In this document: piece by piece, positions 1-64,000 of the stretch
Layout of the letters: every line of letters begins with the position of its first letter
Position numbering within the stretch: position 1 is the stretch's first letter
Source: a virus
Taxonomy: Duplodnaviria > Heunggongvirae > Uroviricota > Caudoviricetes
Direction: 5' to 3' (one strand)
Virus record (IMG/VR): IMGVR_UViG_3300033146_005641
Location: 55,352 to 119,351 of that record
DNA: 64,000 bases
The notes under the pieces: model-generated
Told to the model about the DNA's origin: nothing
Seen by the model: the letters and a program-made list of their open reading frames with translations, nothing else
Database searches by the model: none
Program-made: the position numbers and the translations under genes

Positions 1-2
1 AA

Positions 3-179
3 GAGGTTAAAAAAGAATTAAAAGAAGAAAAGGAAAAATTAGAGAAAGAAAATTTTATTCTTCTAAATACTCAAAAAACTCTTTTAGAAAACCTTAACGA
101 TTCTTTGCTTTTGTTAGAAACTTATAATATAAAACAATATAAAACAATAACTTCTAATAGCTTGGATGAATATGTATAA
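3..179 (+). CDS. 3' end of a hypothetical Lys/Glu-rich protein (partial, starts before the window)
   Basis: Open frame from position 3 (EVKKELKEEKEKLEKE...) to TAA at 177-179. Confidence 0.5.
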   Translation, partial: EVKKELKEEKEKLEKENFILLNTQKTLLENLNDSLLLLETYNIKQYKTITSNSLDEYV

Positions 180-336
180 ATTAGAATAGAATGTATTATA
201 TTATCTTTTTTAGTAGGTTTATCGATTGAATTAATCGTTTCATCTATATTATACTCTATTAGTTTTAATAAGATGTATGAAGACTATCAAAGTAAACTGC
301 TTTGGGCGATGTCGTATCTATAGAAAATTAAGATGA

Positions 337-359
337 TTTTAAGTTTTTTATATTATAAT
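337..359 (+). promoter_or_regulatory. Early-type promoter TTTTAAG-N10-TATAAT
   Basis: Same motif pair recurs before many small accessory genes in this window. Confidence 0.55.
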
Positions 360-381
360 ATATAATATATAAAATGAAGTA

Positions 382-603
382 TTGAAGATGACTGATACAA
401 AAGAATTAGCAAAGCTAATATGGCTAGAAGATGATCTAGACGCCAAAAAAGAGCTATCATATAAAATGATTGATAGTTTAGTTGCTAAAAATGAAACCAA
501 AGAAAGGTTTAGAAAAAATATTTCTAATTGTAAATCTAAAAATAAAATAGATAAGCTGGCCGCAGATATTACATTAGTCGGATATAACCTGAAGGTATTA
601 TGA
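382..603 (+). CDS. Hypothetical protein
   Basis: 73-aa ORF directly after an early promoter motif. Confidence 0.6.
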   Translation: MKMTDTKELAKLIWLEDDLDAKKELSYKMIDSLVAKNETKERFRKNISNCKSKNKIDKLAADITLVGYNLKVL

Positions 604-772
604 TAGATGATTTAGATGCTAAAATTTTAGGTATAATTGAGACATTGATGATATAGCAATAGATCTTAATTCTAGTGAGAATAATCTAATTTATGATTAT
701 AAAAAAATTTAATATACCTATTTTAAAAGAATATAATGATCAGTTACTCTCTTTAAATAAATTAGAAGAGAT

Positions 773-798
773 ATTATAGAGACTGAAGTCTCTATAAT
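773..798 (-). terminator. Hairpin terminator after tail sheath gene (probably bidirectional)
   Basis: Perfect 11-bp inverted repeat attatagagac-tgaa-gtctctataat immediately after the gp18 stop. Confidence 0.75.
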
Positions 799-2904
799 TT
801 AAGCACCTATAACAGTTGCAAATGATCTAGTTCCAACATTATTAAAATTCAGCTTAATAAATTCAGCAGCATATTTAGGCTTAATGTAAATATCTACAAC
901 TAATTCGTTTCTACTAATCACATCTGGAGTATTGTTAGTTTCATCACAAACAACTAAGAAATCCTCTATACCTCTTCCTGCCTTAACAGAACTTAGGAAC
1001 GGATTAAACATTGCTAAAATGGCATTTCTTGTGAAAGAATCATTAAATTCAAAAGTTTGAGATTTTGCGGCTTTAGCCATAGCTCTTTCAAGAACATTAA
1101 ATAATCCTCTTACATTGATTCTATCAAATGAAGAAGCATAATTAATCATAGTCTTTTGACCCCAAACTAAATTACCTTCACCCGGAAAATTAACTATAGG
1201 ATTAATATTATTAGAATACAAAGAGTCTCTTTGAGGTTGATTAGGACTAAAAGAGATTCTATCAATATTTCTTAATCTACCTCTTTTAAGACCCGCCGAA
1301 GCCCACCAAGAAGCTTGATTAGTATTAGTATTAGCTCTAAGACCTGCTACATCACCCGCAATATTAATCCATCTAAATTTTTTAGCATATCCGTCATAAA
1401 TTCTAACATAATTTCCAAAGTAAGATGCAAACATAGTTCTTAGGAATGGTGGATTATTTTTAATTTTTCTAGTTATTCCCTCAACAACTACTGCAGCCTT
1501 CTTACCCACTACGTCTGAATAAGATGCTCCAATGAAAGCAATACAATCTTTTCTATTATCGGCTAGTAGTGCTGCTGAACCTCCTTCATCGTTTTCGTTA
1601 CCAATAACTATATCTATAAGATATAATTCTTTATCTTCTACGGTCATATATGCATCTTGAATAGAACCTTGATCAGTAATAATAGGTGAAACTCCGCCCC
1701 ATAAACTTAAAGGTCCTTGTACATAATTAGTATTAGGTAAAGAGGGATCATCATTTACGTCAAATCCTTGAGAATCTTTAAAGACTGCAGAATATACATA
1801 TGATTTATACGTACTTGTAGTAATTTCACCTGTAATCGGATTAGGTTTAGAGTGAACTTCTACATCAAAAGTACTTAAAGACCGATTATCTATAACGTAA
1901 ACAAGTTCAGAGTTTTCATTAATTACTGTTTCTATATATTTAGACTTTCCGTTTCCGTCCACGGCTTCAGGATTAAAAGATACTATAAAGGTTTCGTATG
2001 ATTCGTCCTTTTTAATAATAATTCCTACTTCATCTTCTTCGGTAGGAGGATAGTCGAATAAATCTAAAACAGAAACACCTTCAAAAGCCTCACTCGCTGA
2101 GCTAACATTTTCGTATCCTATAACTTGATCTACAAAGTCATAAGAATTAACTATTGCTATTTCAATTCCATTATTAACGCTACCAGCAGTTTTAGAGAAG
2201 AATCTTAATTTAACTTCATCTTCAAATCCGTAGAAGTCTTTAGAATATTCAAAATCATTAAAATTTTTAATCAATTCATATTTTTGATTAAAATCAGGTT
2301 CTTTAACCACTGCAGGATTAGTTATATCTCTATAAGCATAAACTCCTGAATTTTGATGTTGTGAATATACTATAATTTTACTTCCTGGAAGGATTTCATA
2401 TTGTAAACCTTCGTCAACCTCTGATTGAGTATTTGTATCCCATAAAATAAAAGTTAATGCGTAAGATTGTGTAGCTTCATCGAAATCTATCTTCTTTACT
2501 TTGTATTTAGATTGATTTTCTTGACCCTCAAAAGTAATAATAGAACCTCTATAGATATCTTTCACACTTGATAAACCGTTTACTAATCTATCTCCAACAG
2601 TATGATTCCCCGGTACTTCAATAGTAGTCTTATTATATACACCTGATTCTGAAAATACTCTAGAAATTACTAATTTATCTGAATAATCTAAAAATTTAGA
2701 ACATTGAAACCACTCATTGTAGTTTTTATCTGTAGGTTTTCCGAAGTAATATTCTAGCTCTTTTTTATTAGTTATTAAAAAAGGTTGTTCAATCGCACCC
2801 TTTTCAAAATTACCTGCGAAAAACGCTACCGATGTAGAAACGCTAGGTACAATCGCGGAATTGTCAATTTCGTTTATATAAACGCCCGGACTTAAATATG
2901 CCAT
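799..2904 (-). CDS. gp18: Tail sheath protein
   Basis: N-terminal YLSPGVY.NEID; C-terminal WWASAG..RG, GNLVWGQKT, FDRINVRGLF, FEFNDSFTR, VVCDETNNTPDVI.RNELVVDIYIKP sheath signatures. Confidence 0.97.
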   Translation of the reverse strand: MAYLSPGVYINEIDNSAIVPSVSTSVAFFAGNFEKGAIEQPFLITNKKELEYYFGKPTDKNYNEWFQCSKFLDYSDKLVISRVFSESGVYNKTTIEVPGNHTVGDRLVNGLSSVKDIYRGSIITFEGQENQSKYKVKKIDFDEATQSYALTFILWDTNTQSEVDEGLQYEILPGSKIIVYSQHQNSGVYAYRDITNPAVVKEPDFNQKYELIKNFNDFEYSKDFYGFEDEVKLRFFSKTAGSVNNGIEIAIVNSYDFVDQVIGYENVSSASEAFEGVSVLDLFDYPPTEEDEVGIIIKKDESYETFIVSFNPEAVDGNGKSKYIETVINENSELVYVIDNRSLSTFDVEVHSKPNPITGEITTSTYKSYVYSAVFKDSQGFDVNDDPSLPNTNYVQGPLSLWGGVSPIITDQGSIQDAYMTVEDKELYLIDIVIGNENDEGGSAALLADNRKDCIAFIGASYSDVVGKKAAVVVEGITRKIKNNPPFLRTMFASYFGNYVRIYDGYAKKFRWINIAGDVAGLRANTNTNQASWWASAGLKRGRLRNIDRISFSPNQPQRDSLYSNNINPIVNFPGEGNLVWGQKTMINYASSFDRINVRGLFNVLERAMAKAAKSQTFEFNDSFTRNAILAMFNPFLSSVKAGRGIEDFLVVCDETNNTPDVISRNELVVDIYIKPKYAAEFIKLNFNNVGTRSFATVIGA

Positions 2905-2917
2905 TATATTTCCTTAA

Positions 2918-3020
2918 TTTTAGTCAATAGGAAAGTGTAATTCTTGATACTTTTTCTGAGGTTAGGGCTCTTCACCGTTAACAGCATCTCGAAGCCTATC
3001 ACTACTCACTATTGCTAAAA
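2918..3020 (-). promoter_or_regulatory. Structured 5' leader of the tail sheath gene
   Basis: ~110-nt non-coding, relatively GC-rich gap closed by a 12-bp stem with one bulge (2918-2930 with 3009-3020). Confidence 0.45.
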
Positions 3021-3028
3021 TATTTATA
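3021..3028 (-). promoter_or_regulatory. T4-type late promoter TATAAATA (gp18)
   Basis: Exact T4 late consensus upstream of gp18; gp55 sigma gene is present in the window. Confidence 0.75.
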
Positions 3029-3035
3029 AAATATA

Positions 3036-3611
3036 TTAAAGAGCGTTTTCGTTTTCTGATGCGTTTTTAGGCTCGTAAGAAGATGATTCTTCATTACCTA
3101 TAACCCAGTCACTGTAAGCGAAGGTCATATCAAATTCAGCAATTGTATCTGAAGAGTCATCGCCATAAGAAATCTCACCGATGCTTTGAGGAAAACAATT
3201 GTGAAGTGTATAAGTAGCTACAGGTTTTCCTGCTGAATCTAATTGTTCAACTCTTAAATCAGCTAAAACCGAGCCAGGGTTTCCTGCGTGTTTATTTTCT
3301 TGAAAATTGTCGCAGGCGTCAGCCCATTTAATCATATCTAATCTGAATGAATGATTTTCTTGTAGATAGAAACTTAAACTCCAAGCATTATCGAATGTAG
3401 TATCGCCAGGTAAGATTAATTTTCTACCTTGACTCCATACTTCAATTTGTCCTACTTCTTTACCCGGTGCTGTAGCACTTTTCGCTAAAACGTCTACTTC
3501 ATTCAAAGCTGTAGCACCTGAAACTGAAGAAGGAAAAGAAAATGTTACTCTATATTTATTTGCTCTTGCTCCTGCTCCAAGTGCAGCAGAAAGTTCTTTG
3601 ATTGTAGCCAT
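3036..3611 (-). CDS. gp19: Tail tube protein
   Basis: GARANKYRVTF, PG..VG.IEV...GRKLILPGD.TF..W, F.NCFPQSIGEISY, EF.MTFAYSDW. Confidence 0.93.
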   Translation of the reverse strand: MATIKELSAALGAGARANKYRVTFSFPSSVSGATALNEVDVLAKSATAPGKEVGQIEVWSQGRKLILPGDTTFDNAWSLSFYLQENHSFRLDMIKWADACDNFQENKHAGNPGSVLADLRVEQLDSAGKPVATYTLHNCFPQSIGEISYGDDSSDTIAEFDMTFAYSDWVIGNEESSSYEPKNASENENAL

Positions 3612-3632
3612 AAGGATATTCCTTTTTTTATT

Positions 3633-3640
3633 TATTTATA
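3633..3640 (-). promoter_or_regulatory. Late promoter TATAAATA (gp19)
   Basis: Exact consensus upstream of the gp19 SD/start. Confidence 0.7.
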
Positions 3641-3642
3641 AA

Positions 3643-4323
3643 CTAACTTATTAAGCCGCCTAGGCGATCGCCTAGTATATTTTCAGCGGCCTGTTTCTCT
3701 ACGCTATTACCGATTATTACATCTGAAAATGCAAAAGTAATAGATGTAGAAGATATCTCTGATGTACTATCATCTAATTGTATATCTTCTACATTTATGG
3801 GAAAAGCGCCTATAATGGTAGCTTCTAATATTATGTTTTCCGAATTTCCTAACTGCTGTATTTTTATATCTTTTTGATATTCGGGTGCAACACCCGATAA
3901 TAATAGTTGTGTATGATCTTTTACTATAGCTTTTACTTCTTTTACAGCATCTTTTAAAGAGTTGATTTCGCTTAATGCTAAACCAGATAAAGTATCTAGT
4001 CCTTTAAAATATCCGCCCTGATTTTTTAGTGCTAGAGAGTGCATATCTTCCATCCATTGTGTAAAATATCTTCTCGCTACCATCTCAGAATCATTATAAA
4101 ATACTACTGTCCAGGAGCCGGATAAAGAGGTCTCACCTATTATTTGAGTTTTTTTACCCTTAATAGTTACATCTACAGGAGTTATTACTCTACCGGGAAG
4201 TGCGGCAGCATGACACATAACGTCTAAGCTTCTAGAGATTTCAATCGTAGGAACTAATAATCTATACTTATTAGACCTAGCACCACTTTTAAGAGTATTG
4301 ATTAAGTTTTTTATTTTAGACAC
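3643..4323 (-). CDS. Tail tube (gp19)-like paralog 2
   Basis: GARSNKYRL, AAALPGR, GETSLSGSW.V.F, GAFPINV..IQLD...ITFAFSD match the gp19 fold. Confidence 0.8.
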   Translation of the reverse strand: MSKIKNLINTLKSGARSNKYRLLVPTIEISRSLDVMCHAAALPGRVITPVDVTIKGKKTQIIGETSLSGSWTVVFYNDSEMVARRYFTQWMEDMHSLALKNQGGYFKGLDTLSGLALSEINSLKDAVKEVKAIVKDHTQLLLSGVAPEYQKDIKIQQLGNSENIILEATIIGAFPINVEDIQLDDSTSEISSTSITFAFSDVIIGNSVEKQAAENILGDRLGGLIS

Positions 4324-5081
4324 TATACACCTTTATTTAATAAATTAGAAAAAGATTTTATCATTTCTTTTTTATCTTTTAATAATTCAGGAATATCTGG
4401 AAGACTATCTGAAAATATATCACCTAAAGAATTTTCAATACCTGAAGTAGCTGAACGTACTCTTTTATCTAATGCTGTTACGGCAGCCCTAACCAATCTT
4501 TGAACAGCACCTACACTCATATTTTCAAAAGACTCATCTTTAGTCATGATTAAAAAAGAGAATTCGACGTGTAGTTCTAAGAATCCTGATACACTACTTG
4601 TATCAAATTCTATATTAGATACTTTAGTAGGATATACACCCTCGAAAATATATTTAGCTACTTCGTTTTCATTCCAATCTTTTACTATTAAATTGATAGA
4701 TCCTAAAATATCTTGCTTAACTTGTCTGCTAAACATTAATTTAATGTCTTCGTTTGGTTTAATTGTATTTTTATCTAAACCTTTCTGCCAAGTAATTAGA
4801 TCTCTTAAAATTTCATGTTTTTCATCTATTATTAGAGTTACACTTAAAGATCTATTATAATCCACTCTAGTCATAATAGGAATAGTAGAACCTTTATAAT
4901 TTATTTCTACTTTTTTTGTATCAATTTCAGGAATTGATATATTTTTACATAATATATCGTACTGATGTGAAGTTTTTTGATTATTGAGATTTTTAGGAAA
5001 AGTTATTTCTACAGAAAAATTGGCAGGCCTTGATAAATTCCCACCAGCGTCAAATAATAAATTTCCTATAGAATTACTCAT
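4323..5081 (-). CDS. Tail tube (gp19/gp54)-like paralog 3
   Basis: RPANF.V.I, CKNISIPE, F.GVYPT.VSNIEFD...E..VEFSF tube-fold motifs. Confidence 0.75.
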   Translation of the reverse strand: MSNSIGNLLFDAGGNLSRPANFSVEITFPKNLNNQKTSHQYDILCKNISIPEIDTKKVEINYKGSTIPIMTRVDYNRSLSVTLIIDEKHEILRDLITWQKGLDKNTIKPNEDIKLMFSRQVKQDILGSINLIVKDWNENEVAKYIFEGVYPTKVSNIEFDTSSVSGFLELHVEFSFLIMTKDESFENMSVGAVQRLVRAAVTALDKRVRSATSGIENSLGDIFSDSLPDIPELLKDKKEMIKSFSNLLNKGV

Positions 5082-5106
5082 TTATTTTTTCCTTTTTATA
5101 TTTAAA

Positions 5107-5118
5107 TATTTATAAATA
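5107..5118. promoter_or_regulatory. Palindromic bidirectional late promoter TATTTATAAATA
   Basis: Overlapping TATAAATA on both strands between divergent tail operons. Confidence 0.7.
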
Positions 5119-5136
5119 TCCTAATAAAGGAACTAA

Positions 5137-5694
5137 ATGAAAGTAGAAGATATTGTTCAAAATATTTATAATACTAATTGGGTACTATCTGATGAATTTG
5201 AAATAGAAATAGATAATCCCGGCGAAATAAAACAAGAAGTATGGAATATGTGTGTTATATCTTTTTCTATGCCTGAATTGTCGTCGGCGGCAGGTAGTTC
5301 TGTTTTAGGAGGAATTAGAAAACTTACATCACGAATGTATGATACTTTCATAATTAATATAGCTTTTAGAGATATCGGCCATACCAAACTTAGAAAATAT
5401 TTTGAAAGAAAATTTGCTTTACAACAAAAAATGTATTATGATCAAATATCTACTAAAATAGGCTTATTTCATATTGATTCTTCTGAAGGAAGTAGAAGAA
5501 AGTTATTTTCAGCAGATGCGTTAATAACCAATATATCAGGATTAACTTTCAATAATGCAGAAAGTAATATTCAGGAGTTTACGGTGAGTTTTTCGGCTAG
5601 CTCTTTCAGTACTGATGAACTATTAAATTTCGGTACTTCTGAATTCGAATCAGAGGTAATTGATAACTTAATTGCTAACTTAAAAGATGATTAA
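5137..5694 (+). CDS. Tail tube-fold protein (gp54/gp19-like tube initiator)
   Basis: SFSMPEL, ITNISGLTF...IQEFTVSF resemble the tube fold; first gene of the baseplate operon. Confidence 0.55.
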   Translation: MKVEDIVQNIYNTNWVLSDEFEIEIDNPGEIKQEVWNMCVISFSMPELSSAAGSSVLGGIRKLTSRMYDTFIINIAFRDIGHTKLRKYFERKFALQQKMYYDQISTKIGLFHIDSSEGSRRKLFSADALITNISGLTFNNAESNIQEFTVSFSASSFSTDELLNFGTSEFESEVIDNLIANLKDD

Positions 5695-5732
5695 GATTAT
5701 TATTATATAATAAAATATTAGAGGAGAAAAAT

Positions 5733-6476
5733 ATGGCAGTAGTAATAAATACTCAGAGTAAACAAGATAACCTAAAATCACAGACGTCAACGAATAAAAC
5801 ATCGGACTCAATGAATAAGACTTTACAATTAGGTCCTAGAAAAAGCGTTACTATTCATCCGTGGAAAGCAAAAGCTAAAAAGGATTTTATTAAGGTTTTT
5901 AAGAAAAAAGGTAAAAATGTATCGGAAAGAGATGTTTTAGACGTTTTGGTGTATCCGTATATCGAAGAAAAAATATTTTTAAATTCTGCAGAAGTTCAAT
6001 ATATTTTAACTGAATTAAGAAAGATTTCGATAAAAGATCAGAATATTGAGTTTATTCTTACTTGTGATAAGTGTACAAAAGAGTTTGATGTAGAAACTAA
6101 TATAGATAATTTAGTACACTATAAAGAAACTCTAATACCTATAAAAGACGATAATATTGAATGGAAAGAAGTTTCGTCGCTAAAGGAATTAGAAAATAAT
6201 TTAAAGAAATTTTCTGAAGAACCTCCTAGTATAATTAACATGGCTATGAATATAAAAAACTATAATGGGAATGAAATAGATTCTATTGAAAAATTTATAG
6301 AGATTTATGATGATATGAGCATGGGTGAAGTCGATATTATCGAAACTAGATGGAAGGAAGTTTCTTCAAACTTTGAAATATATCAAGAATTAGAATGTCC
6401 TCATTGTAAATATAAGACGGCATATTTATTTGATATTATACCTTCGTTTTTTGATCCTCTTTTGCCTAAAGAGTAA
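5733..6476 (+). CDS. Baseplate hub subunit, gp26-like
   Basis: TIHPWK, CxxC pairs (CDKC, CPHC), position in the baseplate hub cluster. Confidence 0.7.
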   Translation: MAVVINTQSKQDNLKSQTSTNKTSDSMNKTLQLGPRKSVTIHPWKAKAKKDFIKVFKKKGKNVSERDVLDVLVYPYIEEKIFLNSAEVQYILTELRKISIKDQNIEFILTCDKCTKEFDVETNIDNLVHYKETLIPIKDDNIEWKEVSSLKELENNLKKFSEEPPSIINMAMNIKNYNGNEIDSIEKFIEIYDDMSMGEVDIIETRWKEVSSNFEIYQELECPHCKYKTAYLFDIIPSFFDPLLPKE

Positions 6477-6484
6477 TATTTATT

Positions 6485-7126
6485 ATGTGTTTCAGAGATA
6501 AATTAAAAAAAGTAAAAAGATATAATTCATTTCAAGAAAAAGAAGCACTATTATCTATATTAGACGAGGATAGCGTTGATATAATTAATACCTCGAAAAT
6601 TTTAGGTCTAACTCCGACTAATAAATTAGAAGCTGAAGCACTTATTATGAAGGCTAGAGAAATTTCTGTTTCAGAATCTATTGACTTAACTAGTTCTTGT
6701 CCTAATTGTGACTATATTAACATGACTAGTATTGATATACCTTCTATGTTTTTTAAGGGGGAGATTGATTCAAAAATACCCGAAGGTATTTATGAAGATT
6801 TATCAGAAGCAAATATTGAAGGCTTGGAAGATTTAGAACTAGATAAATATAATGAATTAGAAAATAAATTAGAAAGTAATAATAAAAATATTTTTGATAA
6901 TGTAGTTGAAATTAATTGTTTATCTTGTAAATATAAATATCAAACTAAAATAGAGCCACTAAAGTTTATTTCTAAATTCTCTATATCTAACCTGTATGAA
7001 CAATATTCTGATATTACTTACTATTCTCATATGAATAAGTCTGACGTAGATAATATGTATCCTTTTGAGAGAGAAATATTCATTGGATTAATACAGAAAA
7101 AAGAAGATGAAAAAGACTCTGTCTAA
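6485..7126 (+). CDS. Baseplate hub assembly protein (gp26-like N-part plus gp51-like C-terminus)
   Basis: CPNC/CLSC motifs; C-terminal DVDNMYPFEREIFIGLI resembles T4 gp51. Confidence 0.65.
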   Translation: MCFRDKLKKVKRYNSFQEKEALLSILDEDSVDIINTSKILGLTPTNKLEAEALIMKAREISVSESIDLTSSCPNCDYINMTSIDIPSMFFKGEIDSKIPEGIYEDLSEANIEGLEDLELDKYNELENKLESNNKNIFDNVVEINCLSCKYKYQTKIEPLKFISKFSISNLYEQYSDITYYSHMNKSDVDNMYPFEREIFIGLIQKKEDEKDSV

Positions 7127-7128
7127 AA

Positions 7129-7136
7129 TATAAATA
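7129..7136 (+). promoter_or_regulatory. Late promoter TATAAATA
   Basis: Exact consensus before SD aggag and the GTG start at 7157. Confidence 0.7.
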
Positions 7137-7156
7137 CTTAAAAACTAGGAGACTAA

Positions 7157-9244
7157 GTGATTTTAGGTATTGTTAAAGCTATCGGAAAGGTGGCTATTAA
7201 AGGCTCTATAAAATCTTTTTCTGCAATAGGTAAATCTCTTTCATCAGTAGCTAAAATATCTAAAAAAGGTGTCTCGGCGGGTATCAAAAAAGGTATTAGG
7301 GCTAAAGTTAGAGCTAGAGCTAGGTCTAAAAAAGCATCTTCTTCGAATCGAGAAAATCAAAAAACATCTTCTAATAAAACAGAATATCAAGATGAGACTG
7401 GCGAAAACACCCCATTAGATAATAGTTCTAAAAAATATAATAAACAAATATCAATAAAAGACGAAACTCTAGATAAGTTAGGAAACTTACTAACTTTAGC
7501 AGATATTAATGGAGGTACTGGTGGTACTAAAGCAGATCAGAGACAAGAATCTATAGCTAGAGCTAAATTTAGAGATAAATCTATAGATATTTTAGAAGAA
7601 ATTAAAGATGAAATTAAAGACGGGATTAATGATGATACGGACGAGAATCAATGTGTTAGTAATGGAGCCTTAAAAGATGAAAGTAAAGATGCGGGAACTT
7701 TTATATCCGACTCAATTCCGAATATAGGTAAAAAAATAAATTCTAATAAAGGCGATATGTTTGCAATCCTACTCTTAGCTGTAAGAAGCATATGGAAAAC
7801 GATTCAGAATATTTTAGGATCTATTGCAGATGCTGGAGGATTTATTCCTTGGATTAGAGATAATATAGGAACGTTTTGGAATAATTTTCAAGAGCTAATC
7901 AATGAAGAGTATGGCGGATGGGTTCAATTTATATGGGCTCAAATAAAAGAAAGCGCAGAGATGATACTTTGGATAGCGGATAAAATAGGAGAGTTTTTAT
8001 TTGGTCCTACCTGGAAAGAATCGTTAGAATGGTGGAAGTTAAATTTTGGATTATTAACTGCTTGGTGGAATAATTACGGTCAACAGCTTTCTGACTGGTG
8101 GAAATATGTTCAGGATATCGGTATTACGAAATATATATTAGAGATTATTAAGAATTCAATAAACGATGTCGCTAAAATGATTTTAGGAGATAGTGTTATC
8201 TCTGAAATGATCGACTGGTGGAATGAAGTAAATGACTCTGGTGGATTTTTAGATTATTTATCTATCAAAATTCAAAGATGGTGGGAGGATTTTATTATAA
8301 ACTCCTCAATGTATGATTGGTTAAAAAAAGCGTTACTAGGCGGAAAGTCTATAAGAGATATTCAAATAGCTAGAGCTGAACAAGATAAGATAATTTTACA
8401 GCGAAAAGAATCAAGACTGGAAAAAGAGAAAAGAGAGAAAGAATCTAAACAAAAGGCTTTAGATGACTATAATAAGAGAAGAAAAAAGACAAAAAGTCAA
8501 TATAATAGAGAAAGATCAGGAATTTATAAACAATATTATAAAAATATGTATAACATAGGACATAAACATAAAAAATATATTAATACTAGTCAGAATCTTA
8601 TTACGCCTACTAAAGAAAAAAATAGATTCGCATACGTTGGTAGTAATTCTCAATCGTGGATGAAGGCTATAACATCACAATATGGAGTATCTGAATCTGT
8701 TCGAAATGGAGAAGGACATTCAGGTGTAGATTTTAGAGCTAAAAAAGGAGATCCTATTACCTCAATTACTGAAGGTGTAGTTGATAGTATTCAACCACAC
8801 GATAAGAGAGGGGGATTAGTCCTTTCTATAAAAGGAAAAGACGGAGTTAGAACTCTATATATGCATCTTAGCAAAGTTTTAGTCAAAGTTGGCGATAAAA
8901 TTTCTAGAGGACAAGTAATAGCTAAAGCAGGAAATTCACCTGGTAGGACTCCAGACGGAAGAGTTATGTCTTCTCATGTTCATGTTTCCGTTAAAAAGAA
9001 CGGAAAAACAATAGACCCTTTAACATACTTCAATAGTCTAAACTATGAAAATGGCGAAACTTTAGTGAAAAACGAGAAGAAAACTAAAAATGTATTTATT
9101 AAAGGTGCTAAAAAAGCAAATAGTGAAATCGCTACAGATAATACTAATGTAAGTACGGCAATTCATCAACTTAATAAGAAAATAGATGAAGTTAAGTCTA
9201 GCAAAGTAACTTCAACTATACACGAATCTATAAGAGAGGCATAA
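7157..9244 (+). CDS. Tape-measure/baseplate hub (gp29-like) protein with C-terminal M23 peptidase
   Basis: Trp-periodic helical middle; HSGVDF, YMHL, HVHV M23/LytM zinc motifs; position before gp48. Confidence 0.75.
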   Translation: MILGIVKAIGKVAIKGSIKSFSAIGKSLSSVAKISKKGVSAGIKKGIRAKVRARARSKKASSSNRENQKTSSNKTEYQDETGENTPLDNSSKKYNKQISIKDETLDKLGNLLTLADINGGTGGTKADQRQESIARAKFRDKSIDILEEIKDEIKDGINDDTDENQCVSNGALKDESKDAGTFISDSIPNIGKKINSNKGDMFAILLLAVRSIWKTIQNILGSIADAGGFIPWIRDNIGTFWNNFQELINEEYGGWVQFIWAQIKESAEMILWIADKIGEFLFGPTWKESLEWWKLNFGLLTAWWNNYGQQLSDWWKYVQDIGITKYILEIIKNSINDVAKMILGDSVISEMIDWWNEVNDSGGFLDYLSIKIQRWWEDFIINSSMYDWLKKALLGGKSIRDIQIARAEQDKIILQRKESRLEKEKREKESKQKALDDYNKRRKKTKSQYNRERSGIYKQYYKNMYNIGHKHKKYINTSQNLITPTKEKNRFAYVGSNSQSWMKAITSQYGVSESVRNGEGHSGVDFRAKKGDPITSITEGVVDSIQPHDKRGGLVLSIKGKDGVRTLYMHLSKVLVKVGDKISRGQVIAKAGNSPGRTPDGRVMSSHVHVSVKKNGKTIDPLTYFNSLNYENGETLVKNEKKTKNVFIKGAKKANSEIATDNTNVSTAIHQLNKKIDEVKSSKVTSTIHESIREA

Positions 9245-9245
9245 G

Positions 9246-10190
9246 ATGACTGAAAACACAAACCCAAAACCCGAATCAGATAAAGTAGAGGTAGTAAAAT
9301 ATCCTGAAGATCTGTCTCCTAATAGATTTATAAGTTTAGAATTTTTTGATCCTGCTAATATCCAGAATATATCTAGTTTATTAGATTCTATGAAGAAAGC
9401 AGGTATAAGTCTTTTTAATACTGTAGATGGAAAAAATAAATTTAATGGTTCTGAAGTAGCAAAAGCCTTTAGTAATATGGGAAATAAAGCCTCTAAGGTT
9501 ATCAAAACTGCGGTTGATAATATTTTAAGCGAAGGTAGAAGTGCTTTTAAGAAAAAAGTCTTAAAGGGTGTTTTATACCTGCCTTTACCTAATTCTTTAA
9601 AAGATGCTTCTCAAAATAGATATCAAGAAAGTTCGGGAGCTATTTCTTCTTTGGTAAATAAAATAAATAATAATTCGATATCAAACTCATTTAATGAACT
9701 TTCTAATAGTGTAGGCGCTAAAAATATAATTTTTAATTCTGACCTAAACCAGATCTATAAAGGTTCTAGTTTAAGGACTTTAGACTTATCTTGGATGCTT
9801 ATACCTCAAAACGTTAAAGAAAGAAACAACATTATTAAGATGATTAAGATGATTAAAAAATACTCTAGTCCAGATGCTAGTATCTCTAGGCTATTTCTGA
9901 TGCAACCCTCTCTAGTTAATGTAGTTTTAAGTAATCCTACATTGAATGATATACAAAGATATCATAATATGGTTATTAACAGTGTAAGTATAGACTTTGG
10001 CTCTGGAGGAAATATGGAGATGTTTTATGATGGAATGATTAAAGAAATAACACTTAGTATTTCACTAGTAGAACTTAAAATTAATACTAAACAAGACTGG
10101 TCTGATGATAAAAAATCTCAATTAGAAAAAAGTAAATATAGAAAAAAGTCTTATAATACTCAAAAGAAACTAAAAGGACTAGGATATTAA
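9246..10190 (+). CDS. gp48: Baseplate tail-tube cap
   Basis: LYLPLPNSL.D, YKGSSLRT..LSW.LIPQN..E...I..MIK, I.LSISL.E; synteny. Confidence 0.8.
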   Translation: MTENTNPKPESDKVEVVKYPEDLSPNRFISLEFFDPANIQNISSLLDSMKKAGISLFNTVDGKNKFNGSEVAKAFSNMGNKASKVIKTAVDNILSEGRSAFKKKVLKGVLYLPLPNSLKDASQNRYQESSGAISSLVNKINNNSISNSFNELSNSVGAKNIIFNSDLNQIYKGSSLRTLDLSWMLIPQNVKERNNIIKMIKMIKKYSSPDASISRLFLMQPSLVNVVLSNPTLNDIQRYHNMVINSVSIDFGSGGNMEMFYDGMIKEITLSISLVELKINTKQDWSDDKKSQLEKSKYRKKSYNTQKKLKGLGY

Positions 10191-10191
10191 A

Positions 10192-10716
10192 ATGATTAAT
10201 AAGGTTTATACGTACGATACTTTTGATAGGTATGATTATAACGTGAAAGATTATACTAGTAGATACTATGGTTATCTTAGCAAATATCTTCAGCAATATC
10301 CTGAATATTTTTTCTCGTATAGCGTCGAAGATGATGAAAAAATGGAAAATATTTCATATAAATTTTATAAAAGTGTGGATTATGCTGATCTAGTTTTAGC
10401 TATAAATGAAGATGTGTTTTTATGGAATGTTCCTTATAATCAAGATGTTAATAATAATCAGGCAGAACTATTAACTAAGATACTATTAAATTCGGCCGAT
10501 TTACTAGGTATTAATACTGTAGAGAAAGAAAAAATAGAAAAACTAGCTAAAGACGGTATTGAAGAGGGTAATAGTTTAAAAAGAAATATATTATTACCTC
10601 GTCCTGAATATCTTTCTACAGTTTTATCACTGATTGAAAAATATAGAGATAAATATAATTTAAATAAAAAATTAGCTGAAGATGAAGCAAGAAAACTATC
10701 TGATGAGGTTATATAA
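10192..10716 (+). CDS. gp53: Baseplate wedge subunit
   Basis: YSVEDDEKMENISYKFY (LysM-like), follows gp48. Confidence 0.75.
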   Translation: MINKVYTYDTFDRYDYNVKDYTSRYYGYLSKYLQQYPEYFFSYSVEDDEKMENISYKFYKSVDYADLVLAINEDVFLWNVPYNQDVNNNQAELLTKILLNSADLLGINTVEKEKIEKLAKDGIEEGNSLKRNILLPRPEYLSTVLSLIEKYRDKYNLNKKLAEDEARKLSDEVI

Positions 10717-11879
10717 TGTTAGACGAATTCTCAGCTAATGGGTTTGATCTTACCCCCGAAATAGATAATTTTAATGGATATGAAGAATTTAAAATCTATG
10801 TGAATGGATTAGAAATTAGAGAATTTGAAATAATAGATTTTCAGATGAACTATGGAAAAGAGGAAAGAGGATTTCTATCTTTTGCAGATAATCTAGGAAT
10901 AGTGGAATTAGCCCCTCTAACCTTTGGTGTTTTAGAAATTCTTCTTATAGATAAATTAAAATCTAAACAATCTAAAAAATATATAATAACTAAAGTAGAA
11001 ACCATTAGAGCTAAGAACAATATTATTAATATTGATTTAGAATTTGAAGAGATGGATACGTATAAATTAAAAAATTCATACGTATCTAAATCTTTTAAAA
11101 ACTCTTCTATTTTAGAAATTCTGGAAAAAATATTTCAAGAATTAGAAATAGAAGCAGAATTTAATAATAAAGACAAATCTTTAAAATATGAATATTTTGT
11201 AACTCCCGGAAATATATCGGTCTATGATTTTATATCTACTCAATCTAAGATATCTGATTTTGATTTTTTTGTAGATCGAATGGGCTGGACCTTTGCACCT
11301 AGAGATAATTTTGATTTTTCTAAAATTAAAGTATTACCAGAAGATGCTTTTAGTTTTACAAATAAAAAACCGTTCTGGAAGATTTTAGAATATAAGGGTA
11401 AAATATCTAATATCACGGAATTAAGAAAATGTGTAAATTCTTCTTTAACTAATCCAAATATTAAAGATTTAAAGTATGATTCTAATGAAATTACAATTAA
11501 AGAATTATATAGCTCTCAAAAATTAAATGGTCATTCCGGTATTTCTGAAAAAGAAATTCCAGATATATTAAATAATATAGGTAAAAAACAGATAAATCAT
11601 ACCTTCTATACACCTATATTAGGTGATGATGAAGACTTTAGAGAGCACATAAAGAAAACTCAAGATATAAGTATAGCAGTTCAAGGCGTGTTAGGTATTA
11701 GAATGTATGGTGTTATTAGATTAGATATTCCTAGGGCTAAAGTTCTAAAAGATAGCTCTTTAGATTCTGTATTTAGTGGTAAATTTGTGGTATATAAAGT
11801 TATCGATAAGATAATGTCAGGTAAATATTTTCAAATACTACATTTAAGATCTTCAGATTTTGGAGAACAAAAATTTTAA
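10716..11879 (+). CDS. Baseplate hub protein, gp27-like
   Basis: C-terminal DSVFSGKFVVYKVIDKI; precedes gp5. Confidence 0.6.
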   Translation: MLDEFSANGFDLTPEIDNFNGYEEFKIYVNGLEIREFEIIDFQMNYGKEERGFLSFADNLGIVELAPLTFGVLEILLIDKLKSKQSKKYIITKVETIRAKNNIINIDLEFEEMDTYKLKNSYVSKSFKNSSILEILEKIFQELEIEAEFNNKDKSLKYEYFVTPGNISVYDFISTQSKISDFDFFVDRMGWTFAPRDNFDFSKIKVLPEDAFSFTNKKPFWKILEYKGKISNITELRKCVNSSLTNPNIKDLKYDSNEITIKELYSSQKLNGHSGISEKEIPDILNNIGKKQINHTFYTPILGDDEDFREHIKKTQDISIAVQGVLGIRMYGVIRLDIPRAKVLKDSSLDSVFSGKFVVYKVIDKIMSGKYFQILHLRSSDFGEQKF

Positions 11880-11886
11880 AAATTAA

Positions 11887-11894
11887 TATAAATA
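11887..11894 (+). promoter_or_regulatory. Late promoter TATAAATA (gp5)
   Basis: Exact consensus before SD gagga. Confidence 0.7.
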
Positions 11895-11914
11895 TTGAAA
11901 AATAGAGGACGGAT

Positions 11915-12820
11915 ATGAAATTATATGAGTGTGTAGTAGAAGATAATAAAGATCCTGACTACCTCGGAAGAGTAAAGTTAAGAGTCTTAGGTGTTCATAA
12001 TCCTAAACTAAAAGATGTTAAAACCGAGGAACTACCCTGGAGTAGATGTCTTCATCCCTTAGATCAAGGAAATACTTTTGGTACTTCTACTAATATTAAA
12101 GTAGGTACTTGGGGATGGTGTTTTTCCTTAAATGAATCTGATACCGAATTTTTATTCATCGGAACATCTAAGGGTGTTTTTAATTCTGTAACTACTAAAG
12201 ATACCGATGGCGATGAAATAGGATTCAAGGATCCCTCAGGTCAGTTTCCTATTAGAAAAGGAATACCTGATAATCCTTTAATGTACGGTGAAAAGCTCAA
12301 TCCCGATATTACAAGAGACAGAGTAAAAGTAGAGTCTTTTTCAGAGCAAAAAGATACAGCCGACAAAGCTGTATATCCTAATAATAAAGTTTACGAAGAT
12401 TATGAAGGAAATATAGTAGAGATTGATGGTACTAAAGGTAATCCTAGAATCAGAATTCAACATTCATCAGGAGCCAGAGTAGAAATTTCTACTAAAGGAG
12501 ATATAACTATACAGGCTTCAGATAGAGGAAACTTATGGATAGAAACTCCTGGAATATTTGCTTTAGGTGCTGATGGTAATATAATATTTGAAGGAGACTT
12601 TAAGGTAGTAGGAAGTATTGAATGTACTGGAGATATTTCAGATAAGACAGGAACTCTTGATTCATTGAGACAACAACATGATACAAATGTATCTACTTTT
12701 AATTCACATACTCACCTATATAATCCTGGCCCGGGCAGCCCCACACCTACTGTAACACCGAATTCTCCAGAGACTCCAGATCCTAAGAATAAATTCGTGT
12801 GGTCAGGGACTCCTTTATAA
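11915..12820 (+). CDS. gp5: Baseplate central spike (OB-fold plus beta-helix, no lysozyme domain)
   Basis: VVEDNKDP.YLGRVKLRV.GVH, LPWS; HSSGARVEI; terminal HTH metal-binding tip motif. Confidence 0.9.
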   Translation: MKLYECVVEDNKDPDYLGRVKLRVLGVHNPKLKDVKTEELPWSRCLHPLDQGNTFGTSTNIKVGTWGWCFSLNESDTEFLFIGTSKGVFNSVTTKDTDGDEIGFKDPSGQFPIRKGIPDNPLMYGEKLNPDITRDRVKVESFSEQKDTADKAVYPNNKVYEDYEGNIVEIDGTKGNPRIRIQHSSGARVEISTKGDITIQASDRGNLWIETPGIFALGADGNIIFEGDFKVVGSIECTGDISDKTGTLDSLRQQHDTNVSTFNSHTHLYNPGPGSPTPTVTPNSPETPDPKNKFVWSGTPL

Positions 12821-12823
12821 ATA
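12816..12823 (+). promoter_or_regulatory. Late promoter TATAAATA (gp25-gp6-gp7)
   Basis: Exact consensus overlapping the gp5 stop. Confidence 0.65.
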
Positions 12824-12842
12824 TATAAATTAAGGAGCATAA

Positions 12843-13256
12843 ATGATAAGTAATAAATATGTAGATATATCTTCTCCGAAAAACTCTTACAGCTCCGTAC
12901 ATTATGAGAAAGACTACGATATAGATGCTATCAATAATTCTATAATGAATTTATTTTCTATAGAGCTTGGAGAGGTTCCTGGAAAGCCTTGGTTAGGTAA
13001 CCCTCTTTCTTTTTACTTATTTGATAATATAGGATATTTCGAACAAAGGTCTATAGAAATCTCTATTAGAAATACTCTTAGTTTATATGAATCTAGAGTA
13101 GAAATAGACTATGTTTATGTAGAAATGGAAGACGATACTAATTCTATGGAAATTAATATCGGCTATTATACACTGTTAGGTAGTCAGGAAGTTTTTGAAG
13201 ATTTAAAGTTTAAATATTCACATAATAATATGACATCAATAGCTCAAAGAATATAA
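12843..13256 (+). CDS. gp25: Baseplate wedge subunit
   Basis: AINNSIMNL.....GE.P..PW.G..L..YLF, L..YE.RV. Confidence 0.88.
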   Translation: MISNKYVDISSPKNSYSSVHYEKDYDIDAINNSIMNLFSIELGEVPGKPWLGNPLSFYLFDNIGYFEQRSIEISIRNTLSLYESRVEIDYVYVEMEDDTNSMEINIGYYTLLGSQEVFEDLKFKYSHNNMTSIAQRI

Positions 13257-13265
13257 AGGAAAAAT

Positions 13266-16200
13266 ATGGCTAACGATTTTACTAGTGATTCAGGTACTCT
13301 ACAAGAAATTATACCGTTCACTTATGATGAGATTGAACAAAAAGTAAAAGAAATTTTAATATCTAAAGGTTTTAAAGATATAAATTATCCTGGATCTAAT
13401 ATTAGTCAAATCTCTGATATTATGATATATTTAGTACACGTATTAAATACTAATACGGCTATAAATTTACAAGAAGTTTTACTACCTCTAGCCACTAAAA
13501 AATCTAATGTATTATTTTCTGCTAGACATTTAGGGTATGAAGCTAAAAGAAAAACATCTTATAGATATAACCTAAAAATTAATTTTAAAAAGAAAGAAAA
13601 TATATCCGATACTCAATCTTATAATTTTGTTTTAGATAAGTATACAAAATTTACAAGTAATGATAATGATTATTATTACCTAGGAGATCCTATTATTGTA
13701 GAAGGTATTACTAATCAAAACAGATTTGATAAGTCCTTTACAATAGAGGTAAAAGAAGGTACATTACACAAATACGAAGATGAGGAATTATTAAATATTA
13801 GAGCATATTCGGAAGCAACAGATTCTGGAGCATTTACAAAACAAAACTATATGATACCTTATAGAGATGTAGAAGAAGACGGTATTGAATTATTTTTAAC
13901 TTATATTGACGATTATGGTACTCTTATTGAAAAAGAAAAATGGAGGAGATATGATTCAATAATGATTGATAGTTCTTTCAGAGAAGTTCAAAAGAAGTTT
14001 ATTACACTAGAAAATATCTTTTTAGAGATGCCTTCTGTATTTTTTGAAATAGGAGGAATAGGTAATCCTATAAGAATTAATACTTTAATACAAGCTAACG
14101 TATTAGTTTCAAAAGGAAGTAAGGGCGAAGCAGGAGAAAATTTTGAAGCGGATGAAGCATTAAAAGATCAAATATCTGTTTATATGGAAGATATTGTACA
14201 TTACGGTACCGAGTCTGAATCTATAGAAGAAATAAAAGAAAACGCCATGATATATCACAATAGTGCTAATAGAGCAGTTACTGCGCTAGATTATAAGGCT
14301 ATTGTTAAAAATCATGAATCTGTAAGATACGGTACTGTATGGGGGTCAGAAGAAGAACGTTATGATGCTTTTCTACCCGGTAATATTTTATTTAGTTTGT
14401 TTCCTCAAAGAACTATTAGAAACTTAATTCCTACAGACGTAAATAAAGATTATAATGATATAGATGAGTATGACGCTTACAAATTTCAATTTGATCTTCA
14501 ATATATGCCTAGAAGACCTGTAATAAATTTTTTAGCAGATCCTACTACTAATCCTGTTACAAGACCTATAGATTATATTCCTAGACCTGTAGGATATATA
14601 GATAAACCTGACGGATGGGATGATTATGCTAGTGGTGGTGTCTTACCACCTCCTCCAGTTGTTAGTCCAAATCCTGGAGAGAAACCGGTGATTCAGTATC
14701 CTCAAGAAAGAGCAAATTATTTTGCAGATCCTACAGCAGGTGGAGGTGTTCAGGATCAGCTTCCGAATAACTGGATAGAAAATCCTAATATTTCAGGAAC
14801 TTTCGATGGTGTTAATCCTGAACCCGGTTTAGAATTAATACAAGATGAAACTTTTGTTAAAATATTTAATGATTATATTAAAACTATAAATTCCGCCGAC
14901 GCAGCAATTTATACTAACAATGATCAGTCTTGGTACGATGATGAAGAAACTCACGGTCTAGATGATAATGCAGCAGGTGGTTCGTTTGGAGGTAGTGCGG
15001 GTGAGGGCTCACTATATAAAGAATGGTTACAAAAACCTGAAGTTATAGAGTATATAACTTGGTTAAAAGAAGACTATCTTTATAGGACGTCTCTAGCAGA
15101 ATATACTAAATGGGAAAGTAATAGAAACGAATTTCAAGAATATTTAGAATTTTTAAATTCTGAAGACGGTATTGAATATATTACTTGGTTTAATTCATTA
15201 GATTTTAATCAACAACAAGATGTTTTAACTTATGAAGACTATCTGGACAGTGTAAATAGATATAATGAAAACAAAAAAGAACAAGACTCACTATTAGATA
15301 ACTGGTACTTAAGAGATGATGAAATTTATAAAAATCCAGATACTAAAATAGATGAGGATGACGGTTCTATATTTTCTTCTTTAGAAAAATATAGAATTAT
15401 GACTATGAATCATGTTTATAGACAACCGGTATACTGTAATTTCGATTTTAAAGTAAGAGTTATTAATTATGAATTAGGTAAAGAAATAGCAGAAACTAAT
15501 CAAGCTATTTTCGATACTATTAATAATTATTTTAAAAATTATATAGAAAAATTAGATGTAGAGTATTATTCATCTAATCTTAAAAGAAGGGTGGATGAGA
15601 TAGTAGGTGATTCTACAGGTGTAGAAATCGATTTAACAACAGATCTGAGCCTACATAAAATAATGTATGATCCGTTTACATCATTACTATATTCTCAAAA
15701 TATGAATAAAATAATAACTAAATTAGCTTTTCCTTTTGAAAATATGTTTAGTAACGGATTAGATTTTGATGGCTATAAGGTTCTACCAAATATCGATACC
15801 GATAATTTCATTTTGGGAAAAACAAAATTCATTGTTGAAGAACCTACAGAATCTGCTACTCTAGGAAGCGGTACAAGTATATCTCTTAATGTTGGTGAGG
15901 TAGTAATGGTTCAGGATGGATCTGTATATAAGTATTATAAAACTCTAAGCGACAGACCTTCTATATCTATAGATTCTGAAAATTTTGAAGATGATTCTAG
16001 GTGGATAGATTTAAATGATGAAATAGATATTATTAGAAGAGATACTGTAAAGGTTCTTAGAAAAGGTTCTTTAGATTATGAATACTTATATGTAAATGAA
16101 GATATGATTAAGGTTAATCTATATTATGTATTAGATAGTATAAATGGAGGATATGATTCTTCAAAATGGGAAACCGAATTTAGTTTTAAAGATATTAACA

Positions 16201-16598
16201 ATGATCCTATTCTATTAAAACCTTTAAATTTATATGTAAAGAAAAATGTAGATGGTGATTATGATGTGCCTAGTACTTTTAGAACAGTAGATAAGGAAAT
16301 AGAGATTCCTATTTATATAGGCGATGTAAATGATTCATTAATACCTGATATAGAGGTAGGAAAATATATTATTAGAAACGGAAGATATCAACACATAGAA
16401 GTACATCTAGAGTTCGAAGATGAGGTTTCTGAGGGTGTAATTATAGGTGATGAAAAAATTCCTGCAAATCTTACTTTTACAGATTATGGATTTGGGTATC
16501 TAAATTTAACATATCCTAATGAGGTTGAAGTTAGTTCGGATAACATGCCTTTTACTGCTAACACTATGCCTAGATTAAGACAAGTAAAATTTTTATAG
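13266..16598 (+). CDS. gp6: Baseplate wedge subunit with a large internal insertion
   Basis: GSNISQI.DIM, SNV...ARHLGY, GTESESIEEIK, NRAVTALDY, WGSEE gp6 signatures. Confidence 0.9.
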   Translation: MANDFTSDSGTLQEIIPFTYDEIEQKVKEILISKGFKDINYPGSNISQISDIMIYLVHVLNTNTAINLQEVLLPLATKKSNVLFSARHLGYEAKRKTSYRYNLKINFKKKENISDTQSYNFVLDKYTKFTSNDNDYYYLGDPIIVEGITNQNRFDKSFTIEVKEGTLHKYEDEELLNIRAYSEATDSGAFTKQNYMIPYRDVEEDGIELFLTYIDDYGTLIEKEKWRRYDSIMIDSSFREVQKKFITLENIFLEMPSVFFEIGGIGNPIRINTLIQANVLVSKGSKGEAGENFEADEALKDQISVYMEDIVHYGTESESIEEIKENAMIYHNSANRAVTALDYKAIVKNHESVRYGTVWGSEEERYDAFLPGNILFSLFPQRTIRNLIPTDVNKDYNDIDEYDAYKFQFDLQYMPRRPVINFLADPTTNPVTRPIDYIPRPVGYIDKPDGWDDYASGGVLPPPPVVSPNPGEKPVIQYPQERANYFADPTAGGGVQDQLPNNWIENPNISGTFDGVNPEPGLELIQDETFVKIFNDYIKTINSADAAIYTNNDQSWYDDEETHGLDDNAAGGSFGGSAGEGSLYKEWLQKPEVIEYITWLKEDYLYRTSLAEYTKWESNRNEFQEYLEFLNSEDGIEYITWFNSLDFNQQQDVLTYEDYLDSVNRYNENKKEQDSLLDNWYLRDDEIYKNPDTKIDEDDGSIFSSLEKYRIMTMNHVYRQPVYCNFDFKVRVINYELGKEIAETNQAIFDTINNYFKNYIEKLDVEYYSSNLKRRVDEIVGDSTGVEIDLTTDLSLHKIMYDPFTSLLYSQNMNKIITKLAFPFENMFSNGLDFDGYKVLPNIDTDNFILGKTKFIVEEPTESATLGSGTSISLNVGEVVMVQDGSVYKYYKTLSDRPSISIDSENFEDDSRWIDLNDEIDIIRRDTVKVLRKGSLDYEYLYVNEDMIKVNLYYVLDSINGGYDSSKWETEFSFKDINNDPILLKPLNLYVKKNVDGDYDVPSTFRTVDKEIEIPIYIGDVNDSLIPDIEVGKYIIRNGRYQHIEVHLEFEDEVSEGVIIGDEKIPANLTFTDYGFGYLNLTYPNEVEVSSDNMPFTANTMPRLRQVKFL

Positions 16599-16607
16599 GA
16601 GATTTGA

Positions 16608-19600
16608 ATGAATGACATTGTCGGTGTATCAGGTGATTACACGCTCAATTCAATAAACATTAAAGAAGATAAGGTTTTTAGAAGTGTAGTAGAAGCTATT
16701 ACGCCTGAAAAAATATTTAAAGAAAACAAAGAATTGATTGATGCTTTTGTAGATATCCTAGTAGAAGAATCTCCTATATCTATTAATATAATGGATATAT
16801 TTAATAAAGATAAAAGCATAGAGAGTTTAGATGCTGTTCAGAAACAATTTGCAGAAGTTTATTTAAATAATTTTTATACCGTTTGGAATAAAGCCAAAAC
16901 CGACTTTAGATTAAAAAATAAAATAGATAATCTTCTTAAAGAATATTCTAATCTGGGTGTGGAAATAGATAGAAAAAAATCTTTTATAAACTTTTTCAAA
17001 AATGAAGAAGAGATGTATACTTCTGATAGATATATGATGGCTAAAACCTTTAATGAAAAAAAAGGTACTGAAGTAGCTATTGAATACGCCTATAAATTAG
17101 CGTGGTTATCAGGAATTGAAGGACCTCTTAGAGATGCTTATTTTTTCGATATACACTCTCAGTCTTGTTTAGGACTTTCTGAAGGATTTATTATCTGTGG
17201 AGATTCATTATCCGATCCTCTACCTCCAGAGCCTACACAAGAGGAGAAAGATTTATTTCCTAATATTTGGCCTCTTCCTAGTGAGATTCCTATTTTATGT
17301 AGTGATTCCTCTGCTTCTAGAATAGGTACTTTTACTATTTCTGATTCTGTATCTTATGATTCTTGTACAAAATTTACATATCAGATAGAGGGTTCGTTAT
17401 TTCCGGAATTTTTTGAAGCTTTTGTTTTACCTCTAGCACATCCTATAGGCTTTAATTATATCTATAGAAAAATAACATCTATAGCTTTCGAAGATTATTT
17501 TAATTTAGAATATATATACAGATGTGACGAAATCGGTGTTAGAAGTCTTTGTAAAGAAGGAGATTGTTCAGAGGCTCTTACAGAACCTTACGGTATAAGA
17601 GCTACATACGATGATAACGGAAATATTATTACTCGCGGAGGAGGAATTACTAACTCACAACTAAAGTATATTGAAAAAGGTATAATGGTAAGAGGAACAT
17701 ATAAGGATTGGGATTATGAAAAATATACATTCGATAATCAAAATTATTTAATTCAATATACTTATGCACCGCCGTTAGGGAAAGTTCAACAGGTAATAGA
17801 ATATTATGATATTAATTTAAATAGATCCTATAATTATGTTAAAAACTCTTCTTTCGAAGAGTGGTATGATTGGAATATACAATTACACGGAAATTGGACT
17901 ATAGGTACAGGTAAAGCCGTATTCAGTGGTAGAACAACAACTGGCGAAGATGATACGTATAAATTAACACAACCTATTTCGTTACAAAAAGATAAAAATT
18001 ATGAAATAGTAATTAAAGTAGAAAATCTCACACCGGGAGGACAAATTATATTAAGAATAAACGAAAGAAACGTTTATGACGAAAACGGGAATGTAGTAGG
18101 TGTAGATTATGACGAATGGGTTTTATCTGAAAATATTGAATATAATTTAGGATATACAGGATATGGTGGTGAAGAAATACAAGTATTCACTAATGAAGCT
18201 AACGTAGAATTTTCTATAGATTATATAAACGTATTTATTAATGAGCCTAATAAATCCTATACTAATGATAAGGATCAAAGCGATATATACATTATAAACC
18301 TTGATATTCCTATTTTAAATTTATTTACTTATGATGAAATTATAACAGATATTCAATCTGTTTTTACCGAAGATATGAATGAGTTATATTATGACTATCT
18401 AACAGATGATGATAGATATCCTATTATTGGTCAAAATATGATAATCAATGAATATAGTTTCGGAAGAGCGGATGTAGAAACTACTGGCGAAACTCAATGG
18501 GTAGACGTAAAAGAACATTTAACTGTAGAATATTTAGTTCCAACTAATGGTGAAGGTGAAGTTAGAACTCGTTATGAAGCTGTAAGAGATTTAGGATTAG
18601 TAGACATATTAAATGAAGATTTTACAGATATAAACCGTTGGAAAATATTAGTTAATAATATTAATTATAAGCTAGATATTGATGAAGATATTACTAGTGA
18701 GGGTGCTTTTAGAATTGGTGATAAATATTCTAATCCTACAGGTTTGGTTATTCCTAAGGGTTCCGATAACACTACTTATATGATAGAAGAATTAAGTATA
18801 GAAAGAGATTTTGAAGAGGAGTGGATTCAAGGATTAGACGATATTTCTTTTACTAATCCTTCTAAATGGTTTATGACATCCGATTGGAGGATAGAAGAAT
18901 TTTTCAATTCCGAATCTAACTTCGCTGAAATAAAACCAAGAAATACTATACAAACTACAGGTAATGAACAATTAATAGACGTTCAAATTGGTACGCTTAT
19001 AGAATATGTAGAGGCTGTTCAAGGACCCGATATAGATAATACTCCACCATTTGGACATAAGCATCATACATATGAGTCTTTAGAAAATAGAGGTGTTATA
19101 GATATTAACGAGGAAGATTTTATATCATCACCTAAATGGAAAAAATATAGAAGAACTGTAGACTCTTATTTATCTAGAGAAATAGATACAGATACTGTTC
19201 TTAATGATGAGATAATAAAATTAACTACATTAATAGACTTTCAGCATGAGTATAGCGATATTGATAACTGGATAGAGCTTACTATAGGACAAAAAGGTGA
19301 TGTAGTATATAGATATAAAAAAGATGAAGATTACTGGATAGAGATTAATACAGGAAATTTAGTTACTTATCAAAAATATAAAAACGGAATATTAGTATAT
19401 GAAAATCAATATGAGTCGGTTTTAGATAGAGGTGAAATTAATCTAAAAGAAGAAGATTTTACAGACTCTAATAACTGGACACTAATATCTAATACCGATA
19501 ACGTGCCGGATTATACATATAAATCCAATGATAATAATTTCGTTGTAGATATAAGTGTAGATATGACTATTGATGTTATTCAGGATAATTATTGGTCAAA

Positions 19601-19847
19601 TAGAGAAAGAAAAAGATATATTTCTAAAACCGATAGACTATCTGTGAATTTAGATTGGGAGGATTTCTCAGATGAAAATTTATGGATCGAAGAAGAGGTT
19701 AATAATCCCATAAGAGTATCTAATAGTACTCAAATAGAATGGGGAGGTAAGTATAAAGAAGATGATAAAATATACTTTACTGCTTCGCCTACCTTTAGAG
19801 GTAAAGTAACATATTTCGATACAAAAGTATTTAATAAAAAGTTATAA
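16608..19847 (+). CDS. Baseplate wedge subunit, gp7-like, with appended binding-type domains
   Basis: NEKKGTE.AIEY, FV.PLAHPIGF motifs; follows gp6. Confidence 0.7.
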   Translation: MNDIVGVSGDYTLNSINIKEDKVFRSVVEAITPEKIFKENKELIDAFVDILVEESPISINIMDIFNKDKSIESLDAVQKQFAEVYLNNFYTVWNKAKTDFRLKNKIDNLLKEYSNLGVEIDRKKSFINFFKNEEEMYTSDRYMMAKTFNEKKGTEVAIEYAYKLAWLSGIEGPLRDAYFFDIHSQSCLGLSEGFIICGDSLSDPLPPEPTQEEKDLFPNIWPLPSEIPILCSDSSASRIGTFTISDSVSYDSCTKFTYQIEGSLFPEFFEAFVLPLAHPIGFNYIYRKITSIAFEDYFNLEYIYRCDEIGVRSLCKEGDCSEALTEPYGIRATYDDNGNIITRGGGITNSQLKYIEKGIMVRGTYKDWDYEKYTFDNQNYLIQYTYAPPLGKVQQVIEYYDINLNRSYNYVKNSSFEEWYDWNIQLHGNWTIGTGKAVFSGRTTTGEDDTYKLTQPISLQKDKNYEIVIKVENLTPGGQIILRINERNVYDENGNVVGVDYDEWVLSENIEYNLGYTGYGGEEIQVFTNEANVEFSIDYINVFINEPNKSYTNDKDQSDIYIINLDIPILNLFTYDEIITDIQSVFTEDMNELYYDYLTDDDRYPIIGQNMIINEYSFGRADVETTGETQWVDVKEHLTVEYLVPTNGEGEVRTRYEAVRDLGLVDILNEDFTDINRWKILVNNINYKLDIDEDITSEGAFRIGDKYSNPTGLVIPKGSDNTTYMIEELSIERDFEEEWIQGLDDISFTNPSKWFMTSDWRIEEFFNSESNFAEIKPRNTIQTTGNEQLIDVQIGTLIEYVEAVQGPDIDNTPPFGHKHHTYESLENRGVIDINEEDFISSPKWKKYRRTVDSYLSREIDTDTVLNDEIIKLTTLIDFQHEYSDIDNWIELTIGQKGDVVYRYKKDEDYWIEINTGNLVTYQKYKNGILVYENQYESVLDRGEINLKEEDFTDSNNWTLISNTDNVPDYTYKSNDNNFVVDISVDMTIDVIQDNYWSNRERKRYISKTDRLSVNLDWEDFSDENLWIEEEVNNPIRVSNSTQIEWGGKYKEDDKIYFTASPTFRGKVTYFDTKVFNKKL

Positions 19848-19850
19848 ATA
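19843..19850 (+). promoter_or_regulatory. Late promoter TATAAATA
   Basis: Exact consensus before 19873. Confidence 0.65.
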
Positions 19851-19872
19851 ATTTAACTAAAAAAGGAAGAAA

Positions 19873-20544
19873 ATGAAAATAGAAGAGTTCGTTAATAAAC
19901 CTACCGAAGGATATTTTAAACTAGAATGTCTAAATGATAAGGGTGAGGTTATTGATGTATTTGAACAGAAAAATATGATCATGTTCAATTCTAAGCCTTC
20001 TGTAGCTAATTCAACTATAGGAGTATATCCTCCAGTAGATTATATTAATAAAATAGTCTTAGGTAGTAGAGGTCATGACGTAGGAACAGGAAATCTTTTA
20101 ATAGGTAGAGATTTTGGATATCAGCGTGAGAAACTATTCGCTGAAGAAGAATTAGGTAATACGTATGTTATAGTTTTTAATCCACTAGTAAGAGATGGAG
20201 AAGGATTTATAAGCGATATTAAATACGAAGCCTACCATGAAGGCATCTCTACTAAAACTGTAGTTACTGCTAATAAAGCTAGGATATGGGCTAAAATAAT
20301 TAATACTAGTACAATCGAATATAAGATTGAAATAGATCCCTCTAACGCTAACGGACCTGAGGGCGTTCAGGCGTGGACCGAAGCTGCTCTTTTTACAAAA
20401 AGAGGAGAGTCTACGGAATACGATTCAGGTAATGCTCCTACGGGAGCACCTAAAAATGGAAAAATATTCTCTATGAGAACATTTCCAGCAAAAATTAAAG
20501 AACCTACAACTACGTTTAGAATAACGTGGCGTATAACATTCTAA
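19873..20544 (+). CDS. Baseplate/tail-collar protein (gp8-position, DUF3751-like)
   Basis: KNMIM, WTEAALF, FSMRTFPAKIK.....RITWRITF pattern typical of fibre-attachment proteins. Confidence 0.55.
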   Translation: MKIEEFVNKPTEGYFKLECLNDKGEVIDVFEQKNMIMFNSKPSVANSTIGVYPPVDYINKIVLGSRGHDVGTGNLLIGRDFGYQREKLFAEEELGNTYVIVFNPLVRDGEGFISDIKYEAYHEGISTKTVVTANKARIWAKIINTSTIEYKIEIDPSNANGPEGVQAWTEAALFTKRGESTEYDSGNAPTGAPKNGKIFSMRTFPAKIKEPTTTFRITWRITF

Positions 20545-20553
20545 GGAGAATAA

Positions 20554-20946
20554 ATGGCTAGAACCACACTACAACAATTCGTTGATTATTATGAAGTAAG
20601 AAATGGATATGTGGGCTCAAAAGATGCTCTTAATAAAGCGGTCCATCAAACAAAGTTAGAGATTAACGAACTATGGAACTGGGCTTCAGGAGGACAAGAT
20701 ACTATTAATCTTCCCGATGGAGGTATAAATTCATATATCATTAATGATAATAAGTATAATGATATTGTAGGAGATCCTTCAAGATTGACTAGATCTGCTC
20801 AATGGTGTCAAGTAAATTTATTTGATACTACGGCAGAGCAGGGTAAAACAGACCAAGAACGAGGTTGGAGTTCATCAACGACTTGGAAAGTTATTACGGG
20901 TGTCTCAGATATGGGAGATACTAAATATAACGGTGGTGCTTGGTAG
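20554..20946 (+). CDS. Hypothetical virion protein
   Basis: Last gene of the baseplate operon, SD aaggag. Confidence 0.6.
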   Translation: MARTTLQQFVDYYEVRNGYVGSKDALNKAVHQTKLEINELWNWASGGQDTINLPDGGINSYIINDNKYNDIVGDPSRLTRSAQWCQVNLFDTTAEQGKTDQERGWSSSTTWKVITGVSDMGDTKYNGGAW

Positions 20947-20951
20947 TAATT

Positions 20952-20975
20952 TTAGACGAATTCTATTTCGTCTAA
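20952..20975 (+). terminator. Hairpin after the baseplate operon
   Basis: ttagacgaa-ttctat-ttcgtctaa 9-bp inverted repeat, extendable to 20943-20984. Confidence 0.6.
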
Positions 20976-21006
20976 TTCTACTACTCTATAATTTTTTATA
21001 TAGTAT

Positions 21007-21029
21007 ATTATAGATAATAAGGCCTAAAA
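21007..21029 (-). promoter_or_regulatory. Orphan early-type promoter pointing antisense to the baseplate operon
   Basis: Minus strand TTTTAGG-N10-TATAAT-ATACTATATAAA, like the cassettes at 46579 and 61266; no ORF follows. Confidence 0.45.
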
Positions 21030-21034
21030 TTATA

Positions 21035-21511
21035 CTAATTTTCCATCTCCATATAATTAAACTCTAGAGATATTAGCACAGTTATAGAACTATCCTCACC
21101 ATCTCTAATATCCATTTCTATATCGCCAATAGACTGAACTCTACAATCTCTAAACCAGAACTTTTTAATTGATTTTTTATTTAAACTATCATAAACTTCT
21201 AACCATACGTCAAAAGATTTTTTATTGGAAAATTTACCCTTTTTAACGTTTATAGACTCTATAAAATTATTAAATACTTCATCATATACATTCCATTCTC
21301 TATCTATCATGATATCTAAATTTAAAGTAGAAAACTCTACAGTATCTCCTCCTAATATCTCTCTTACACCACCCCTCGAACCTAGTTGAGGATTACTAAA
21401 AGATAGTCCCGGTATATTAAACGACTGTGCTAAATAGAATACGTTTTTTAGTACATTAGAACCCCATCTAAGATCAGTTGATGTAGATAGAGAGTTATTA
21501 AATTGACTCAT
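21035..21511 (-). CDS. gp3: Tail terminator / sheath stabilizer
   Basis: AQSFNIPGLSF, GD.VEFSTLNL..MID.EW.VY.E. Confidence 0.8.
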   Translation of the reverse strand: MSQFNNSLSTSTDLRWGSNVLKNVFYLAQSFNIPGLSFSNPQLGSRGGVREILGGDTVEFSTLNLDIMIDREWNVYDEVFNNFIESINVKKGKFSNKKSFDVWLEVYDSLNKKSIKKFWFRDCRVQSIGDIEMDIRDGEDSSITVLISLEFNYMEMEN

Positions 21512-21528
21512 TATATACCTTTTTATAT

Positions 21529-21536
21529 TATTTATA
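21529..21536 (-). promoter_or_regulatory. Late promoter TATAAATA (gp3)
   Basis: Exact consensus upstream of gp3. Confidence 0.65.
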
Positions 21537-21623
21537 TGTCTGTATTATATATTATTAAGTTTAATTTAAGGCTAAATTAAGCAAATTCATATATAATTTG
21601 TTATATACGAAATAAGGAATATA

Positions 21624-22559
21624 ATGATAGATAAAGCGTCTATTGAGGATTTAGAAAAAGGTTTAAAAAAATATTTACCAGAACCAGTTATTAATTCTGA
21701 ATTAATACTTTTCAATAATTCTAAAATACTTAAAAATATAAAAAAATATAATATTAATAAATTAATGAAGAATACTACACCCTATGGACTAATAAATGCT
21801 TCGAAAAATGAAAAGAAGATATATTCTGATAAATTACCAAATTTATATACTAAATTCACGTTTTTAAAGTCGATTCCTAAATATAATGATAAATATATAC
21901 AAGAGATTGAGACTTTACGTGATGAGTATAGTGAATTAGAAAGGTCTATAGAAAAGGGACTACAAAAAAAGAAAAGATATATTAGAGATAGAATAAAGGA
22001 TTTAAGTTCTGCCACTTTCGTTTATAGAGATCCTAATATCTTTGGAGAAATGATTTTAATAATAATTAATAATATTCTTACCAGACCGAACTTTTCGAGA
22101 TACTCATATAAAAATGAAATGAAGTCTTTAGCTATTGAACATATATTAAAATATACTTGGAGATTTGCTCCTTATAAACAATCTAAAATTTCAGGACAAT
22201 ATGTGTCGGCTTTTACATATATTAGTACTATTTCCTTTAATGCTTTTGTAGCTACCATTAATTCTCAAAATAAAGAAGCTAAGAAATCTAAAGAGGAGTT
22301 TTTAGAAACTCAAAAATTTAAATATTCTACAATAAGGTCCTCAAATATAATTCCCGATCATTCAGAGATAGAAAAGAAAGTTAGACTAGTAAATATCGAA
22401 AACAGACTAATAGATGAAATTAAGAAAATTCCGCTAGATCAGAAAGATATATTAGTTGAATATCCTAAGAATTATAGAATAGATATGAATGAATATAAAG
22501 AACTCACCGAATTTTCTAAAGAAAATGATTTAAATTTAAGTTTAGTTAGAGAAAGATAA
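21624..22559 (+). CDS. gp55: Late-transcription sigma factor
   Basis: RPNFSRYSYKNEM...AIE...Y...F, AFTY.STI.FNAF core; N-terminal extension. Confidence 0.88.
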   Translation: MIDKASIEDLEKGLKKYLPEPVINSELILFNNSKILKNIKKYNINKLMKNTTPYGLINASKNEKKIYSDKLPNLYTKFTFLKSIPKYNDKYIQEIETLRDEYSELERSIEKGLQKKKRYIRDRIKDLSSATFVYRDPNIFGEMILIIINNILTRPNFSRYSYKNEMKSLAIEHILKYTWRFAPYKQSKISGQYVSAFTYISTISFNAFVATINSQNKEAKKSKEEFLETQKFKYSTIRSSNIIPDHSEIEKKVRLVNIENRLIDEIKKIPLDQKDILVEYPKNYRIDMNEYKELTEFSKENDLNLSLVRER

Positions 22560-22561
22560 TA

Positions 22562-22807
22562 ATGGAACGTAACGATTTTTTAAAGCTTTTCAATGATATT
22601 AGTAAAATGGAGGGGAATAGTCTCTTAGAAAAAATTTTAGACTATTGTGAAACTTTTAATAAAGATGTTCAAGAAATAGGTGATATATTAGAAGAAAATA
22701 AAGAGTTTAAACAACTATTATATGACGATTGTGTTAATAATAATATAATCAGTGATCCAAAATATAAAAAAACATTAAATAGAACAGAAAATATCGAGGA
22801 ATGGTAG
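22562..22807 (+). CDS. gp33: Late-transcription coactivator
   Basis: S.LE.ILDYCE....D...I...L...K.......NN.I pattern, adjacent to gp55. Confidence 0.7.
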   Translation: MERNDFLKLFNDISKMEGNSLLEKILDYCETFNKDVQEIGDILEENKEFKQLLYDDCVNNNIISDPKYKKTLNRTENIEEW

Positions 22808-22822
22808 ACTATTTTATCTAAC

Positions 22823-22845
22823 TTTAAGTCTTATTATAATATAAT
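22823..22845 (+). promoter_or_regulatory. Early-type promoter TTTAAG-N11-TATAAT
   Basis: Followed by ATATTATATAAAGAGAAAATG as in other cassettes. Confidence 0.6.
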
Positions 22846-22965
22846 ATATTATATAAAGAGAAAATGAATTCAAAATTAGAACAATTTTTAGGTTTTTATA
22901 ATTTTAGGATTTTAGAATAATCGAATATGTAGAAATATTACATAGAAAAAGTTTGGAGATAAAAA

Positions 22966-23451
22966 TTGATAACATGGACTCAACAATATAAGATAATTTC
23001 TAACGTCTTTAAATCTTTTCGTGTTGGTAAAAAAGTAAATGAAGAAAAGCCTTTTACACAGAAAGAATTAGAAAGGAATAAATTATTTTTAAATCCTAAT
23101 AAGTTTCAAAACTATACTTTAGCTAACCTTAAAATTCTTATAATTTATGAGATGTGGAGAAATATGCCTTCTTCTAAAATTGCATTTCTTAAAATTTTAA
23201 ATTCTCTAAAAGAGAAGGATATTGTAGAATTTAGAGGATTTAAAAGAGATATAGAGAGCTATCACTACATATTTAAAAAAGATACAGATACTCTTAAAAC
23301 CGTAGATATAGAGCCTTATGAAGCATATAAGAAAAACCTAATTCATCCTCTTACTCTAGGATCTCTAAACATCTCTGAGGGGACAGTAGGAATAATCGGT
23401 AAAAAAGATGTATCTAGGTCTAGGGTTCTTAGATCTTTTTTTAATTTTTAA
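22966..23451 (+). CDS. Possible helicase loader (gp59-like)
   Basis: TTG start with SD ggag; F..D...L...Y....I.P.T pattern and position after gp33. Confidence 0.35.
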   Translation: MITWTQQYKIISNVFKSFRVGKKVNEEKPFTQKELERNKLFLNPNKFQNYTLANLKILIIYEMWRNMPSSKIAFLKILNSLKEKDIVEFRGFKRDIESYHYIFKKDTDTLKTVDIEPYEAYKKNLIHPLTLGSLNISEGTVGIIGKKDVSRSRVLRSFFNF

Positions 23452-23490
23452 TTAAGAATCATATAATATAATTTTAATACAGGAGAATAA

Positions 23491-24438
23491 ATGACAAAAA
23501 CACCTATTTCTAAAAACGAAAAAGAAAAAATATTTGTAGAGAGATATAGACCTAGAACTATAAAAGATATAATCCTACCTAAGGAAATGAAAGAGTCTCT
23601 TTTAGAGTGGAAAAGAGAGGGTCAAATTCCTAATCTATTATTAATTTCTAAAGCACCGGGATTAGGTAAGACCTCTCTAGCTCACGTTATAGCTAACGAA
23701 TTAGATGCTGAGATTAAGTTTATTAATGCATCTCTAGAAAGTAATATTGATTTATTGAGAGAATCTATTAAAGGATTTGTAACTACCGCAGGATGGGATA
23801 ATAGACCTAAAATTGTAGTTCTTGATGAGGCTGACGGCTTGAATGAAAGAACTACTCAACCTGCTCTAAGAGCGTTTATTGAAGAGTTTTCTAAAAGCGC
23901 TAGGTTTATTTTAACAGCTAATAATCAAAATAAAATCATAGAACCCTTACAGGATAGATTAATGGATTATGACTTTGATAAGATGTTTAATGAAAATAAG
24001 ACTCTTATCAAGGATATTTATTTAAGATGTGAGTCTATTTTAGAGGAAGAAGATATTGAGTATAATAAAGAAGACCTAAAATATCTAGTAAAACACTATT
24101 TTCCATCGCAAAGAAGTATTGTAATGAAATTACAACAATTTACTACTAATGGTGTTTTAAAAATTAACCATTCTGAAATGAATATTGATGGTGTTTTAGC
24201 TGATATTAGAAAATTAGTCGTATCGAAAGACTTTGAAAAGATTAGAGAATTAATAACTGAAATTTCAGATCCTTCACTAATATTTTCGAATTTTTATGAA
24301 CACCTAGATGAGTTTGAAAAATCTAAAAGACCGGGTGTAGTTTTAACAATAGCTAAATATCAATCATATGATAGTTTAGTAAGAGATAGAGTTATCAATG
24401 TTATGGCATGTTTAACGGAGATGATGCAATTTTTATAA
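23491..24438 (+). CDS. gp44: Sliding-clamp loader large subunit (AAA+)
   Basis: FVERYRP.TIKD, PG.GKTS, INAS, VVLDEADG, QPALR.FIEEF, FILTAN. Confidence 0.95.
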   Translation: MTKTPISKNEKEKIFVERYRPRTIKDIILPKEMKESLLEWKREGQIPNLLLISKAPGLGKTSLAHVIANELDAEIKFINASLESNIDLLRESIKGFVTTAGWDNRPKIVVLDEADGLNERTTQPALRAFIEEFSKSARFILTANNQNKIIEPLQDRLMDYDFDKMFNENKTLIKDIYLRCESILEEEDIEYNKEDLKYLVKHYFPSQRSIVMKLQQFTTNGVLKINHSEMNIDGVLADIRKLVVSKDFEKIRELITEISDPSLIFSNFYEHLDEFEKSKRPGVVLTIAKYQSYDSLVRDRVINVMACLTEMMQFL

Positions 24439-24450
24439 AAGGAGAGATGA

Positions 24451-25365
24451 ATGAATTTACCGATAGGTATTGATGTAGGATATAGTTCTACAAAGGTTAG
24501 ATATAACGAAAAGAACGTGAGGTTTCCAACAGCCATTTGTTTTGCTACAGATGTAGGTACATCTTTCGGAGAAGAGGATGTTTATGAATTTGAAGGTGAT
24601 AAGTATTATGTAGGAAAGGATGCTGTAGGTCAAGAAACCTTTAGTACTACAGATTATAAATTCTTATATAAATTTGCACCTTTAATTATTTATCATATTC
24701 TCAAAAAATTTGACGAACATAATCTATCTAAACCTGTAGAAGTAGTAACAGGACTTGCTATTACTGATTGGGATAAAAGAGAGGAATTTAAAGAAAGAAT
24801 TTCTAATTTTGAGATTAATGATGAATCGGTAGAATTAAAGGTATCTCTAATTCCTCAAGGTGCGGGAGTGATTTTAGATTATGTGTATAATCAGAATGGT
24901 GGTAGTTTTCCTGAAAGAATTTCTGCTGTAGATATTGGTCATAATACTATTAATTTTTTAAGTTATAAAAATGGTAAGCCTATTAGAAATGAGATTAACG
25001 GATATCCTGGTCATGGTGTGACTAGTATTCTTAAACCATTTACAAAATTTTTAGAAAATAAGTTCTCTTTAAGTTTTTCAGAACAAGAGGCTATTGGAAT
25101 TTTCCAAAAAGGTACCTTTAGATATAATGGTGAGCTACAAGAAGATGTAAGTGAAAAAATTACAGAGATTAAATCTCAATTTATTAAAAAACTATTTAAT
25201 AGTGTTTTAGTTAATGATAAAAAGATTATGGGAATGAGTGATGTTGTTCTCCTGGCAGGCGGTGGTAGCCTTTTATTAGAAGATGTAAATTTCCCTTCGA
25301 ATGTATTTAAGGTAGAAGAACCGGTGTTTGCAAACGTTAGAGGATATATGGTAGGTAAAGAATAG
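24451..25365 (+). CDS. ParM/StbA-family actin-like ATPase
   Basis: Phosphate-1 GIDVGYSSTK, connect-1 PQG.G, phosphate-2 VDIGHNT, adenosine LAGGGS, FANVRG. Confidence 0.85.
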   Translation: MNLPIGIDVGYSSTKVRYNEKNVRFPTAICFATDVGTSFGEEDVYEFEGDKYYVGKDAVGQETFSTTDYKFLYKFAPLIIYHILKKFDEHNLSKPVEVVTGLAITDWDKREEFKERISNFEINDESVELKVSLIPQGAGVILDYVYNQNGGSFPERISAVDIGHNTINFLSYKNGKPIRNEINGYPGHGVTSILKPFTKFLENKFSLSFSEQEAIGIFQKGTFRYNGELQEDVSEKITEIKSQFIKKLFNSVLVNDKKIMGMSDVVLLAGGGSLLLEDVNFPSNVFKVEEPVFANVRGYMVGKE

Positions 25366-25477
25366 TTTATTAAAAAAATTCTCCTAATCCATATTTAAGA
25401 ATGTATTTAGAAGATGATGAGTCTTTATTTTCTATTATATATTCAGGATGGTATGAATTAACATAAAAGGAAGCAAA

Positions 25478-25759
25478 ATGGCAAAGAGTACAAACGTAGA
25501 ATTAGACGATATTAGTTTAAATATTTTAAAACAGGTTGACGGTGTTCATAGAAACTCTCTAATCAATTTAGGAATTATTGCAATTTCTAAAACAGAATAT
25601 TTTAAAAGTCTTACAGGTAATCCTTCAGAAGATATTTCTAAAATTGTAGACCTTAATGATGCAGTAAGTAATACAAATAATATAAAAGAAGAAACTACTC
25701 CGCAAAGTTCTAATAAAAGAAGTAAACCTTCAATTGATATCGGATTTGATGACTTTTAA
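25478..25759 (+). CDS. Small ribbon-helix-helix-like protein (ParR-like candidate)
   Basis: N-terminal strand STNVEL, helix DDISLNILKQV, turn, helix RNSLINLGI; low-complexity acidic tail; directly after the ParM-like gene. Confidence 0.5.
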   Translation: MAKSTNVELDDISLNILKQVDGVHRNSLINLGIIAISKTEYFKSLTGNPSEDISKIVDLNDAVSNTNNIKEETTPQSSNKRSKPSIDIGFDDF

Positions 25760-25839
25760 ACAATCGGCCACTCTTAAAGAGTTTGGTAAAGAGCTTCGAG
25801 ATGAGGCTTGCCGAAAATATTTTTAAGGAGGTAGGTGAG

Positions 25840-26235
25840 ATGCTTACAACACAAGACTTAATGAAAGATTTGGAATGGTTGCTTGACGTTCCTGCAGGTA
25901 AGGAGCCGAGAAGATATCCTTTAACTAATATTAGTTATGATGACAATAAGGTTTTTGTAGACGTAGCTGTAGCGGGTTTTGGACCTGATGATATTGATAT
26001 TGAATTAGAGGGAGATACTCTAATCATTACAGGCGAAAAATCTGAAGAAAAGTTTGATGAGGATCGTCAATTTGTTCAAAAACATATTAGTTCAGAATCT
26101 TTCGAAAGAAAAATCAAACTTCATCCCGACTTTGTAAGTGGAGATATTTCTGCTACTTATAAAAACGGAATTTTAGGAATTTCAATTACTAAAAAAGAAA
26201 AGCCTAAAAAACTTATTTCTATAGTATCTGAATAA
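25840..26235 (+). CDS. Small heat-shock protein (Hsp20/IbpA family)
   Basis: YP.TNI, VAVAGF..DDI.I, L.I.G, SFER.I.L, A.YKNGIL.I; ATG 25840 after SD aaggagg. Confidence 0.92.
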   Translation: MLTTQDLMKDLEWLLDVPAGKEPRRYPLTNISYDDNKVFVDVAVAGFGPDDIDIELEGDTLIITGEKSEEKFDEDRQFVQKHISSESFERKIKLHPDFVSGDISATYKNGILGISITKKEKPKKLISIVSE

Positions 26236-26280
26236 ATTTTAGAGTCCTCTTCGGAGGATTCGTAAATTTATTTGTTTTTA
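26235..26280 (+). terminator. Rho-independent terminator with UUCG tetraloop
   Basis: gtcctc-ttcg-gaggat with flanking aaattt pairing and a T-rich tail. Confidence 0.75.
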
Positions 26281-26331
26281 AGTTAGCTTATACTATAATA
26301 TATTATATAAAGAGAAAAGGATAGAAAGATG
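26277..26331 (+). promoter_or_regulatory. Early promoter/leader cassette (PeSL-like)
   Basis: TTTAAG-N11-TATAATATATTATATAAAGAGAAAAGGATAGAAAGATG, near-identical at several loci. Confidence 0.75.
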
Positions 26332-26982
26332 AAAGTTATAGAAGATATAAGTACTCTAAAAAAATGGGAAGATAGAATAGAAGAAAGTGATTCATATATT
26401 CCTATTAGAACAACGGATATTATTGAAAAGTTAGATTATGAAGTTTTAGTAATTTATTCTTTTTCAAAAACATATCACGGTGTAACACTTTATGATGATA
26501 ACGCTAATAAAATTCTAATAGAAAATAGCTATAAAAAAGAAAGAGCTTTTAGATTATCATTATATTCTAATGGTATGTTTATACCCTTAGGTCTTGAAAA
26601 AATCGTTCATAGAGGTGAGCGAGCTAAAACGTTTTCAGAAATTGATAAAGTAGCGTTGAGTGAAGCTATAATATCCCGAAAAAATACTATAGAAAAAATG
26701 AAAAAAGTTCCAATATCAGAATCGGTTGAAAAAGAAATTATGAATATTATATTCGGTAACAGAGAAATTGATTTAAAAGAAGACGAAAATAACCTCGTAA
26801 GAGATAATTTGGCCGATTTTATCGAGGATGTTTTATATATATACTTAACAGGTAGTTATCTTATCGTAAAAAAAGATAAAACTCGTAAAGGTAGAGTAAA
26901 GAAAAATATCAGATATCTTTTATCATTGTCTACTAAATTATATAAAACCGTTTATAAAAATTATCCATTTATCTTTATTTAA
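26329..26982 (+). CDS. Hypothetical early protein (C-terminal PFIFI tail)
   Basis: ORF begins at the cassette ATG. Confidence 0.7.
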   Translation: MKVIEDISTLKKWEDRIEESDSYIPIRTTDIIEKLDYEVLVIYSFSKTYHGVTLYDDNANKILIENSYKKERAFRLSLYSNGMFIPLGLEKIVHRGERAKTFSEIDKVALSEAIISRKNTIEKMKKVPISESVEKEIMNIIFGNREIDLKEDENNLVRDNLADFIEDVLYIYLTGSYLIVKKDKTRKGRVKKNIRYLLSLSTKLYKTVYKNYPFIFI

Positions 26983-27017
26983 TAAATATTAAATATAATA
27001 TATTATAGGGAGAGTAA

Positions 27018-27185
27018 ATGGGTTTAAGTAGAGAAGATATTCTGAACGAGCTATCGGTTTTATATCAACTAATTTCTAAGTTTAGACTAGGAGATGAGTT
27101 TAAAAAAGATGTGGATGACATTCGAAGTCAAATCATTGAGCTACAAGAAATATTGATAGCCTTAGAAAGGAAAAAAGATGAATGA
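27018..27185 (+). CDS. Hypothetical 55-aa coiled-coil protein (not in ORF track)
   Basis: SD gggag, ATG 27018, MGLSREDILNELSVLY...ERKKDE, overlaps the next start. Confidence 0.6.
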   Translation: MGLSREDILNELSVLYQLISKFRLGDEFKKDVDDIRSQIIELQEILIALERKKDE

Positions 27186-27414
27186 GGATTATATGTTCGG
27201 AAACCCGGATGAATTAAGTGAGGCTATTAAAAGAAACGAGAAAATAGCATTAGAACAAGGAGTAGATATGAAGCCACCTCCTGGTTCTGTAGGGTTGAGT
27301 GATTTTACTAAAAGGATTAGTGAAAACTCAAACGTAGAGGATAGATTATGGAAAATAATTTTTGACTTAATAGAGGAGATTAAGGTTTTAAAAGGAGAAA
27401 AGAATGATCAATAA
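27178..27414 (+). CDS. Hypothetical protein
   Basis: Coupled ORF in an early cluster. Confidence 0.6.
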   Translation: MNEDYMFGNPDELSEAIKRNEKIALEQGVDMKPPPGSVGLSDFTKRISENSNVEDRLWKIIFDLIEEIKVLKGEKNDQ

Positions 27415-27613
27415 AAACGATAAAGTAAAGATTTATGAGGGTAATAAAGAGACCGATGATTTAACAGGTCTTATTTTTGACGTTAATATAGATGAATTGA
27501 AAAAATTTAATCATAACTTTGAAAAGTTTTATTATGTTATAGAGGGTTTAGATATTAGAGATGAAAAACTTTTTGATAAAACTATTAAAAGGTTAAATAT
27601 GTCTAATCATTAA
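27404..27613 (+). CDS. Hypothetical protein
   Basis: SD aggag, coupled ORF. Confidence 0.6.
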   Translation: MINKNDKVKIYEGNKETDDLTGLIFDVNIDELKKFNHNFEKFYYVIEGLDIRDEKLFDKTIKRLNMSNH

Positions 27614-27634
27614 AGTTTTAATGGAGGAGGAAAA

Positions 27635-28636
27635 GTGGTTTTAAATGAGCTTTCTAAAAAATACTTTAAACTAGTTACTAAAAATAAGAAATCAGAATCA
27701 CCTAGTAGAATCACATGTAATTGTATAATGTGTGGTGATGAGAAAAATAGATTATCTTTAAGTGCTGTTAATGATGAGGTTGGAGTTTGTCGTTGTTTTA
27801 ATGCAGGATGTGTTCTAAACGATCACGCACTACCATTTCCTGCTTTTTTAAAATTAGCTAATGTAACGCTATATGAAAGATATAGAAGAGAAAAATTTAA
27901 TAAAAATTTAAATAGTGATAGTAATCTAAATAGTCTATTAGGTAATAAGAAAGACGAGAAGACTAAAAAATATGAACATATTAAAGAAGAAAATATAAAT
28001 CTTCCGGATGCTTTTGGTAAATTATTGTCATTGAAAGAAGCAACCAGGGCTAGAGAATATGTTGAAAATAGATGTGTTTCTGAAGAGATATATAAAAACT
28101 GGTATTTTTCTAAAGAAGCATTTATTAGAGTATTAGATAAAAAATATTTCGTTCTTAATTACTTATTCATACCTATCATACAAAATAATAAACTTTCAGG
28201 TTTTTATACTCGTTCAATAGAAGAAAAGAGATTTAGCACTATTCTTTTTCCTAATAGAGAAAAGTTCTGGAGTTCTGACTCTATACTAGCTAAAGAATAC
28301 ACCTATTATATTTTTGAAGGTATTTTTGACGCTTTAAGCTCTGGATTTGAACATGTAATAGCTATGCTATCGGCTGATCTTAGTGAAGAAGTTTTAGAAA
28401 AAATAGAAAAACCTATATTTGTATTTGATAATGATGAAACCGGTAGAAATAAATCCATTAAAGAAGCTGAAAATAATAATAAAGTTTTTATATGGCCTAA
28501 AGAATGGGATGATTTTAAAGATATGAACGAGGTATTATGTTCAGGAGTTTCTAGAAAGGATATTCAAAAGACTATCAATTCTAATATTTCTGAAGGTATG
28601 ATAGCTATTATTAAATTAAAATCTAAAAAAATTTAA
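27635..28636 (+). CDS. gp61: DNA primase
   Basis: Zinc-binding C.MCGD...C.CFN.GC, TOPRIM FEG.FDA and FDNDETG, W...KD.NE. Confidence 0.93.
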   Translation: MVLNELSKKYFKLVTKNKKSESPSRITCNCIMCGDEKNRLSLSAVNDEVGVCRCFNAGCVLNDHALPFPAFLKLANVTLYERYRREKFNKNLNSDSNLNSLLGNKKDEKTKKYEHIKEENINLPDAFGKLLSLKEATRAREYVENRCVSEEIYKNWYFSKEAFIRVLDKKYFVLNYLFIPIIQNNKLSGFYTRSIEEKRFSTILFPNREKFWSSDSILAKEYTYYIFEGIFDALSSGFEHVIAMLSADLSEEVLEKIEKPIFVFDNDETGRNKSIKEAENNNKVFIWPKEWDDFKDMNEVLCSGVSRKDIQKTINSNISEGMIAIIKLKSKKI

Positions 28637-28683
28637 TATATATGTAAGTATTTTTATTATATAATATACTAATAGGAGAGAAA

Positions 28684-28920
28684 ATGAAAATAAAAGTAAA
28701 AGACGAGATGAATGATATTCGTATTAAAATATCTCATAAAGAACTAGTTATATTGAAAGAAGCGTTATATTCATATAATATTCTTAATGATGATATAAAA
28801 GATCTTAATGTTCAATTATTTGATAGGGATGAAATGAGAGATAGTACAGACGTTGAAAGAACCGTCCTTAAAATATATTCAAAAATCCAGAATAAATTGC
28901 TAGAAATTAACCCATTTTAA
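28684..28920 (+). CDS. Hypothetical protein
   Basis: Follows an early-promoter-like motif and SD aggag. Confidence 0.6.
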   Translation: MKIKVKDEMNDIRIKISHKELVILKEALYSYNILNDDIKDLNVQLFDRDEMRDSTDVERTVLKIYSKIQNKLLEINPF

Positions 28921-28931
28921 AAGGAGAAAAG

Positions 28932-29363
28932 GTGTTTATTAATTATGAGAATTTAACAATTAATTTAAAAAATGTTGTAAGTGTAAAGTTAGAGGATAAG
29001 AAAATTATTTTTAATTATAATTATAATATTTCTTTAGACGGAAATTCAATATCTCCGGATTATTCATATATTTATGTAAAATCATACGCAGATAGAAATG
29101 AGATTAGAAAAATCTTAGAAGAAAATAATTTTATCTCTTTCAAAGAATCTGATAATTATTTTAACTTAGTTAACTTAGATAATGTTTCTTTTATTAAAGA
29201 ATATATTAAACCTGAAAAAAATAAATATAGATTGATTTTTAATTTATGTGTAAGTAATACATTAAGAGATTCTAATACGATTACCTCTAATGCTGTGTAT
29301 TATGATTTTCCAGATGAATACAGTTTAGCAAATGCTATCGATTCTATACCAACAATATCATAA
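28932..29363 (+). CDS. Hypothetical protein with two tandem beta-rich repeats
   Basis: INLKNVVSVK..KIIFN and VNLDNVSFIK..RLIFN halves. Confidence 0.6.
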   Translation: MFINYENLTINLKNVVSVKLEDKKIIFNYNYNISLDGNSISPDYSYIYVKSYADRNEIRKILEENNFISFKESDNYFNLVNLDNVSFIKEYIKPEKNKYRLIFNLCVSNTLRDSNTITSNAVYYDFPDEYSLANAIDSIPTIS

Positions 29364-29373
29364 AGGAGATAAA

Positions 29374-29826
29374 ATGGATGAACTAGACTTAGATGAATTA
29401 TTAAATGATTTAGGTGAACAAGGTGAGGCAGAGAAGTCAGAAGTAGAGAAACCTACAGTTGAAGATATTAAAGATATATTATTTAATAAAAATATCGAAG
29501 AGGCGTCAAAAGAAGCAAAAAAGGCAGAAGATCCTGACAAATATCTAGAAGAATATATAGCGGATATTCAAGACAGTGTACGAATATATTTGACAGAGAG
29601 GCACAGAATTAATGAAGAAATAAAAGCATTAAAGAGTGAGCTTAAAGATATTAAAGAAGAAATGAAAGACGAGGGTATTAAAATCACCGCGGTTGATAGA
29701 GCTTTTAAAGAAATGGTTTCGGAATTAAAAGAAGATTCTCAGGATGCTGTTTTAATAGAGAGTGTTAAAAATATGATTCAAAAAGATCCTACTCTCTATG
29801 GAATGGTAAGAGAAGAGGCTAACTAA
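29374..29826 (+). CDS. dsbA: dsDNA-binding protein (T4 DsbA / GapR-like)
   Basis: I.E.I.AL..E.KDI.EE.K.EG......F.....; acidic N-terminal extension; ATG 29374 after aaggag. Confidence 0.65.
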   Translation: MDELDLDELLNDLGEQGEAEKSEVEKPTVEDIKDILFNKNIEEASKEAKKAEDPDKYLEEYIADIQDSVRIYLTERHRINEEIKALKSELKDIKEEMKDEGIKITAVDRAFKEMVSELKEDSQDAVLIESVKNMIQKDPTLYGMVREEAN

Positions 29827-30572
29827 TGAGTTTAAAATATGCTCCTTATTCAGCTTCTAAAATTTCTTTATGGAATTTTTGTCCTAGGAAATTTAAATAT
29901 AATTATATAGATAAAATTCCTAGAGAACCTAGAGATGATACACCTCTTAAGAAAGGATTTTGTACTCATCTTTTTTTAGAAAATCATACTGCTAATTTAG
30001 GAAAGGAAAGATTATTAAAAGAGATTTCTAGAGAAAAAATTTCTAATGAGATAGTTCAAGAATCTAAAAAAATTTATAAAAATTTTGTAGATTCTGATTT
30101 AGGTAAAAAAATATTTTCATATTTACCTTTAGGAACAGAATTAGAGATTGGTTTAAAGATTCAAGATGGTAAGATTCAGACTTGTGATTTTTTAGATCCT
30201 GACTGTTTATTCAGAGGTAAAATAGACTATATTTGTGTAGATAAAGAAAATGATAAGGTCTACGTTATAGACTGGAAGACAGGTAAAGATAAATCTGAAG
30301 GACCCTATAAACAAAAACCTGATCAATTAATTTATTATGCAGCCTGGTATTTTCATACCTTTCCGGTAGAAGAGTTAGAATTAGAATATATCTTTGTAGA
30401 ACACGGAACCTCAAGTTCTATTAGGTTAGTTAGAGATAAGTTAGACCTATATCTTAAAGTTCTTCTTAATAATATTAAGTCTATAGAAAATGATAACTCT
30501 TTTAAAAAAATTGAGGGACCTCTCTGTAGTTGGTGTGAATATAGAGATCATTGTATAGGAGATCAAAATTGA
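29826..30572 (+). CDS. PD-(D/E)XK exonuclease (RecB/Cas4-like fold)
   Basis: YSASKI....CP, G.IDY, IDWKTGK, QL..Y, terminal C.WC.Y...C. Confidence 0.85.
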   Translation: MSLKYAPYSASKISLWNFCPRKFKYNYIDKIPREPRDDTPLKKGFCTHLFLENHTANLGKERLLKEISREKISNEIVQESKKIYKNFVDSDLGKKIFSYLPLGTELEIGLKIQDGKIQTCDFLDPDCLFRGKIDYICVDKENDKVYVIDWKTGKDKSEGPYKQKPDQLIYYAAWYFHTFPVEELELEYIFVEHGTSSSIRLVRDKLDLYLKVLLNNIKSIENDNSFKKIEGPLCSWCEYRDHCIGDQN

Positions 30573-30868
30573 AAAATTATGAAGTTATGAGGAGAATTAG
30601 CGATATTCAAGTATTTCACGCACACATTCATAAACTATTAAAGAGGAAGACTGGTCAGAATTTTGAGGTATTTTTTACCACAGATGATTTAGATAGCGAT
30701 CCTTTTATGAAGAGTATGATAATTTACCTAAAAAGCGATAGTATATATATTAAAGAAAGTATAGATATTTCATTTTTGAGAGAATCTGATAAAATAGATA
30801 TTCACGAACATATTATAAATTTAATTATAAATACTCTAAAAGAGAAGAGACCTAATCTTTTCATATAA
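30551..30868 (+). CDS. Hypothetical protein (C-terminal PNLFI tail)
   Basis: ORF track; coupled to the nuclease gene. Confidence 0.55.
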   Translation: MYRRSKLKNYEVMRRISDIQVFHAHIHKLLKRKTGQNFEVFFTTDDLDSDPFMKSMIIYLKSDSIYIKESIDISFLRESDKIDIHEHIINLIINTLKEKRPNLFI

Positions 30869-30877
30869 AGGAAATAG

Positions 30878-31585
30878 ATGTTCAAAGAATTATTTACTGA
30901 GGCTAATAAAATAACTGGAAAAGATTTTGAGGGAATGATGTCTCTGTTGACGGATAAAAATGATGAAAAAGGTAAAGGTGTAGCGGCCAAGATAAAAGAT
31001 AAGAATAAAGCAATCTATAGGTACGTTGCTGGAGCTATCTTAAATTTACAATCAGTTACCGGAGATTTTACATACAGTAGAAAAAAGTATAGTAGGCCTG
31101 TAGATTATTTTTATGAAAGATCTATAGAATTAGGAGCTACTGAAGAAGACTTTAAAAAGGCTTTTAATGAAGCCAGTTCTATAGCATCTAAATATATAGA
31201 AAAATATAAAGATTTAAAATCTAAGAATTTAAGTAGTTGGGTAACGGGTGCTTTTTATAAATTTTTATTAAAATTAGGATATGATTTTAAAGAAATTAAG
31301 CGTGGCAATGCTATGACTAGTGAGGGTAGATATGCTATGAGTACATCGGGTCGTAAATGGACTATAGGATATGAAATTGAAATTATATCTCCTAATGGAA
31401 CTAAAGCATCTTTAAAATTTGACGCTATTACTGATGAGGGAATAGATAATGAAACCGTTTATTATGTACTACATGATTTAGCTAATTTAAACGATGGAAG
31501 ATCAACTCCTCATTACGGAGAGAGTATGGGTATTAGAAAATGGAATAAATTTATTGAGAAAAATTTAAAGGAAATAGATGTTTAA
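30878..31585 (+). CDS. Hypothetical protein, possible internal head protein
   Basis: N-terminus MFKELFTE/A resembles a capsid-targeting sequence with a gp21 cleavage site. Confidence 0.55.
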   Translation: MFKELFTEANKITGKDFEGMMSLLTDKNDEKGKGVAAKIKDKNKAIYRYVAGAILNLQSVTGDFTYSRKKYSRPVDYFYERSIELGATEEDFKKAFNEASSIASKYIEKYKDLKSKNLSSWVTGAFYKFLLKLGYDFKEIKRGNAMTSEGRYAMSTSGRKWTIGYEIEIISPNGTKASLKFDAITDEGIDNETVYYVLHDLANLNDGRSTPHYGESMGIRKWNKFIEKNLKEIDV

Positions 31586-31832
31586 ACAATATTTTAAAGA
31601 AGAGAAAATTCAAACACCTTTACAAAAAGTAGAAGAAAAAACTGAAAAAGAGATAGATAAAACTATCTCTGAAATTAGAAAAAAACTAAAAATTAAATCT
31701 ATTGTACCTACAAAGTTTGGATTTCAGGTAGATTTTTTTAATTCTAATGATGCTAAAGAAGCAGCAAAAATAGCAGATACTTCTAAAATTTCAGGAAATA
31801 GTATTATGGTTGAAGGAATTGAAGAAATCTAA
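31578..31832 (+). CDS. Hypothetical protein, possible internal head protein
   Basis: N-terminus MFKQYFKEE. Confidence 0.5.
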   Translation: MFKQYFKEEKIQTPLQKVEEKTEKEIDKTISEIRKKLKIKSIVPTKFGFQVDFFNSNDAKEAAKIADTSKISGNSIMVEGIEEI

Positions 31833-31836
31833 TCTC

Positions 31837-32301
31837 CTATATACCTAACTCTTTTTGACCTAGAACTACAAATTCTAGGTTGTGAAACTTACAAAACTTT
31901 CTAGCACTTTCCCATTTAGCCACGTTTATAGGATCGTTCCATTGCGACTGTGGCTTTATCTCAATTAATCTTTTTTTACCGTCTTTAAATTTTATTAAAA
32001 AATCAGGAAAATATCTATGTTTTTTATTATCTTTGGGACTTATATATTCTATAGCAAAAGGCTCGGTCGTCCAATAATCTATTTCTGAACTTAAATCACA
32101 CCATTTCATAAATTTCTTTTCCCATGAACTTCTATATTCAGGAAACTCTTGCTTATTCATATAAGTATTGAGTGGTTTTTTATATTTACCTTCATTTATA
32201 GGTTTATAAAAACCTCTCTCATAACGACTTCTACCACCCTCTTTATTAGTTCTATATCTTCTTTTTTTAGCCTGATATCTGCCTGCTCTAGAAATTGCCA
32301 T
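31837..32301 (-). CDS. gp4: Head completion nuclease
   Basis: YRSSWE..FM.WCD, EPF.I.Y.SP.D...HRYFPDF, IEIKP, KW..A..FC. Confidence 0.93.
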   Translation of the reverse strand: MAISRAGRYQAKKRRYRTNKEGGRSRYERGFYKPINEGKYKKPLNTYMNKQEFPEYRSSWEKKFMKWCDLSSEIDYWTTEPFAIEYISPKDNKKHRYFPDFLIKFKDGKKRLIEIKPQSQWNDPINVAKWESARKFCKFHNLEFVVLGQKELGI

Positions 32302-32312
32302 TTACCCTCCTT

Positions 32313-32828
32313 TTATAATACTTTAGACGTTGATGACCACTCAGGAAAGCTAATACTAGCGGCAGCTAAATATTCTTCCTCATCCATCTGAATTATAGAA
32401 TTTGATATTCTTCTAATAGCATATCTTCTCAATATCGGAGAACCCTTAAATCTTTTTATAAGAGGCTTTATATCCTCATATACTAAATCTTTTTTCTTTT
32501 TTCTCATTTCTACTACTAAAGAGGCTAAAAGAACTCTCTGATTTTCAGGCATCCAATGAACATTGAGACCTAATATATGTTTGTTATTTTGTCTAGAGCG
32601 TCCTAAACATATTATAAGAGGATTTTTATCAAATTTATGCTCATCATGAATAGCATTATATCTAAAGAATAATAAATTACCCTCTCTAAAAGATTTAGGT
32701 GTTTTTTTAGTTTTATTTTCTTTTTTAAATTTTCTTAAGAACTCTTTTTTTGCTTTATTACCTAATTTTCTAAAATTCTTCTTAAAACTTTTAGCTGCGG
32801 CTGAGGCCTTTTTTAATAAACTTTTCAT
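32313..32828 (-). CDS. gp2: DNA end-protector protein
   Basis: F.Y.A......FD..PL.., GLN.HW.P...R..L, adjacent to gp4. Confidence 0.8.
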   Translation of the reverse strand: MKSLLKKASAAAKSFKKNFRKLGNKAKKEFLRKFKKENKTKKTPKSFREGNLLFFRYNAIHDEHKFDKNPLIICLGRSRQNNKHILGLNVHWMPENQRVLLASLVVEMRKKKKDLVYEDIKPLIKRFKGSPILRRYAIRRISNSIIQMDEEEYLAAASISFPEWSSTSKVL

Positions 32829-32832
32829 ATAT

Positions 32833-32867
32833 TATTTATATAATTTTAAGTAGAACTATTATATAAT
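32833..32867. promoter_or_regulatory. Back-to-back late (-) and early (+) promoters
   Basis: TATTTATA-taa-TTTTAAG-N11-TATAAT. Confidence 0.65.
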
Positions 32868-32895
32868 ATATTAATTAAAAAGGAAATGGAAAAAT

Positions 32896-33234
32896 ATGAA
32901 GAAGGCGACAGAAGAGAAAATAAAATCTATTAAAAGAGGAGATATAGTTAGATTAGAATATACTAATAAACGTGGTTCAATATGCTATTTAACGTGTTTA
33001 ATTATAGATATAGATGTAGAACAACTATCTATAGAAATTTTAGAGTTATTCAATGACTCTAATTCTTTTATTAGTGATAATTTCATTAAACTTAATAGTA
33101 TAGGAGCTAATAGTAGTTTTTCCATAAAAAATACTGTAATTTCATCCGTCATAAGTGAAGATGAAATATTACAATATTCTTCTAAAGAATTAAAAGGTGT
33201 AGTTAATAAAAGAGTACCCTATATATTTATTTAA
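32896..33234 (+). CDS. Hypothetical early protein (C-terminal PYIFI tail)
   Basis: Single-gene insertion after an early promoter. Confidence 0.6.
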   Translation: MKKATEEKIKSIKRGDIVRLEYTNKRGSICYLTCLIIDIDVEQLSIEILELFNDSNSFISDNFIKLNSIGANSSFSIKNTVISSVISEDEILQYSSKELKGVVNKRVPYIFI

Positions 33235-33947
33235 ATTTTTATAGGTGAGGTTGGATTAGTTCTATTATAAACGCCGTTTAAGAAATATGGAGTTTGTGTC
33301 CATTTTATAATTTTTTCTCTATTATTTAAAATCTTATTGTTAATTTCTAGTTCTAATTCGCCTAACTTATGTTCTTTCATATCTATTAATATACTTTTAG
33401 GAAAAAGAACATTTTTTATATTAGGATCGAAGCACATAGCTAATCTATATCTATTATTAATATATTTACCTAATATATAAATTTTTCCGTAGGTTTTTGA
33501 TAAATTTAATAATTGTTCTTGATTTTTATATTGAAATATTATAGTTCTTTTAGATTTTAACGCTTCATTAAAAGCATCATTATTTATATAATCCTTAATA
33601 GATGAAAGATTTTTATTAAATCTATATAGCTTTAATATATCTCTAGGTACTAAAGGTCTTACCTTAGTTAATAAAGAATTCCATCTACTTTTAGTAACAT
33701 TTTCATAATTTAACATCGAAGGCTTGATTTTATTCTCTAATCTTAGATAAAAACTATATGGAGTTCTGAGCAGTATAAATTCTTCATATTTGACTTTATT
33801 ATTTTCTAAAGCTTGTAGAGATTCATTATAGTGGTTTACATCGTAAAAGGGATCGATAGTGAATATTTCATTGATATTCTCAATACCTATAGTATCAGAA
33901 ATTGACAATGATTCTAATACGTTTGTAGAGTTATTTTCTTCTTTCAT
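33231..33947 (-). CDS. Hypothetical late protein
   Basis: 238-aa ORF preceded by TATAAATA (33952-33959). Confidence 0.65.
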   Translation of the reverse strand: MKEENNSTNVLESLSISDTIGIENINEIFTIDPFYDVNHYNESLQALENNKVKYEEFILLRTPYSFYLRLENKIKPSMLNYENVTKSRWNSLLTKVRPLVPRDILKLYRFNKNLSSIKDYINNDAFNEALKSKRTIIFQYKNQEQLLNLSKTYGKIYILGKYINNRYRLAMCFDPNIKNVLFPKSILIDMKEHKLGELELEINNKILNNREKIIKWTQTPYFLNGVYNRTNPTSPIKI

Positions 33948-33951
33948 ATAT

Positions 33952-33986
33952 TATTTATATAATTTTAAGTATATTTATTATATAAT
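33952..33986. promoter_or_regulatory. Back-to-back late (-) and early (+) promoters
   Basis: TATTTATA-taa-TTTTAAG-N11-TATAAT. Confidence 0.65.
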
Positions 33987-33991
33987 ATATT

Positions 33992-34549
33992 ATGAAAAAA
34001 GAAACTATAGAAAATTATTTAACAGAGGAGAGTTTAGGAATATATCTTGAAGAAATGTTCGATAACTGTAATATAATTCATAATAAGAAAGTAGAAGGAT
34101 GTAATCTCCGAAATAGACCGGATTATAGAATAGGTTACGTTATTTTTGAGTTTGATGGTTATCTACATTATACTAATCCTAAAACTATATTGAAAGATTA
34201 TAATTGTAATAAGGTGTGGAGTGAAAAATATAAAATAATTAGAATACCCTACTTTATACAAATGAAAAGAGATATTCTTAATAATATATCATTAGGTGAT
34301 GATTATTTAAAATTAGAATCTCAATTTAAATCAGGTTTTTGGAGCGATGATTGTAAATTACCTGCAGAATTTTGTGAATTAGGAATAAAAAGATTTATCA
34401 ATAATTATAATTATTATAAAAATCATCAAAAAGAAATTATTGAAAGTTTAGAAAAGAAAATAGAAAATCTTAGCGATATTTTATTGGTACTTCCCGAATC
34501 ATTATTCGAATGGTTTGAAGGAGAGAAACAAAAACTTAAAAGAACCTAA
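33992..34549 (+). CDS. PD-(D/E)XK-type (Vsr/DUF559-like) endonuclease, possibly free-standing homing endonuclease
   Basis: RPDY....VIFEFDG..HY, IIRIPYF. Confidence 0.6.
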   Translation: MKKETIENYLTEESLGIYLEEMFDNCNIIHNKKVEGCNLRNRPDYRIGYVIFEFDGYLHYTNPKTILKDYNCNKVWSEKYKIIRIPYFIQMKRDILNNISLGDDYLKLESQFKSGFWSDDCKLPAEFCELGIKRFINNYNYYKNHQKEIIESLEKKIENLSDILLVLPESLFEWFEGEKQKLKRT

Positions 34550-34597
34550 GAGGTGGAGGAAGACTCTTAGGCTCATTTAAGTCCTCCTAGGAGGACT
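34545..34597. terminator. Double hairpin between convergent genes (gp23 terminator)
   Basis: cctaagag...ctcttagg and palindromic agtcctcctaggaggact. Confidence 0.65.
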
Positions 34598-34620
34598 AAA
34601 AAGACTTACAAAGTCAGTTC

Positions 34621-36003
34621 TTATTTAAGAACTGAACTTGCGAAATCTACACCGATAGTTGAAGCATATGGAGAAGCTTCACCCATACTTACAGCGTCAT
34701 CTACCCAAGGGTTAGTAGCAAGACCATAACGAGTCATCGCGATAAGAGCAGGTTGACCAGTTGGAACGTTTGTTACTTTTTGGATTTGAATTGGAGTATA
34801 TGGAGCATAAACACCAAGCGCATCTTGATTAGAACCTTTATAGATAAGAGTTGCATAATCGTCTTTAGCATAGTTATCAACTACTACTGAGAATTTATTA
34901 TCAAATCTACCTACAACAGCAGCGTTAGCAGCTTGTGGATTAACAGTTGAATCAACATCTGATGCATAGTAACCACCAATTTGCTCTAACATTGTAAGAA
35001 CTTTTGGAGAAACAAGTAGCTTGTTAGCCGCACCACGTTTATTTAATCTGCCGATTTCACGACTCATATCGCTAAGTTTAGTAGCAAGAAGTCTATAATC
35101 CTCAATTTCCCATCTTGATCTACCAGCACCACTTACATCAACAACAAAGTCAGAGTGAACTGTAGCATTAGTATTAACAAAATCAACAACCTCACGGTCA
35201 GTTTCAGCTTTGATTTCGTAGTTCATAAGACTCATAAGTTCTTGATCTGCAAGCACACCATGCATAGCTTTAAGATCTTGATACATCTCAATTGTATATT
35301 CTGCACGTAATTTACGAGTTCTAGCCTCAACTTGCTTACGCTCAACAGCGATACCAAGTGTATTCATTTCATTACCAGTAGTTCCTCTTACTTCACCTTC
35401 AGCAGTTGTATAAGAACCAGTGTAGTTAGGAAGAATTGCTTGCCAAGAAGCTTGATTTGAATACACGGCAGTTGCTTTAGTAGGTGTAGCTTCAGTATCA
35501 ACATCTTCATCAGCGATGAATTTAACAGAACCGGCGTCTAATTCTACAAGAACACGTCCAGAGACTTTATTAGCATGACCGAAACCATGAGTAGCAGGCT
35601 CAACATAAACAACAGTACCAGTAGCACCAGATGTAGCACCTGTAAGAGCATCTCCAACAACCTTAACAGCAGAAAGATCTAAAACTTGAGCCTGGATATT
35701 AGGATCGATTTCATTAGCTGTAGAACCGTCATAACGATTAGTTAGACTATAGATAAAACCTGTTGGACCGGCCATTGGTTGAACACCAAGAAGTTCGTTA
35801 GCAACTAGCGTAGGATATAATCTACGTAACATAGGCATTAAGAAAGGAGTAAATTGAGCAATATCTGCAGAGATAGTACCCTCAGCAATCATTTGCTTAG
35901 TTTCCTTTTCAGTATTCTCCATAATAGCAGCAAGTGTGCTTTTTTCAAACTCTCCAAGCGGGGCGTACTTAGTACTTTCTAAAAGTGCTTTATAATCAGC
36001 CAT
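34621..36003 (-). CDS. gp23: Major capsid protein
   Basis: L.P.L.ANELLGVQPM.GPTG.I, VEARTRKL.AEYT.E..QDLKA.HG, EI..E.DRE, YAPY.P, P.....TRYGL..NP. Confidence 0.98.
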   Translation of the reverse strand: MADYKALLESTKYAPLGEFEKSTLAAIMENTEKETKQMIAEGTISADIAQFTPFLMPMLRRLYPTLVANELLGVQPMAGPTGFIYSLTNRYDGSTANEIDPNIQAQVLDLSAVKVVGDALTGATSGATGTVVYVEPATHGFGHANKVSGRVLVELDAGSVKFIADEDVDTEATPTKATAVYSNQASWQAILPNYTGSYTTAEGEVRGTTGNEMNTLGIAVERKQVEARTRKLRAEYTIEMYQDLKAMHGVLADQELMSLMNYEIKAETDREVVDFVNTNATVHSDFVVDVSGAGRSRWEIEDYRLLATKLSDMSREIGRLNKRGAANKLLVSPKVLTMLEQIGGYYASDVDSTVNPQAANAAVVGRFDNKFSVVVDNYAKDDYATLIYKGSNQDALGVYAPYTPIQIQKVTNVPTGQPALIAMTRYGLATNPWVDDAVSMGEASPYASTIGVDFASSVLK

Positions 36004-36029
36004 TTTATTTCCTTTTTATATTTTAATTA

Positions 36030-36037
36030 TATTTATA
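36030..36037 (-). promoter_or_regulatory. Late promoter TATAAATA (gp23)
   Basis: Exact consensus upstream of SD aagga. Confidence 0.75.
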
Positions 36038-36069
36038 TTTATTATTAACTAAACTAATAGTTAATGGGT

Positions 36070-36123
36070 CTTGAAAAGCCGACACTATGTCGTTTCAGCT
36101 CTATTTCAATTCTGCTTTTCAAG
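36070..36123 (-). ncRNA. Structured RNA motif copy B (unknown family), 3' of gp22
   Basis: 10-bp P1 cttgaaaagc/gcttttcaag, bulge agaattgaaatagagctgaaa, P2 cgaca-tag-tgtcg. Confidence 0.6.
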
Positions 36124-36129
36124 CTTATA

Positions 36130-36861
36130 TTAAACGTATTTGCTAAAGTCGATAGCAGCAGCTACGTCTACTTCTTCAGATTTATATGCAACACCTGGTA
36201 GTTTAGCAGCTTCCGCTGATTCATTGAAGTTATCAGCTCTATTAGAGATTAAATTTTCTTTAATAGTTTCAAGAGCATTAACATATTTTTCATCTTTAGA
36301 GAATTCGATCATTTCAGCTAAAGTTTCAAATTTTTCTTTTTCTGAAATAGTTAAACCTTCAGAAATTTCAGCGATGACACCCGCTTTAAGATATTGTGTA
36401 GCTTCTTTTTTAGCTTCAATAAGTTCGTGTTCTTTTTCAGTTAGTTTATCTTCAAGTCTAGCTAATCTATTTTCTAAAGAATTTTCATCTTCCATGATTT
36501 CTTTTTCAGTTTTAGCTTCTTGAATTTCTAGCATTTCAACACCAACAACCTTAATCATACTATCAAACATTTCTAAAAGTTTTTCAGTTTTAGATTCTTC
36601 GATAATTCTTTCGTGTTTAACTTCGTTTTCAGCTACGAATTCTTCTACTACTGAAGTAAGATAGCCATCTAAAGTTTCTTCAAGATCTTCTACTTTTTCT
36701 TGATACTCTTCTTCAAGTTCGGCACGAGCTTCTTCAATCTTTTCTTGAACGTGTGACTCCATAAGCTCAACAGACTTAGCCATAACCGCTTTATCAAAAG
36801 CTTCAGTTAGTTCTGCTTTTGTTTTATCATCAATATTTAATGATTCAAATAATTCGTTCAT
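36130..36861 (-). CDS. gp22: Prohead scaffolding/core protein
   Basis: MNELFES, AELTEAF..AV, LDGYL..VVEE...EN, E.F..LAE.IE, Y..AL.TIKE; ATG 36861 after SD aagga. Confidence 0.9.
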   Translation of the reverse strand: MNELFESLNIDDKTKAELTEAFDKAVMAKSVELMESHVQEKIEEARAELEEEYQEKVEDLEETLDGYLTSVVEEFVAENEVKHERIIEESKTEKLLEMFDSMIKVVGVEMLEIQEAKTEKEIMEDENSLENRLARLEDKLTEKEHELIEAKKEATQYLKAGVIAEISEGLTISEKEKFETLAEMIEFSKDEKYVNALETIKENLISNRADNFNESAEAAKLPGVAYKSEEVDVAAAIDFSKYV

Positions 36862-36882
36862 CGAATTGTCCTTTTTATTTTT

Positions 36883-36942
36883 AAAAATTAAGATTCTCAT
36901 TTACATGAGATTTCACTCTTTTTCATCTCTATCTTAATTTTT
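36883..36942 (-). ncRNA. Structured RNA motif copy A (unknown family), 5' leader of gp22
   Basis: 12-bp P1 aaaaattaagat/atcttaattttt, bulge agagatgaaaaagagtgaaa, P2 tctcat-GTAA-atgaga. Confidence 0.6.
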
Positions 36943-36950
36943 CTTTATTT

Positions 36951-36958
36951 TATTTATA
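36951..36958 (-). promoter_or_regulatory. Late promoter TATAAATA (gp22)
   Basis: Exact consensus; predicted +1 just before motif copy A. Confidence 0.7.
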
Positions 36959-36997
36959 ATTTAAAATTATCTAGTCTTTCTAAGATCGTCTTAAGAT

Positions 36998-37213
36998 TTA
37001 TACTTGACTAGACTCATATTCCATATCTATTAATATGTTTTGTATTTCTTTAGCTTTTTTAATTACACTATCGACAGAAACAGCGATACCCTCATTCTTA
37101 TATATCCTTTTAATACGAGAAGCTTGTTGAAGACTATATTCTACGAGTTCTATTAGTTTCTCGACATCTTTTTCCGCTTTAATGCTCTCACTAAATTTTT
37201 CTTTAAATTTCAC
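36998..37213 (-). CDS. Small putative internal head protein
   Basis: MKFKEKFSE/S N-terminus; in the head operon. Confidence 0.6.
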   Translation of the reverse strand: MKFKEKFSESIKAEKDVEKLIELVEYSLQQASRIKRIYKNEGIAVSVDSVIKKAKEIQNILIDMEYESSQV

Positions 37214-37223
37214 AATAATCCTT

Positions 37224-37484
37224 TTATATATAGTTTAATTCTGATAATAAAGGTTTAGACATTTCTAATTTTTTAGCTTCTACTAAAGCAGAAGATTCTA
37301 TCATTTCTCTATATCTATCCTGATCTTCGACTAAATTATGTTCTAAATCAAAGATCTCATATTTTTCGTTAATATAACATTCGACAGTTTCAGTAAAAGG
37401 ATTAGAATAAAATATTCTATATCCGTCTACTTGAGTCTCTTGAATTGTTTTAGAAAAAATCTCTTCAAAGTTAAACATACTCAC
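37224..37484 (-). CDS. Hypothetical head-operon protein
   Basis: Coupled to the gp21 stop. Confidence 0.6.
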   Translation of the reverse strand: MSMFNFEEIFSKTIQETQVDGYRIFYSNPFTETVECYINEKYEIFDLEHNLVEDQDRYREMIESSALVEAKKLEMSKPLLSELNYI

Positions 37485-38788
37485 TAGTAATCCTTTCCAA
37501 ACTCATATTCAGAAAAAATATCTAATTCGTTCCAAGCGTTAGCTAATAATTCTTGAGCCTTTTTAAGACTTTTTAGTGAGATAGGATCTTGATAATCTTT
37601 TTTTAATCTCGTAATGTATTTAGTTAATTCTTCTAACCTATCTTCTACATTCTTTTTATATTCGACTTCAGGATATTTAATATCTTTTTTTGTCTTAATA
37701 CCTTCTTGTAAACTATATCCAAGATATTTTTTTTCTATAGATGATCTTTCGTCGGGATTAGACATACTATATCCGTATTTATCGGCTATTTCTGCAGATA
37801 TTGATTTATATTTAGAACCATATTTTTTAACTAATTCTTTATAAAATCTTTCTTCTCTCTCTTTCTTTTTTCGAACGTATTCTTTATAGTCTTCACCAAA
37901 AATTTTCTTAAAAGTTTCTATTTTAGCATCTTCTTCTATGCGTTTTAGAGTTAAATCTTTTTCACTAGCTATTTTTTCTAAAGCCTCTTTAAGCTCTTTT
38001 GCTTTTTTCTGACAAGGAGATTCTGTTTTAGATTCAGCTATAATATATCCTTTTAAACTATCTAATTCTACATCATTATCGAATTGATCTATACCAAAGA
38101 AACATCCGTCATCTTCGTGATGTAAAGAAATTAATTTACCTCTGTCGTCAGCTACCATAACTGGTTCTTTTTTCAGGCGTTTTTTAACTTCTTTAGTGAT
38201 GTCTCTAGATTCAGCTAGTGTACATCCTTCTGGAGTACATATCCATCCTCCATGACCGTTAGATTCTATATTTACACTTTCTAAGATGAGCGATTCATTA
38301 AAACCGTCTAAATTGGCATTCCAATCTGAAGGATTTTGAACTATATCATAAGTAATTAAAGTGAATTCTTCAACTATATCACCATTTAATTTACCTACAC
38401 CTCTAGAAGATACACCTATTTTTCGACCTGCATCAATACGCTCTCTAATATCTTTAGTTTCCGGCTTATTGAATATTACAGACTCACCGTAAACTCTTCC
38501 TTCGCGAATTTCTAGCTTACGAATCCTAGCAACAGCTTTTTCAGGATCTACTTCAGTTCTTGGAGGGTGTTCTTTTTCCATAAGAGTATTTTGAGTATTA
38601 TTCTCTATTTCTCTTTGATATCTAGTCACATTTTCTTCCCATATTCTCATAGGATATATACGACCGTTTCTATTTTTTAATTCCGGTGTACTAAATATAC
38701 CCTTGATAATATATGTTTTTTCACCAGTAGCTTCATTTAACTCTACTACTGTTTCTATATCTAGGCTTTCTTCTAGTATTAGCTTCAT
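37484..38788 (-). CDS. gp21: Prohead protease with long C-terminal extension
   Basis: IKGIF...E.KNRNGRIYP, E.EHP, GVSSRG.G, YDIV.NPS...A. Confidence 0.95.
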   Translation of the reverse strand: MKLILEESLDIETVVELNEATGEKTYIIKGIFSTPELKNRNGRIYPMRIWEENVTRYQREIENNTQNTLMEKEHPPRTEVDPEKAVARIRKLEIREGRVYGESVIFNKPETKDIRERIDAGRKIGVSSRGVGKLNGDIVEEFTLITYDIVQNPSDWNANLDGFNESLILESVNIESNGHGGWICTPEGCTLAESRDITKEVKKRLKKEPVMVADDRGKLISLHHEDDGCFFGIDQFDNDVELDSLKGYIIAESKTESPCQKKAKELKEALEKIASEKDLTLKRIEEDAKIETFKKIFGEDYKEYVRKKKEREERFYKELVKKYGSKYKSISAEIADKYGYSMSNPDERSSIEKKYLGYSLQEGIKTKKDIKYPEVEYKKNVEDRLEELTKYITRLKKDYQDPISLKSLKKAQELLANAWNELDIFSEYEFGKDY

Positions 38789-38822
38789 ATTTTTCCTTTA
38801 GATATAAAGATGAGATTAAATA

Positions 38823-39101
38823 CTAATCCTCATCCCCGTCTTTATCTTTATCTTTATCTTTATCCCCGTCTTTATCCCCGTCTTTATCTTTATCTTTGTC
38901 TTTATCTTCGTCCTTATCTTTATCTTTGTCTTTGTCTTTGTCTTTATCTAAAGCTTCTTTGATTTCAGATAGTTTAGACTTGAATTCTTGGATTTTTGGA
39001 TGATCATTTAACTTAGTTTTAAGACTATCTAAAGCTAATTCTTCAAACTTAACGTATTTTCTTTCTTCTGCAGACTTAATTAAATCTATAGTATTTGACA
39101 T
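38823..39101 (-). CDS. gp67: Prohead core protein with acidic (DK)n tail
   Basis: Between portal and gp21; helical N-part plus low-complexity D/K tail as in T4 gp67. Confidence 0.65.
   Translation of the reverse strand: MSNTIDLIKSAEERKYVKFEELALDSLKTKLNDHPKIQEFKSKLSEIKEALDKDKDKDKDKDKDEDKDKDKDKDGDKDGDKDKDKDKDGDED
38826..38949. repeat. Degenerate 6-bp tandem repeat (tttatc/tttgtc) encoding (DK)n
   Basis: Visible hexamer array. Confidence 0.9.
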
Positions 39102-39129
39102 TGGAGGTTCCTTTAATATCTTATTAATT

Positions 39130-39137
39130 TATTTATA
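39130..39137 (-). promoter_or_regulatory. Late promoter TATAAATA (gp67-gp21)
   Basis: Exact consensus. Confidence 0.65.
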
Positions 39138-39139
39138 AT

Positions 39140-40663
39140 TTAAAATTCGCTATCACTATAAAAATTATTATATAGCGGATTCGACCTTTCTTTTCTAATT
39201 CTTTCTACTTCTTCATCTATATTTTCAGAAGACCATCCTAAAGTAGTTTTAAGTGCGGTTTCTAAAGAAATTACTTTACCTATTTCTTCTTTAAGATCTT
39301 GAAAATTACCGATTCCTTTTAGAAATAGATCTCTATTCATATTTTCTAAAAATATAGATTTGCTAGAAAATTCTATTTTTATATCTTGTTCTATACTATC
39401 CCATTCTTGTTCAGACATATCTCCTGAATAGATTAATTCTCTTTTTAACATTCTTTTAAATAAAGAAGCAACAGGTTTTCTCAGTTTATCTACAAATAAA
39501 TAAAAAGACATATCTTCATTATTTATGCTGTCTGTTTCGTAACTAAAATCTGTAGAATCGTCTAAATACGGATTTCTATTAGAAGGAATTTTTAGAGAAG
39601 TGAATAATTTTTTAGAGGTATATAAAATATCCTCCATATCCATTAACCCGCCTTTTTCATCCATAGTTTCTACTGTAGTTCCTCTTCCCCCATTTCTATT
39701 AGATAGCCAATAATCTTCTACAAGAGGTTGAGTAGAATTTAAATTCTTAATAAAACCCTTTTCTACATCATAAGTTTTCTTATATTTAAATTCATTACGA
39801 ATTTGATTCATAAGCTCTTTTGCTTTTTTAGGAGGTAGTTCAGCAACATCAATATTAAATAATCTACGTGAAACCGATCTTGAGTATCTTAGAGGAACCA
39901 GTAAATTTTCTAGTGTTGATAGTTGATTTACGTATTTTGAAGCTTTTTCTAAATATCCTAGATTTACTTTAGTACTAGCTTCTTCATCTAAAATAACGTT
40001 TTTATATAGTTTAAAATCTATATGAATTAGTTCGTCGTTAGTATATTCCTCGTCAAAATCTTCTTTATTATAGTCGTATAATCCGACACCGCCCTGCTCA
40101 TCTTTTACGAACCGCCACGTCTTAGAATCTTTATTATAGTATAAATTAAAAGGTTCTAAAATATTAACTTTTTTAATTCCTTCTCTTAATTGACCTTTAT
40201 CATATATTAAAGACACGTTTAACTGTCCGTCAACGTATAGTTGTCTACAAATAATATCCATATTTTCGTTAACATTTACTATTGAACATAATTTGTTAAA
40301 TTTTTCTGTTACTTTATCTTTAAATTTCTTACTTTTATTTTCTATATTGATTTTAAGAATATCATCATTTAGAGAGAATATCATTTCGTTTACTAAAAGA
40401 TCAATAGCATAGTCTACGTCAGCGTTTTCAGATAGATTTCTATATTTTCTAATTATTTGATTTTGATAGTGTGTTGGTGAAGTTTTATCACCAAAACCGC
40501 CAAAAGAGTCAATTTCATTATTCATATTACTAAAAGCAACGACACCTAGATATTCATCAGATAATTCTGAAGATACGTTTATAGGATTAGTATTGCTTGA
40601 AGGAGATTTAATGACGTCTTCGTCTTTTATAAAAGGTTTTTTTAGAGCCTCCAATAGATTCAT
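39140..40663 (-). CDS. gp20: Portal vertex protein
   Basis: I..YR......DVD.AI, YVDG, YL.KA....NQL..LE......R..R...RR.F.IDV..LP.KKA, EDYWL..R.GGRGT.V.T. Confidence 0.97.
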   Translation of the reverse strand: MNLLEALKKPFIKDEDVIKSPSSNTNPINVSSELSDEYLGVVAFSNMNNEIDSFGGFGDKTSPTHYQNQIIRKYRNLSENADVDYAIDLLVNEMIFSLNDDILKINIENKSKKFKDKVTEKFNKLCSIVNVNENMDIICRQLYVDGQLNVSLIYDKGQLREGIKKVNILEPFNLYYNKDSKTWRFVKDEQGGVGLYDYNKEDFDEEYTNDELIHIDFKLYKNVILDEEASTKVNLGYLEKASKYVNQLSTLENLLVPLRYSRSVSRRLFNIDVAELPPKKAKELMNQIRNEFKYKKTYDVEKGFIKNLNSTQPLVEDYWLSNRNGGRGTTVETMDEKGGLMDMEDILYTSKKLFTSLKIPSNRNPYLDDSTDFSYETDSINNEDMSFYLFVDKLRKPVASLFKRMLKRELIYSGDMSEQEWDSIEQDIKIEFSSKSIFLENMNRDLFLKGIGNFQDLKEEIGKVISLETALKTTLGWSSENIDEEVERIRKERSNPLYNNFYSDSEF

Positions 40664-40687
40664 AATAACTCCATGTTTATTTTAACT

Positions 40688-40699
40688 TATTTATAAATA
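40688..40699. promoter_or_regulatory. Palindromic bidirectional late promoter TATTTATAAATA
   Basis: Between divergent portal and neck genes. Confidence 0.7.
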
Positions 40700-40725
40700 T
40701 TTTAATAAAAGAATAAGGTTTATAT

Positions 40726-41613
40726 ATGGGTATAGATAATCAACAGGGAATAACTCCTACAGATATCGTTAATACTAAACAGAGAAGTAGAAGAATAGAT
40801 AGTGAGGAAAAACTAATTAGATTTATTAGAACTCGCTTAGGAGAGCCTATGATTACTGTTGATGTATCTGACGATCAAATATCCCTAATAATAGATGAAA
40901 CTATACGAAAATTCTCTGATTATGCTTATGGAGGAGAACAAACTGCTTCGTTTATAGTATCGGGTGAAAAAGGCGTACAAGATTATTTAATGGATTATAA
41001 AGTACAATCTATTCAATCTATTTCATTCGGTAATAGTCTAGGCTCGGTCAATCAGACAGGTTCGGGAGGAATTAATCTAGGTCCAGGATGGGGTACAATA
41101 GGTATAGGATATGTTCCACATATTACTATGCAAGGCGAGGTTTCTAGTCTAGAGACTTCAGGCAGAACTACAACACTCGGAGGAGGAATTGCAGGAGGTG
41201 CCAGTTCAGGAGGAATGTTAGATGCCTCAACAAACGCTTATGTAACCTTATCACAAAGAGATACTCTTCAATCTTTATTCGGGGTGGGTGTGAATTTTGA
41301 ATTCAATAGTAATTCTAAAATTTTGAGAATATTCGAAGAAGTAACAGGACCTTTCTTAGTTGAGGCTTCAATAGAGTATATACCTAATCCAGAATACGAT
41401 GAAATATATAATCATCCGTGGATTAAAGGTTATGCTCTTAATCAAGTAAAGTTTTTATGGGGTTCTATAACTGGTAAGTATTCGCAGCCACTTGTAGGTG
41501 GAGCTGAAATAAATTACGCTGATATGAAGTCGGAAGCCAAAGAAGAACTGGATACTTTAGAAGAGGATTTACTTAATAAATATTCTGAAGCTCTAGGTAT
41601 GTTTAGTGGATAA
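40726..41613 (+). CDS. gp13: Neck protein
   Basis: L...I..RLG.P.I.V.V.DDQI...I, WIK.YA...K..WG....KY....L.GG...N......EA..E. Confidence 0.92.
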   Translation: MGIDNQQGITPTDIVNTKQRSRRIDSEEKLIRFIRTRLGEPMITVDVSDDQISLIIDETIRKFSDYAYGGEQTASFIVSGEKGVQDYLMDYKVQSIQSISFGNSLGSVNQTGSGGINLGPGWGTIGIGYVPHITMQGEVSSLETSGRTTTLGGGIAGGASSGGMLDASTNAYVTLSQRDTLQSLFGVGVNFEFNSNSKILRIFEEVTGPFLVEASIEYIPNPEYDEIYNHPWIKGYALNQVKFLWGSITGKYSQPLVGGAEINYADMKSEAKEELDTLEEDLLNKYSEALGMFSG

Positions 41614-41628
41614 AAATATTAAGGAAAA

Positions 41629-42048
41629 GTGATGAAAAGTAAACATTTTATATTACAAGAATTTGTACCTGAAGAACTATATGTAAAATATGGAAATAAG
41701 TGTTGGGAGTTTTTAGATCCTGATTTAATAAAAGTTGTAGATATTCTTAAAGAAGAGTTTCCTGAAGGAACTTGTACTATTAACAATTGGAAATGGGGTG
41801 GAGATAGAAGCTGGAGCGGAATTAGAACTCCGGATAGTCCTTATTATTCTTATAGTAGTATGCATGCTTGGGGTAAAGCGGTAGATATGGTTTTTAGTAA
41901 ATATTCTGCAGATGAGGTGAGAAAATTTATTATAGATAATCCTAAAAATTATAAAGAGTTTGAGTGTATTAGGGGTATAGAAACAGATATCTCTTGGGTA
42001 CATATCGATACTAGGAATAGAGACTCCAGAATAATTTTTAAGCCGTAA
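41629..42048 (+). CDS. Endolysin, peptidase M15 family
   Basis: G.R, S.H..G.AVD, WVHID zinc-peptidase motifs. Confidence 0.8.
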   Translation: MMKSKHFILQEFVPEELYVKYGNKCWEFLDPDLIKVVDILKEEFPEGTCTINNWKWGGDRSWSGIRTPDSPYYSYSSMHAWGKAVDMVFSKYSADEVRKFIIDNPKNYKEFECIRGIETDISWVHIDTRNRDSRIIFKP

Positions 42049-42058
42049 AGGATATAGG

Positions 42059-42532
42059 ATGGGAATATTTTCAATATTTAATATATTAGGTCTTTTTAAA
42101 AATTTTAATTTTTCTAAATTTTTTAATTTAAGAAATATCTTAATCATATTATTGGTCCTTATATTATCTTACGGATATGCTAGAATTGATAGTCTTAAAG
42201 AAGATGTAGAAAGATTAGAACATAAAATAGAAGTAATTACTATAGATAGAGATAGCTGTAAGGAAGCTAACGAGGAAAATATAAACGAGTTAAATAAAAT
42301 AAAATCTAGGTATGAACTTAACGAAAAAAAATATATTAAAAGAGTAGAGAATAGAGATAAAATTATAATAACCTTAAGAAAAGATCTTCAAAATTTGAAA
42401 AAGAAACTAGATCAGGAGCCGTCTGAGGTTATCGTAGTTAGGGACGGTAAAATACCTATCATAAAAGGAAAGGATATTAAAGATGAAGAATTTAAAGAAT
42501 TATATAATTCTATCTCTACTGTTGGTAAGTAG
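42059..42532 (+). CDS. Putative i-spanin
   Basis: N-terminal TM helix plus coiled coil, overlaps a downstream lipoprotein. Confidence 0.65.
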   Translation: MGIFSIFNILGLFKNFNFSKFFNLRNILIILLVLILSYGYARIDSLKEDVERLEHKIEVITIDRDSCKEANEENINELNKIKSRYELNEKKYIKRVENRDKIIITLRKDLQNLKKKLDQEPSEVIVVRDGKIPIIKGKDIKDEEFKELYNSISTVGK

Positions 42533-42770
42533 TTTATTTCAGGGATGTTGTTTTCCTGAAAAAGTCTGTAAACCTACTACAAAAATTAAATATGTAGAGA
42601 TACCTTGTCCTAAGCCTACAGGAAGACCAAAATTTGTTAAATATAATATATATTTTACAAATATAAATAAAGAGAACTATATATTAATTCCGAAGAATGA
42701 TGCTATCATTATGAAGAATAACTGGTTATTATATAAAAATTGGTGTGAAGAGAATATAAATGGAAAATAA
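42483..42770 (+). CDS. Putative o-spanin lipoprotein
   Basis: Signal peptide with lipobox LFQG/C, Pro-rich; overlaps the i-spanin. Confidence 0.65.
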   Translation: MKNLKNYIILSLLLVSSLFQGCCFPEKVCKPTTKIKYVEIPCPKPTGRPKFVKYNIYFTNINKENYILIPKNDAIIMKNNWLLYKNWCEENINGK

Positions 42771-42993
42771 CGAACAAAACCCCGTAGATATATTAGATAA
42801 ACATAGAGTACTTACTAGGTTTTTATCTTTAATTATAGCAGGAGTTTTTATATATTCTTTTATACTGCCTTTAGATGTAGCTTACGCTGAAATAGCAACA
42901 TATGCTATAGTAGTAGTATTATTAATAATCACGTTTGGTATAAATTCGTTAGATAAAATTGCTGAAATTTTAAAAGCATTTAAAGGCAAATAG
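42760..42993 (+). CDS. Putative holin (two TM helices)
   Basis: Two hydrophobic segments, basic C-terminus, in the lysis cluster. Confidence 0.55.
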   Translation: MENNEQNPVDILDKHRVLTRFLSLIIAGVFIYSFILPLDVAYAEIATYAIVVVLLIITFGINSLDKIAEILKAFKGK

Positions 42994-43373
42994 TGGAAAT
43001 AATTTTAAGTTCTGTATTCACATTTTTAAAAGTTCATTATGGTGACGTTTCTATTTCTATATTAACTCTATCAGTTATTACTTTTTATTATAGGAGAGTT
43101 AAACCCTTTTTAGATTCTCTTCCTGACTTGGAAACTATAGAAGATAATAAAACTCATATGGATGTGAGGTCTAAAGAAATAATAGAAAATATATCATCTA
43201 TAAAAAAATTAGTAGAAGATTTAAGGAGAGATATAGAATCTATAGAAAATAATGCATCACAAGGAGAAAGAGAATTTCATAATAGGATGGACGGACTAAT
43301 GAAAGACCTAAATCAGATTTCTTCTAAAATTGAAACTATGATGTTTTTAAGCATCAAGGGAGAAATAAAATGA
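42993..43373 (+). CDS. Membrane protein with coiled coil (holin/antiholin-like)
   Basis: N-terminal hydrophobic segment, C-terminal coiled coil. Confidence 0.45.
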   Translation: MEIILSSVFTFLKVHYGDVSISILTLSVITFYYRRVKPFLDSLPDLETIEDNKTHMDVRSKEIIENISSIKKLVEDLRRDIESIENNASQGEREFHNRMDGLMKDLNQISSKIETMMFLSIKGEIK

Positions 43374-44110
43374 GACAGTCTAATAGATATTTTCATCCTA
43401 GAAAATTTATCCATAATAATATAAATTTTCGAATTAAAACTAGCGAAGCTATGAATTTATTTAAAGCGAACCAAACGTTCGTTTTAAAACAAATGACGTA
43501 TAACTCTAAATTTGAGTTTTCAATGGTATCTAAAGATATTATGTTATTAAAATACGATGTATGGTATGATTGGTTAAATGAGGTAGAGCAATTGTTGCTA
43601 GGTAGTGATATATCTAGAGAAGATAATAAAAGAGATATATTAGAGCTTGCTTCAGAAAGAAAAAAATATTATGAAGATACACTTAGAGAAAATTTTGCAG
43701 GCGATGATTTAAAATTTGTAAATTTTTGGATAGAAATTCACGAAAAATTATGTTCTTTATTAAAGGATAAAATCAAAAATATTAGCTCTTTATTAAAGAA
43801 AGAGGATTTTTTCTTCGAAATCACTAGAATAACGTCTAACGTTATGAGGAGAACACTATATGAGCTTCAAGAATTAGAAACTATCTTTTTTGATAGTGGT
43901 GAAGTTAATATTTGTATAGATAATATATGTATAGAAATTTCTAAAAAAGATGTAAATTTCTTTAAAGATAAAATTAATAAATATCAAAATATTAAAAAAT
44001 TTAAGCGTGTAGTTATTAAGAATTATTCAGATATTGATGACTTGGAAATAATTTATGAAAATGCGTTAGATTATTTAAAAGAACAAAATATATCTTATTA
44101 CATCATATAA
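43370..44110 (+). CDS. Hypothetical protein
   Basis: 246-aa coupled ORF. Confidence 0.65.
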   Translation: MRQSNRYFHPRKFIHNNINFRIKTSEAMNLFKANQTFVLKQMTYNSKFEFSMVSKDIMLLKYDVWYDWLNEVEQLLLGSDISREDNKRDILELASERKKYYEDTLRENFAGDDLKFVNFWIEIHEKLCSLLKDKIKNISSLLKKEDFFFEITRITSNVMRRTLYELQELETIFFDSGEVNICIDNICIEISKKDVNFFKDKINKYQNIKKFKRVVIKNYSDIDDLEIIYENALDYLKEQNISYYII

Positions 44111-44119
44111 GGAGATGAT

Positions 44120-44443
44120 ATGCAAGGGTTTAAATCAGTTTTAAAAGAAAACAAAAGAAAAAAACAATTAGATAAAATATTAAAATCTATATTAAAAGAA
44201 AATATTGTAGATTTAACTGAAGGTAGTTGTTTTAGTGCATTAAAGTCGGCGATAGTAGAATTTATAGAAATTAAAGAATTCAAACCGCTTATAGATCCTC
44301 GTAAAAAAGGCATAACTATTAATGGAGAATTTAGAGGTGGAGAAAGCGGTTCAAAACACGTTATAATGAATTGTTCGTTTAAACTAGATAGAGTAATAGA
44401 AGACCTAAACAAAAATATAAAAACTATTAACGATTCTCTTTAA
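44120..44443 (+). CDS. Hypothetical protein, possible internal head protein
   Basis: SD aaggag; MQGFKSVLKE N-terminus. Confidence 0.55.
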   Translation: MQGFKSVLKENKRKKQLDKILKSILKENIVDLTEGSCFSALKSAIVEFIEIKEFKPLIDPRKKGITINGEFRGGESGSKHVIMNCSFKLDRVIEDLNKNIKTINDSL

Positions 44444-44497
44444 TCTAGCCTTAAGTCTCTTTATAATATAATATATAAAAAGAAAAGAAGATTAAAG

Positions 44498-44748
44498 ATG
44501 AGGTTATATAGACGACACTAGAAATCCTAGACAAAGATTCGATCATATTTCTAAAACTAGTAGGGACGCTATACAATGGATGCAGAAATATGGATGTCCT
44601 AACTATATTTCTTTTGATCACAATCTTGGGGTATGATACTTCTATGGCTATAATTAAATGGATATCTGAAACAGATTTAGATTCAATAGGTAGAGCTAAT
44701 ATAGAAGGATACTTAAAATACTACCTAAAATCTAAAAAACTAATATAG
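44498..44748 (+). pseudogene. Degraded cyclic-phosphate-processing receiver-domain (cREC-like) gene
   Basis: Two frameshifts restore MRLY.DDTRNP...WMQKYGCPNYISFDHNLG.YD.....KW...IGRANIEGYL. Confidence 0.65.
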
Positions 44749-44804
44749 TTTTAAGCTAAATTACTATATAATATAATATATAAAAAGAAAAGGATTGAAA
44801 GATG
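44749..44804 (+). promoter_or_regulatory. Early promoter/leader cassette
   Basis: TTTTAAG-N11-TATAAT...AAAAGAAAAGGATTGAAAGATG. Confidence 0.7.
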
Positions 44805-45089
44805 GAGAATCAAAAAACAGTAAATAAGAAAAAGATGCAAAAGCATATTAAAATTAATCATAGTATTGACGCTATCGGTAATAGTAGAGTATATACACTA
44901 CAAAAAAGAACAGTGGCTCTTCACGAGTATTTCGGTACTAATAAAAATGAACGAAAAGAAAAAGTAGAAAAAGTTAGAAATTTTATATTCAGCGGTGCTG
45001 TAGAAAGCGGCCTCGAAGAAATATCTGTAGAGTTTAATAAAGCAGAAAACGAGATTAACAAAAGACTAGATCATCTTATTAATCAATGA
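44802..45089 (+). CDS. Hypothetical early protein
   Basis: Starts at the cassette ATG. Confidence 0.65.
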   Translation: MENQKTVNKKKMQKHIKINHSIDAIGNSRVYTLQKRTVALHEYFGTNKNERKEKVEKVRNFIFSGAVESGLEEISVEFNKAENEINKRLDHLINQ

Positions 45090-45580
45090 AAGTTATTAAT
45101 TTATATGGAGGACCCGGTGTAGGAAAATCTACTATAGCTGCAGGCCTTTTCTATGAAATGAAAAAGCTAGGCTATAAAGCAGAATTAATAACAGAATTCG
45201 CTAAAGATCTAGTGTATTCTGAAGATAGTACCAGACTATCGGATCAGCTTTTAGTATTTGCTGAACAACATCATAAAATATTTAGACTAAAAGATAAAGT
45301 AGACTATATTATAACCGATAGTCCTCTAAATCTTTCTATCATTTATAATCATTCTACAGATAAAGAAATATATAAAGAAATATTTAATACTGTTTTTAAT
45401 AGCTATGAGAATATTAATTTTTTTATAGAAAGAAATGATAGTTTTTTTCAGGAATACGGAAGAATACATAGTTTAGAGCAATCTAAATCGTTAGATAAAG
45501 AGATTCGTCAAATATTAGATAATTACTATTCTATTAATTTAGAAAGTGAGCCTATTAAAAAGATATTAGGATTAATTTGA
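45086..45580 (+). CDS. P-loop kinase/ATPase (NadR/AAA_28-like)
   Basis: INLYGGPGVGKST, E.AK, IITDSP, FIER...F...GR. Confidence 0.8.
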   Translation: MKVINLYGGPGVGKSTIAAGLFYEMKKLGYKAELITEFAKDLVYSEDSTRLSDQLLVFAEQHHKIFRLKDKVDYIITDSPLNLSIIYNHSTDKEIYKEIFNTVFNSYENINFFIERNDSFFQEYGRIHSLEQSKSLDKEIRQILDNYYSINLESEPIKKILGLI

Positions 45581-45604
45581 TTTTAAGCCTTTTTATACTA
45601 TAAT
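45581..45604 (+). promoter_or_regulatory. Early promoter TTTTAAG-N11-TATAAT
   Basis: Consensus spacing. Confidence 0.65.
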
Positions 45605-45658
45605 TTATTATATAAACTGAAGAAATGATATAGATGTTTCTAATATGAAAGATATTTA

Positions 45659-45874
45659 ATGAAAAATGCAGAATACTTATATGGTAGAAAAAGTTTAAAA
45701 GGTCTAGCAAATATGTCCTATAAAGAAGCTTTAGAGACTAAAATAAGCTTGGCTGAATCTTTAGTTAATACTTTATTACAGGTTCACTATATGGATAGAG
45801 ATAGCGGAAGAATAAATGATTGTAAAAGGGCTATTGGATTTAATGAGACGCTGATAAAGGAGATAGAAGAATGA
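45659..45874 (+). CDS. Hypothetical protein
   Basis: ORF track. Confidence 0.6.
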   Translation: MKNAEYLYGRKSLKGLANMSYKEALETKISLAESLVNTLLQVHYMDRDSGRINDCKRAIGFNETLIKEIEE

Positions 45875-46578
45875 AGATTAAGCAGTTAGGAAACGGAGGA
45901 GGGTTTGATTTTGATCAGACGAACTCTTCGTTTTTGATATCTAATGACGATGAAACAGACTATACATTATTCGATTGTGGATATAACATAATGTCCAGGC
46001 TTTTAGATGAGAAAGATCTCATAGATATTGAAAAAATTAATAATGTAATTATTAGTCATATGGATGAGGATCATATAGGCAATCTAAAAATGCTTATATA
46101 TTGGAGATATTTTAATTATAATAAAACTACTAATATTGTATGTGGTCCTAGAGTAGAAGAGGATTTAAGAAAATATTTAAATAAGATAGAGTATGAATTA
46201 ATAGGAGGATTACCTACTAATACTACTATGTATTATTTTGATAATAGAGCTACATATTATAATATGAAATTTATAGAGGAATATCACGGAGTTATACCTT
46301 CTTATGGTGTTCTTTTTTATAAGAAAGAGGGGTTTTATGATGGAATTTTTATATCAGGCGATACTAAAGCAAACTATAATATAGAAAAGAAATTGAAAAA
46401 CCCCATATCTCTAAAAAATATAAAATACATTTTTCACGACTATAGTCATTGGGATAATGTAACAAGAAATGTTCACGCATGTAAAACAGATTTCGATTTA
46501 GAGTATTCTGAAGAATTTAGAAATAAAACTATTAAATATCATACAGGAGATTCATTTAATTCTGATTGGTTAATGTAG
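45871..46578 (+). CDS. Metallo-beta-lactamase-fold hydrolase (RNase Z-like)
   Basis: LG.GG, LFDCG, ISH.D.DHIG, ISGDT, IFHD, H. Confidence 0.8.
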   Translation: MKIKQLGNGGGFDFDQTNSSFLISNDDETDYTLFDCGYNIMSRLLDEKDLIDIEKINNVIISHMDEDHIGNLKMLIYWRYFNYNKTTNIVCGPRVEEDLRKYLNKIEYELIGGLPTNTTMYYFDNRATYYNMKFIEEYHGVIPSYGVLFYKKEGFYDGIFISGDTKANYNIEKKLKNPISLKNIKYIFHDYSHWDNVTRNVHACKTDFDLEYSEEFRNKTIKYHTGDSFNSDWLM

Positions 46579-46636
46579 TTTTAAGTTAAATTATACTATA
46601 ATATACTATATAAAGAGATAGAAGGATAGAAAGATG
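46579..46636 (+). promoter_or_regulatory. Early promoter/leader cassette
   Basis: TTTTAAG-N11-TATAATATACTATATAAAGAGATAGAAGGATAGAAAGATG. Confidence 0.7.
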
Positions 46637-46759
46637 AGATTAGAAGAGTTACACAATACAGATCATACCCATTCATTAAGGTATATTATGAGTAAAATTA
46701 AACAATTTTTTATTGATTTAGAAGAAAAATTTGGCGATTTAGCTGAAAAAATATTTTAG
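46634..46759 (+). CDS. 41-aa early peptide (not in ORF track)
   Basis: Cassette ATG; MRLEELHNTDHTHSLRYIMSKIKQFFIDLEEKFGDLAEKIF. Confidence 0.5.
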   Translation: MRLEELHNTDHTHSLRYIMSKIKQFFIDLEEKFGDLAEKIF

Positions 46760-46767
46760 GAAATATT

Positions 46768-47619
46768 ATGAAAATAGGATTTGTGAGTGATACTCATTTG
46801 GATTTTTACATAAATAATAAAGCTAATAAAACTAAAAATTATATCAGAGACGTTTTAAAACCTGAGAGTGGCGATGTTGTTATTATAGCCGGAGATATAT
46901 CTCATTATAATCATCAAACTAAAGAGCTTTTAGAAAATTTAACAGATTATTATAATGATGTATTATTTACTATAGGAAATCATGATTTATACCTAGTTTC
47001 AAAAAGTCAACAATCTAAATACAATTTAAACTCTTTTAAAAGAGAAAGTGAACTAGAAGAATGGGCGAATAATAAAAGAAATATACATTTTTTAAATGGA
47101 AATTCTATAAGTATTAACGGACTTGTTTTTGGAGGATTACCTAATTGGTATGATTTACCTACAGCAAGACATATTATAGAATGGAATTCTTCTATGAATG
47201 ATTCTAATCTCATATTTGAAGATGGTAAAAATCATAGTTATGTTAATTATGGATACTATCGTGAAAAAATATCTACATTTGATACTCAAACCTTTAGAAA
47301 AATTCAAGAAGAAAAATTTGAAAATCTAAAAAATATCGATATACTAGTCACTCATATGTGTCCTTGTATAATAGATGAAAAATATTCTCATCAAGGTAAT
47401 CACGTAAAAAAATCTATGGATATTTTCTATATGACCGACGATATTAAAAGAGTAAAAAAGACAGGAACAAAATATGTAATTTATGGGCATAATCATACAA
47501 AAACAAGATGGAGAAAGAGCGGAATCCAGTTCTTGACTAATTCTATAGGATATCCTTCTGAATGGATAAACAATAATATAGATCATATAATTATTAACAA
47601 GGAAAATAATGAAAAATAA
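46768..47619 (+). CDS. Calcineurin-like metallophosphoesterase
   Basis: SD.H.D, AGD, GNHD, VTH, YGH.H motifs. Confidence 0.9.
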   Translation: MKIGFVSDTHLDFYINNKANKTKNYIRDVLKPESGDVVIIAGDISHYNHQTKELLENLTDYYNDVLFTIGNHDLYLVSKSQQSKYNLNSFKRESELEEWANNKRNIHFLNGNSISINGLVFGGLPNWYDLPTARHIIEWNSSMNDSNLIFEDGKNHSYVNYGYYREKISTFDTQTFRKIQEEKFENLKNIDILVTHMCPCIIDEKYSHQGNHVKKSMDIFYMTDDIKRVKKTGTKYVIYGHNHTKTRWRKSGIQFLTNSIGYPSEWINNNIDHIIINKENNEK

Positions 47620-48379
47620 ACAACAAGAAATTAAAACTCCATTAATACATTCCGATAATGTTATCGAGTCTGATCATCATAGTCTTTTTATTAAGAATAT
47701 ACCCGAAGAATTTATTCCTGTATTGTCTGAAGACGACGAGACTATTGAAGGTATTTATCAACACACATCGCCCTATAATTTATATTCTATCTTTTTAGAC
47801 GAATTTAGGGATAATACTAAACACGGGCTTCATAAAATTATTAACGCTTTACAAGAAGGTAGTGAAAACGATTATGTAGAACTACACATCTCTTCACCGG
47901 GTGGATATGTAGATGAGGGTATGGCTTTATTTAACGTTTTAAACGCTATGTATAACGGCAGAGTTACTACATATATTAACTATGGACATTCAATGGGGGC
48001 TTTAGCATTTCTTTATGGAGATGAAAGAATAGTGTATGAAAGCTCTTCTCTCATGATTCATAATTGGTCTGGAGGACTTTACGGAAAATCGCCAGATATG
48101 GAAGCATATTTAGAACATTCTAATTCAAACCTATGGAAATTCTTTTCTAAAATTATTAAACCATATCTTACTAAAAAAGAAATGAAAAGAGTTAAAAGAG
48201 GTGAAGAACTTTGGTTTGAAGCTTACGATATGTTAGACAGAGGTATGGCAACTTCTATTATTATGGAGGGGGAGGTTTTAACGAGAGATGAGTATTTAGA
48301 GAAATATAATAAGAAGGGTAATATTAGAAAGAAATGGATTAAAAAACAACAGAAAGAAGATATTCAACTAGAACCTTAA
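47609..48379 (+). CDS. ClpP-like serine peptidase
   Basis: LHISSPGG.V..G, SMGA, LMIH, LWF.A...L..G.A. Confidence 0.8.
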   Translation: MKNKQQEIKTPLIHSDNVIESDHHSLFIKNIPEEFIPVLSEDDETIEGIYQHTSPYNLYSIFLDEFRDNTKHGLHKIINALQEGSENDYVELHISSPGGYVDEGMALFNVLNAMYNGRVTTYINYGHSMGALAFLYGDERIVYESSSLMIHNWSGGLYGKSPDMEAYLEHSNSNLWKFFSKIIKPYLTKKEMKRVKRGEELWFEAYDMLDRGMATSIIMEGEVLTRDEYLEKYNKKGNIRKKWIKKQQKEDIQLEP

Positions 48380-48384
48380 AAGGC

Positions 48385-48735
48385 CTAGTTGATAAATTTT
48401 TTAATAGAATCTATTAAAGTTTTAGTTTCTTTAGTTTCTTTAGTTTCTTTAGCTTTAGACTTAAGATTTTCTTTAGTTTTAGGCTTAAGATTTTCTTTAG
48501 TTTCTTTAGTTTCTTTAGTTTCTTTAGATTTAGGCTTAAGAGTTTTTAGTTTCTCTTCTAGTTCTTTAGTTTTATCTTCAAAATAAGATTTTAATCCTTC
48601 GTTTGGTTTTAAAGACTTAACTAATTTAACTATTTCGAATTTAATTTTTTTAATTTCATCTTCGATTTGTTCTATAAGATCTTTTTTAAAACCTTCAGTC
48701 ATATTTTTAGGTATTTTGAATTGTTTGATTTCCAT
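48385..48735 (-). CDS. Lys/Glu-rich protein with KET tandem repeats
   Basis: SD aaagga; repeats KETKETKE-NLK. Confidence 0.55.
   Translation of the reverse strand: MEIKQFKIPKNMTEGFKKDLIEQIEDEIKKIKFEIVKLVKSLKPNEGLKSYFEDKTKELEEKLKTLKPKSKETKETKETKENLKPKTKENLKSKAKETKETKETKTLIDSIKKFIN
48421..48543. repeat. 9-bp tandem repeat (tttagtttc)x3 inside a duplicated higher-order unit
   Basis: Visible nested tandem repeats. Confidence 0.85.
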
Positions 48736-48784
48736 TTAGGATTCCTTTTATTTGCATTTATATAATATTTATATAGGAGTAATA

Positions 48785-49084
48785 ATGCACCAACTAGTTA
48801 AAGATACTGAGATGTTATCTAAAGAAATGTTATGTGATAAACACAATATTCAAGAGATGATAGACATGTTAAAAGATGTAGAGTCTAAAGGAGAATATAG
48901 ATCTATCGCCTCTTGCATTAAAAAATTTGTAAAGTATGTGGATGAAGAGAAGGATCAATTAACCGATAAAGTTTGGAGAGAAAAAGAGAGAAATGATCCT
49001 AAACTTTTTGAAGTAGAGCCTACGGAAATAGATCATAAAGAACACCTATTAAGTATTAATAGTTATTTTGGAGCGTTAGATTAA
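48785..49084 (+). CDS. Hypothetical protein
   Basis: ATG 48785 after SD aggag. Confidence 0.6.
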   Translation: MHQLVKDTEMLSKEMLCDKHNIQEMIDMLKDVESKGEYRSIASCIKKFVKYVDEEKDQLTDKVWREKERNDPKLFEVEPTEIDHKEHLLSINSYFGALD

Positions 49085-49440
49085 TGTACTCAAACATATA
49101 TTTAGTTAATTTTGAACATAAGCAGACAGGTAAGAATTTTCAGAAATTCGGTATCACTAAAAGTATTAATGTTATGGATAGATTTATACCCGAGAGATAT
49201 AAGGAAAGAGAAAAATATAGAGATTTTAATATAACTCTACTATATTCTAAAAGAGTTAAAACGTATTATGCCGAGAGAGAAGAAAAATATTTGATAAATA
49301 AATATAGAGATAATTTTTATCTTGAAGCTTTTTTAGGCGTGCCTCGCGATACTTATAAAGGTATGACAGGTATTACGGAACTTGTAGATATTAATGACAA
49401 AATAGAAAAAGTTATTAACGAAATGAAATCTGTTTTATAG
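49084..49440 (+). CDS. GIY-YIG/T5orf172-like protein
   Basis: IYLV.......KFGIT.....RF, E..L. Confidence 0.5.
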   Translation: MYSNIYLVNFEHKQTGKNFQKFGITKSINVMDRFIPERYKEREKYRDFNITLLYSKRVKTYYAEREEKYLINKYRDNFYLEAFLGVPRDTYKGMTGITELVDINDKIEKVINEMKSVL

Positions 49441-49442
49441 TC

Positions 49443-49465
49443 TTTTAAGTCTTTTATTATATAAT
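49443..49465 (+). promoter_or_regulatory. Early promoter TTTTAAG-N10-TATAAT
   Basis: Consensus motif followed by ATATTATATGAA. Confidence 0.55.
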
Positions 49466-49630
49466 ATATTATATGAATAGAGAGAATGGAATAGAAATAG
49501 AGGAATTTTATGCTGATGACTATTATTTCAATATATATTTCTATAGAAAACGTATACTAAAAAAAGGTAAGGTAGATATGATTATTTTGGTAAAAGATAT
49601 ATCCCAACCTATACATATAAAGGAGAAACC

Positions 49631-49864
49631 ATGGTCTTAGAAGAAATGATAGAATACACTAATAAAAGCCTATCGAGAGATAGACTAGGATTATCAAAAA
49701 TTGGTGAAGGTGCTATCCGAGATAGATGGAAGAAGAAAGAGGATCAGGGTGGCTTTTCTAATTATTGGAAGGAAGTCTCTCTAGAGGATGCTTTAAAAAG
49801 GAGAAAAATGATATCTAATGAAATAAAAAAATATAAAAAAGATAATCCACAAAAATTTACTTAA
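49631..49864 (+). CDS. Hypothetical protein (C-terminal PQKFT tail)
   Basis: SD aaggag. Confidence 0.6.
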   Translation: MVLEEMIEYTNKSLSRDRLGLSKIGEGAIRDRWKKKEDQGGFSNYWKEVSLEDALKRRKMISNEIKKYKKDNPQKFT

Positions 49865-49910
49865 ATTTAAATTTAGATTTTTAATATATAATAATATATA
49901 AAGGAAGAAA

Positions 49911-50666
49911 ATGAATATTAAACAATTTGTAAAAGAAAGATATCTTAAACAAGGCTTTAAAAATTTTAATAAATCTTGGAAAGAATATGAAGAAATTCGT
50001 AATTTCGCTCCAAACGGTAACGTTTTTGAAGGTGATAAGGGTGTTTCAGACGAGGCTCATTTTATTATGAGAATGTGTACTCAATACTATTTAACTAAAG
50101 CCTTCGAAGCTATGAAGATCGACCTATCTGATGATAATGTATCTGAAAACCTTGACGAGGGAAATATTGGAACACCAGGAAGAATTGCAAAAGTTTGGAC
50201 AGGATTTGACACACACGACGATATGGAATTAGGAGGAGGTAGATGGAATAGAAAACCAAGATTAGCAAGTTTTCCAAATACAGGGAATTCTAATATTCCT
50301 ATTACCAAAAGAGTAGATATTGTTTCTAACTGTTCTCATCATTTCATTCCGTTTCACACGTTAGCAAGGCCCGATTCTTACGCTATTATTAGTTATATTC
50401 CCGATAAAAAAGTTTTAGGAATTTCTAAGCTTCAGAGGGTTGCTAATTGGGTTTCTCAAAGATTTTGGCTTCAAGAAGATTTAACTAAAGCTCTATACGA
50501 GGAAATAGCTGAAGTAGCAGAAACGAATAGTGTTTATGTAGGTTTGTATAACGTAGTTCACGGTTGTGAAAGTCTTAGAGGTGCTAAAAGTAACGACGGA
50601 GCGTTTACGAGTGAATATTATGGTGGAGCTTTTGAAGATCCTGAATTGAGGAGACAAATTGTATGA
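49911..50666 (+). CDS. folE: GTP cyclohydrolase I
   Basis: TP.RIAK.W, S.CSHH..PF, YIP...V.G.SKL.R, QE.LT, H.CE..RG, TS.Y.G.F. Confidence 0.95.
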   Translation: MNIKQFVKERYLKQGFKNFNKSWKEYEEIRNFAPNGNVFEGDKGVSDEAHFIMRMCTQYYLTKAFEAMKIDLSDDNVSENLDEGNIGTPGRIAKVWTGFDTHDDMELGGGRWNRKPRLASFPNTGNSNIPITKRVDIVSNCSHHFIPFHTLARPDSYAIISYIPDKKVLGISKLQRVANWVSQRFWLQEDLTKALYEEIAEVAETNSVYVGLYNVVHGCESLRGAKSNDGAFTSEYYGGAFEDPELRRQIV

Positions 50667-50749
50667 AAATAGATGGAAATAATCTATCTGAAATTGCATG
50701 TAATATAGTAGACGATTTTACACCATTTAAACTAAATAAAGGAAAATAA

Positions 50750-51352
50750 ATGAAATATATTATCGATAAATCGTTTTCGTTCTGTTATGGACATAGAGTT
50801 CATAACCAGCGTTTAGATACAAAGTTTACAGAAAGTGGAGATGCCTGCCTAGCCTGTCGTCACTTACACGGACATGAAGGTTTAGTAAAGATCTTTTTAG
50901 AAGAAGATAAAAATAGTACGAATATTAAAGATACAGGAATGGTAACAGACTTTAAACATCTCGGATGGTTTAAGAATTTTCTAGATGATGTGTTAGATCA
51001 TAAATTTATTATGGATTTAGAAGATCCGCTATTTCAAAATGAATTTACCTTATGTCAAAATAAATCAAATATGATTAAGATGAAAGAAGAGTTTTTCATT
51101 CCGGATTTGACATATATTAGAAACCATATTCAACAAGAACTAGAAAATGATCGCATTAATGAGAACGAAGCATCAGCAATTTTTGAAAAATACGAAGGTG
51201 CTATTTTTGTAGATTTTGTTCCTACATCAGAAAACCTATCAGGATGGTTACTTTCAATAGTTCAAGAAAAAATGAAAGATCTACCAGGAATTAGAGTAAA
51301 AGCAATTGAATATTGGGAAACCCCAAAATCGCATTGTAGAGTAGAGGCATAG
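50750..51352 (+). CDS. queD: 6-carboxy-5,6,7,8-tetrahydropterin synthase
   Basis: F.F.YGHR, C..LHGH, GMV.DF, LDH, PTSENL, ETPKS. Confidence 0.93.
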   Translation: MKYIIDKSFSFCYGHRVHNQRLDTKFTESGDACLACRHLHGHEGLVKIFLEEDKNSTNIKDTGMVTDFKHLGWFKNFLDDVLDHKFIMDLEDPLFQNEFTLCQNKSNMIKMKEEFFIPDLTYIRNHIQQELENDRINENEASAIFEKYEGAIFVDFVPTSENLSGWLLSIVQEKMKDLPGIRVKAIEYWETPKSHCRVEA

Positions 51353-51353
51353 A

Positions 51354-51743
51354 ATGTCTCTGTACGGTGCTGATAGTGAGCCTAATATTTCTAATACTAA
51401 AAACGGTTGGAGAAATTGTAAAACAACAGGACCTATAGAAACTATATCTGTTAGAATGAACGTTTCTGATTTTGAACATACTCATGGATTCGACCACGAG
51501 AGACTAAAGATCGAGTTTGCTAATCAGATTTCAAGAGAAATTGTTAATTCAATAAACTTTAAAATGCGTAAAGAAAATTTTACAAAAACGACAATATATG
51601 AGGCTGATCTACACATAGTTAAAGAACCGAAATCTAAAAACTATATAATGGATAAAGAACACTTCGTATGGGAGGGTAAAACGTGGAATCAGGATGAAAT
51701 CATTGAAGCTTTAAAAATAGCATATCCTCATTACACTATTTAA
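51354..51743 (+). CDS. Hypothetical protein (C-terminal PHYTI tail)
   Basis: Coupled to queD. Confidence 0.6.
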   Translation: MSLYGADSEPNISNTKNGWRNCKTTGPIETISVRMNVSDFEHTHGFDHERLKIEFANQISREIVNSINFKMRKENFTKTTIYEADLHIVKEPKSKNYIMDKEHFVWEGKTWNQDEIIEALKIAYPHYTI

Positions 51744-51749
51744 TCTAGA

Positions 51750-51772
51750 TTTAAGTTAGCTTATTATATAAT
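51750..51772 (+). promoter_or_regulatory. Early promoter TTTAAG-N11-TATAAT
   Basis: Consensus spacing. Confidence 0.65.
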
Positions 51773-51793
51773 ATAAAGTAGAAGGAGAAAAAC

Positions 51794-52297
51794 ATGAAAG
51801 TAGTTTATATTAACGGTTTTAATGGACATAATAGCAATAAACCAAAAAGACTATCAGAAATTTTAAATATAGACATAGAACACATAAAACTATATATAAA
51901 TGAAGATGGTAGCATTAACTATGAGGATATTAAAGAGAAATCAAAAAACGCAGATTTGATTATAGCTTCTAGTACAGGAGCATACATAGCTCAAAAAATA
52001 TGTTATGAATATAATATTCCTCTAGTCTCATTGAATGGTATTCTAACACATGATGAACTAGAAAAAGTCTTTAAAAAACTCAACCATAAAATAAAATTTG
52101 AAGATTATGGAAGAGTCAGTATAGAGAGACTAATATTAATTAATGAAGATGATGATTTAGTAGATCCGAATCATTCTTTAGATCTCGAAGGAATCGGAGT
52201 GCTTTTTAAAAAAGGCGGACATAGGTTTGAAAATCTTGACGAAGCTAAAATTTTTATTTTAGATTTTATTAATCATATACAACTTATGCGTTCTTAA
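51794..52297 (+). CDS. YqiA/UPF0227-like alpha/beta hydrolase
   Basis: YINGF.G, ASS.GA, D..VD, GGH.F. Confidence 0.75.
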   Translation: MKVVYINGFNGHNSNKPKRLSEILNIDIEHIKLYINEDGSINYEDIKEKSKNADLIIASSTGAYIAQKICYEYNIPLVSLNGILTHDELEKVFKKLNHKIKFEDYGRVSIERLILINEDDDLVDPNHSLDLEGIGVLFKKGGHRFENLDEAKIFILDFINHIQLMRS

Positions 52298-52820
52298 ATT
52301 TTTTACCCGTACCTAACATCATTTTGATAATTTTAGTTCCATTAATATCTCTCTCATAATGAGTGTCGTCTATAGGTTTAATTTCTTTTTGTAAAATCTC
52401 TCCTGCCTCATCTGTAGTCTTAACATATTTCTTAACTAGAGAAGGCATTTTTTTCTCCATAAACTTCATAAGACTATGAGAAGCTTCTATAAGAGATCTA
52501 TCTAAATCATCTTTTAATAATTTTTCTAACTCTCTCTTACCTTCCTTAGAACCGTCGGTAAAAACAGCAACAGTCTTTCTAAGATCTTGTTTATCTTTAT
52601 ATAATAAACCTGCTAAAATTTTATTATTTTTTTTAACTATCTTCCATAATTTAATTTTATCAATCATATCGTTTTTGTTTTGAAACCCACTACCTTTTAT
52701 ACCACCAATACTCTTATAAGACTCCTGTAATAGGTCCCATATTTCGTCTACATATTGTGATTTTTCCTCCTTCGTAAAAAGATTGATAATAGATTCATAA
52801 AATATCTCTTTAAACTTCAT
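52284..52820 (-). CDS. Late protein, probable internal head protein
   Basis: MKFKEIFYE/S N-terminus; late promoter at 52847-52854. Confidence 0.65.
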   Translation of the reverse strand: MKFKEIFYESIINLFTKEEKSQYVDEIWDLLQESYKSIGGIKGSGFQNKNDMIDKIKLWKIVKKNNKILAGLLYKDKQDLRKTVAVFTDGSKEGKRELEKLLKDDLDRSLIEASHSLMKFMEKKMPSLVKKYVKTTDEAGEILQKEIKPIDDTHYERDINGTKIIKMMLGTGKKFKNA

Positions 52821-52879
52821 GAGAACTCCTTAAGTTTTTTCTAATTTATTTATATTATAATTAAAAATAAGGAAAAATA

Positions 52880-53329
52880 ATGAGAGAAGATAAAACATAT
52901 ATTTATTATGAACATAACGACTATCTAGAAGATATCGAAAAATTTAAAAAATATTTAGATATTCATTCAGGTGATAAAAATATTCATATTATAGTTCCTA
53001 TGTTCGGAGCTCTACCCTTGGCGACTAAATTAAAAAATGTGTTAAAATGTAAGGTTAGTATAGTTAAAATGTCTAGGTATGGAGGTAATGATAAAAAAGC
53101 TTCTTGGATATATTTAGATGATGTTAGAGAAAACGATATTTTATATATTATAGATGATTTATATGATAAGGGTGTAACTATTAAACAAGTAAAAGACCTA
53201 GTACAAAAATCTTTTCCTAATAATGATATAAAAGCTATTACTATTTTTGGAAGGAAGAACTCACCAGATTATGTAAAATATTTTAGAGAGCATCCTGGAA
53301 AGTGGATAAAATTTGAAGATTGGGAATAG
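52880..53329 (+). CDS. Type I phosphoribosyltransferase (purine PRT-like)
   Basis: PRPP loop IIDDLYDKG.T; C-terminal W..F.WE. Confidence 0.85.
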   Translation: MREDKTYIYYEHNDYLEDIEKFKKYLDIHSGDKNIHIIVPMFGALPLATKLKNVLKCKVSIVKMSRYGGNDKKASWIYLDDVRENDILYIIDDLYDKGVTIKQVKDLVQKSFPNNDIKAITIFGRKNSPDYVKYFREHPGKWIKFEDWE

Positions 53330-53332
53330 TCC

Positions 53333-54262
53333 CTAATCTTCTTTTTCTAGTTCCTCGAATTCTTTTAAAAACTCTTTTAATTTTCTATACTCCCAAGAAT
53401 CATCACCTCTATAATCTTTAATTCCACCATCTTTAACAATATTTTCTATATAATATCCTAAAGCCTCTGCCTTCTGAAGAGATCTTCTCAAGTCGTTTAC
53501 GATACTTTCTAAATTTATTGCTTCGCTTTTCGACTTCCCTTCAGTAGCTCTACTTATAGTTTCTTCGACATATTTATTAATCATATCTATATCTTTTTGA
53601 GATTCTTCTTTAGCTATTTTAATAATTTTAGAAGTCTTTTTCTGAAGAAATTTAATAAGAGCTTTTCTTTTCTCAGGAGAAACGTTATTTAATTCTGCTC
53701 TTTCTTTTTCTCTTTTTTCTCTACTTAATACTCTATTAGGATCTACAGTTACTAAGTAAATATCTACATTTTGTGAGAAATCAATAATATCCTTAATTTC
53801 AGAAGCTTTAAGATATTTTCTAGTTCTATCATAAGACCTTCCTTTTTTATACTCTCTTTCCTTTTTAGTCACTACACCTTCGTTAGAAATTAACATAAAT
53901 TTAGCAGCGCCGTCACCATACTCATCAAAAGATGCTAGATAAGCCCATTCTCCGTTAATCTTAATAGCTACTGCAGCATAAGATTTTTTAGCTTCTTTAG
54001 CCTCTAGCTCTTTTTTAGAGTAGCGTCTCTCTAATCTATCTTTTGGAGGAACGTATCCTCTTATCTTCTTAGCAATCGCTGTAAGGTCTGTTGGCTTAGC
54101 GTTTTTCTTATATATTTCTATTTTAGAATTTTCTCCACCCTGACCATTAAAGTCTATATATCCTTTACGTCCTACTATTACATCTATAAATTCCTTAGGT
54201 AGTCCTTTTAAATTACCTAAACCCTCGTCTAGCCGTAAATACTCTGAAAATTTCATTATCAC
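53333..54262 (-). CDS. Late protein, probable internal head protein
   Basis: MKFSEYLRLDE/G N-terminus; late promoter at 54284-54291. Confidence 0.65.
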   Translation of the reverse strand: MIMKFSEYLRLDEGLGNLKGLPKEFIDVIVGRKGYIDFNGQGGENSKIEIYKKNAKPTDLTAIAKKIRGYVPPKDRLERRYSKKELEAKEAKKSYAAVAIKINGEWAYLASFDEYGDGAAKFMLISNEGVVTKKEREYKKGRSYDRTRKYLKASEIKDIIDFSQNVDIYLVTVDPNRVLSREKREKERAELNNVSPEKRKALIKFLQKKTSKIIKIAKEESQKDIDMINKYVEETISRATEGKSKSEAINLESIVNDLRRSLQKAEALGYYIENIVKDGGIKDYRGDDSWEYRKLKEFLKEFEELEKED

Positions 54263-54283
54263 ATCCTGATTATTTTATTATTT

Positions 54284-54295
54284 TATTTATAAATA
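54284..54295. promoter_or_regulatory. Palindromic bidirectional late promoter TATTTATAAATA
   Basis: Third perfect copy between divergent genes. Confidence 0.6.
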
Positions 54296-54322
54296 CTATA
54301 AATTAAAAGAGGAGAAAACATC

Positions 54323-54475
54323 ATGAGTAAAGATGAAATTTTAACACTAAAAAAAGACAAAAGACAAAAATGTATAGTTTATACAAGGGTTATGGGTTAT
54401 CACAGACCTGTTGAGAGTTTTAATATAGGTAAATCAGGTGAGCATAAGGAAAGAAAACTTTTTACCCAACACTAA
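54323..54475 (+). CDS. Stand-alone class III ribonucleotide reductase glycyl-radical domain (50 aa; not in ORF track)
   Basis: SD gaggag; MSKDEILTLKKDKRQKCIVYTRVMGYHRPVESFNIGKSGEHKERKLFTQH contains the NrdD C-terminal YxRVxGY.RP...N.GK..E...R motif. Confidence 0.85.
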   Translation: MSKDEILTLKKDKRQKCIVYTRVMGYHRPVESFNIGKSGEHKERKLFTQH

Positions 54476-54530
54476 AAATATATATGATATAACAAGATTT
54501 ACACATCTTGATTATTCAACTCATTTTATC

Positions 54531-54585
54531 TGATTTTAAGTCTCTTTATACTATAATATATTATATAAAGAGGGATAGAAGGATG
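54531..54585 (+). promoter_or_regulatory. Early promoter/leader cassette with stem-loop
   Basis: TGATTTTAAG-TCTCTTTATA-CTATAATATATTA-TATAAAGAG-GGATAGAAGGATG. Confidence 0.75.
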
Positions 54586-55146
54586 AAATTCAAGGATACT
54601 AAATATGGTGATTTAACGGGACAAACCTATAAAGGCGATATTAATGCAGAAGATTTAGGTCTAACTTCTCTAGAGGGGTCTCCGAAGGTTGTAGAAGGAA
54701 GTTTTTATTGCTTTAATAATCAACTAACCTCTTTAGAAGGTGCTCCAGAGGTAGTTAGAGGATATTTTGATTGTTCAAACAATCAACTAACTTCTCTAGA
54801 GGGAGGTCCCGGAGTGGTCGATGGTATTTTTTACTGTCATAGTAATCGATTATCTTCTCTAGAGGGGTCTCCAGAGGCAGTTAGAGGAGATTTTAGTTGC
54901 TCAGATAACAATTTAGCTTCTCTAGAAGGAGCTCCTAAGACAGTTAAAGGAGATTTTTATTGCTCTTACAACGAACTAACTTCTCTAGAGGGGGCTCCTG
55001 AGGTAGTTAGAGGTACGTTTTATTGTCATGAAAACAATCTAACTTCTCTAGAGGGAATACCTTATTATAAAAGAATAATAGCTGATTTTAGTAAACTAGA
55101 AGTTGATGATTATATGAAAGATAGGTTTCCTTATCATTTTATATGA
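54583..55146 (+). CDS. Leucine-rich-repeat protein (six 21-aa LTSLEGxPxxVxGxFxCxxN repeats; PYHFI tail)
   Basis: Cassette ATG at 54583; repeats visible in protein and DNA. Confidence 0.85.
   Translation: MKFKDTKYGDLTGQTYKGDINAEDLGLTSLEGSPKVVEGSFYCFNNQLTSLEGAPEVVRGYFDCSNNQLTSLEGGPGVVDGIFYCHSNRLSSLEGSPEAVRGDFSCSDNNLASLEGAPKTVKGDFYCSYNELTSLEGAPEVVRGTFYCHENNLTSLEGIPYYKRIIADFSKLEVDDYMKDRFPYHFI
54661..55056 (+). repeat. 63-bp tandem repeat array (6 full units plus a partial 7th)
   Basis: ctaacttctctagagg-type anchors every 63 nt from 54661 to 55039. Confidence 0.9.
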
Positions 55147-55201
55147 TTTTAAGTCTCTTTATACTATAATATATTATATAAAGAGAAAAGGATAGAGAAT
55201 G
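55144..55201 (+). promoter_or_regulatory. Early promoter/leader cassette with stem-loop
   Basis: TGATTTTAAGTCTCTTTATACTATAATATATTATATAAAGAGAAAAGGATAGAGAATG. Confidence 0.75.
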
Positions 55202-55555
55202 TTAAAAAGACTAACAGAATTCAAATGTCTTCAAGAAGCAGCCAAATTATATACTGGCCGCCTAACATTACAGAAGGCAATAGATTTTCTAAAATTTGAA
55301 AATGACTGGGATATTGAAATTATAGAAGATGATTATAAAAACATAAATGTAGGATTTTGTGAAGAAAACGATATTAATGTTGAACATATGGTTTTTATGA
55401 AAAAACTTCAAGAATCTGGCGAAATTAATATGATTACAGAATCTATCCCTGTTATTATGAAAATATTATTATTAGATAAGAAAGAGGCAAGAAGAGTATT
55501 AAGTGATTATATAGCATATTATGATGAAGTTTATAATCCTCAAAAATGTATATAG
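55199..55555 (+). CDS. Hypothetical early protein
   Basis: Starts at the cassette ATG. Confidence 0.65.
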   Translation: MLKRLTEFKCLQEAAKLYTGRLTLQKAIDFLKFENDWDIEIIEDDYKNINVGFCEENDINVEHMVFMKKLQESGEINMITESIPVIMKILLLDKKEARRVLSDYIAYYDEVYNPQKCI

Positions 55556-55563
55556 GAGAGAAA

Positions 55564-56655
55564 ATGAAAAAGAATCTAAAGGAAAATCTAGTCAAATGGT
55601 TCCTAGAAAATTATTATGATTTATTTTTTAAAATGGAGGAGTGTCAACACGGATATTTAGGTATTAATCCTAATACATATCATCTAGAAGGTAATATCTG
55701 GAAACATACTAAAATGGTATTAGATGAGGTAGATAATTTAGATAATCATTCATCTATAGAACTATACTTAATAGCACTACTTCACGATATAGGTAAACCT
55801 TTTACATATTTTGATAATCACGAATCTAAAAGAAGAAGATTTATTAATCACGAAGCATATAGTACATTTCTTGCTAAGCCAATTTTAGACAGGTTTGAAA
55901 AAAACGTAACTAAAATTGATAAGGAAATGATTCTTAAAACTATTGCTAATCACGGTAGATTTTATAACTATATGGACGATAAAGGTATTACTGAGAAGGG
56001 TCAGAATATTATTTTTGAAATGTATAAAAAAGATTTAAGAGCTTTTGATTATATGAGAAACTTTTTCAAATGTGATCATTTAGGAAGAATTACAGATGAA
56101 CCAAGATCTGATAAAAAGATATTAGATGATTTAAGACCTATTAGATCTAAAATCGAAAATTATTCTTATATTAATACTCAAGAAGTTAAGCCTACTTTAA
56201 GAATCTTAGTAGGTCCTCCTAGAGTAGGAAAGTCTACGTGTACTTCAAAATTAAAAAATGAAAATATCATATCTAGAGACGCACTGGTAGAAAAATACGG
56301 TACTGGGAGTAATTATAATGAAAAATGGAAATCACTAAAAGATGAAGATCATTTTACTATTGATCAGGAACTTCAATCTAATTTTAAAAAATTAGTTAAT
56401 GAAGGAAAAAATATTGTAGTAGATATGACGAATATGTCTTCTAAGTCCAGAAGAAAATGGCTAAAAAGCGTAAAAGGTATTGATAAATATTATAAAATTT
56501 CTAACGTATTTATCGAAGATTTAGAAACTTTAAAATTTAGAAACTCTAGTGAAAAGAATATAGATGAAAATATTATTAAAAATATGATTCTAAGATTTAG
56601 GTGGCCTATGTACGATGAGTTTGATAAAGTCATTTATGAGTGTGATAAAGTATAA
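55564..56655 (+). CDS. HD-domain phosphoesterase / polynucleotide kinase fusion (HD-Pnk-like RNA repair enzyme)
   Basis: H.EG....HT.MV, LLHDIGKP HD domain; VG.P..GKST, S.D, VVD.TN.S...RRKW kinase. Confidence 0.8.
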   Translation: MKKNLKENLVKWFLENYYDLFFKMEECQHGYLGINPNTYHLEGNIWKHTKMVLDEVDNLDNHSSIELYLIALLHDIGKPFTYFDNHESKRRRFINHEAYSTFLAKPILDRFEKNVTKIDKEMILKTIANHGRFYNYMDDKGITEKGQNIIFEMYKKDLRAFDYMRNFFKCDHLGRITDEPRSDKKILDDLRPIRSKIENYSYINTQEVKPTLRILVGPPRVGKSTCTSKLKNENIISRDALVEKYGTGSNYNEKWKSLKDEDHFTIDQELQSNFKKLVNEGKNIVVDMTNMSSKSRRKWLKSVKGIDKYYKISNVFIEDLETLKFRNSSEKNIDENIIKNMILRFRWPMYDEFDKVIYECDKV

Positions 56656-56783
56656 GAATGAATCTATACAATAATAATATTATTTGTTATTGATTTGACG
56701 ATCATACATATTTTATTTATTCTCATCCGTGAGATATATAATATTTATATTATAAATAAGAAAATTTTAAGCTTATATTTATC

Positions 56784-56842
56784 TGATTTTAAGTTTTATT
56801 ACACTATAATATATTATATAAAGAGAAAAGGATAGAAAGATG
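56784..56842 (+). promoter_or_regulatory. Early promoter/leader cassette
   Basis: TGATTTTAAG-N11-TATAATATATTATATAAAGAGAAAAGGATAGAAAGATG. Confidence 0.75.
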
Positions 56843-56994
56843 AAAACGAGATTTAACAATGCTGAATATTATGATTTTATATATGGTGAAGATATTGTTC
56901 ATTAGAAGGATATCCATATTCTGAAGATATTAATTCAGATTTCAACGAGAGCAATTAATATCTTAAATCTAAAATTAATCAATATTTTATTTGA
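56840..56994 (+). pseudogene. Degenerate remnant resembling the LRR-gene termini
   Basis: After a frameshift reads SLEGYPYSEDINSDF...*YLKSKINQYFI*, similar to SLEGIPYYKRIIADF...YMKDRFPYHFI. Confidence 0.4.
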
Positions 56995-57005
56995 TTTATA
57001 GAAAG

Positions 57006-57203
57006 ATGAAGTTCAGAGACACTAAATATGGTGATTTAACAGGACAGACCTATGAAGGTAATATTAATGCAAGTGATTTAGGTCTAACCTCTCTAGAAGG
57101 AATATCTTATTTTAAAAGAATAATATCTGATTTTAGTAAACTAGAAGTTGATGATTATATGAAGGAGGTGTTTTATCTGATTTTAAGTTTTATTACAATA
57201 TAA
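57006..57203 (+). pseudogene. Repeat-collapsed paralog of the LRR gene
   Basis: N- and C-terminal caps of 54583-55146 joined through one LTSLEG; 36-nt identical stretch; tail frameshifted. Confidence 0.75.
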
Positions 57204-57236
57204 TATATTATATAAAGAGAAAAGGATAGAAAGATG
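57178..57236 (+). promoter_or_regulatory. Early promoter/leader cassette
   Basis: TGATTTTAAG-N11-TATAATATATTATATAAAGAGAAAAGGATAGAAAGATG. Confidence 0.75.
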
Positions 57237-57401
57237 GAAGATATTATAATATATTTTTTTGTGATTTTAGGTGTTTTATTATTATGTTGGACATTATTAT
57301 TAATATTTACTTATAATCCGTTAGCGATGTTTATATTGATAATGGTAGGATATGGAGCAATAGAATATAGTTTATATAAAGGAAAAAGAAATGACTTTTA
57401 A
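57234..57401 (+). CDS. 55-aa small membrane protein (not in ORF track)
   Basis: Cassette ATG; two hydrophobic segments; poly-T tract near the 5' end. Confidence 0.55.
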   Translation: MEDIIIYFFVILGVLLLCWTLLLIFTYNPLAMFILIMVGYGAIEYSLYKGKRNDF

Positions 57402-57903
57402 AGAAGCGTTAAAAATTAAAAAATTAAATTTACCTAATTCTACACAAAAAGGAATTCCCTTAGAGTGGAATGATAAGCATAATAATAAACATAATTTTTT
57501 CGATAGAGTAAAAAGAGCAGATCTCAATAGGAATGAAGTCATTCCTAAAATAGTAAAATCTTTAGATGACTTATCTGATAGACTATCTTACGGTGGACCT
57601 TTTATTATTAATTTCACTAAAAGCAGGTTTTATCTATCCGTATTCGTAGAAACTAAAAACAGAATTCCTAATGAAAAAATTAATAAAATCACTATTAAAA
57701 CTATTTTAACTTGGAATATGAAACTTAGAGATAAAGATAAAATATTAGATATTAATGAAGTTGAAGAACTATATGATTTCGATTTAAGTGAATTTTATAA
57801 AAACGGATTTGTTAGTAGTTATTATGGTAACTTATTGATTGAAGAGAGTATAGATAGAAAATCTTTAGAGGTATTCCCTGATATTATAGAGGTAGAATTA
57901 TGA
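57391..57903 (+). CDS. Hypothetical protein
   Basis: ORF track, coupled. Confidence 0.6.
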   Translation: MTFKEALKIKKLNLPNSTQKGIPLEWNDKHNNKHNFFDRVKRADLNRNEVIPKIVKSLDDLSDRLSYGGPFIINFTKSRFYLSVFVETKNRIPNEKINKITIKTILTWNMKLRDKDKILDINEVEELYDFDLSEFYKNGFVSSYYGNLLIEESIDRKSLEVFPDIIEVEL

Positions 57904-57918
57904 TTTTCTCATTTAATG

Positions 57919-57941
57919 GACTGATAACAGGGTTGTTAGTC
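57919..57941 (+). terminator. Hairpin, putative terminator
   Basis: gactgataac-agg-gttgttagtc 10-bp stem with 2 G-U pairs. Confidence 0.4.
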
Positions 57942-58047
57942 TATCTTTAAATCCAGAATCTATAGGTTTATTTCTTTAAGATCTACACCTCTTATATATA
58001 GAAAAGGTTCTATTAAAAACTTCAAAGAATATGTTCCCATCTTTTCA

Positions 58048-58055
58048 TATAAATA
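58048..58055 (+). promoter_or_regulatory. Late promoter TATAAATA (gp14)
   Basis: Exact consensus before ATG 58073. Confidence 0.7.
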
Positions 58056-58072
58056 AAATAAAAAGAGAATAT

Positions 58073-58810
58073 ATGGCTTTTAATCTTAATAGACACAATC
58101 ACCCAGACTATCAATTAAAAAATAATCAAATAAACGAACTCATTTCAATGTATGGAGTGGAGTGTGATTTTCTATATGTTGAGAAGGTTAATAAAGATAG
58201 TGTGTTTAAAGATTTTTCACATCTAAAATTTAAAGAAGGGAATTCTAAAAAAGTTGTTTTACTTCCCGAAAATCCTGATGGATTTGACGGTTCTTATAAC
58301 TGGAATCTTTTTGGACTTCAGAACAACCTAGTGGTTAATTTCTTTATTTCTCATCAATCTGTTTTGGATGTTTTATCTCAAAAAGAAAAAGAAGTAAAAG
58401 AGGTATATTCTTTTTTTACTAATAAGCTTTTGGTTTTACCAAATGGCATAATTTTAGAAATTACGGACGTATCTTCAATTATAGAGGGTGTTAATAATTT
58501 ATTTCTATATAATGATATAAAGTCAGCATATAAATTATCTACTAGAGTTTATTATAATTCTAAGCAAAATGAAATGGAATATGATTCTAATAAAAAAGAT
58601 AATCCTGAAGAACTAAAGCAAAATCAACCTCAAGATGAATCTGAAGCACCGAAAATAAATTATCAAGAAGAATCGCCTACAGATAATTATGAACAAAGCT
58701 TTGAAGATTTAGATGAATATTTTAAAAGTTTAGATGAAGAGAATGAATATATTCAAGAAGAGAATAGAATCTCTTCTGGAATTGATAATGTATTCGGGAA
58801 ATTAGGTTAA
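58073..58810 (+). CDS. gp14: Neck protein
   Basis: I.E.I.MYGVE..FL, F.D, EN.DGF.G...LFG pattern. Confidence 0.8.
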   Translation: MAFNLNRHNHPDYQLKNNQINELISMYGVECDFLYVEKVNKDSVFKDFSHLKFKEGNSKKVVLLPENPDGFDGSYNWNLFGLQNNLVVNFFISHQSVLDVLSQKEKEVKEVYSFFTNKLLVLPNGIILEITDVSSIIEGVNNLFLYNDIKSAYKLSTRVYYNSKQNEMEYDSNKKDNPEELKQNQPQDESEAPKINYQEESPTDNYEQSFEDLDEYFKSLDEENEYIQEENRISSGIDNVFGKLG

Positions 58811-58843
58811 CGTTCTGTTGAAAAACCAAAATAATCAAATCTG

Positions 58844-58978
58844 CTAACCTGATTTATTAGTAAAAGGTATTTTAGTAGTGTTTTCGTAAATAAAAGAAAA
58901 AGGTAATTTTATATTATTATAATTATATTTAAATTCTTTTTTATTCTGAAGTGGTAAAGGGATATTACATTGTCTCAT
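58844..58978 (-). CDS. 44-aa hypothetical protein (not in ORF track)
   Basis: SD aagga, ATG 58978 right after the stop of 58980-59288. Confidence 0.4.
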   Translation of the reverse strand: MRQCNIPLPLQNKKEFKYNYNNIKLPFSFIYENTTKIPFTNKSG

Positions 58979-58979
58979 T

Positions 58980-59288
58980 TTAATCCTTCATTAAATCTTC
59001 TAATAGATTTTTAGATTTATTTTCTTTTTTATCTTGTTTAATTTTAGATATGGTTTCTAGAGAATTGGGAATATTTTTATATAGTTCGTTAAAACTCTTA
59101 ACCCCATCCATAATAAGTTTAGATATTTCTATGTGTTCTTCTAGCCGAGAATAGTCTCCTGTAATTAGTTCTTCTACTAATTCTTTATCTAAAACTCTAT
59201 TGTGATCTATTATTTCTGTAATAGCACCTCTAGTTTTATCAAAGTCTTTTGAAAGACTTTTTAATAGTTCTTCTTTATTCATATACAC
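58980..59288 (-). CDS. Hypothetical protein
   Basis: Coupled downstream of the fibre gene. Confidence 0.6.
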   Translation of the reverse strand: MYMNKEELLKSLSKDFDKTRGAITEIIDHNRVLDKELVEELITGDYSRLEEHIEISKLIMDGVKSFNELYKNIPNSLETISKIKQDKKENKSKNLLEDLMKD

Positions 59289-59290
59289 CC

Positions 59291-61207
59291 CTATCTTCTA
59301 ATAAAACTTGTCATATTTCCGTTTCCGTCGTAATAAATATCTATTGTTAATTTAGTAACACCTTCACCATCTCTATAAACTATAAGTGAAACCCTGTTAT
59401 TAATATACGAGAACGTCGAATTATAGCCTGCAGGAATATCGGCAAAAGCTCCATATACTGCAGTTAAAATATTACCATCAATATCATAAGTAGCTGAAGT
59501 TATATCAGCATTTTCTAAAATTTTATCTAGTGGAGTCTCATCAATTCTTTCGATGTTTAGAGACTTCCATGTTCCATCAGGTAATTTTGTGTATTCTTGA
59601 TAGGGTCTAATAACTATAGATAATTCTGAATGAAAATTAACGGTAGTACCGTTAGATTGAAGATTAGTATATAAAGATTGCGCTGCGCTATTTTGCCATT
59701 CTATTTTATTGCCTAGAACGACCCCTTCAGAAAATAACAAATCAATACCATTAATAGTTATTACACTATTATCGTTTATAGAACTCATATCTTTAGGCCA
59801 TACAGAAGTAGAATACTCACGAACCTCTATTTTAGATATATCTGGAGTTCCTGATAAAACTATACCAGACTCGCCTTCTCCATCGCTTCCATCACTGTAT
59901 GTATATGAGACATCTTCCCCGCCGGTATAATCTGCTATATCTATTATATAATCAACTCCTGTACTTTGATAGGATTCTCTTAAATACTTATCACCCTCTC
60001 TTCCAAGATCAGATATATTATTAGGATTTTCTGTTCCTTTCCATACTATTTGTTGAATTGCTAGAGGAGTCCAAGAACTATTTTTTCTTACATATGATAT
60101 ATTATCTATAGGGGCGTCGTCTACTCCTCCTCCGAAATCCATTTCTACCCAATAGTTATCTCTCGCAGGCGTCTCTAGGCTTCCATCTCTAAGAATCCAT
60201 ATTTTTTCTCCACCACCTGTAGTAGTGTTACCATCATATAGTCCTACACTACCATCAACATTGTTTATATTACCATCAGTAACAAACATAGGTAGATTAT
60301 ATTGAAGATATACATCACCAGGTTCAAAATATCTTCCGGGAATACCGGGAATAGCAAAATCTGTCGGAGGAGGTAGAGTACCTTTATATAAAACTTGAAC
60401 TGCAGCTAGTTCAGCTACTCTAGCCCACCCTTTATTTTTTCTACCATAAACAAATCCATCTACAGGAGCGTCGTCAAAAGCATTATTATATTTATTTTCA
60501 AAATATTCCTTAGTTATTAATACTTTACCTGTTATATCAGCATCAATAACACTTTGTTGAAGATAGGGTGCTTTAATAGAGCCGTATTCCGCTCCACCTC
60601 CATCATAAACCTCAAAAGCATTTCTTCTATCAGAATCAGATGTTCCAATACCTACGGTAAATATTTTATATAATCCTGAATTATCACTACCATCATTAAG
60701 ATTAAATCTTCCGAAAGAAATAGTGTTTGGATTATCTATAACTATACTATCTCCGAAAGCAAATGAATTAGAGCCTGTTTTAAAAGTTCCGGTATTTTCT
60801 ACCCGGGAATTGCTACCACCTACAAATGAAGAAACACCACTAGAAATATTTTGAGTTCCTACTACGAATGAGTCAGGAGCCCCCGCTATATTGCTTTCTC
60901 CTGCTACGAAAGAATAATCACCACTAGAAGTATTTTCACTACCAAAGGCTACTGACGCTATTCCCGACGCCTTAGTATTATTACCACTCGATACTGTATA
61001 GTTTCCTGAGGCTATAGTATTCATACCGAAAGATACTGAATAAGATCCTATAGCCCCTTTAGCTTCTACTGCATCTGAAACATTGCTTGTAGAAAAATCT
61101 ATAGACTTCTGACCTATATCTCCGTATAAAGACGGATCTTTTCCTATTAGTCTCCATCCAAGATTTCCACCTTCAGATATTAATTCTAAACCTGTTGGTT
61201 CTGCCAT
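59291..61207 (-). CDS. Tail fibre / adhesin-like protein
   Basis: YadA/Hia-like head repeats (ASG.YS...G..T.ASG), two DAP.D...Y.RK...W motifs, late promoter at 61255. Confidence 0.7.
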   Translation of the reverse strand: MAEPTGLELISEGGNLGWRLIGKDPSLYGDIGQKSIDFSTSNVSDAVEAKGAIGSYSVSFGMNTIASGNYTVSSGNNTKASGIASVAFGSENTSSGDYSFVAGESNIAGAPDSFVVGTQNISSGVSSFVGGSNSRVENTGTFKTGSNSFAFGDSIVIDNPNTISFGRFNLNDGSDNSGLYKIFTVGIGTSDSDRRNAFEVYDGGGAEYGSIKAPYLQQSVIDADITGKVLITKEYFENKYNNAFDDAPVDGFVYGRKNKGWARVAELAAVQVLYKGTLPPPTDFAIPGIPGRYFEPGDVYLQYNLPMFVTDGNINNVDGSVGLYDGNTTTGGGEKIWILRDGSLETPARDNYWVEMDFGGGVDDAPIDNISYVRKNSSWTPLAIQQIVWKGTENPNNISDLGREGDKYLRESYQSTGVDYIIDIADYTGGEDVSYTYSDGSDGEGESGIVLSGTPDISKIEVREYSTSVWPKDMSSINDNSVITINGIDLLFSEGVVLGNKIEWQNSAAQSLYTNLQSNGTTVNFHSELSIVIRPYQEYTKLPDGTWKSLNIERIDETPLDKILENADITSATYDIDGNILTAVYGAFADIPAGYNSTFSYINNRVSLIVYRDGEGVTKLTIDIYYDGNGNMTSFIRR

Positions 61208-61254
61208 TTTAATTCCTTTAATTCCTTTGATTTTTTAAGGAATAGTTATTAAAG

Positions 61255-61321
61255 TATTTATATTATTTTAAGTCAAATTATACTATAATATACTATATAA
61301 AGAGAAAAGGATAGAAAGATG
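61255..61321. promoter_or_regulatory. Back-to-back late (-) promoter and early (+) cassette
   Basis: TATTTATA-tta-TTTTAAG-N11-TATAATATACTATATAAAGAGAAAAGGATAGAAAGATG. Confidence 0.7.
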
Positions 61322-61609
61322 AAAAATTTAAGACATAATCAGAACGTAATTATAGAAGGAGAGGATTTTACTATAGTCGATCTTTTACAAGAAAAAGGTT
61401 ATGAATTTATTAAGGAGTGGTCGAATGATAGAATTTTTGGTAGAAAAAGAACCTTAATAATTTCTAAAGAGAAAAATCAAGATTTAGATGATTGGAAAGG
61501 TGTAGTTCAATTAGAAAATTTAGAAAAAGTTTTTATTAATGGTAGTAGATATATGGTAGTTGTAAAAGATATAAATGCTTGTGAGGGTGTAGCTTTTATT
61601 AAAATTTAA
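61319..61609 (+). CDS. Hypothetical early protein
   Basis: Cassette ATG. Confidence 0.6.
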   Translation: MKNLRHNQNVIIEGEDFTIVDLLQEKGYEFIKEWSNDRIFGRKRTLIISKEKNQDLDDWKGVVQLENLEKVFINGSRYMVVVKDINACEGVAFIKI

Positions 61610-61653
61610 GAGTTTTATTATATAATATCTTAAAACAACAACTAGGATATTAT

Positions 61654-62484
61654 ATGATAGTAATGCTTTTAGGAAAAGCGGGAGCAGGTAAAACTACTAT
61701 TGCTAAAGAAATGGAGAAATACATTAAAGATTCCTTCGTAATAGACGGGGATGAATTAAGAGCAGAAACTAAAAATATTGATATTTCTCTTCAGGGTAGA
61801 GAGGCAAATATGCATCTAGGTTTAGGTCGAGCCAGAAGATTAGCTGATCTAGGATTTATAGTATTTGTATCTATGCAAGCACCTATTAAGGAAATTCGTG
61901 AACAATATTTAGGCGAAAACGATATTCAAATACTAATAGAAAACTTTGGCGAAAATCCTAAAGATGAGGCGGGATATAATAAAAATTTTTCTCCAGATTA
62001 TTCGGATGTGTATTTAAAGCAATCTCTTCAAGATTTTAATCCTGAAGATTTCTATAATAAAATATTTAAAAAAGTATTAGTACCTGCTAGATTTCAGGGT
62101 TTTCATAAAGGACATAAAGTAGTTTTAGAAGAGGCTAGGAGATTAAGTCCAAATATTACTGTAGCTTTAAGGGTTGATGAGAATGATATTATTGATCTAG
62201 AAAAAAATGTTAAATTATTAGAATCTAGAGGATATAGAGTCGTATTATCTCCTGATATTGATGATGATTGGACAAAATTTGCTAATAATTATGACATCTA
62301 TGTTCAAGGCAATCCTGTAGTTATTGAAAAATTTAAAAATTCGAAATGTAAATTGCATTTTGTACCTAGGTATGGAGATGTATCTGGAACTAATATTAGA
62401 AATAATATAAAATCAGGTAAAATACCTTTACATAATGTAGATGAAGATGTAGCTGAACTTATAAAAGAGGAAATTAATTGTTAA
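61654..62484 (+). CDS. APS-kinase (CysC-like) / HxGH nucleotidyltransferase fusion
   Basis: G.AGAGKTT, IDGDELR, R.AN....AR.L...G..V.V...AP; then ARFQGFHKGH and SGT.IR. Confidence 0.75.
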   Translation: MIVMLLGKAGAGKTTIAKEMEKYIKDSFVIDGDELRAETKNIDISLQGREANMHLGLGRARRLADLGFIVFVSMQAPIKEIREQYLGENDIQILIENFGENPKDEAGYNKNFSPDYSDVYLKQSLQDFNPEDFYNKIFKKVLVPARFQGFHKGHKVVLEEARRLSPNITVALRVDENDIIDLEKNVKLLESRGYRVVLSPDIDDDWTKFANNYDIYVQGNPVVIEKFKNSKCKLHFVPRYGDVSGTNIRNNIKSGKIPLHNVDEDVAELIKEEINC

Positions 62485-62711
62485 TATTAAAATCTATAAT
62501 ATATAGAGTTCTTAGAATACTCTTACTTTTAATAGTTAGTTTTATTATTTTAGGAAATATTAATACGGCTTTAAGCATCTCACTTTTAGATGCTTTAATA
62601 GCTACAATATATTATTATTATTTTGATATAGTTTGGGAGAAGATAACACCCTCAATTAAAGAGTTAGGGATTAGGATAAAATATAGGAAATTTAATGAGC
62701 GAAAATTATGA
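62478..62711 (+). CDS. DUF2061-like small membrane protein
   Basis: KS..YR........I.G.I..AL.I.........YY....W..I pattern. Confidence 0.55.
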   Translation: MLILKSIIYRVLRILLLLIVSFIILGNINTALSISLLDALIATIYYYYFDIVWEKITPSIKELGIRIKYRKFNERKL

Positions 62712-62803
62712 ATAGAAGATGCTTAACACTAGTGAAGAAGTATATTTTTATAAACCTATTTTAATGGATTTTTAAGACGGAATTTTAATATATAAGGATT
62801 TAA

Positions 62804-63490
62804 ATGTATGTTATAAAACATAATGATGAATACAAAACCTTTTTACATATGGTAAAAACTGCAGGAATAAGTGTATCTAATGCTCTATACGATGCAGGAT
62901 ATCAGAAGTATGTAAATTTGAGACACATAGACATAAAATACCTACCAGATGAGTTTAAAAATTCTAAAAAATATATTATATTAAGAGAGCCACATGATTG
63001 GTATAAGAGTTTCTATAATTTTTTTATTAATGTAGAAGGATATTTATCTTTTATGTTAAATGATCCTAAAGATGATGGTTATATTTATCCTATCGGTTTA
63101 AATGAATTTATAAGAAGAAGTATTAATTTTAAAGATACTTTAGAAAAATTTCCTAATAAGGCTAGAGTATTTAATAATATATTACAAACTCAAGGTAATA
63201 TTCATTTTATTACCACATATTTCGATGAGCCTGTAAATTATAAAGATCCTAAAACTTTAGAACAATTTGATATGAGTCTTTTTGAGTGGTTTTGGAAACA
63301 CACAGGAGGTGATGAGGCTGATACTATTATACCTATGAATAAATTATATAAATTAGAGGATGAATTAGGTATTAAAATGCCACATCGTAATAAAACAAAA
63401 AATAAAACTGAAGAAGAAATCGATCCAGACGTTTTAAAACTAATTAAGAAAACACATAATAGATTTTATGATCTCTATGAAGAGAATTAA
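62804..63490 (+). CDS. Sulfotransferase-like protein
   Basis: 5'-phosphosulfate loop FLHM.KTAG.S and 3'-phosphate motif LREP..W..S.Y.F. Confidence 0.7.
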   Translation: MYVIKHNDEYKTFLHMVKTAGISVSNALYDAGYQKYVNLRHIDIKYLPDEFKNSKKYIILREPHDWYKSFYNFFINVEGYLSFMLNDPKDDGYIYPIGLNEFIRRSINFKDTLEKFPNKARVFNNILQTQGNIHFITTYFDEPVNYKDPKTLEQFDMSLFEWFWKHTGGDEADTIIPMNKLYKLEDELGIKMPHRNKTKNKTEEEIDPDVLKLIKKTHNRFYDLYEEN

Positions 63491-63712
63491 TTATTTTAGA
63501 AAAATTTTTTTGTTGTTTCTCTTCTTTTTCGACTGAAATCATCGTATTTTAAGTAAAAACCATTTCTATCTTTTTTCAAAACTTTTATGGTTGTAAAAAG
63601 ATAGAATGGACTCTTCTCGATAAATCTTTCCTCTATCATCAACTCTATAGGTATTATATATTTATTTTTAACACTTGACATACCAGAGTTGATGAATAGT
63701 TTTAATCATCTA

Positions 63713-64000
63713 TTATACTGTAGTTCCTGTAGCATCTACCCACTGTGATCCATCCCACCAGATAGGTTTAGTTAAGTCTGTATCAAAATAGCTTTGACCT
63801 ACTATAGTTGTAGATGGTCTACTAGCTGTATCTCCTGAATTATTTACAGTAGATACTGTAGCTTCATCAGCAATAGGATAGCTTCTATTTTCTGTCCAAG
63901 CACTCCACGAAGAATCATATATCCTCATAAAAATAGAACCATCATTAAAAGTAGCAACCTGCATTACTCTCGAACCATCATTAAATACTTCTAAATAGAA
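63713..64000 (-). CDS. 3' end of a tail-fibre-like protein (partial, frame open to the window edge)
   Basis: G.T..RP....G..YFDT.L.KPIWW.G..W.DA.G..V terminal module. Confidence 0.7.
   Translation of the reverse strand, partial: FYLEVFNDGSRVMQVATFNDGSIFMRIYDSSWSAWTENRSYPIADEATVSTVNNSGDTASRPSTTIVGQSYFDTDLTKPIWWDGSQWVDATGTTV

Follow-up and report, generated by a model that had tools for sequence, protein, structure and literature searches.

A virus genome with T4-type core genes carries, among its replication genes, two neighboring open reading frames (ORFs) predicted to encode an actin-like ATPase (hereafter Alp) and a small adaptor protein with an N-terminal ribbon-helix-helix (RHH) domain. 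Our preferred reading, to which we assign a probability of roughly 0.55, is that these genes form a ParMR-like filament and adaptor module that positions phage DNA in the cells infected by a lytic T4-like phage.

Several components of this arrangement are already known. The Alp gene is annotated in related phages and a PHROG family exists for it, and actin-like proteins accompanied by an adaptor are known from plasmids, from plasmid prophages and from the CGP3 prophage. Three features are new relative to public annotation: the adaptor family itself, which has no Pfam or PHROG model and whose members in phages YerA41 and Carin-5 are each listed as a 'hypothetical protein'; the strict pairing of this adaptor with a single clade of Alps from large lytic phages; and the conserved aromatic tip at the C terminus of the adaptor.

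In-depth studies of phage cytoskeletons are confined to tubulins (PhuZ and TubZ) and one prophage actin (AlpC). The actin-like genes of lytic myoviruses have been annotated but not explained, and our literature search found no functional study of them. Because two culturable phages, YerA41 (Yersinia ruckeri) and Carin-5 (Cobetia marina), carry the gene pair, the proposal that an actin filament organizes the DNA of a lytic phage is directly testable.

Genomic setting of the gene pair

The window examined here is a stretch of 64,000 nucleotides from a 183-kb IMG/VR virus record that is ~81% complete. T4-type core genes in this record encode a tail sheath, baseplate wedge, gp55-like late sigma factor, primase, major head protein, prohead protease and portal, and neither a tyrosine integrase nor a serine resolvase was found among the 183 kb available. 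Because the T4-type core is present and integrase and resolvase genes are absent, 'lytic-looking T4-like phage' is a fair description of the source of this DNA.

The stop codon of the clamp-loader gene, which is assigned to phrog_168, is located 12 nt ahead of the Alp start codon, and the initial annotation was therefore right to place the module directly behind the clamp loader of a T4-like phage. The Alp ORF is preceded by AGGAG and the adaptor ORF by AAGGAA, in each case a Shine-Dalgarno-like sequence 6 nt before the ATG (coordinates are given in Table 1). Replication genes, specifically those for the clamp loader and primase, are the neighbors of the module in the present phage, and in YerA41 and Carin-5 the module resides amid genes for a topoisomerase, an exonuclease and helicases. 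The Hsp20/alpha-crystallin gene that comes next after the adaptor keeps its synteny with the adaptor only among close relatives (L033-L036).

Table 1. Features of the module and its flanking genes, numbered from the first nucleotide of the window
Feature	Position	Strand	Evidence
gp44-type clamp-loader large subunit (context)	23491..24438	+	Pfam AAA and Gp44_lid; phrog_168 at 9.7e-80
Alp, ParM-like actin-like ATPase by sequence profiles and model, 304 aa	24451..25365	+	Pfam, PHROG 691, AF2, Foldseek
Alp-adaptor spacer, 112 nt, includes adaptor RBS	25366..25477	.	spacer alignment, relatives' gene tables
Adaptor ORF, 93 aa	25478..25759	+	homolog family and AF2 model
Adaptor residues 1-46, predicted RHH-type DNA-binding domain	25478..25615	+	AF2, VIA structure search, family conservation
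Adaptor residues 47-81, polar/acidic low-complexity linker, predicted disordered	25616..25720	+	pLDDT 52-65, family sequences
Adaptor residues 82-93 with stop codon, basic stretch and aromatic tip at the C terminus (both conserved), proposed Alp-docking peptide	25721..25759	+	family conservation
Hsp20/alpha-crystallin gene, next after adaptor (context)	25783..26235	+	Pfam HSP20 2.9e-18, phrog_432

This setting bears directly on the main rival to our preferred reading, namely that the pair is a true partition system that maintains an episome in a carrier state or an unstable lysogeny, rather than one that acts in the lytic cycle. Plasmid partition is what defines type II ParMR systems, the non-phage homologs nearest to the Alp reside on Campylobacterota plasmids, and ParM-like genes are frequent in plasmid prophages. 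Furthermore, as related in a later article, the ParM-like proteins of the large Bacillus pumilus phages Bp8p-C and Bp8p-T reportedly influence unstable lysogeny (Yuan et al. 2015, via PMC6669507).

The genome itself argues against such a role. It has T4-like structural and replication genes but no integrase or resolvase in its ~81% complete record (from which lysogeny genes may be missing), and the surroundings of the module show neither a plasmid-type replication initiator nor a centromere. In addition, the module is found in a lytic replication-gene setting in very different phages. With its T4-like core, this genome does not resemble the low-copy replicons that type II systems serve, which need to be segregated at host division. 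We consider episome maintenance unlikely.

The two predicted proteins

Profile searches and structure prediction agree in assigning the first ORF to the actin-fold ATPases of ParM/Alp type. Specifically, residues 6-139 match the whole of Pfam ALP_N (PF17989; profile positions 1-148 of 148) with 60.9 bits and an E-value of 2e-16, and the protein also matches MreB-like_C (PF21522) with 37.5 bits (4e-9). Both scores exceed the curated Pfam cut-offs, which are 26.3 bits for ALP_N and 27.8 bits for MreB-like_C. The match to PHROG 691, 'partition protein', has an E-value of 2.6e-36. When the AF2 model (pLDDT 88.4, pTM 0.84) was compared with solved structures by Foldseek, the top matches were Ta0583 and the ParM proteins of pCBH, pSK41 and R1 (E 1e-14 to 1e-18, TM 0.67-0.79). 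The ParM of Bacillus thuringiensis and Alp12 were also among the closest structures, and MreB, MamK and actin ranked lower. Similarly, a search of PDB sequences with a profile of 49 homologs picked out Alp12 (6e-9) together with two Clostridium ParMs. The membership in the ParM/StbA family that had originally been proposed for this ORF is thus supported by two Pfam domains, one PHROG and a ParM-like model.

An alignment of 49 sequences reveals invariant columns in the phosphate 1 motif (D8-x-G10 and K15), in P135-Q136-G137, in the phosphate 2 motif (D161-x-G163-x-x-T166) and in the adenosine motif (G270-G271-G272). A protein of this kind would probably polymerize into filaments in an ATP-dependent manner. 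At least 211 metagenomic proteins match the Alp at E<=1e-10. Among isolated phages, its closest relatives are found in Yersinia phages YerA41 and GN1 and in Cobetia phage Carin-5 (47% identity). More distant Alps with ~28% (23-30%) identity, which are annotated as 'MreB-like ATPase' or 'ParM-like', occur in T4-type phages of Campylobacter (CP220, CP21), Vibrio and Rhizobium.

That the second ORF is genuinely a gene follows from its six close homologs, from the 75 representative clusters that its wider family forms, and from the confident model of its N-terminal domain. The cluster count derives from a profile search of 1.84 billion representative proteins at E<=1e-3, and 46 of the clusters reach E<=1e-10. 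Common to the family is a layout consisting of an N-terminal domain of ~46 residues, a linker that varies in both length and sequence, and a conserved C-terminal tip. In the AF2 model, residues 1-40 have pLDDT values of 87-96 and form an extended strand (residues ~5-9) followed by helices at 11-18 and 22-37, and a short helix at 40-46 closes the predicted domain. The family consensus for this region is hydrophobic-x-L-D-x-x-S-x-x-I-L-K-x-V-D-x-I-H-R-x-S-L-I-N-x-G, continuing to Y-Y-K-T-L-T-G, in which H-R-x-S is positioned at the start of helix 2.

A VIA wide structure search with this domain against 48,161 chains returned RHH proteins almost exclusively among its best 26 matches, including Omega, Arc, NikR, PutA-RHH, AmrZ, ParD, TacA, CopA and MazE9; the assignment of these PDB entries to the RHH proteins follows their titles or general background on them. 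The matches, which have Z values of 4.0-4.3 and rmsd values of 1.9-4.1 over 40-51 residues, include the ParR proteins of pB171 (2jd3; Z 4.0) and of pSK41 (2q2k; Z 4.2, with an rmsd of 1.9 across 40 residues). A structural Z of ~4 is low in absolute terms, as expected for a domain of 45 residues.

Other searches do not yield such matches. No Pfam or PHROG family was matched by either the single adaptor sequence or 56 family members, a profile search of PDB sequences matched no RHH family, and a Foldseek search of the PDB gave nothing significant. A tblastn search of 50,697 phage records likewise produced no match, although the 93-aa query is too divergent for this search. The ESM Atlas feature search gave sub-threshold leads to RHH_1, CcdA and Plasmid_stab_B at 0.80-0.82. 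Moreover, the strand positions predicted to face DNA are often acidic or neutral in this family, and are N6 and E8 in the present phage. The AF2 model and the structure matches predict an RHH-type fold for the N terminus, which at the level of prediction bears out the earlier description of a small RHH-like protein after the Alp. The adaptor would then be expected to dimerize and bind DNA.

Type II ParR proteins combine an N-terminal RHH domain with a C-terminal interaction region, a layout reportedly described by Moller-Jensen and by Schumacher in 2007 and by Gayathri in 2012. The adaptor tip of the present phage reads K-P-S-I-D-I-G-F-D-D-F, and G-F-D-D-F is the variant typical of its clade. 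Across the family S-W-D-x-F is commonest, and other members end in x-F-x-S-W or I-D-W. We infer that this tip docks on the Alp. When the complex was predicted from the Alp alignment, ATP, Mg and residues 58-93 of the adaptor, the score was 0.29, where the mark is 0.32, a value that we weigh neither for nor against docking.

Linkage of the pair and the search for a centromere

A member of the adaptor family is encoded downstream of the Alp gene, on the same strand and within 2.1 kb, in every one of the 23 loci of the Alp subfamily (43-99% identity). These loci comprise the present phage, 14 viral contigs, 6 metagenome contigs, YerA41 and Carin-5. The type II gene order of ParM followed by ParR, noted initially for this locus with its 112-nt gap, therefore holds throughout the subfamily. 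In 11 of the 23 loci the two genes overlap or are no more than 112 nt apart, and in the remaining loci one to three unrelated genes separate them: YerA41 and Carin-5 have a dimeric dUTPase gene in this place, L005 and L017 a methyltransferase-like gene, and the other loci small ORFs. Because the pair has survived repeated insertions, this pattern of gene order argues for a functional tie rather than a chance adjacency.

The association is also evident when the adaptor is used as the starting point. Two weakly scoring, divergent adaptors each have an actin-like gene immediately upstream, and a third, on a contig of 1.5 kb, is located just after a dUTPase gene, as in YerA41. The initial annotation had suggested an Alp phylogeny and a survey of T4-like phages. 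In a tree of 25 Alps with a midpoint root only, the Alps that have an adaptor form one group, with support of 97/98. This group is separate from the CP220/Va1/Rhizobium-phage group and from the plasmid ParMs, and L030 is a single long branch that the tree leaves unplaced. The distant phage Alps that were checked (CP220, Va1 and RHph_Y65) have no member of the adaptor family within 3 kb.

Type II systems have parC-type repeated sites next to the operon. Repeat searches found no iteron array within ~3 kb of the present module, and no convincing non-coding repeat array elsewhere in the 183-kb record. The spacer between Alp and adaptor is the least conserved part of the locus when aligned with those of relatives. 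Specifically, its counterparts in close relatives (L033-L036) contain a gene of 64-65 aa (Pfam Sequestin, phrog_774), or retain only the last 51 nt, leaving a 51-nt gap. An imperfect repeat pair within positions 25366-25477 has only two copies in this variable spacer, and the original judgment that no clear parC is visible thus stands.

Other candidates for a centromere were rejected as well. The TTTTAGG repeats at 22886-22918 are few in number, those of 16-17 nt at 26303-26352 run across the start of a gene, and the 63-bp arrays of the genome are coding repeats. A perfect array of seven 9-bp units does occur between Alp and adaptor in L020, but this contig carries different perfect 9-11-bp arrays in many of its spacers. 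The site bound by the adaptor may be dispersed, non-repetitive or in another part of the genome, or else the adaptor may work without a specific DNA site. The lack of a recognizable centromere is the most informative open point for this system, and may hint at a variant mechanism.

This lack can also be read in favor of a second rival explanation, in which the adaptor is mainly an RHH transcription factor that serves as an autoregulator or timing switch, and the co-regulated Alp scaffolds non-DNA cargo, for example replication proteins or sites of assembly. Repression is what most RHH proteins do, and R1 ParR, which represses its own promoter in addition to its partition function, provides a precedent for self-repression. 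The frequent parting of Alp and adaptor by inserted genes is likewise compatible with this view. However, a repressor needs neither a long disordered linker nor a conserved aromatic tip, and the tip has been kept while the linker varies. Strict co-occurrence with one Alp clade also points to a cognate protein partner. We judge a purely regulatory adaptor to be quite unlikely.

Acidic and aromatic C-terminal tips, such as those of SSB and of T4 gp43, gp33 and gp55, are a common means of recruiting replication proteins. It is nevertheless very improbable that the adaptor uses its tip to dock on the sliding clamp or another replisome protein, and so to tether replisomes rather than the Alp, because, although the adaptor gene is the second one after the clamp loader and S-I-D-I-G-F loosely resembles T4 clamp-binding C termini of the S-L-D-F-L-F type, most tips in the family (S-W-D-x-F or F-x-S-W) are unlike the clamp motif, the module is located away from clamp genes in most relatives, and the sole invariant neighbor of the adaptor is the Alp.

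A proposed mechanism and its counterparts

Under our preferred reading, that of a filament and adaptor module that positions phage DNA, the Alp would bind ATP and polymerize into filaments. The adaptor would dimerize through its N-terminal RHH domain and bind phage DNA, and its flexible linker would offer the aromatic tip to the Alp, where it might dock much as the C terminus of ParR docks on ParM. Filament growth could then move or hold replicating genomes, or the zone of replication and packaging, within the infected cell. Thus, DNA positioning is the cellular role that we consider most plausible for the module. We favor a role in the lytic cycle because the module is set among replication genes in very different phages, because no lysogeny genes were found in the available record, and because the AlpC and AlpA proteins of CGP3 provide a precedent.

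If the phage is strictly lytic, then why would it carry a system that resembles those used for segregation? It is not obvious what segregation would offer a strictly lytic phage, and this is one counterpoint to the proposed mechanism. Others are the lack of a centromere, the lack of an RHH sequence match, the low structural Z values, the often acidic or neutral residues at the strand positions predicted to face DNA, the purely architectural likeness to the small plasmid ORFs, and the distant phage Alps that have no partner.

A more far-reaching reading, which we put forward only tentatively and hold to be doubtful at present, is that large lytic phages have a widespread actin cytoskeleton made of an Alp and a new family of RHH adaptors with a docking tip, and that this cytoskeleton operates without a classical cis-acting centromere. 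Its range would extend from T4-like vent and marine phages to the thymidine-hypermodified phages YerA41 and Carin-5. The adaptor might act on dispersed sites or on phage-specific DNA, thereby gathering or positioning replicating genomes.

As with the type II ParM-ParR-parC systems of R1, pB171, pSK41 and pCBH, the present module has a small adaptor gene that comes after a gene for an actin-fold ATPase, its Alp model is nearest to ParM-type structures, and the adaptor has a predicted N-terminal RHH domain and a C-terminal region that would be free to make contact with the filament. Unlike these systems, it resides amid the replication genes of a lytic-looking T4-like phage, has no detectable parC repeat array, and in many relatives has its two genes parted by insertions. 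Furthermore, the Alp shares <20% identity with solved ParMs, and the adaptor has no sequence match to ParR families.

The nearest plasmid Alps, with 33-35% identity, are the ParM/StbA proteins on pHRV44 (Nitrosophilus labii) and pCIG1485E (Campylobacter iguaniorum). In both cases an overlapping 'hypothetical' ORF of 93-98 aa comes next, with a strand and helices at its N terminus, then a charged linker, and an aromatic tip at its C terminus. Unlike the phage pair, these genes are plasmid-borne and belong to a separate Alp clade. Profile comparison (hhalign) of the adaptor with the two plasmid ORFs gave E-values of 0.01 and 0.33, which are not significant. The resemblance is therefore one of architecture only, and we do not claim homology. 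Our literature search found no functional characterization of either plasmid pair.

The Alps of phages that infect Campylobacter (CP220, CP21) and Vibrio (Va1, phiKT1024) and of Rhizobium T4-type phages are likewise annotated actin-like proteins of large lytic myoviruses and belong to the same PHROG 691. They differ from the present Alp in that their identity to it is 23-30%, they form a separate clade, and they have no member of the adaptor family within 3 kb.

A functional parallel might be found in the CGP3 prophage of Corynebacterium glutamicum, in which AlpC, AlpA and alpS couple phage DNA to actin-like filaments and are needed for efficient replication (PMC4446434). There, as here, a phage-borne actin-like protein is accompanied by an adaptor that binds DNA (by prediction in the present case), and the system supports replication rather than classical segregation (PMC4446434, PMC5539076), so that the likeness is one of layout and, if the role proposed here is correct, of function. 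However, alpA is located upstream of alpC and the alpS repeats are found in the promoter region (PMC4446434), whereas in the present phage the Alp gene precedes the adaptor gene and the promoter region has no repeats. CGP3 also differs in being a cryptic prophage of an actinobacterium.

Finally, the PhuZ and TubZ proteins of jumbo phages demonstrate that a phage-encoded polymer can position phage DNA during lytic infection (PMC4244570), which is the function we suggest for the present module. PhuZ and TubZ have a tubulin fold rather than an actin fold, PhuZ operates without an RHH adaptor, and a phage nucleus is built in those infections. If the centromere-free reading is true, then the Alp and its adaptor would give phages that do not form a nucleus an actin-based equivalent of the PhuZ tubulin spindle.

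Repeats bordering the module in the window

The ParM-like actin-fold ATPase gene (Alp) and the gene for its adaptor, a partner with a predicted ribbon-helix-helix N-domain, close a block in which a 161-aa ORF precedes the gp44-type large-subunit gene of the clamp loader, and the 158-nt non-coding region upstream of this block carries the TTTTAGG(A/T) repeats. On the downstream side, nucleotides 26231-26352 hold, in order, the inverted repeat, the motif TATACTATAA and a 16-17-nt unit, TTATAGAAAGATAAAAG, repeated roughly three times and reaching into the start of an ORF (26329-26982) whose product ends in Y-P-F-I-F-I. Because TATACTATAA recurs at four further sites in the window (46592, 54547, 55160 and 61279), this motif is probably a promoter cassette of the phage genome.

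Repeats and Hsp20 gene in the window, L028 and L020
Feature	Genome	Position	Remarks
TTTTAGG(A/T) repeats	window	22886-22918	3-4 copies, 8-nt spacing
Hsp20/alpha-crystallin gene (phrog_432)	window	25783-26235	directly 3' of adaptor
19-bp inverted repeat	window	26231-26272	
Direct repeats, two sets	L028	2527-2627; 2817-2939	near-perfect
Tandem arrays	L020	2739-2781; 4162-4215; 4915-4961; 5903-5963; 8050-8098; 10228-10316	perfect

Gene content around Alp in close relatives

The Hsp20/alpha-crystallin gene is also syntenic with the adaptor gene in the closest relatives. In the window, this arrangement sets a small heat-shock protein gene beside the module of Alp, which is predicted to form filaments.

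Three close relatives (L033-L035) carry a 64-65 aa gene between Alp and the adaptor, at 2804-3001, that matches Pfam Sequestin (PF21825) and phrog_774, a family of unknown function. A fourth relative, L036, retains just the last 51 nt of this gene, and the window, where the corresponding spacer is 25366-25477, lacks it. All four relatives place an ORF of 133-146 aa between the clamp-loader gene and Alp, corresponding to 24438-24451 in the window. This ORF matches no PHROG family, and the 183-kb record to which the window belongs lacks a homolog of it throughout. Next to the gp44 homolog in the window, no small clamp-loader subunit of the gp62 type was recognised.

Repeat arrays in other Alp-carrying phages

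In L028 (IMGVR_UViG_3300023313_000243), a 490-nt non-coding region approximately 2 kb upstream of Alp contains two sets of direct repeats, one of 3.9 copies of 26 bp and the other of 4.1 copies of 30 bp, that flank a long (TAA)n microsatellite. These repeats may mark an origin or an iteron region resembling a centromere.

The 154-kb phage contig L020 (IMGVR_UViG_3300003873_000002) bears tandem arrays of 4-7 copies of 9-11 bp in many intergenic spacers, with a repeat unit that differs from array to array. One array is located exactly between the Alp and adaptor genes, and the pattern is genome-wide and unusual.

A dUTPase between Alp and adaptor

YerA41 and Carin-5, both thymidine-hypermodified phages, share the order Alp, dimeric dUTPase, adaptor (5001-7021 in loci L001 and L002, respectively). 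The dUTPase also adjoins the adaptor in a short metagenome contig (L041), and this shared adjacency indicates that the dUTPase insertion is itself conserved in the YerA41/Carin-5 sub-clade.

Follow-up and report, generated by a model that had tools for sequence, protein, structure and literature searches.

The locus considered here raises two questions: whether a pair of short stem-forming elements beside the prohead scaffold gene of an uncultured T4-like phage represents a genuine RNA family, and what such an RNA would do at that place. The analysis was performed on a stretch of viral DNA of 64,000 nt (IMGVR_UViG_3300033146_005641:55352-119351), referred to below as the window, and on related loci. 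A sequence-only reading had described the pair as an unrecognised structured RNA motif that brackets the scaffold gene.

Two copies of one architecture in the head module

The head module of the window is of the T4 type and is encoded on the minus strand, with the genes for the portal and the head protease, small ORFs, gp22 and gp23. Both copies of the motif, termed A and B, are carried by the minus strand. As read from the sequence, each consists of a closing stem (P1), a purine-rich junction of 20–21 nt and a hairpin (P2) that abuts P1. The features are as follows.

39140-40663, minus strand: portal gene
37484-38788, minus strand: head maturation protease gene, 434 aa
36951..36958, minus strand: T4-type late promoter box of gp22, TATAAATA, 8 nt upstream of P1 of copy A
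36883..36942, minus strand: copy A, assigned to the gp22 5′ leader; ViennaRNA fold, covariance-model match of 61.4 bits, orthologues in relatives
Parts of copy A, minus strand: P1, 36942-36931 with 36894-36883; junction, 36930-36911; P2 hairpin, 36910-36895
36869..36874, minus strand: gp22 Shine–Dalgarno sequence AAAGGA, after an A-rich linker (start codon at 36861)
36130..36861, minus strand: gp22 prohead scaffold gene, 243 aa (Pfam PF25623 T4_CASP, E 3e-27)
36122..36129, minus strand: degenerate box TATAAGCT, at the position where relatives (e.g. L003) carry TATAAATA upstream of copy B
36070..36123, minus strand: copy B, in the gp22–gp23 spacer here; ViennaRNA fold, covariance-model match of 63.9 bits
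Parts of copy B, minus strand: P1, 36123-36114 with 36079-36070; junction, 36113-36093; P2 hairpin, 36092-36080
36045..36064, minus strand: second small hairpin, 7 bp, 3′ of copy B (from the 111-nt-context fold and the downstream sequences)
36030..36037, minus strand: proximal gp23 late promoter box TATAAATA, with a motif-free leader of ~21 nt; in this lineage and L002 only
34621..36003, minus strand: gp23 major capsid protein gene, 460 aa (Pfam PF07068 Gp23, E 9e-88)

Protease-family matches cover residues 1–205 only of the head protease, and its C-terminal extension of ~230 aa is poorly conserved among relatives.

Structures were predicted using ViennaRNA. With each copy folded alone, the minimum-free-energy fold was the proposed structure for both A and B, in agreement with the single architecture (P1, purine-rich bulge, abutting P2) that had been read by eye. 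In copy A, P1 has 12 bp, the junction 20 nt and P2 6 bp closed by a GUAA loop; the corresponding values for copy B are 10 bp, 21 nt and 5 bp with the loop UAG. The same structure was obtained as the minimum-free-energy fold of copy A in a 111-nt context. For copy B in a context of this length the minimum-free-energy fold is again the proposed structure, but the centroid differs. The z-scores, calculated for each copy alone, are −3.0 (A) and −2.3 (B). An alignment of the two junctions has 17 of 21 positions identical, each junction being made up of two AGA(R)-N-UGAAA units; an identity of about 17/21 with two UGAAA units had been given before, and it stands.

A structural helix scan of the whole 183-kb genome (29% G+C) returned only these two sites with a P1 of at least 10 bp, and strong covariance-model matches in this genome number exactly two (63.9 and 61.4 bits). 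The entire region is also covered by a 12-kb DNA contig of ~97% identity from an unlabelled run. Its sole change within either copy is at position 36114 (G to A on the plus strand), which turns the closing C–G pair of copy B into U–G, with pairing retained.

As to position, copy A does lie just after the gp22 late promoter, with TATAAATA 8 nt before it. Copy B had been placed 7 nt past the gp22 stop codon and upstream of the gp23 promoter; its place is right, but the gap between the stop codon and the start of copy B is 6 nt.

Covariation, anatomy and range of the family

Relatives were collected by means of the capsid protein and comprise 15 IMG/VR loci, 19 metagenome loci (several of which are the same records) and one contig from a Campylobacterales MAG. 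Their capsid identity to the major capsid protein of the window is 54–98%. A model-free helix scan, made before any model was built, found the same P1–junction–P2 layout at both orthologous places in the relatives, with unrelated stem sequences and a conserved junction. The covariance model was built first from six structurally unambiguous copies and was then rebuilt from 20. The final set contains 35 covariance-model matches, of which 33 are distinct, in an alignment fitted to the model. With the model, the architecture was found in ~20 related uncultured T4-like phage contigs, and orthologues of copy B occur at every related locus with enough upstream sequence.

That the stems differ in sequence and yet pair, as had been noted for copies A and B, was borne out in the 33 distinct sequences: standard pairing is present in 98.4% of cells, both-sided changes are found in all 12 of the modelled pairs and the covariation score is 1.006, compared with 0.25 ± 0.02 in shuffles. 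When the 3′ partners are slid by 1–3 columns, pairing falls to 34–46%. An earlier, smaller set gave 100% pairing. The covariation is not an artefact of the alignment, because model-free scans give perfect helices in every member. The signature of a functional RNA family, claimed at first from two copies, is supported (covarying stems, a conserved junction and sense strand only), and the homologues in related phages that had been named as a check do carry covarying stems (35 matches).

G–U pairs account for 23 of 374 cells and would be A–C mismatches on the opposite strand. The closing pair of P1 is U–G in 11 sequences, and every motif match is carried by the coding strand. The G–U pairs and the constant coding-strand location argue for an RNA rather than a double-stranded DNA site. 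The opposite view, that the elements are not RNA and represent chance inverted repeats in AT-rich spacers, or a protein site or cruciform in double-stranded DNA, draws on the base composition of the genome (29% G+C) and on single-fold z-scores of only −2.3 to −3.0; statistics from the window alone are indeed modest. It is difficult to reconcile with compensatory changes in every pair across the 33 sequences, with the strand specificity given by G–U pairs and constant orientation with the gene, and with full-structure IMG/VR matches that, among those listed, occur only in this clade. We consider it extremely improbable. The comparative data from the relatives make chance untenable, and a DNA cruciform was dropped because the covariation and the G–U pairs are against it. 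Judged by the alignments, chance or a DNA-level site is effectively excluded and the motif is a genuine structured RNA family with very strong covariation.

Over the family, P1 ranges from 6 to 14 bp, P2 from 3 to 7 bp and the junction from 19 to 23 nt, and the P2 loops may have any sequence. P2 abuts the 3′ arm of P1, so that the two share a continuous 3′ strand, with the junction on the 5′ strand, and coaxial stacking would be possible. P2 mostly opens with a pyrimidine. The junction consensus reads AGA(R), 1–2 variable nt, UGAAA, 0–1 nt, (A)GA, 1–5 variable nt, UGAAA; the AGA and both UGAAA are near-invariant, even where the capsid proteins are only 54–59% identical. On the 3′ side of the motif there is often a small, non-homologous hairpin and then an A-rich linker with a strong Shine–Dalgarno sequence. 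The distance from P1 to the start codon is 19–73 nt, and in the leader and downstream sequences no alternative pairing of the motif with the ribosome-binding site is evident.

In one subtype the junction is interrupted by a further hairpin, P1a, placed precisely in the gap between AGA(R) and the first UGAAA. P1a was located in the gp22 leaders of a distant subclade (L011, L013, L014, L015, L293 and L300, and by eye in L012), often with the loop UGAAAU, and in the gp23 leaders of L292, L297 and L300, with the loops UUCG or UUUU. P1a stems have different sequences and still pair, and the insertion site is the same in A and B copies. A fixed site at which a helix is tolerated is more in keeping with a definite three-dimensional fold, in which this site is peripheral, than with a linear binding site.

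Known families were searched for using cmscan on positions 35000–38000, as had been advised, and no match of the motif to Rfam 15 was obtained at E values up to 10; hammerhead, twister, pistol and hatchet were among the families without a match. Four unrelated matches were returned, all with E above 4 and none overlapping the motif. The result bears on the idea of a new self-cleaving ribozyme, or of a riboswitch in which the junction serves as the pocket. Such an RNA would be compact, with highly conserved unpaired nucleotides between helices, as is the motif, and with P1a the motif becomes a three-way junction, like many ribozymes and riboswitches. Besides the lack of an Rfam match, the junction strands (3–5, ~17 and 0 nt even in the three-helix subtype) are incompatible with the hammerhead core, which was rejected on this ground; neither an expression platform nor an alternative pairing is evident, and, so close to the 5′ end, a ribozyme would find hardly any upstream RNA to cut off. 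A ribozyme or riboswitch is accordingly rated as quite unlikely.

The T-loop pattern (U-N-N-R-A) accommodates UGAAA, and both UGAAA units are invariant in all members. The junction might then form a docking module in which two interdigitated UGAAA T-loops stack on a tRNA elbow or a flat RNA surface. Interdigitated T-loop modules are known from RNase P, the ribosomal L1 stalk and stem I of the T-box, and a review predicts that more will come to light (PMC4810234). The motif is similar in its two T-loop-like pentanucleotides (UGAAA), its AG-rich segments and its compactness. In the known pairs, however, each T-loop has a loop or bulge of its own within a larger fold; here both units are on one strand, 4–8 nt apart, between stacked helices of a predicted fold, and neither a specifier nor any other element that would read or decode a tRNA is present. 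A double T-loop module in this strict sense is very unlikely.

In GenBank phages there is no DNA match to the 1.2-kb region. The nearest cultured phages by capsid are Vibrio phiKT1024 and Campylobacter CP220 and NCTC12673 (40–46% identity); in these three the motif is absent and short plain leaders precede gp22 and gp23. Three context-free sequence-pattern scans of IMG/VR, filtered with the model, gave the full structure only in this clade plus one further contig, L090, among the matches listed, from which we take the family to be narrow. The remaining pattern-scan matches are chance, mostly in coding sequence. A catalogue of 8,495 candidate structured RNAs has been drawn from IMG/VR (PMC10690425), i.e. 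from the same data source and with the same kind of object; its main text does not describe the motif and makes no mention of scaffold or T4-like, and an unnamed DNAVirus_X entry of the catalogue may correspond to the motif. With respect to Rfam 15 and that main text, the family is previously undescribed.

Several further assignments were considered and rejected. A dispersed repeat, MITE or CRISPR-like array does not agree with two copies per genome whose stem sequences are not conserved between copies. An intrinsic terminator, also for copy B, is contradicted by zero terminator-like sites at 33000–39200, P1 being followed by A-rich or mixed sequence. For a Shine–Dalgarno mimic, GAGNUGA fits the anti-SD complement only if N is G, which is rare there. 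A CRISPR-repeat-like 'AUUGAAA' handle was dropped.

Two weaker resemblances were recorded in the genome. A 'half motif' hairpin at 19420–19448 (plus strand), with an 8-bp stem around AGAGGUGAAAUUA and a score of 28.6 bits with the rebuilt model, lies inside a 1079-aa ORF (16608–19847) and is probably a chance resemblance. A weak model match (13–23 bits) lies within the gp23 coding sequence at 35177–35219 (minus strand), at the peptide YEIKAETDREVVDF, and recurs at the same place in L002, L011, L014, L016 and L301. The codons concerned are AAAGCUGAAAC.GACCGUGAA, flanked by the pairing GAAAUC/GAUUUY, and the match is most likely a by-product of conserved protein sequence.

Hints of host and habitat are weak. 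The contig L301 (JAOZKZ010000004.1, 33 kb), with 57% capsid identity and a gp23-leader copy of 43.7 bits, was assigned to a Campylobacterales MAG by binning, which can go wrong, and so is a weak pointer to the host group; the host of the clade is possibly Campylobacterales. One run labelled as a hydrothermal vent metagenome contains a 295-nt contig that is 98% identical within gp22, and another contains a 10,944-nt contig, the same length as the L009 record; the remaining pieces in such runs are mostly too short for counting.

Late promoters, leaders and gene contexts

The copies are placed as a leader element downstream of a T4-type late promoter, on the same strand as the late structural gene that follows. 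A perfect T4-type box, TATAAATA, was found no more than 60 nt upstream in 31 of the 35 instances, and in 17 of those 31 it is 2–9 nt before P1. With just 60 occurrences in the 183-kb genome, or one in about 6.1 kb of each strand, the box is too rare for its association with the motif to be due to chance. T4 late transcripts begin about six nucleotides past the box. By analogy, P1 would begin 0–4 nt from the 5′ end of the transcript in about half of the cases. In eight cases the distance from box to P1 is 22–38 nt, and in these the stem would not lie at the extreme 5′ terminus. Copy B of the window is one of the four exceptions with no upstream box within 60 nt.

From its promoter and gene order, copy A is the putative gp22 5′ leader. 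In most relatives copy B can be assigned as the gp23 5′ leader, since it has its own TATAAATA upstream and there is no other box before gp23. Comparison of window positions 36030–36129 with L003:2860-3000 shows how the window differs. In the relatives TATAAATA is just upstream of copy B and none is present downstream, whereas the window and L002 (98% identical) have the degenerate TATAAGCT upstream of B and a perfect TATAAATA downstream. The relocation shortens the gp23 leader from ~110 nt with the motif to ~21 nt without it. By this comparison, the gp23 promoter has been relocated to the downstream side of B in one lineage only, that of the window and L002. As its own promoter box has been lost, copy B would here be transcribed only on gp22 read-through RNA.

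The view that the pair 'brackets' the scaffold gene does not survive the comparison. In relatives A leads gp22 and B leads gp23, each behind its own late promoter, and two further contexts contradict bracketing. In L013 a 170-aa ORF (2347–2859), present in L013 only, lies between gp22 and copy B, and copy B stays beside gp23. In L090 (IMGVR_UViG_3300033146_003000) a copy at 3449–3494 (minus strand, 44.8 bits), 2 nt after TATAAATA, leads a 346-aa tail-fibre-like gene (Mtd_N domain, tail PHROGs), which is a third gene context; this contig also has two endolysin-type genes. In L295 (Ga0164318_10091721) a motif copy lies ahead of a gp23 gene with introns. Two group I introns in tandem, which have repeated sequence blocks in common, break this gene after residue ~50 and give matches to Rfam Intron_gpI in L295:393-990 at 393–653 (62.9 bits) and 703–990 (89 bits).

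Leaders of T4-type late mRNAs are usually thought to be short and unstructured. Most other late genes of the 183-kb genome have leaders of only 10–25 nt, and the motif is present on only two of ~30 late promoter–gene pairs. Two near-complete genomes (183 and 235 kb) have exactly two strong copies each. Together, the two copies per genome and the short leaders elsewhere indicate that the structured leader is special to head-protein genes. For the biology, a leader of head-protein mRNAs close to a late promoter is a better description than brackets around the scaffold gene.

This placement invites comparison with the HK022 putL and putR RNAs, which are nascent antiterminator RNAs acting in cis on RNA polymerase (PMC9378689). 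A put-like RNA would bind the polymerase in cis and resist pausing and termination, so that long head transcripts are completed; for put itself the site of binding is the beta-prime zinc-binding domain, and termination is suppressed. Both systems have two related copies per genome, promoter-proximal and downstream of their promoters, 50–70 nt in length, with helices and conserved unpaired bases (PMC9378689 for put), and the motif would be transcribed first, straight after the late promoter. The put RNAs differ in having two adjacent stem-loops with a triplex, in place of one enclosing stem, and belong to early sigma-70 promoters of lambdoid phages; the motif matches them in neither sequence nor topology, and promoter-proximal placement only is common to the two. 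Further points against a put-like role are that no intrinsic terminator-like site is present at 33000–39200, that copy B of the window is at the end of the gp22 message and that only 2 of ~30 late promoter–gene pairs have the motif. On balance such a role seems improbable.

Function of the leader element

The element probably controls how much scaffold and major capsid protein is made. Among the roles suggested earlier (an operator balancing scaffold and capsid synthesis, a processing or self-cleavage site, or a ligand- or tRNA-binding element), the operator fits the context best. Our preferred reading, held tentatively and at somewhat less than even confidence, is a shared 5′-leader operator or stabiliser for head-protein mRNAs. 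The module is at or near the 5′ end of the late transcripts for the two most abundant head proteins, gp22 and gp23, and the nascent transcript would fold into it on leaving the polymerase. The conserved junction would then be where a single trans-acting factor docks, most likely a phage or host protein, whose binding may set the stability and/or translation of both mRNAs together. Set in parallel in this way, scaffold and capsid output would be coupled. The 5′-proximal closing stem may additionally shield the 5′ end from end-dependent decay. In the window copy A would keep this arrangement, and copy B would take part only on gp22 read-through transcripts.

That copy B travels with gp23, and not with gp22, is supported by its own promoter and by the ORF insertion in L013. 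Translational autoregulation of a scaffold gene has a precedent, as the P22 scaffolding protein is described as translationally autoregulated (bioRxiv 10.1101/2022.12.13.520362). The phage translational operators (the MS2 coat-protein hairpin, the T4 gp32 and RegA sites, and P22) are alike in being cis leader elements of a dosage-matched structural gene. Unlike those operators, the motif is common to two or three genes and stands 19–73 nt before the start codon, clear of the ribosome-binding site.

Several observations weigh against an operator. Nothing in the motif pairs with the ribosome-binding site, and P1 may be anything from 19 to 73 nt away from the start codon. CsrA (PF02599) was not found in the genome, which is 81% complete; RegA (PF01818) likewise gave no match in this 81%-complete genome, in a search that was blank in control genomes too, so that this negative has no weight. 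The gp22 protein is very acidic (pI 4.4) and hence an unlikely RNA binder. The small ORFs beside gp22 have no Pfam or PHROG family. One of 71 aa at 36998–37213 (minus strand), just upstream of the gp22 promoter, has no family match, and tblastn found it in none of the relatives, not even in L002 with its 98% capsid identity; it may be a recent insertion or not a gene. With the small ORFs lacking a family and the 71-aa ORF unconserved even in the closest relative, the neighbouring ORFs offer no candidate binder. Finally, as the proximal gp23 promoter of the window is motif-free, some gp23 expression at least must be able to do without the element.

A simpler account needs no factor. Stem-loops at the 5′ terminus stabilise bacterial mRNAs (ompA, Bacillus leader stabilisers), and the P1/P2 stack might act as a booster: decay that depends on the 5′ end (RppH with RNase J or RNase E) would be blocked, the A-rich zone where ribosomes land would stay accessible, and the junction would be conserved for the sake of folding alone. 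In its favour, about half of the copies have P1 0–4 nt past the inferred start site, the motif is used for the two late proteins in greatest demand, and an A-rich single-stranded linker and a strong Shine–Dalgarno sequence are present downstream. The 5′-terminal stabilisers of E. coli ompA and of Bacillus and phage leaders share with the motif a stable stem a few nucleotides from the 5′ end of a highly expressed mRNA, but are simple hairpins without a conserved 20-nt junction. For such a task a plain hairpin would suffice. Here ~13 unpaired nucleotides are near-invariant over deep divergence and the insertion site is fixed, which points to specific recognition or a tertiary fold, and eight copies sit 22–38 nt from the box. 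This factor-independent account is placed behind the shared operator or stabiliser and ahead of the other rivals, as a rather unlikely alternative.

A bolder proposal is that the junction, as a compact module of T-loop type, draws a large partner (the late RNA polymerase, a ribosome or a tRNA, for instance) to the opening nucleotides of the scaffold and capsid mRNAs. We hold this to be a speculative and unlikely proposition. If true, recruitment would constitute a new class of phage riboregulator in which transcription or translation of the head proteins is physically coupled, with stoichiometry set without a dedicated repressor.

Whichever role applies, the fold is new but the general kind of RNA, the cis-acting phage mRNA leader, is familiar; the family is confined to a narrow uncultured clade of T4-like phages. 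The element is small (~50 nt), has a clear consensus and occurs in natural variants with and without P1a, which makes it suited to experiments even though the phages are uncultured. In these phages the genes for the two proteins that are needed in the largest and best-matched amounts carry the same deeply conserved RNA module behind their promoters. If the module is an operator, or a docking element for the polymerase or ribosome, it would mean that the synthesis of scaffold and capsid is balanced at the RNA level in a T4-like phage.
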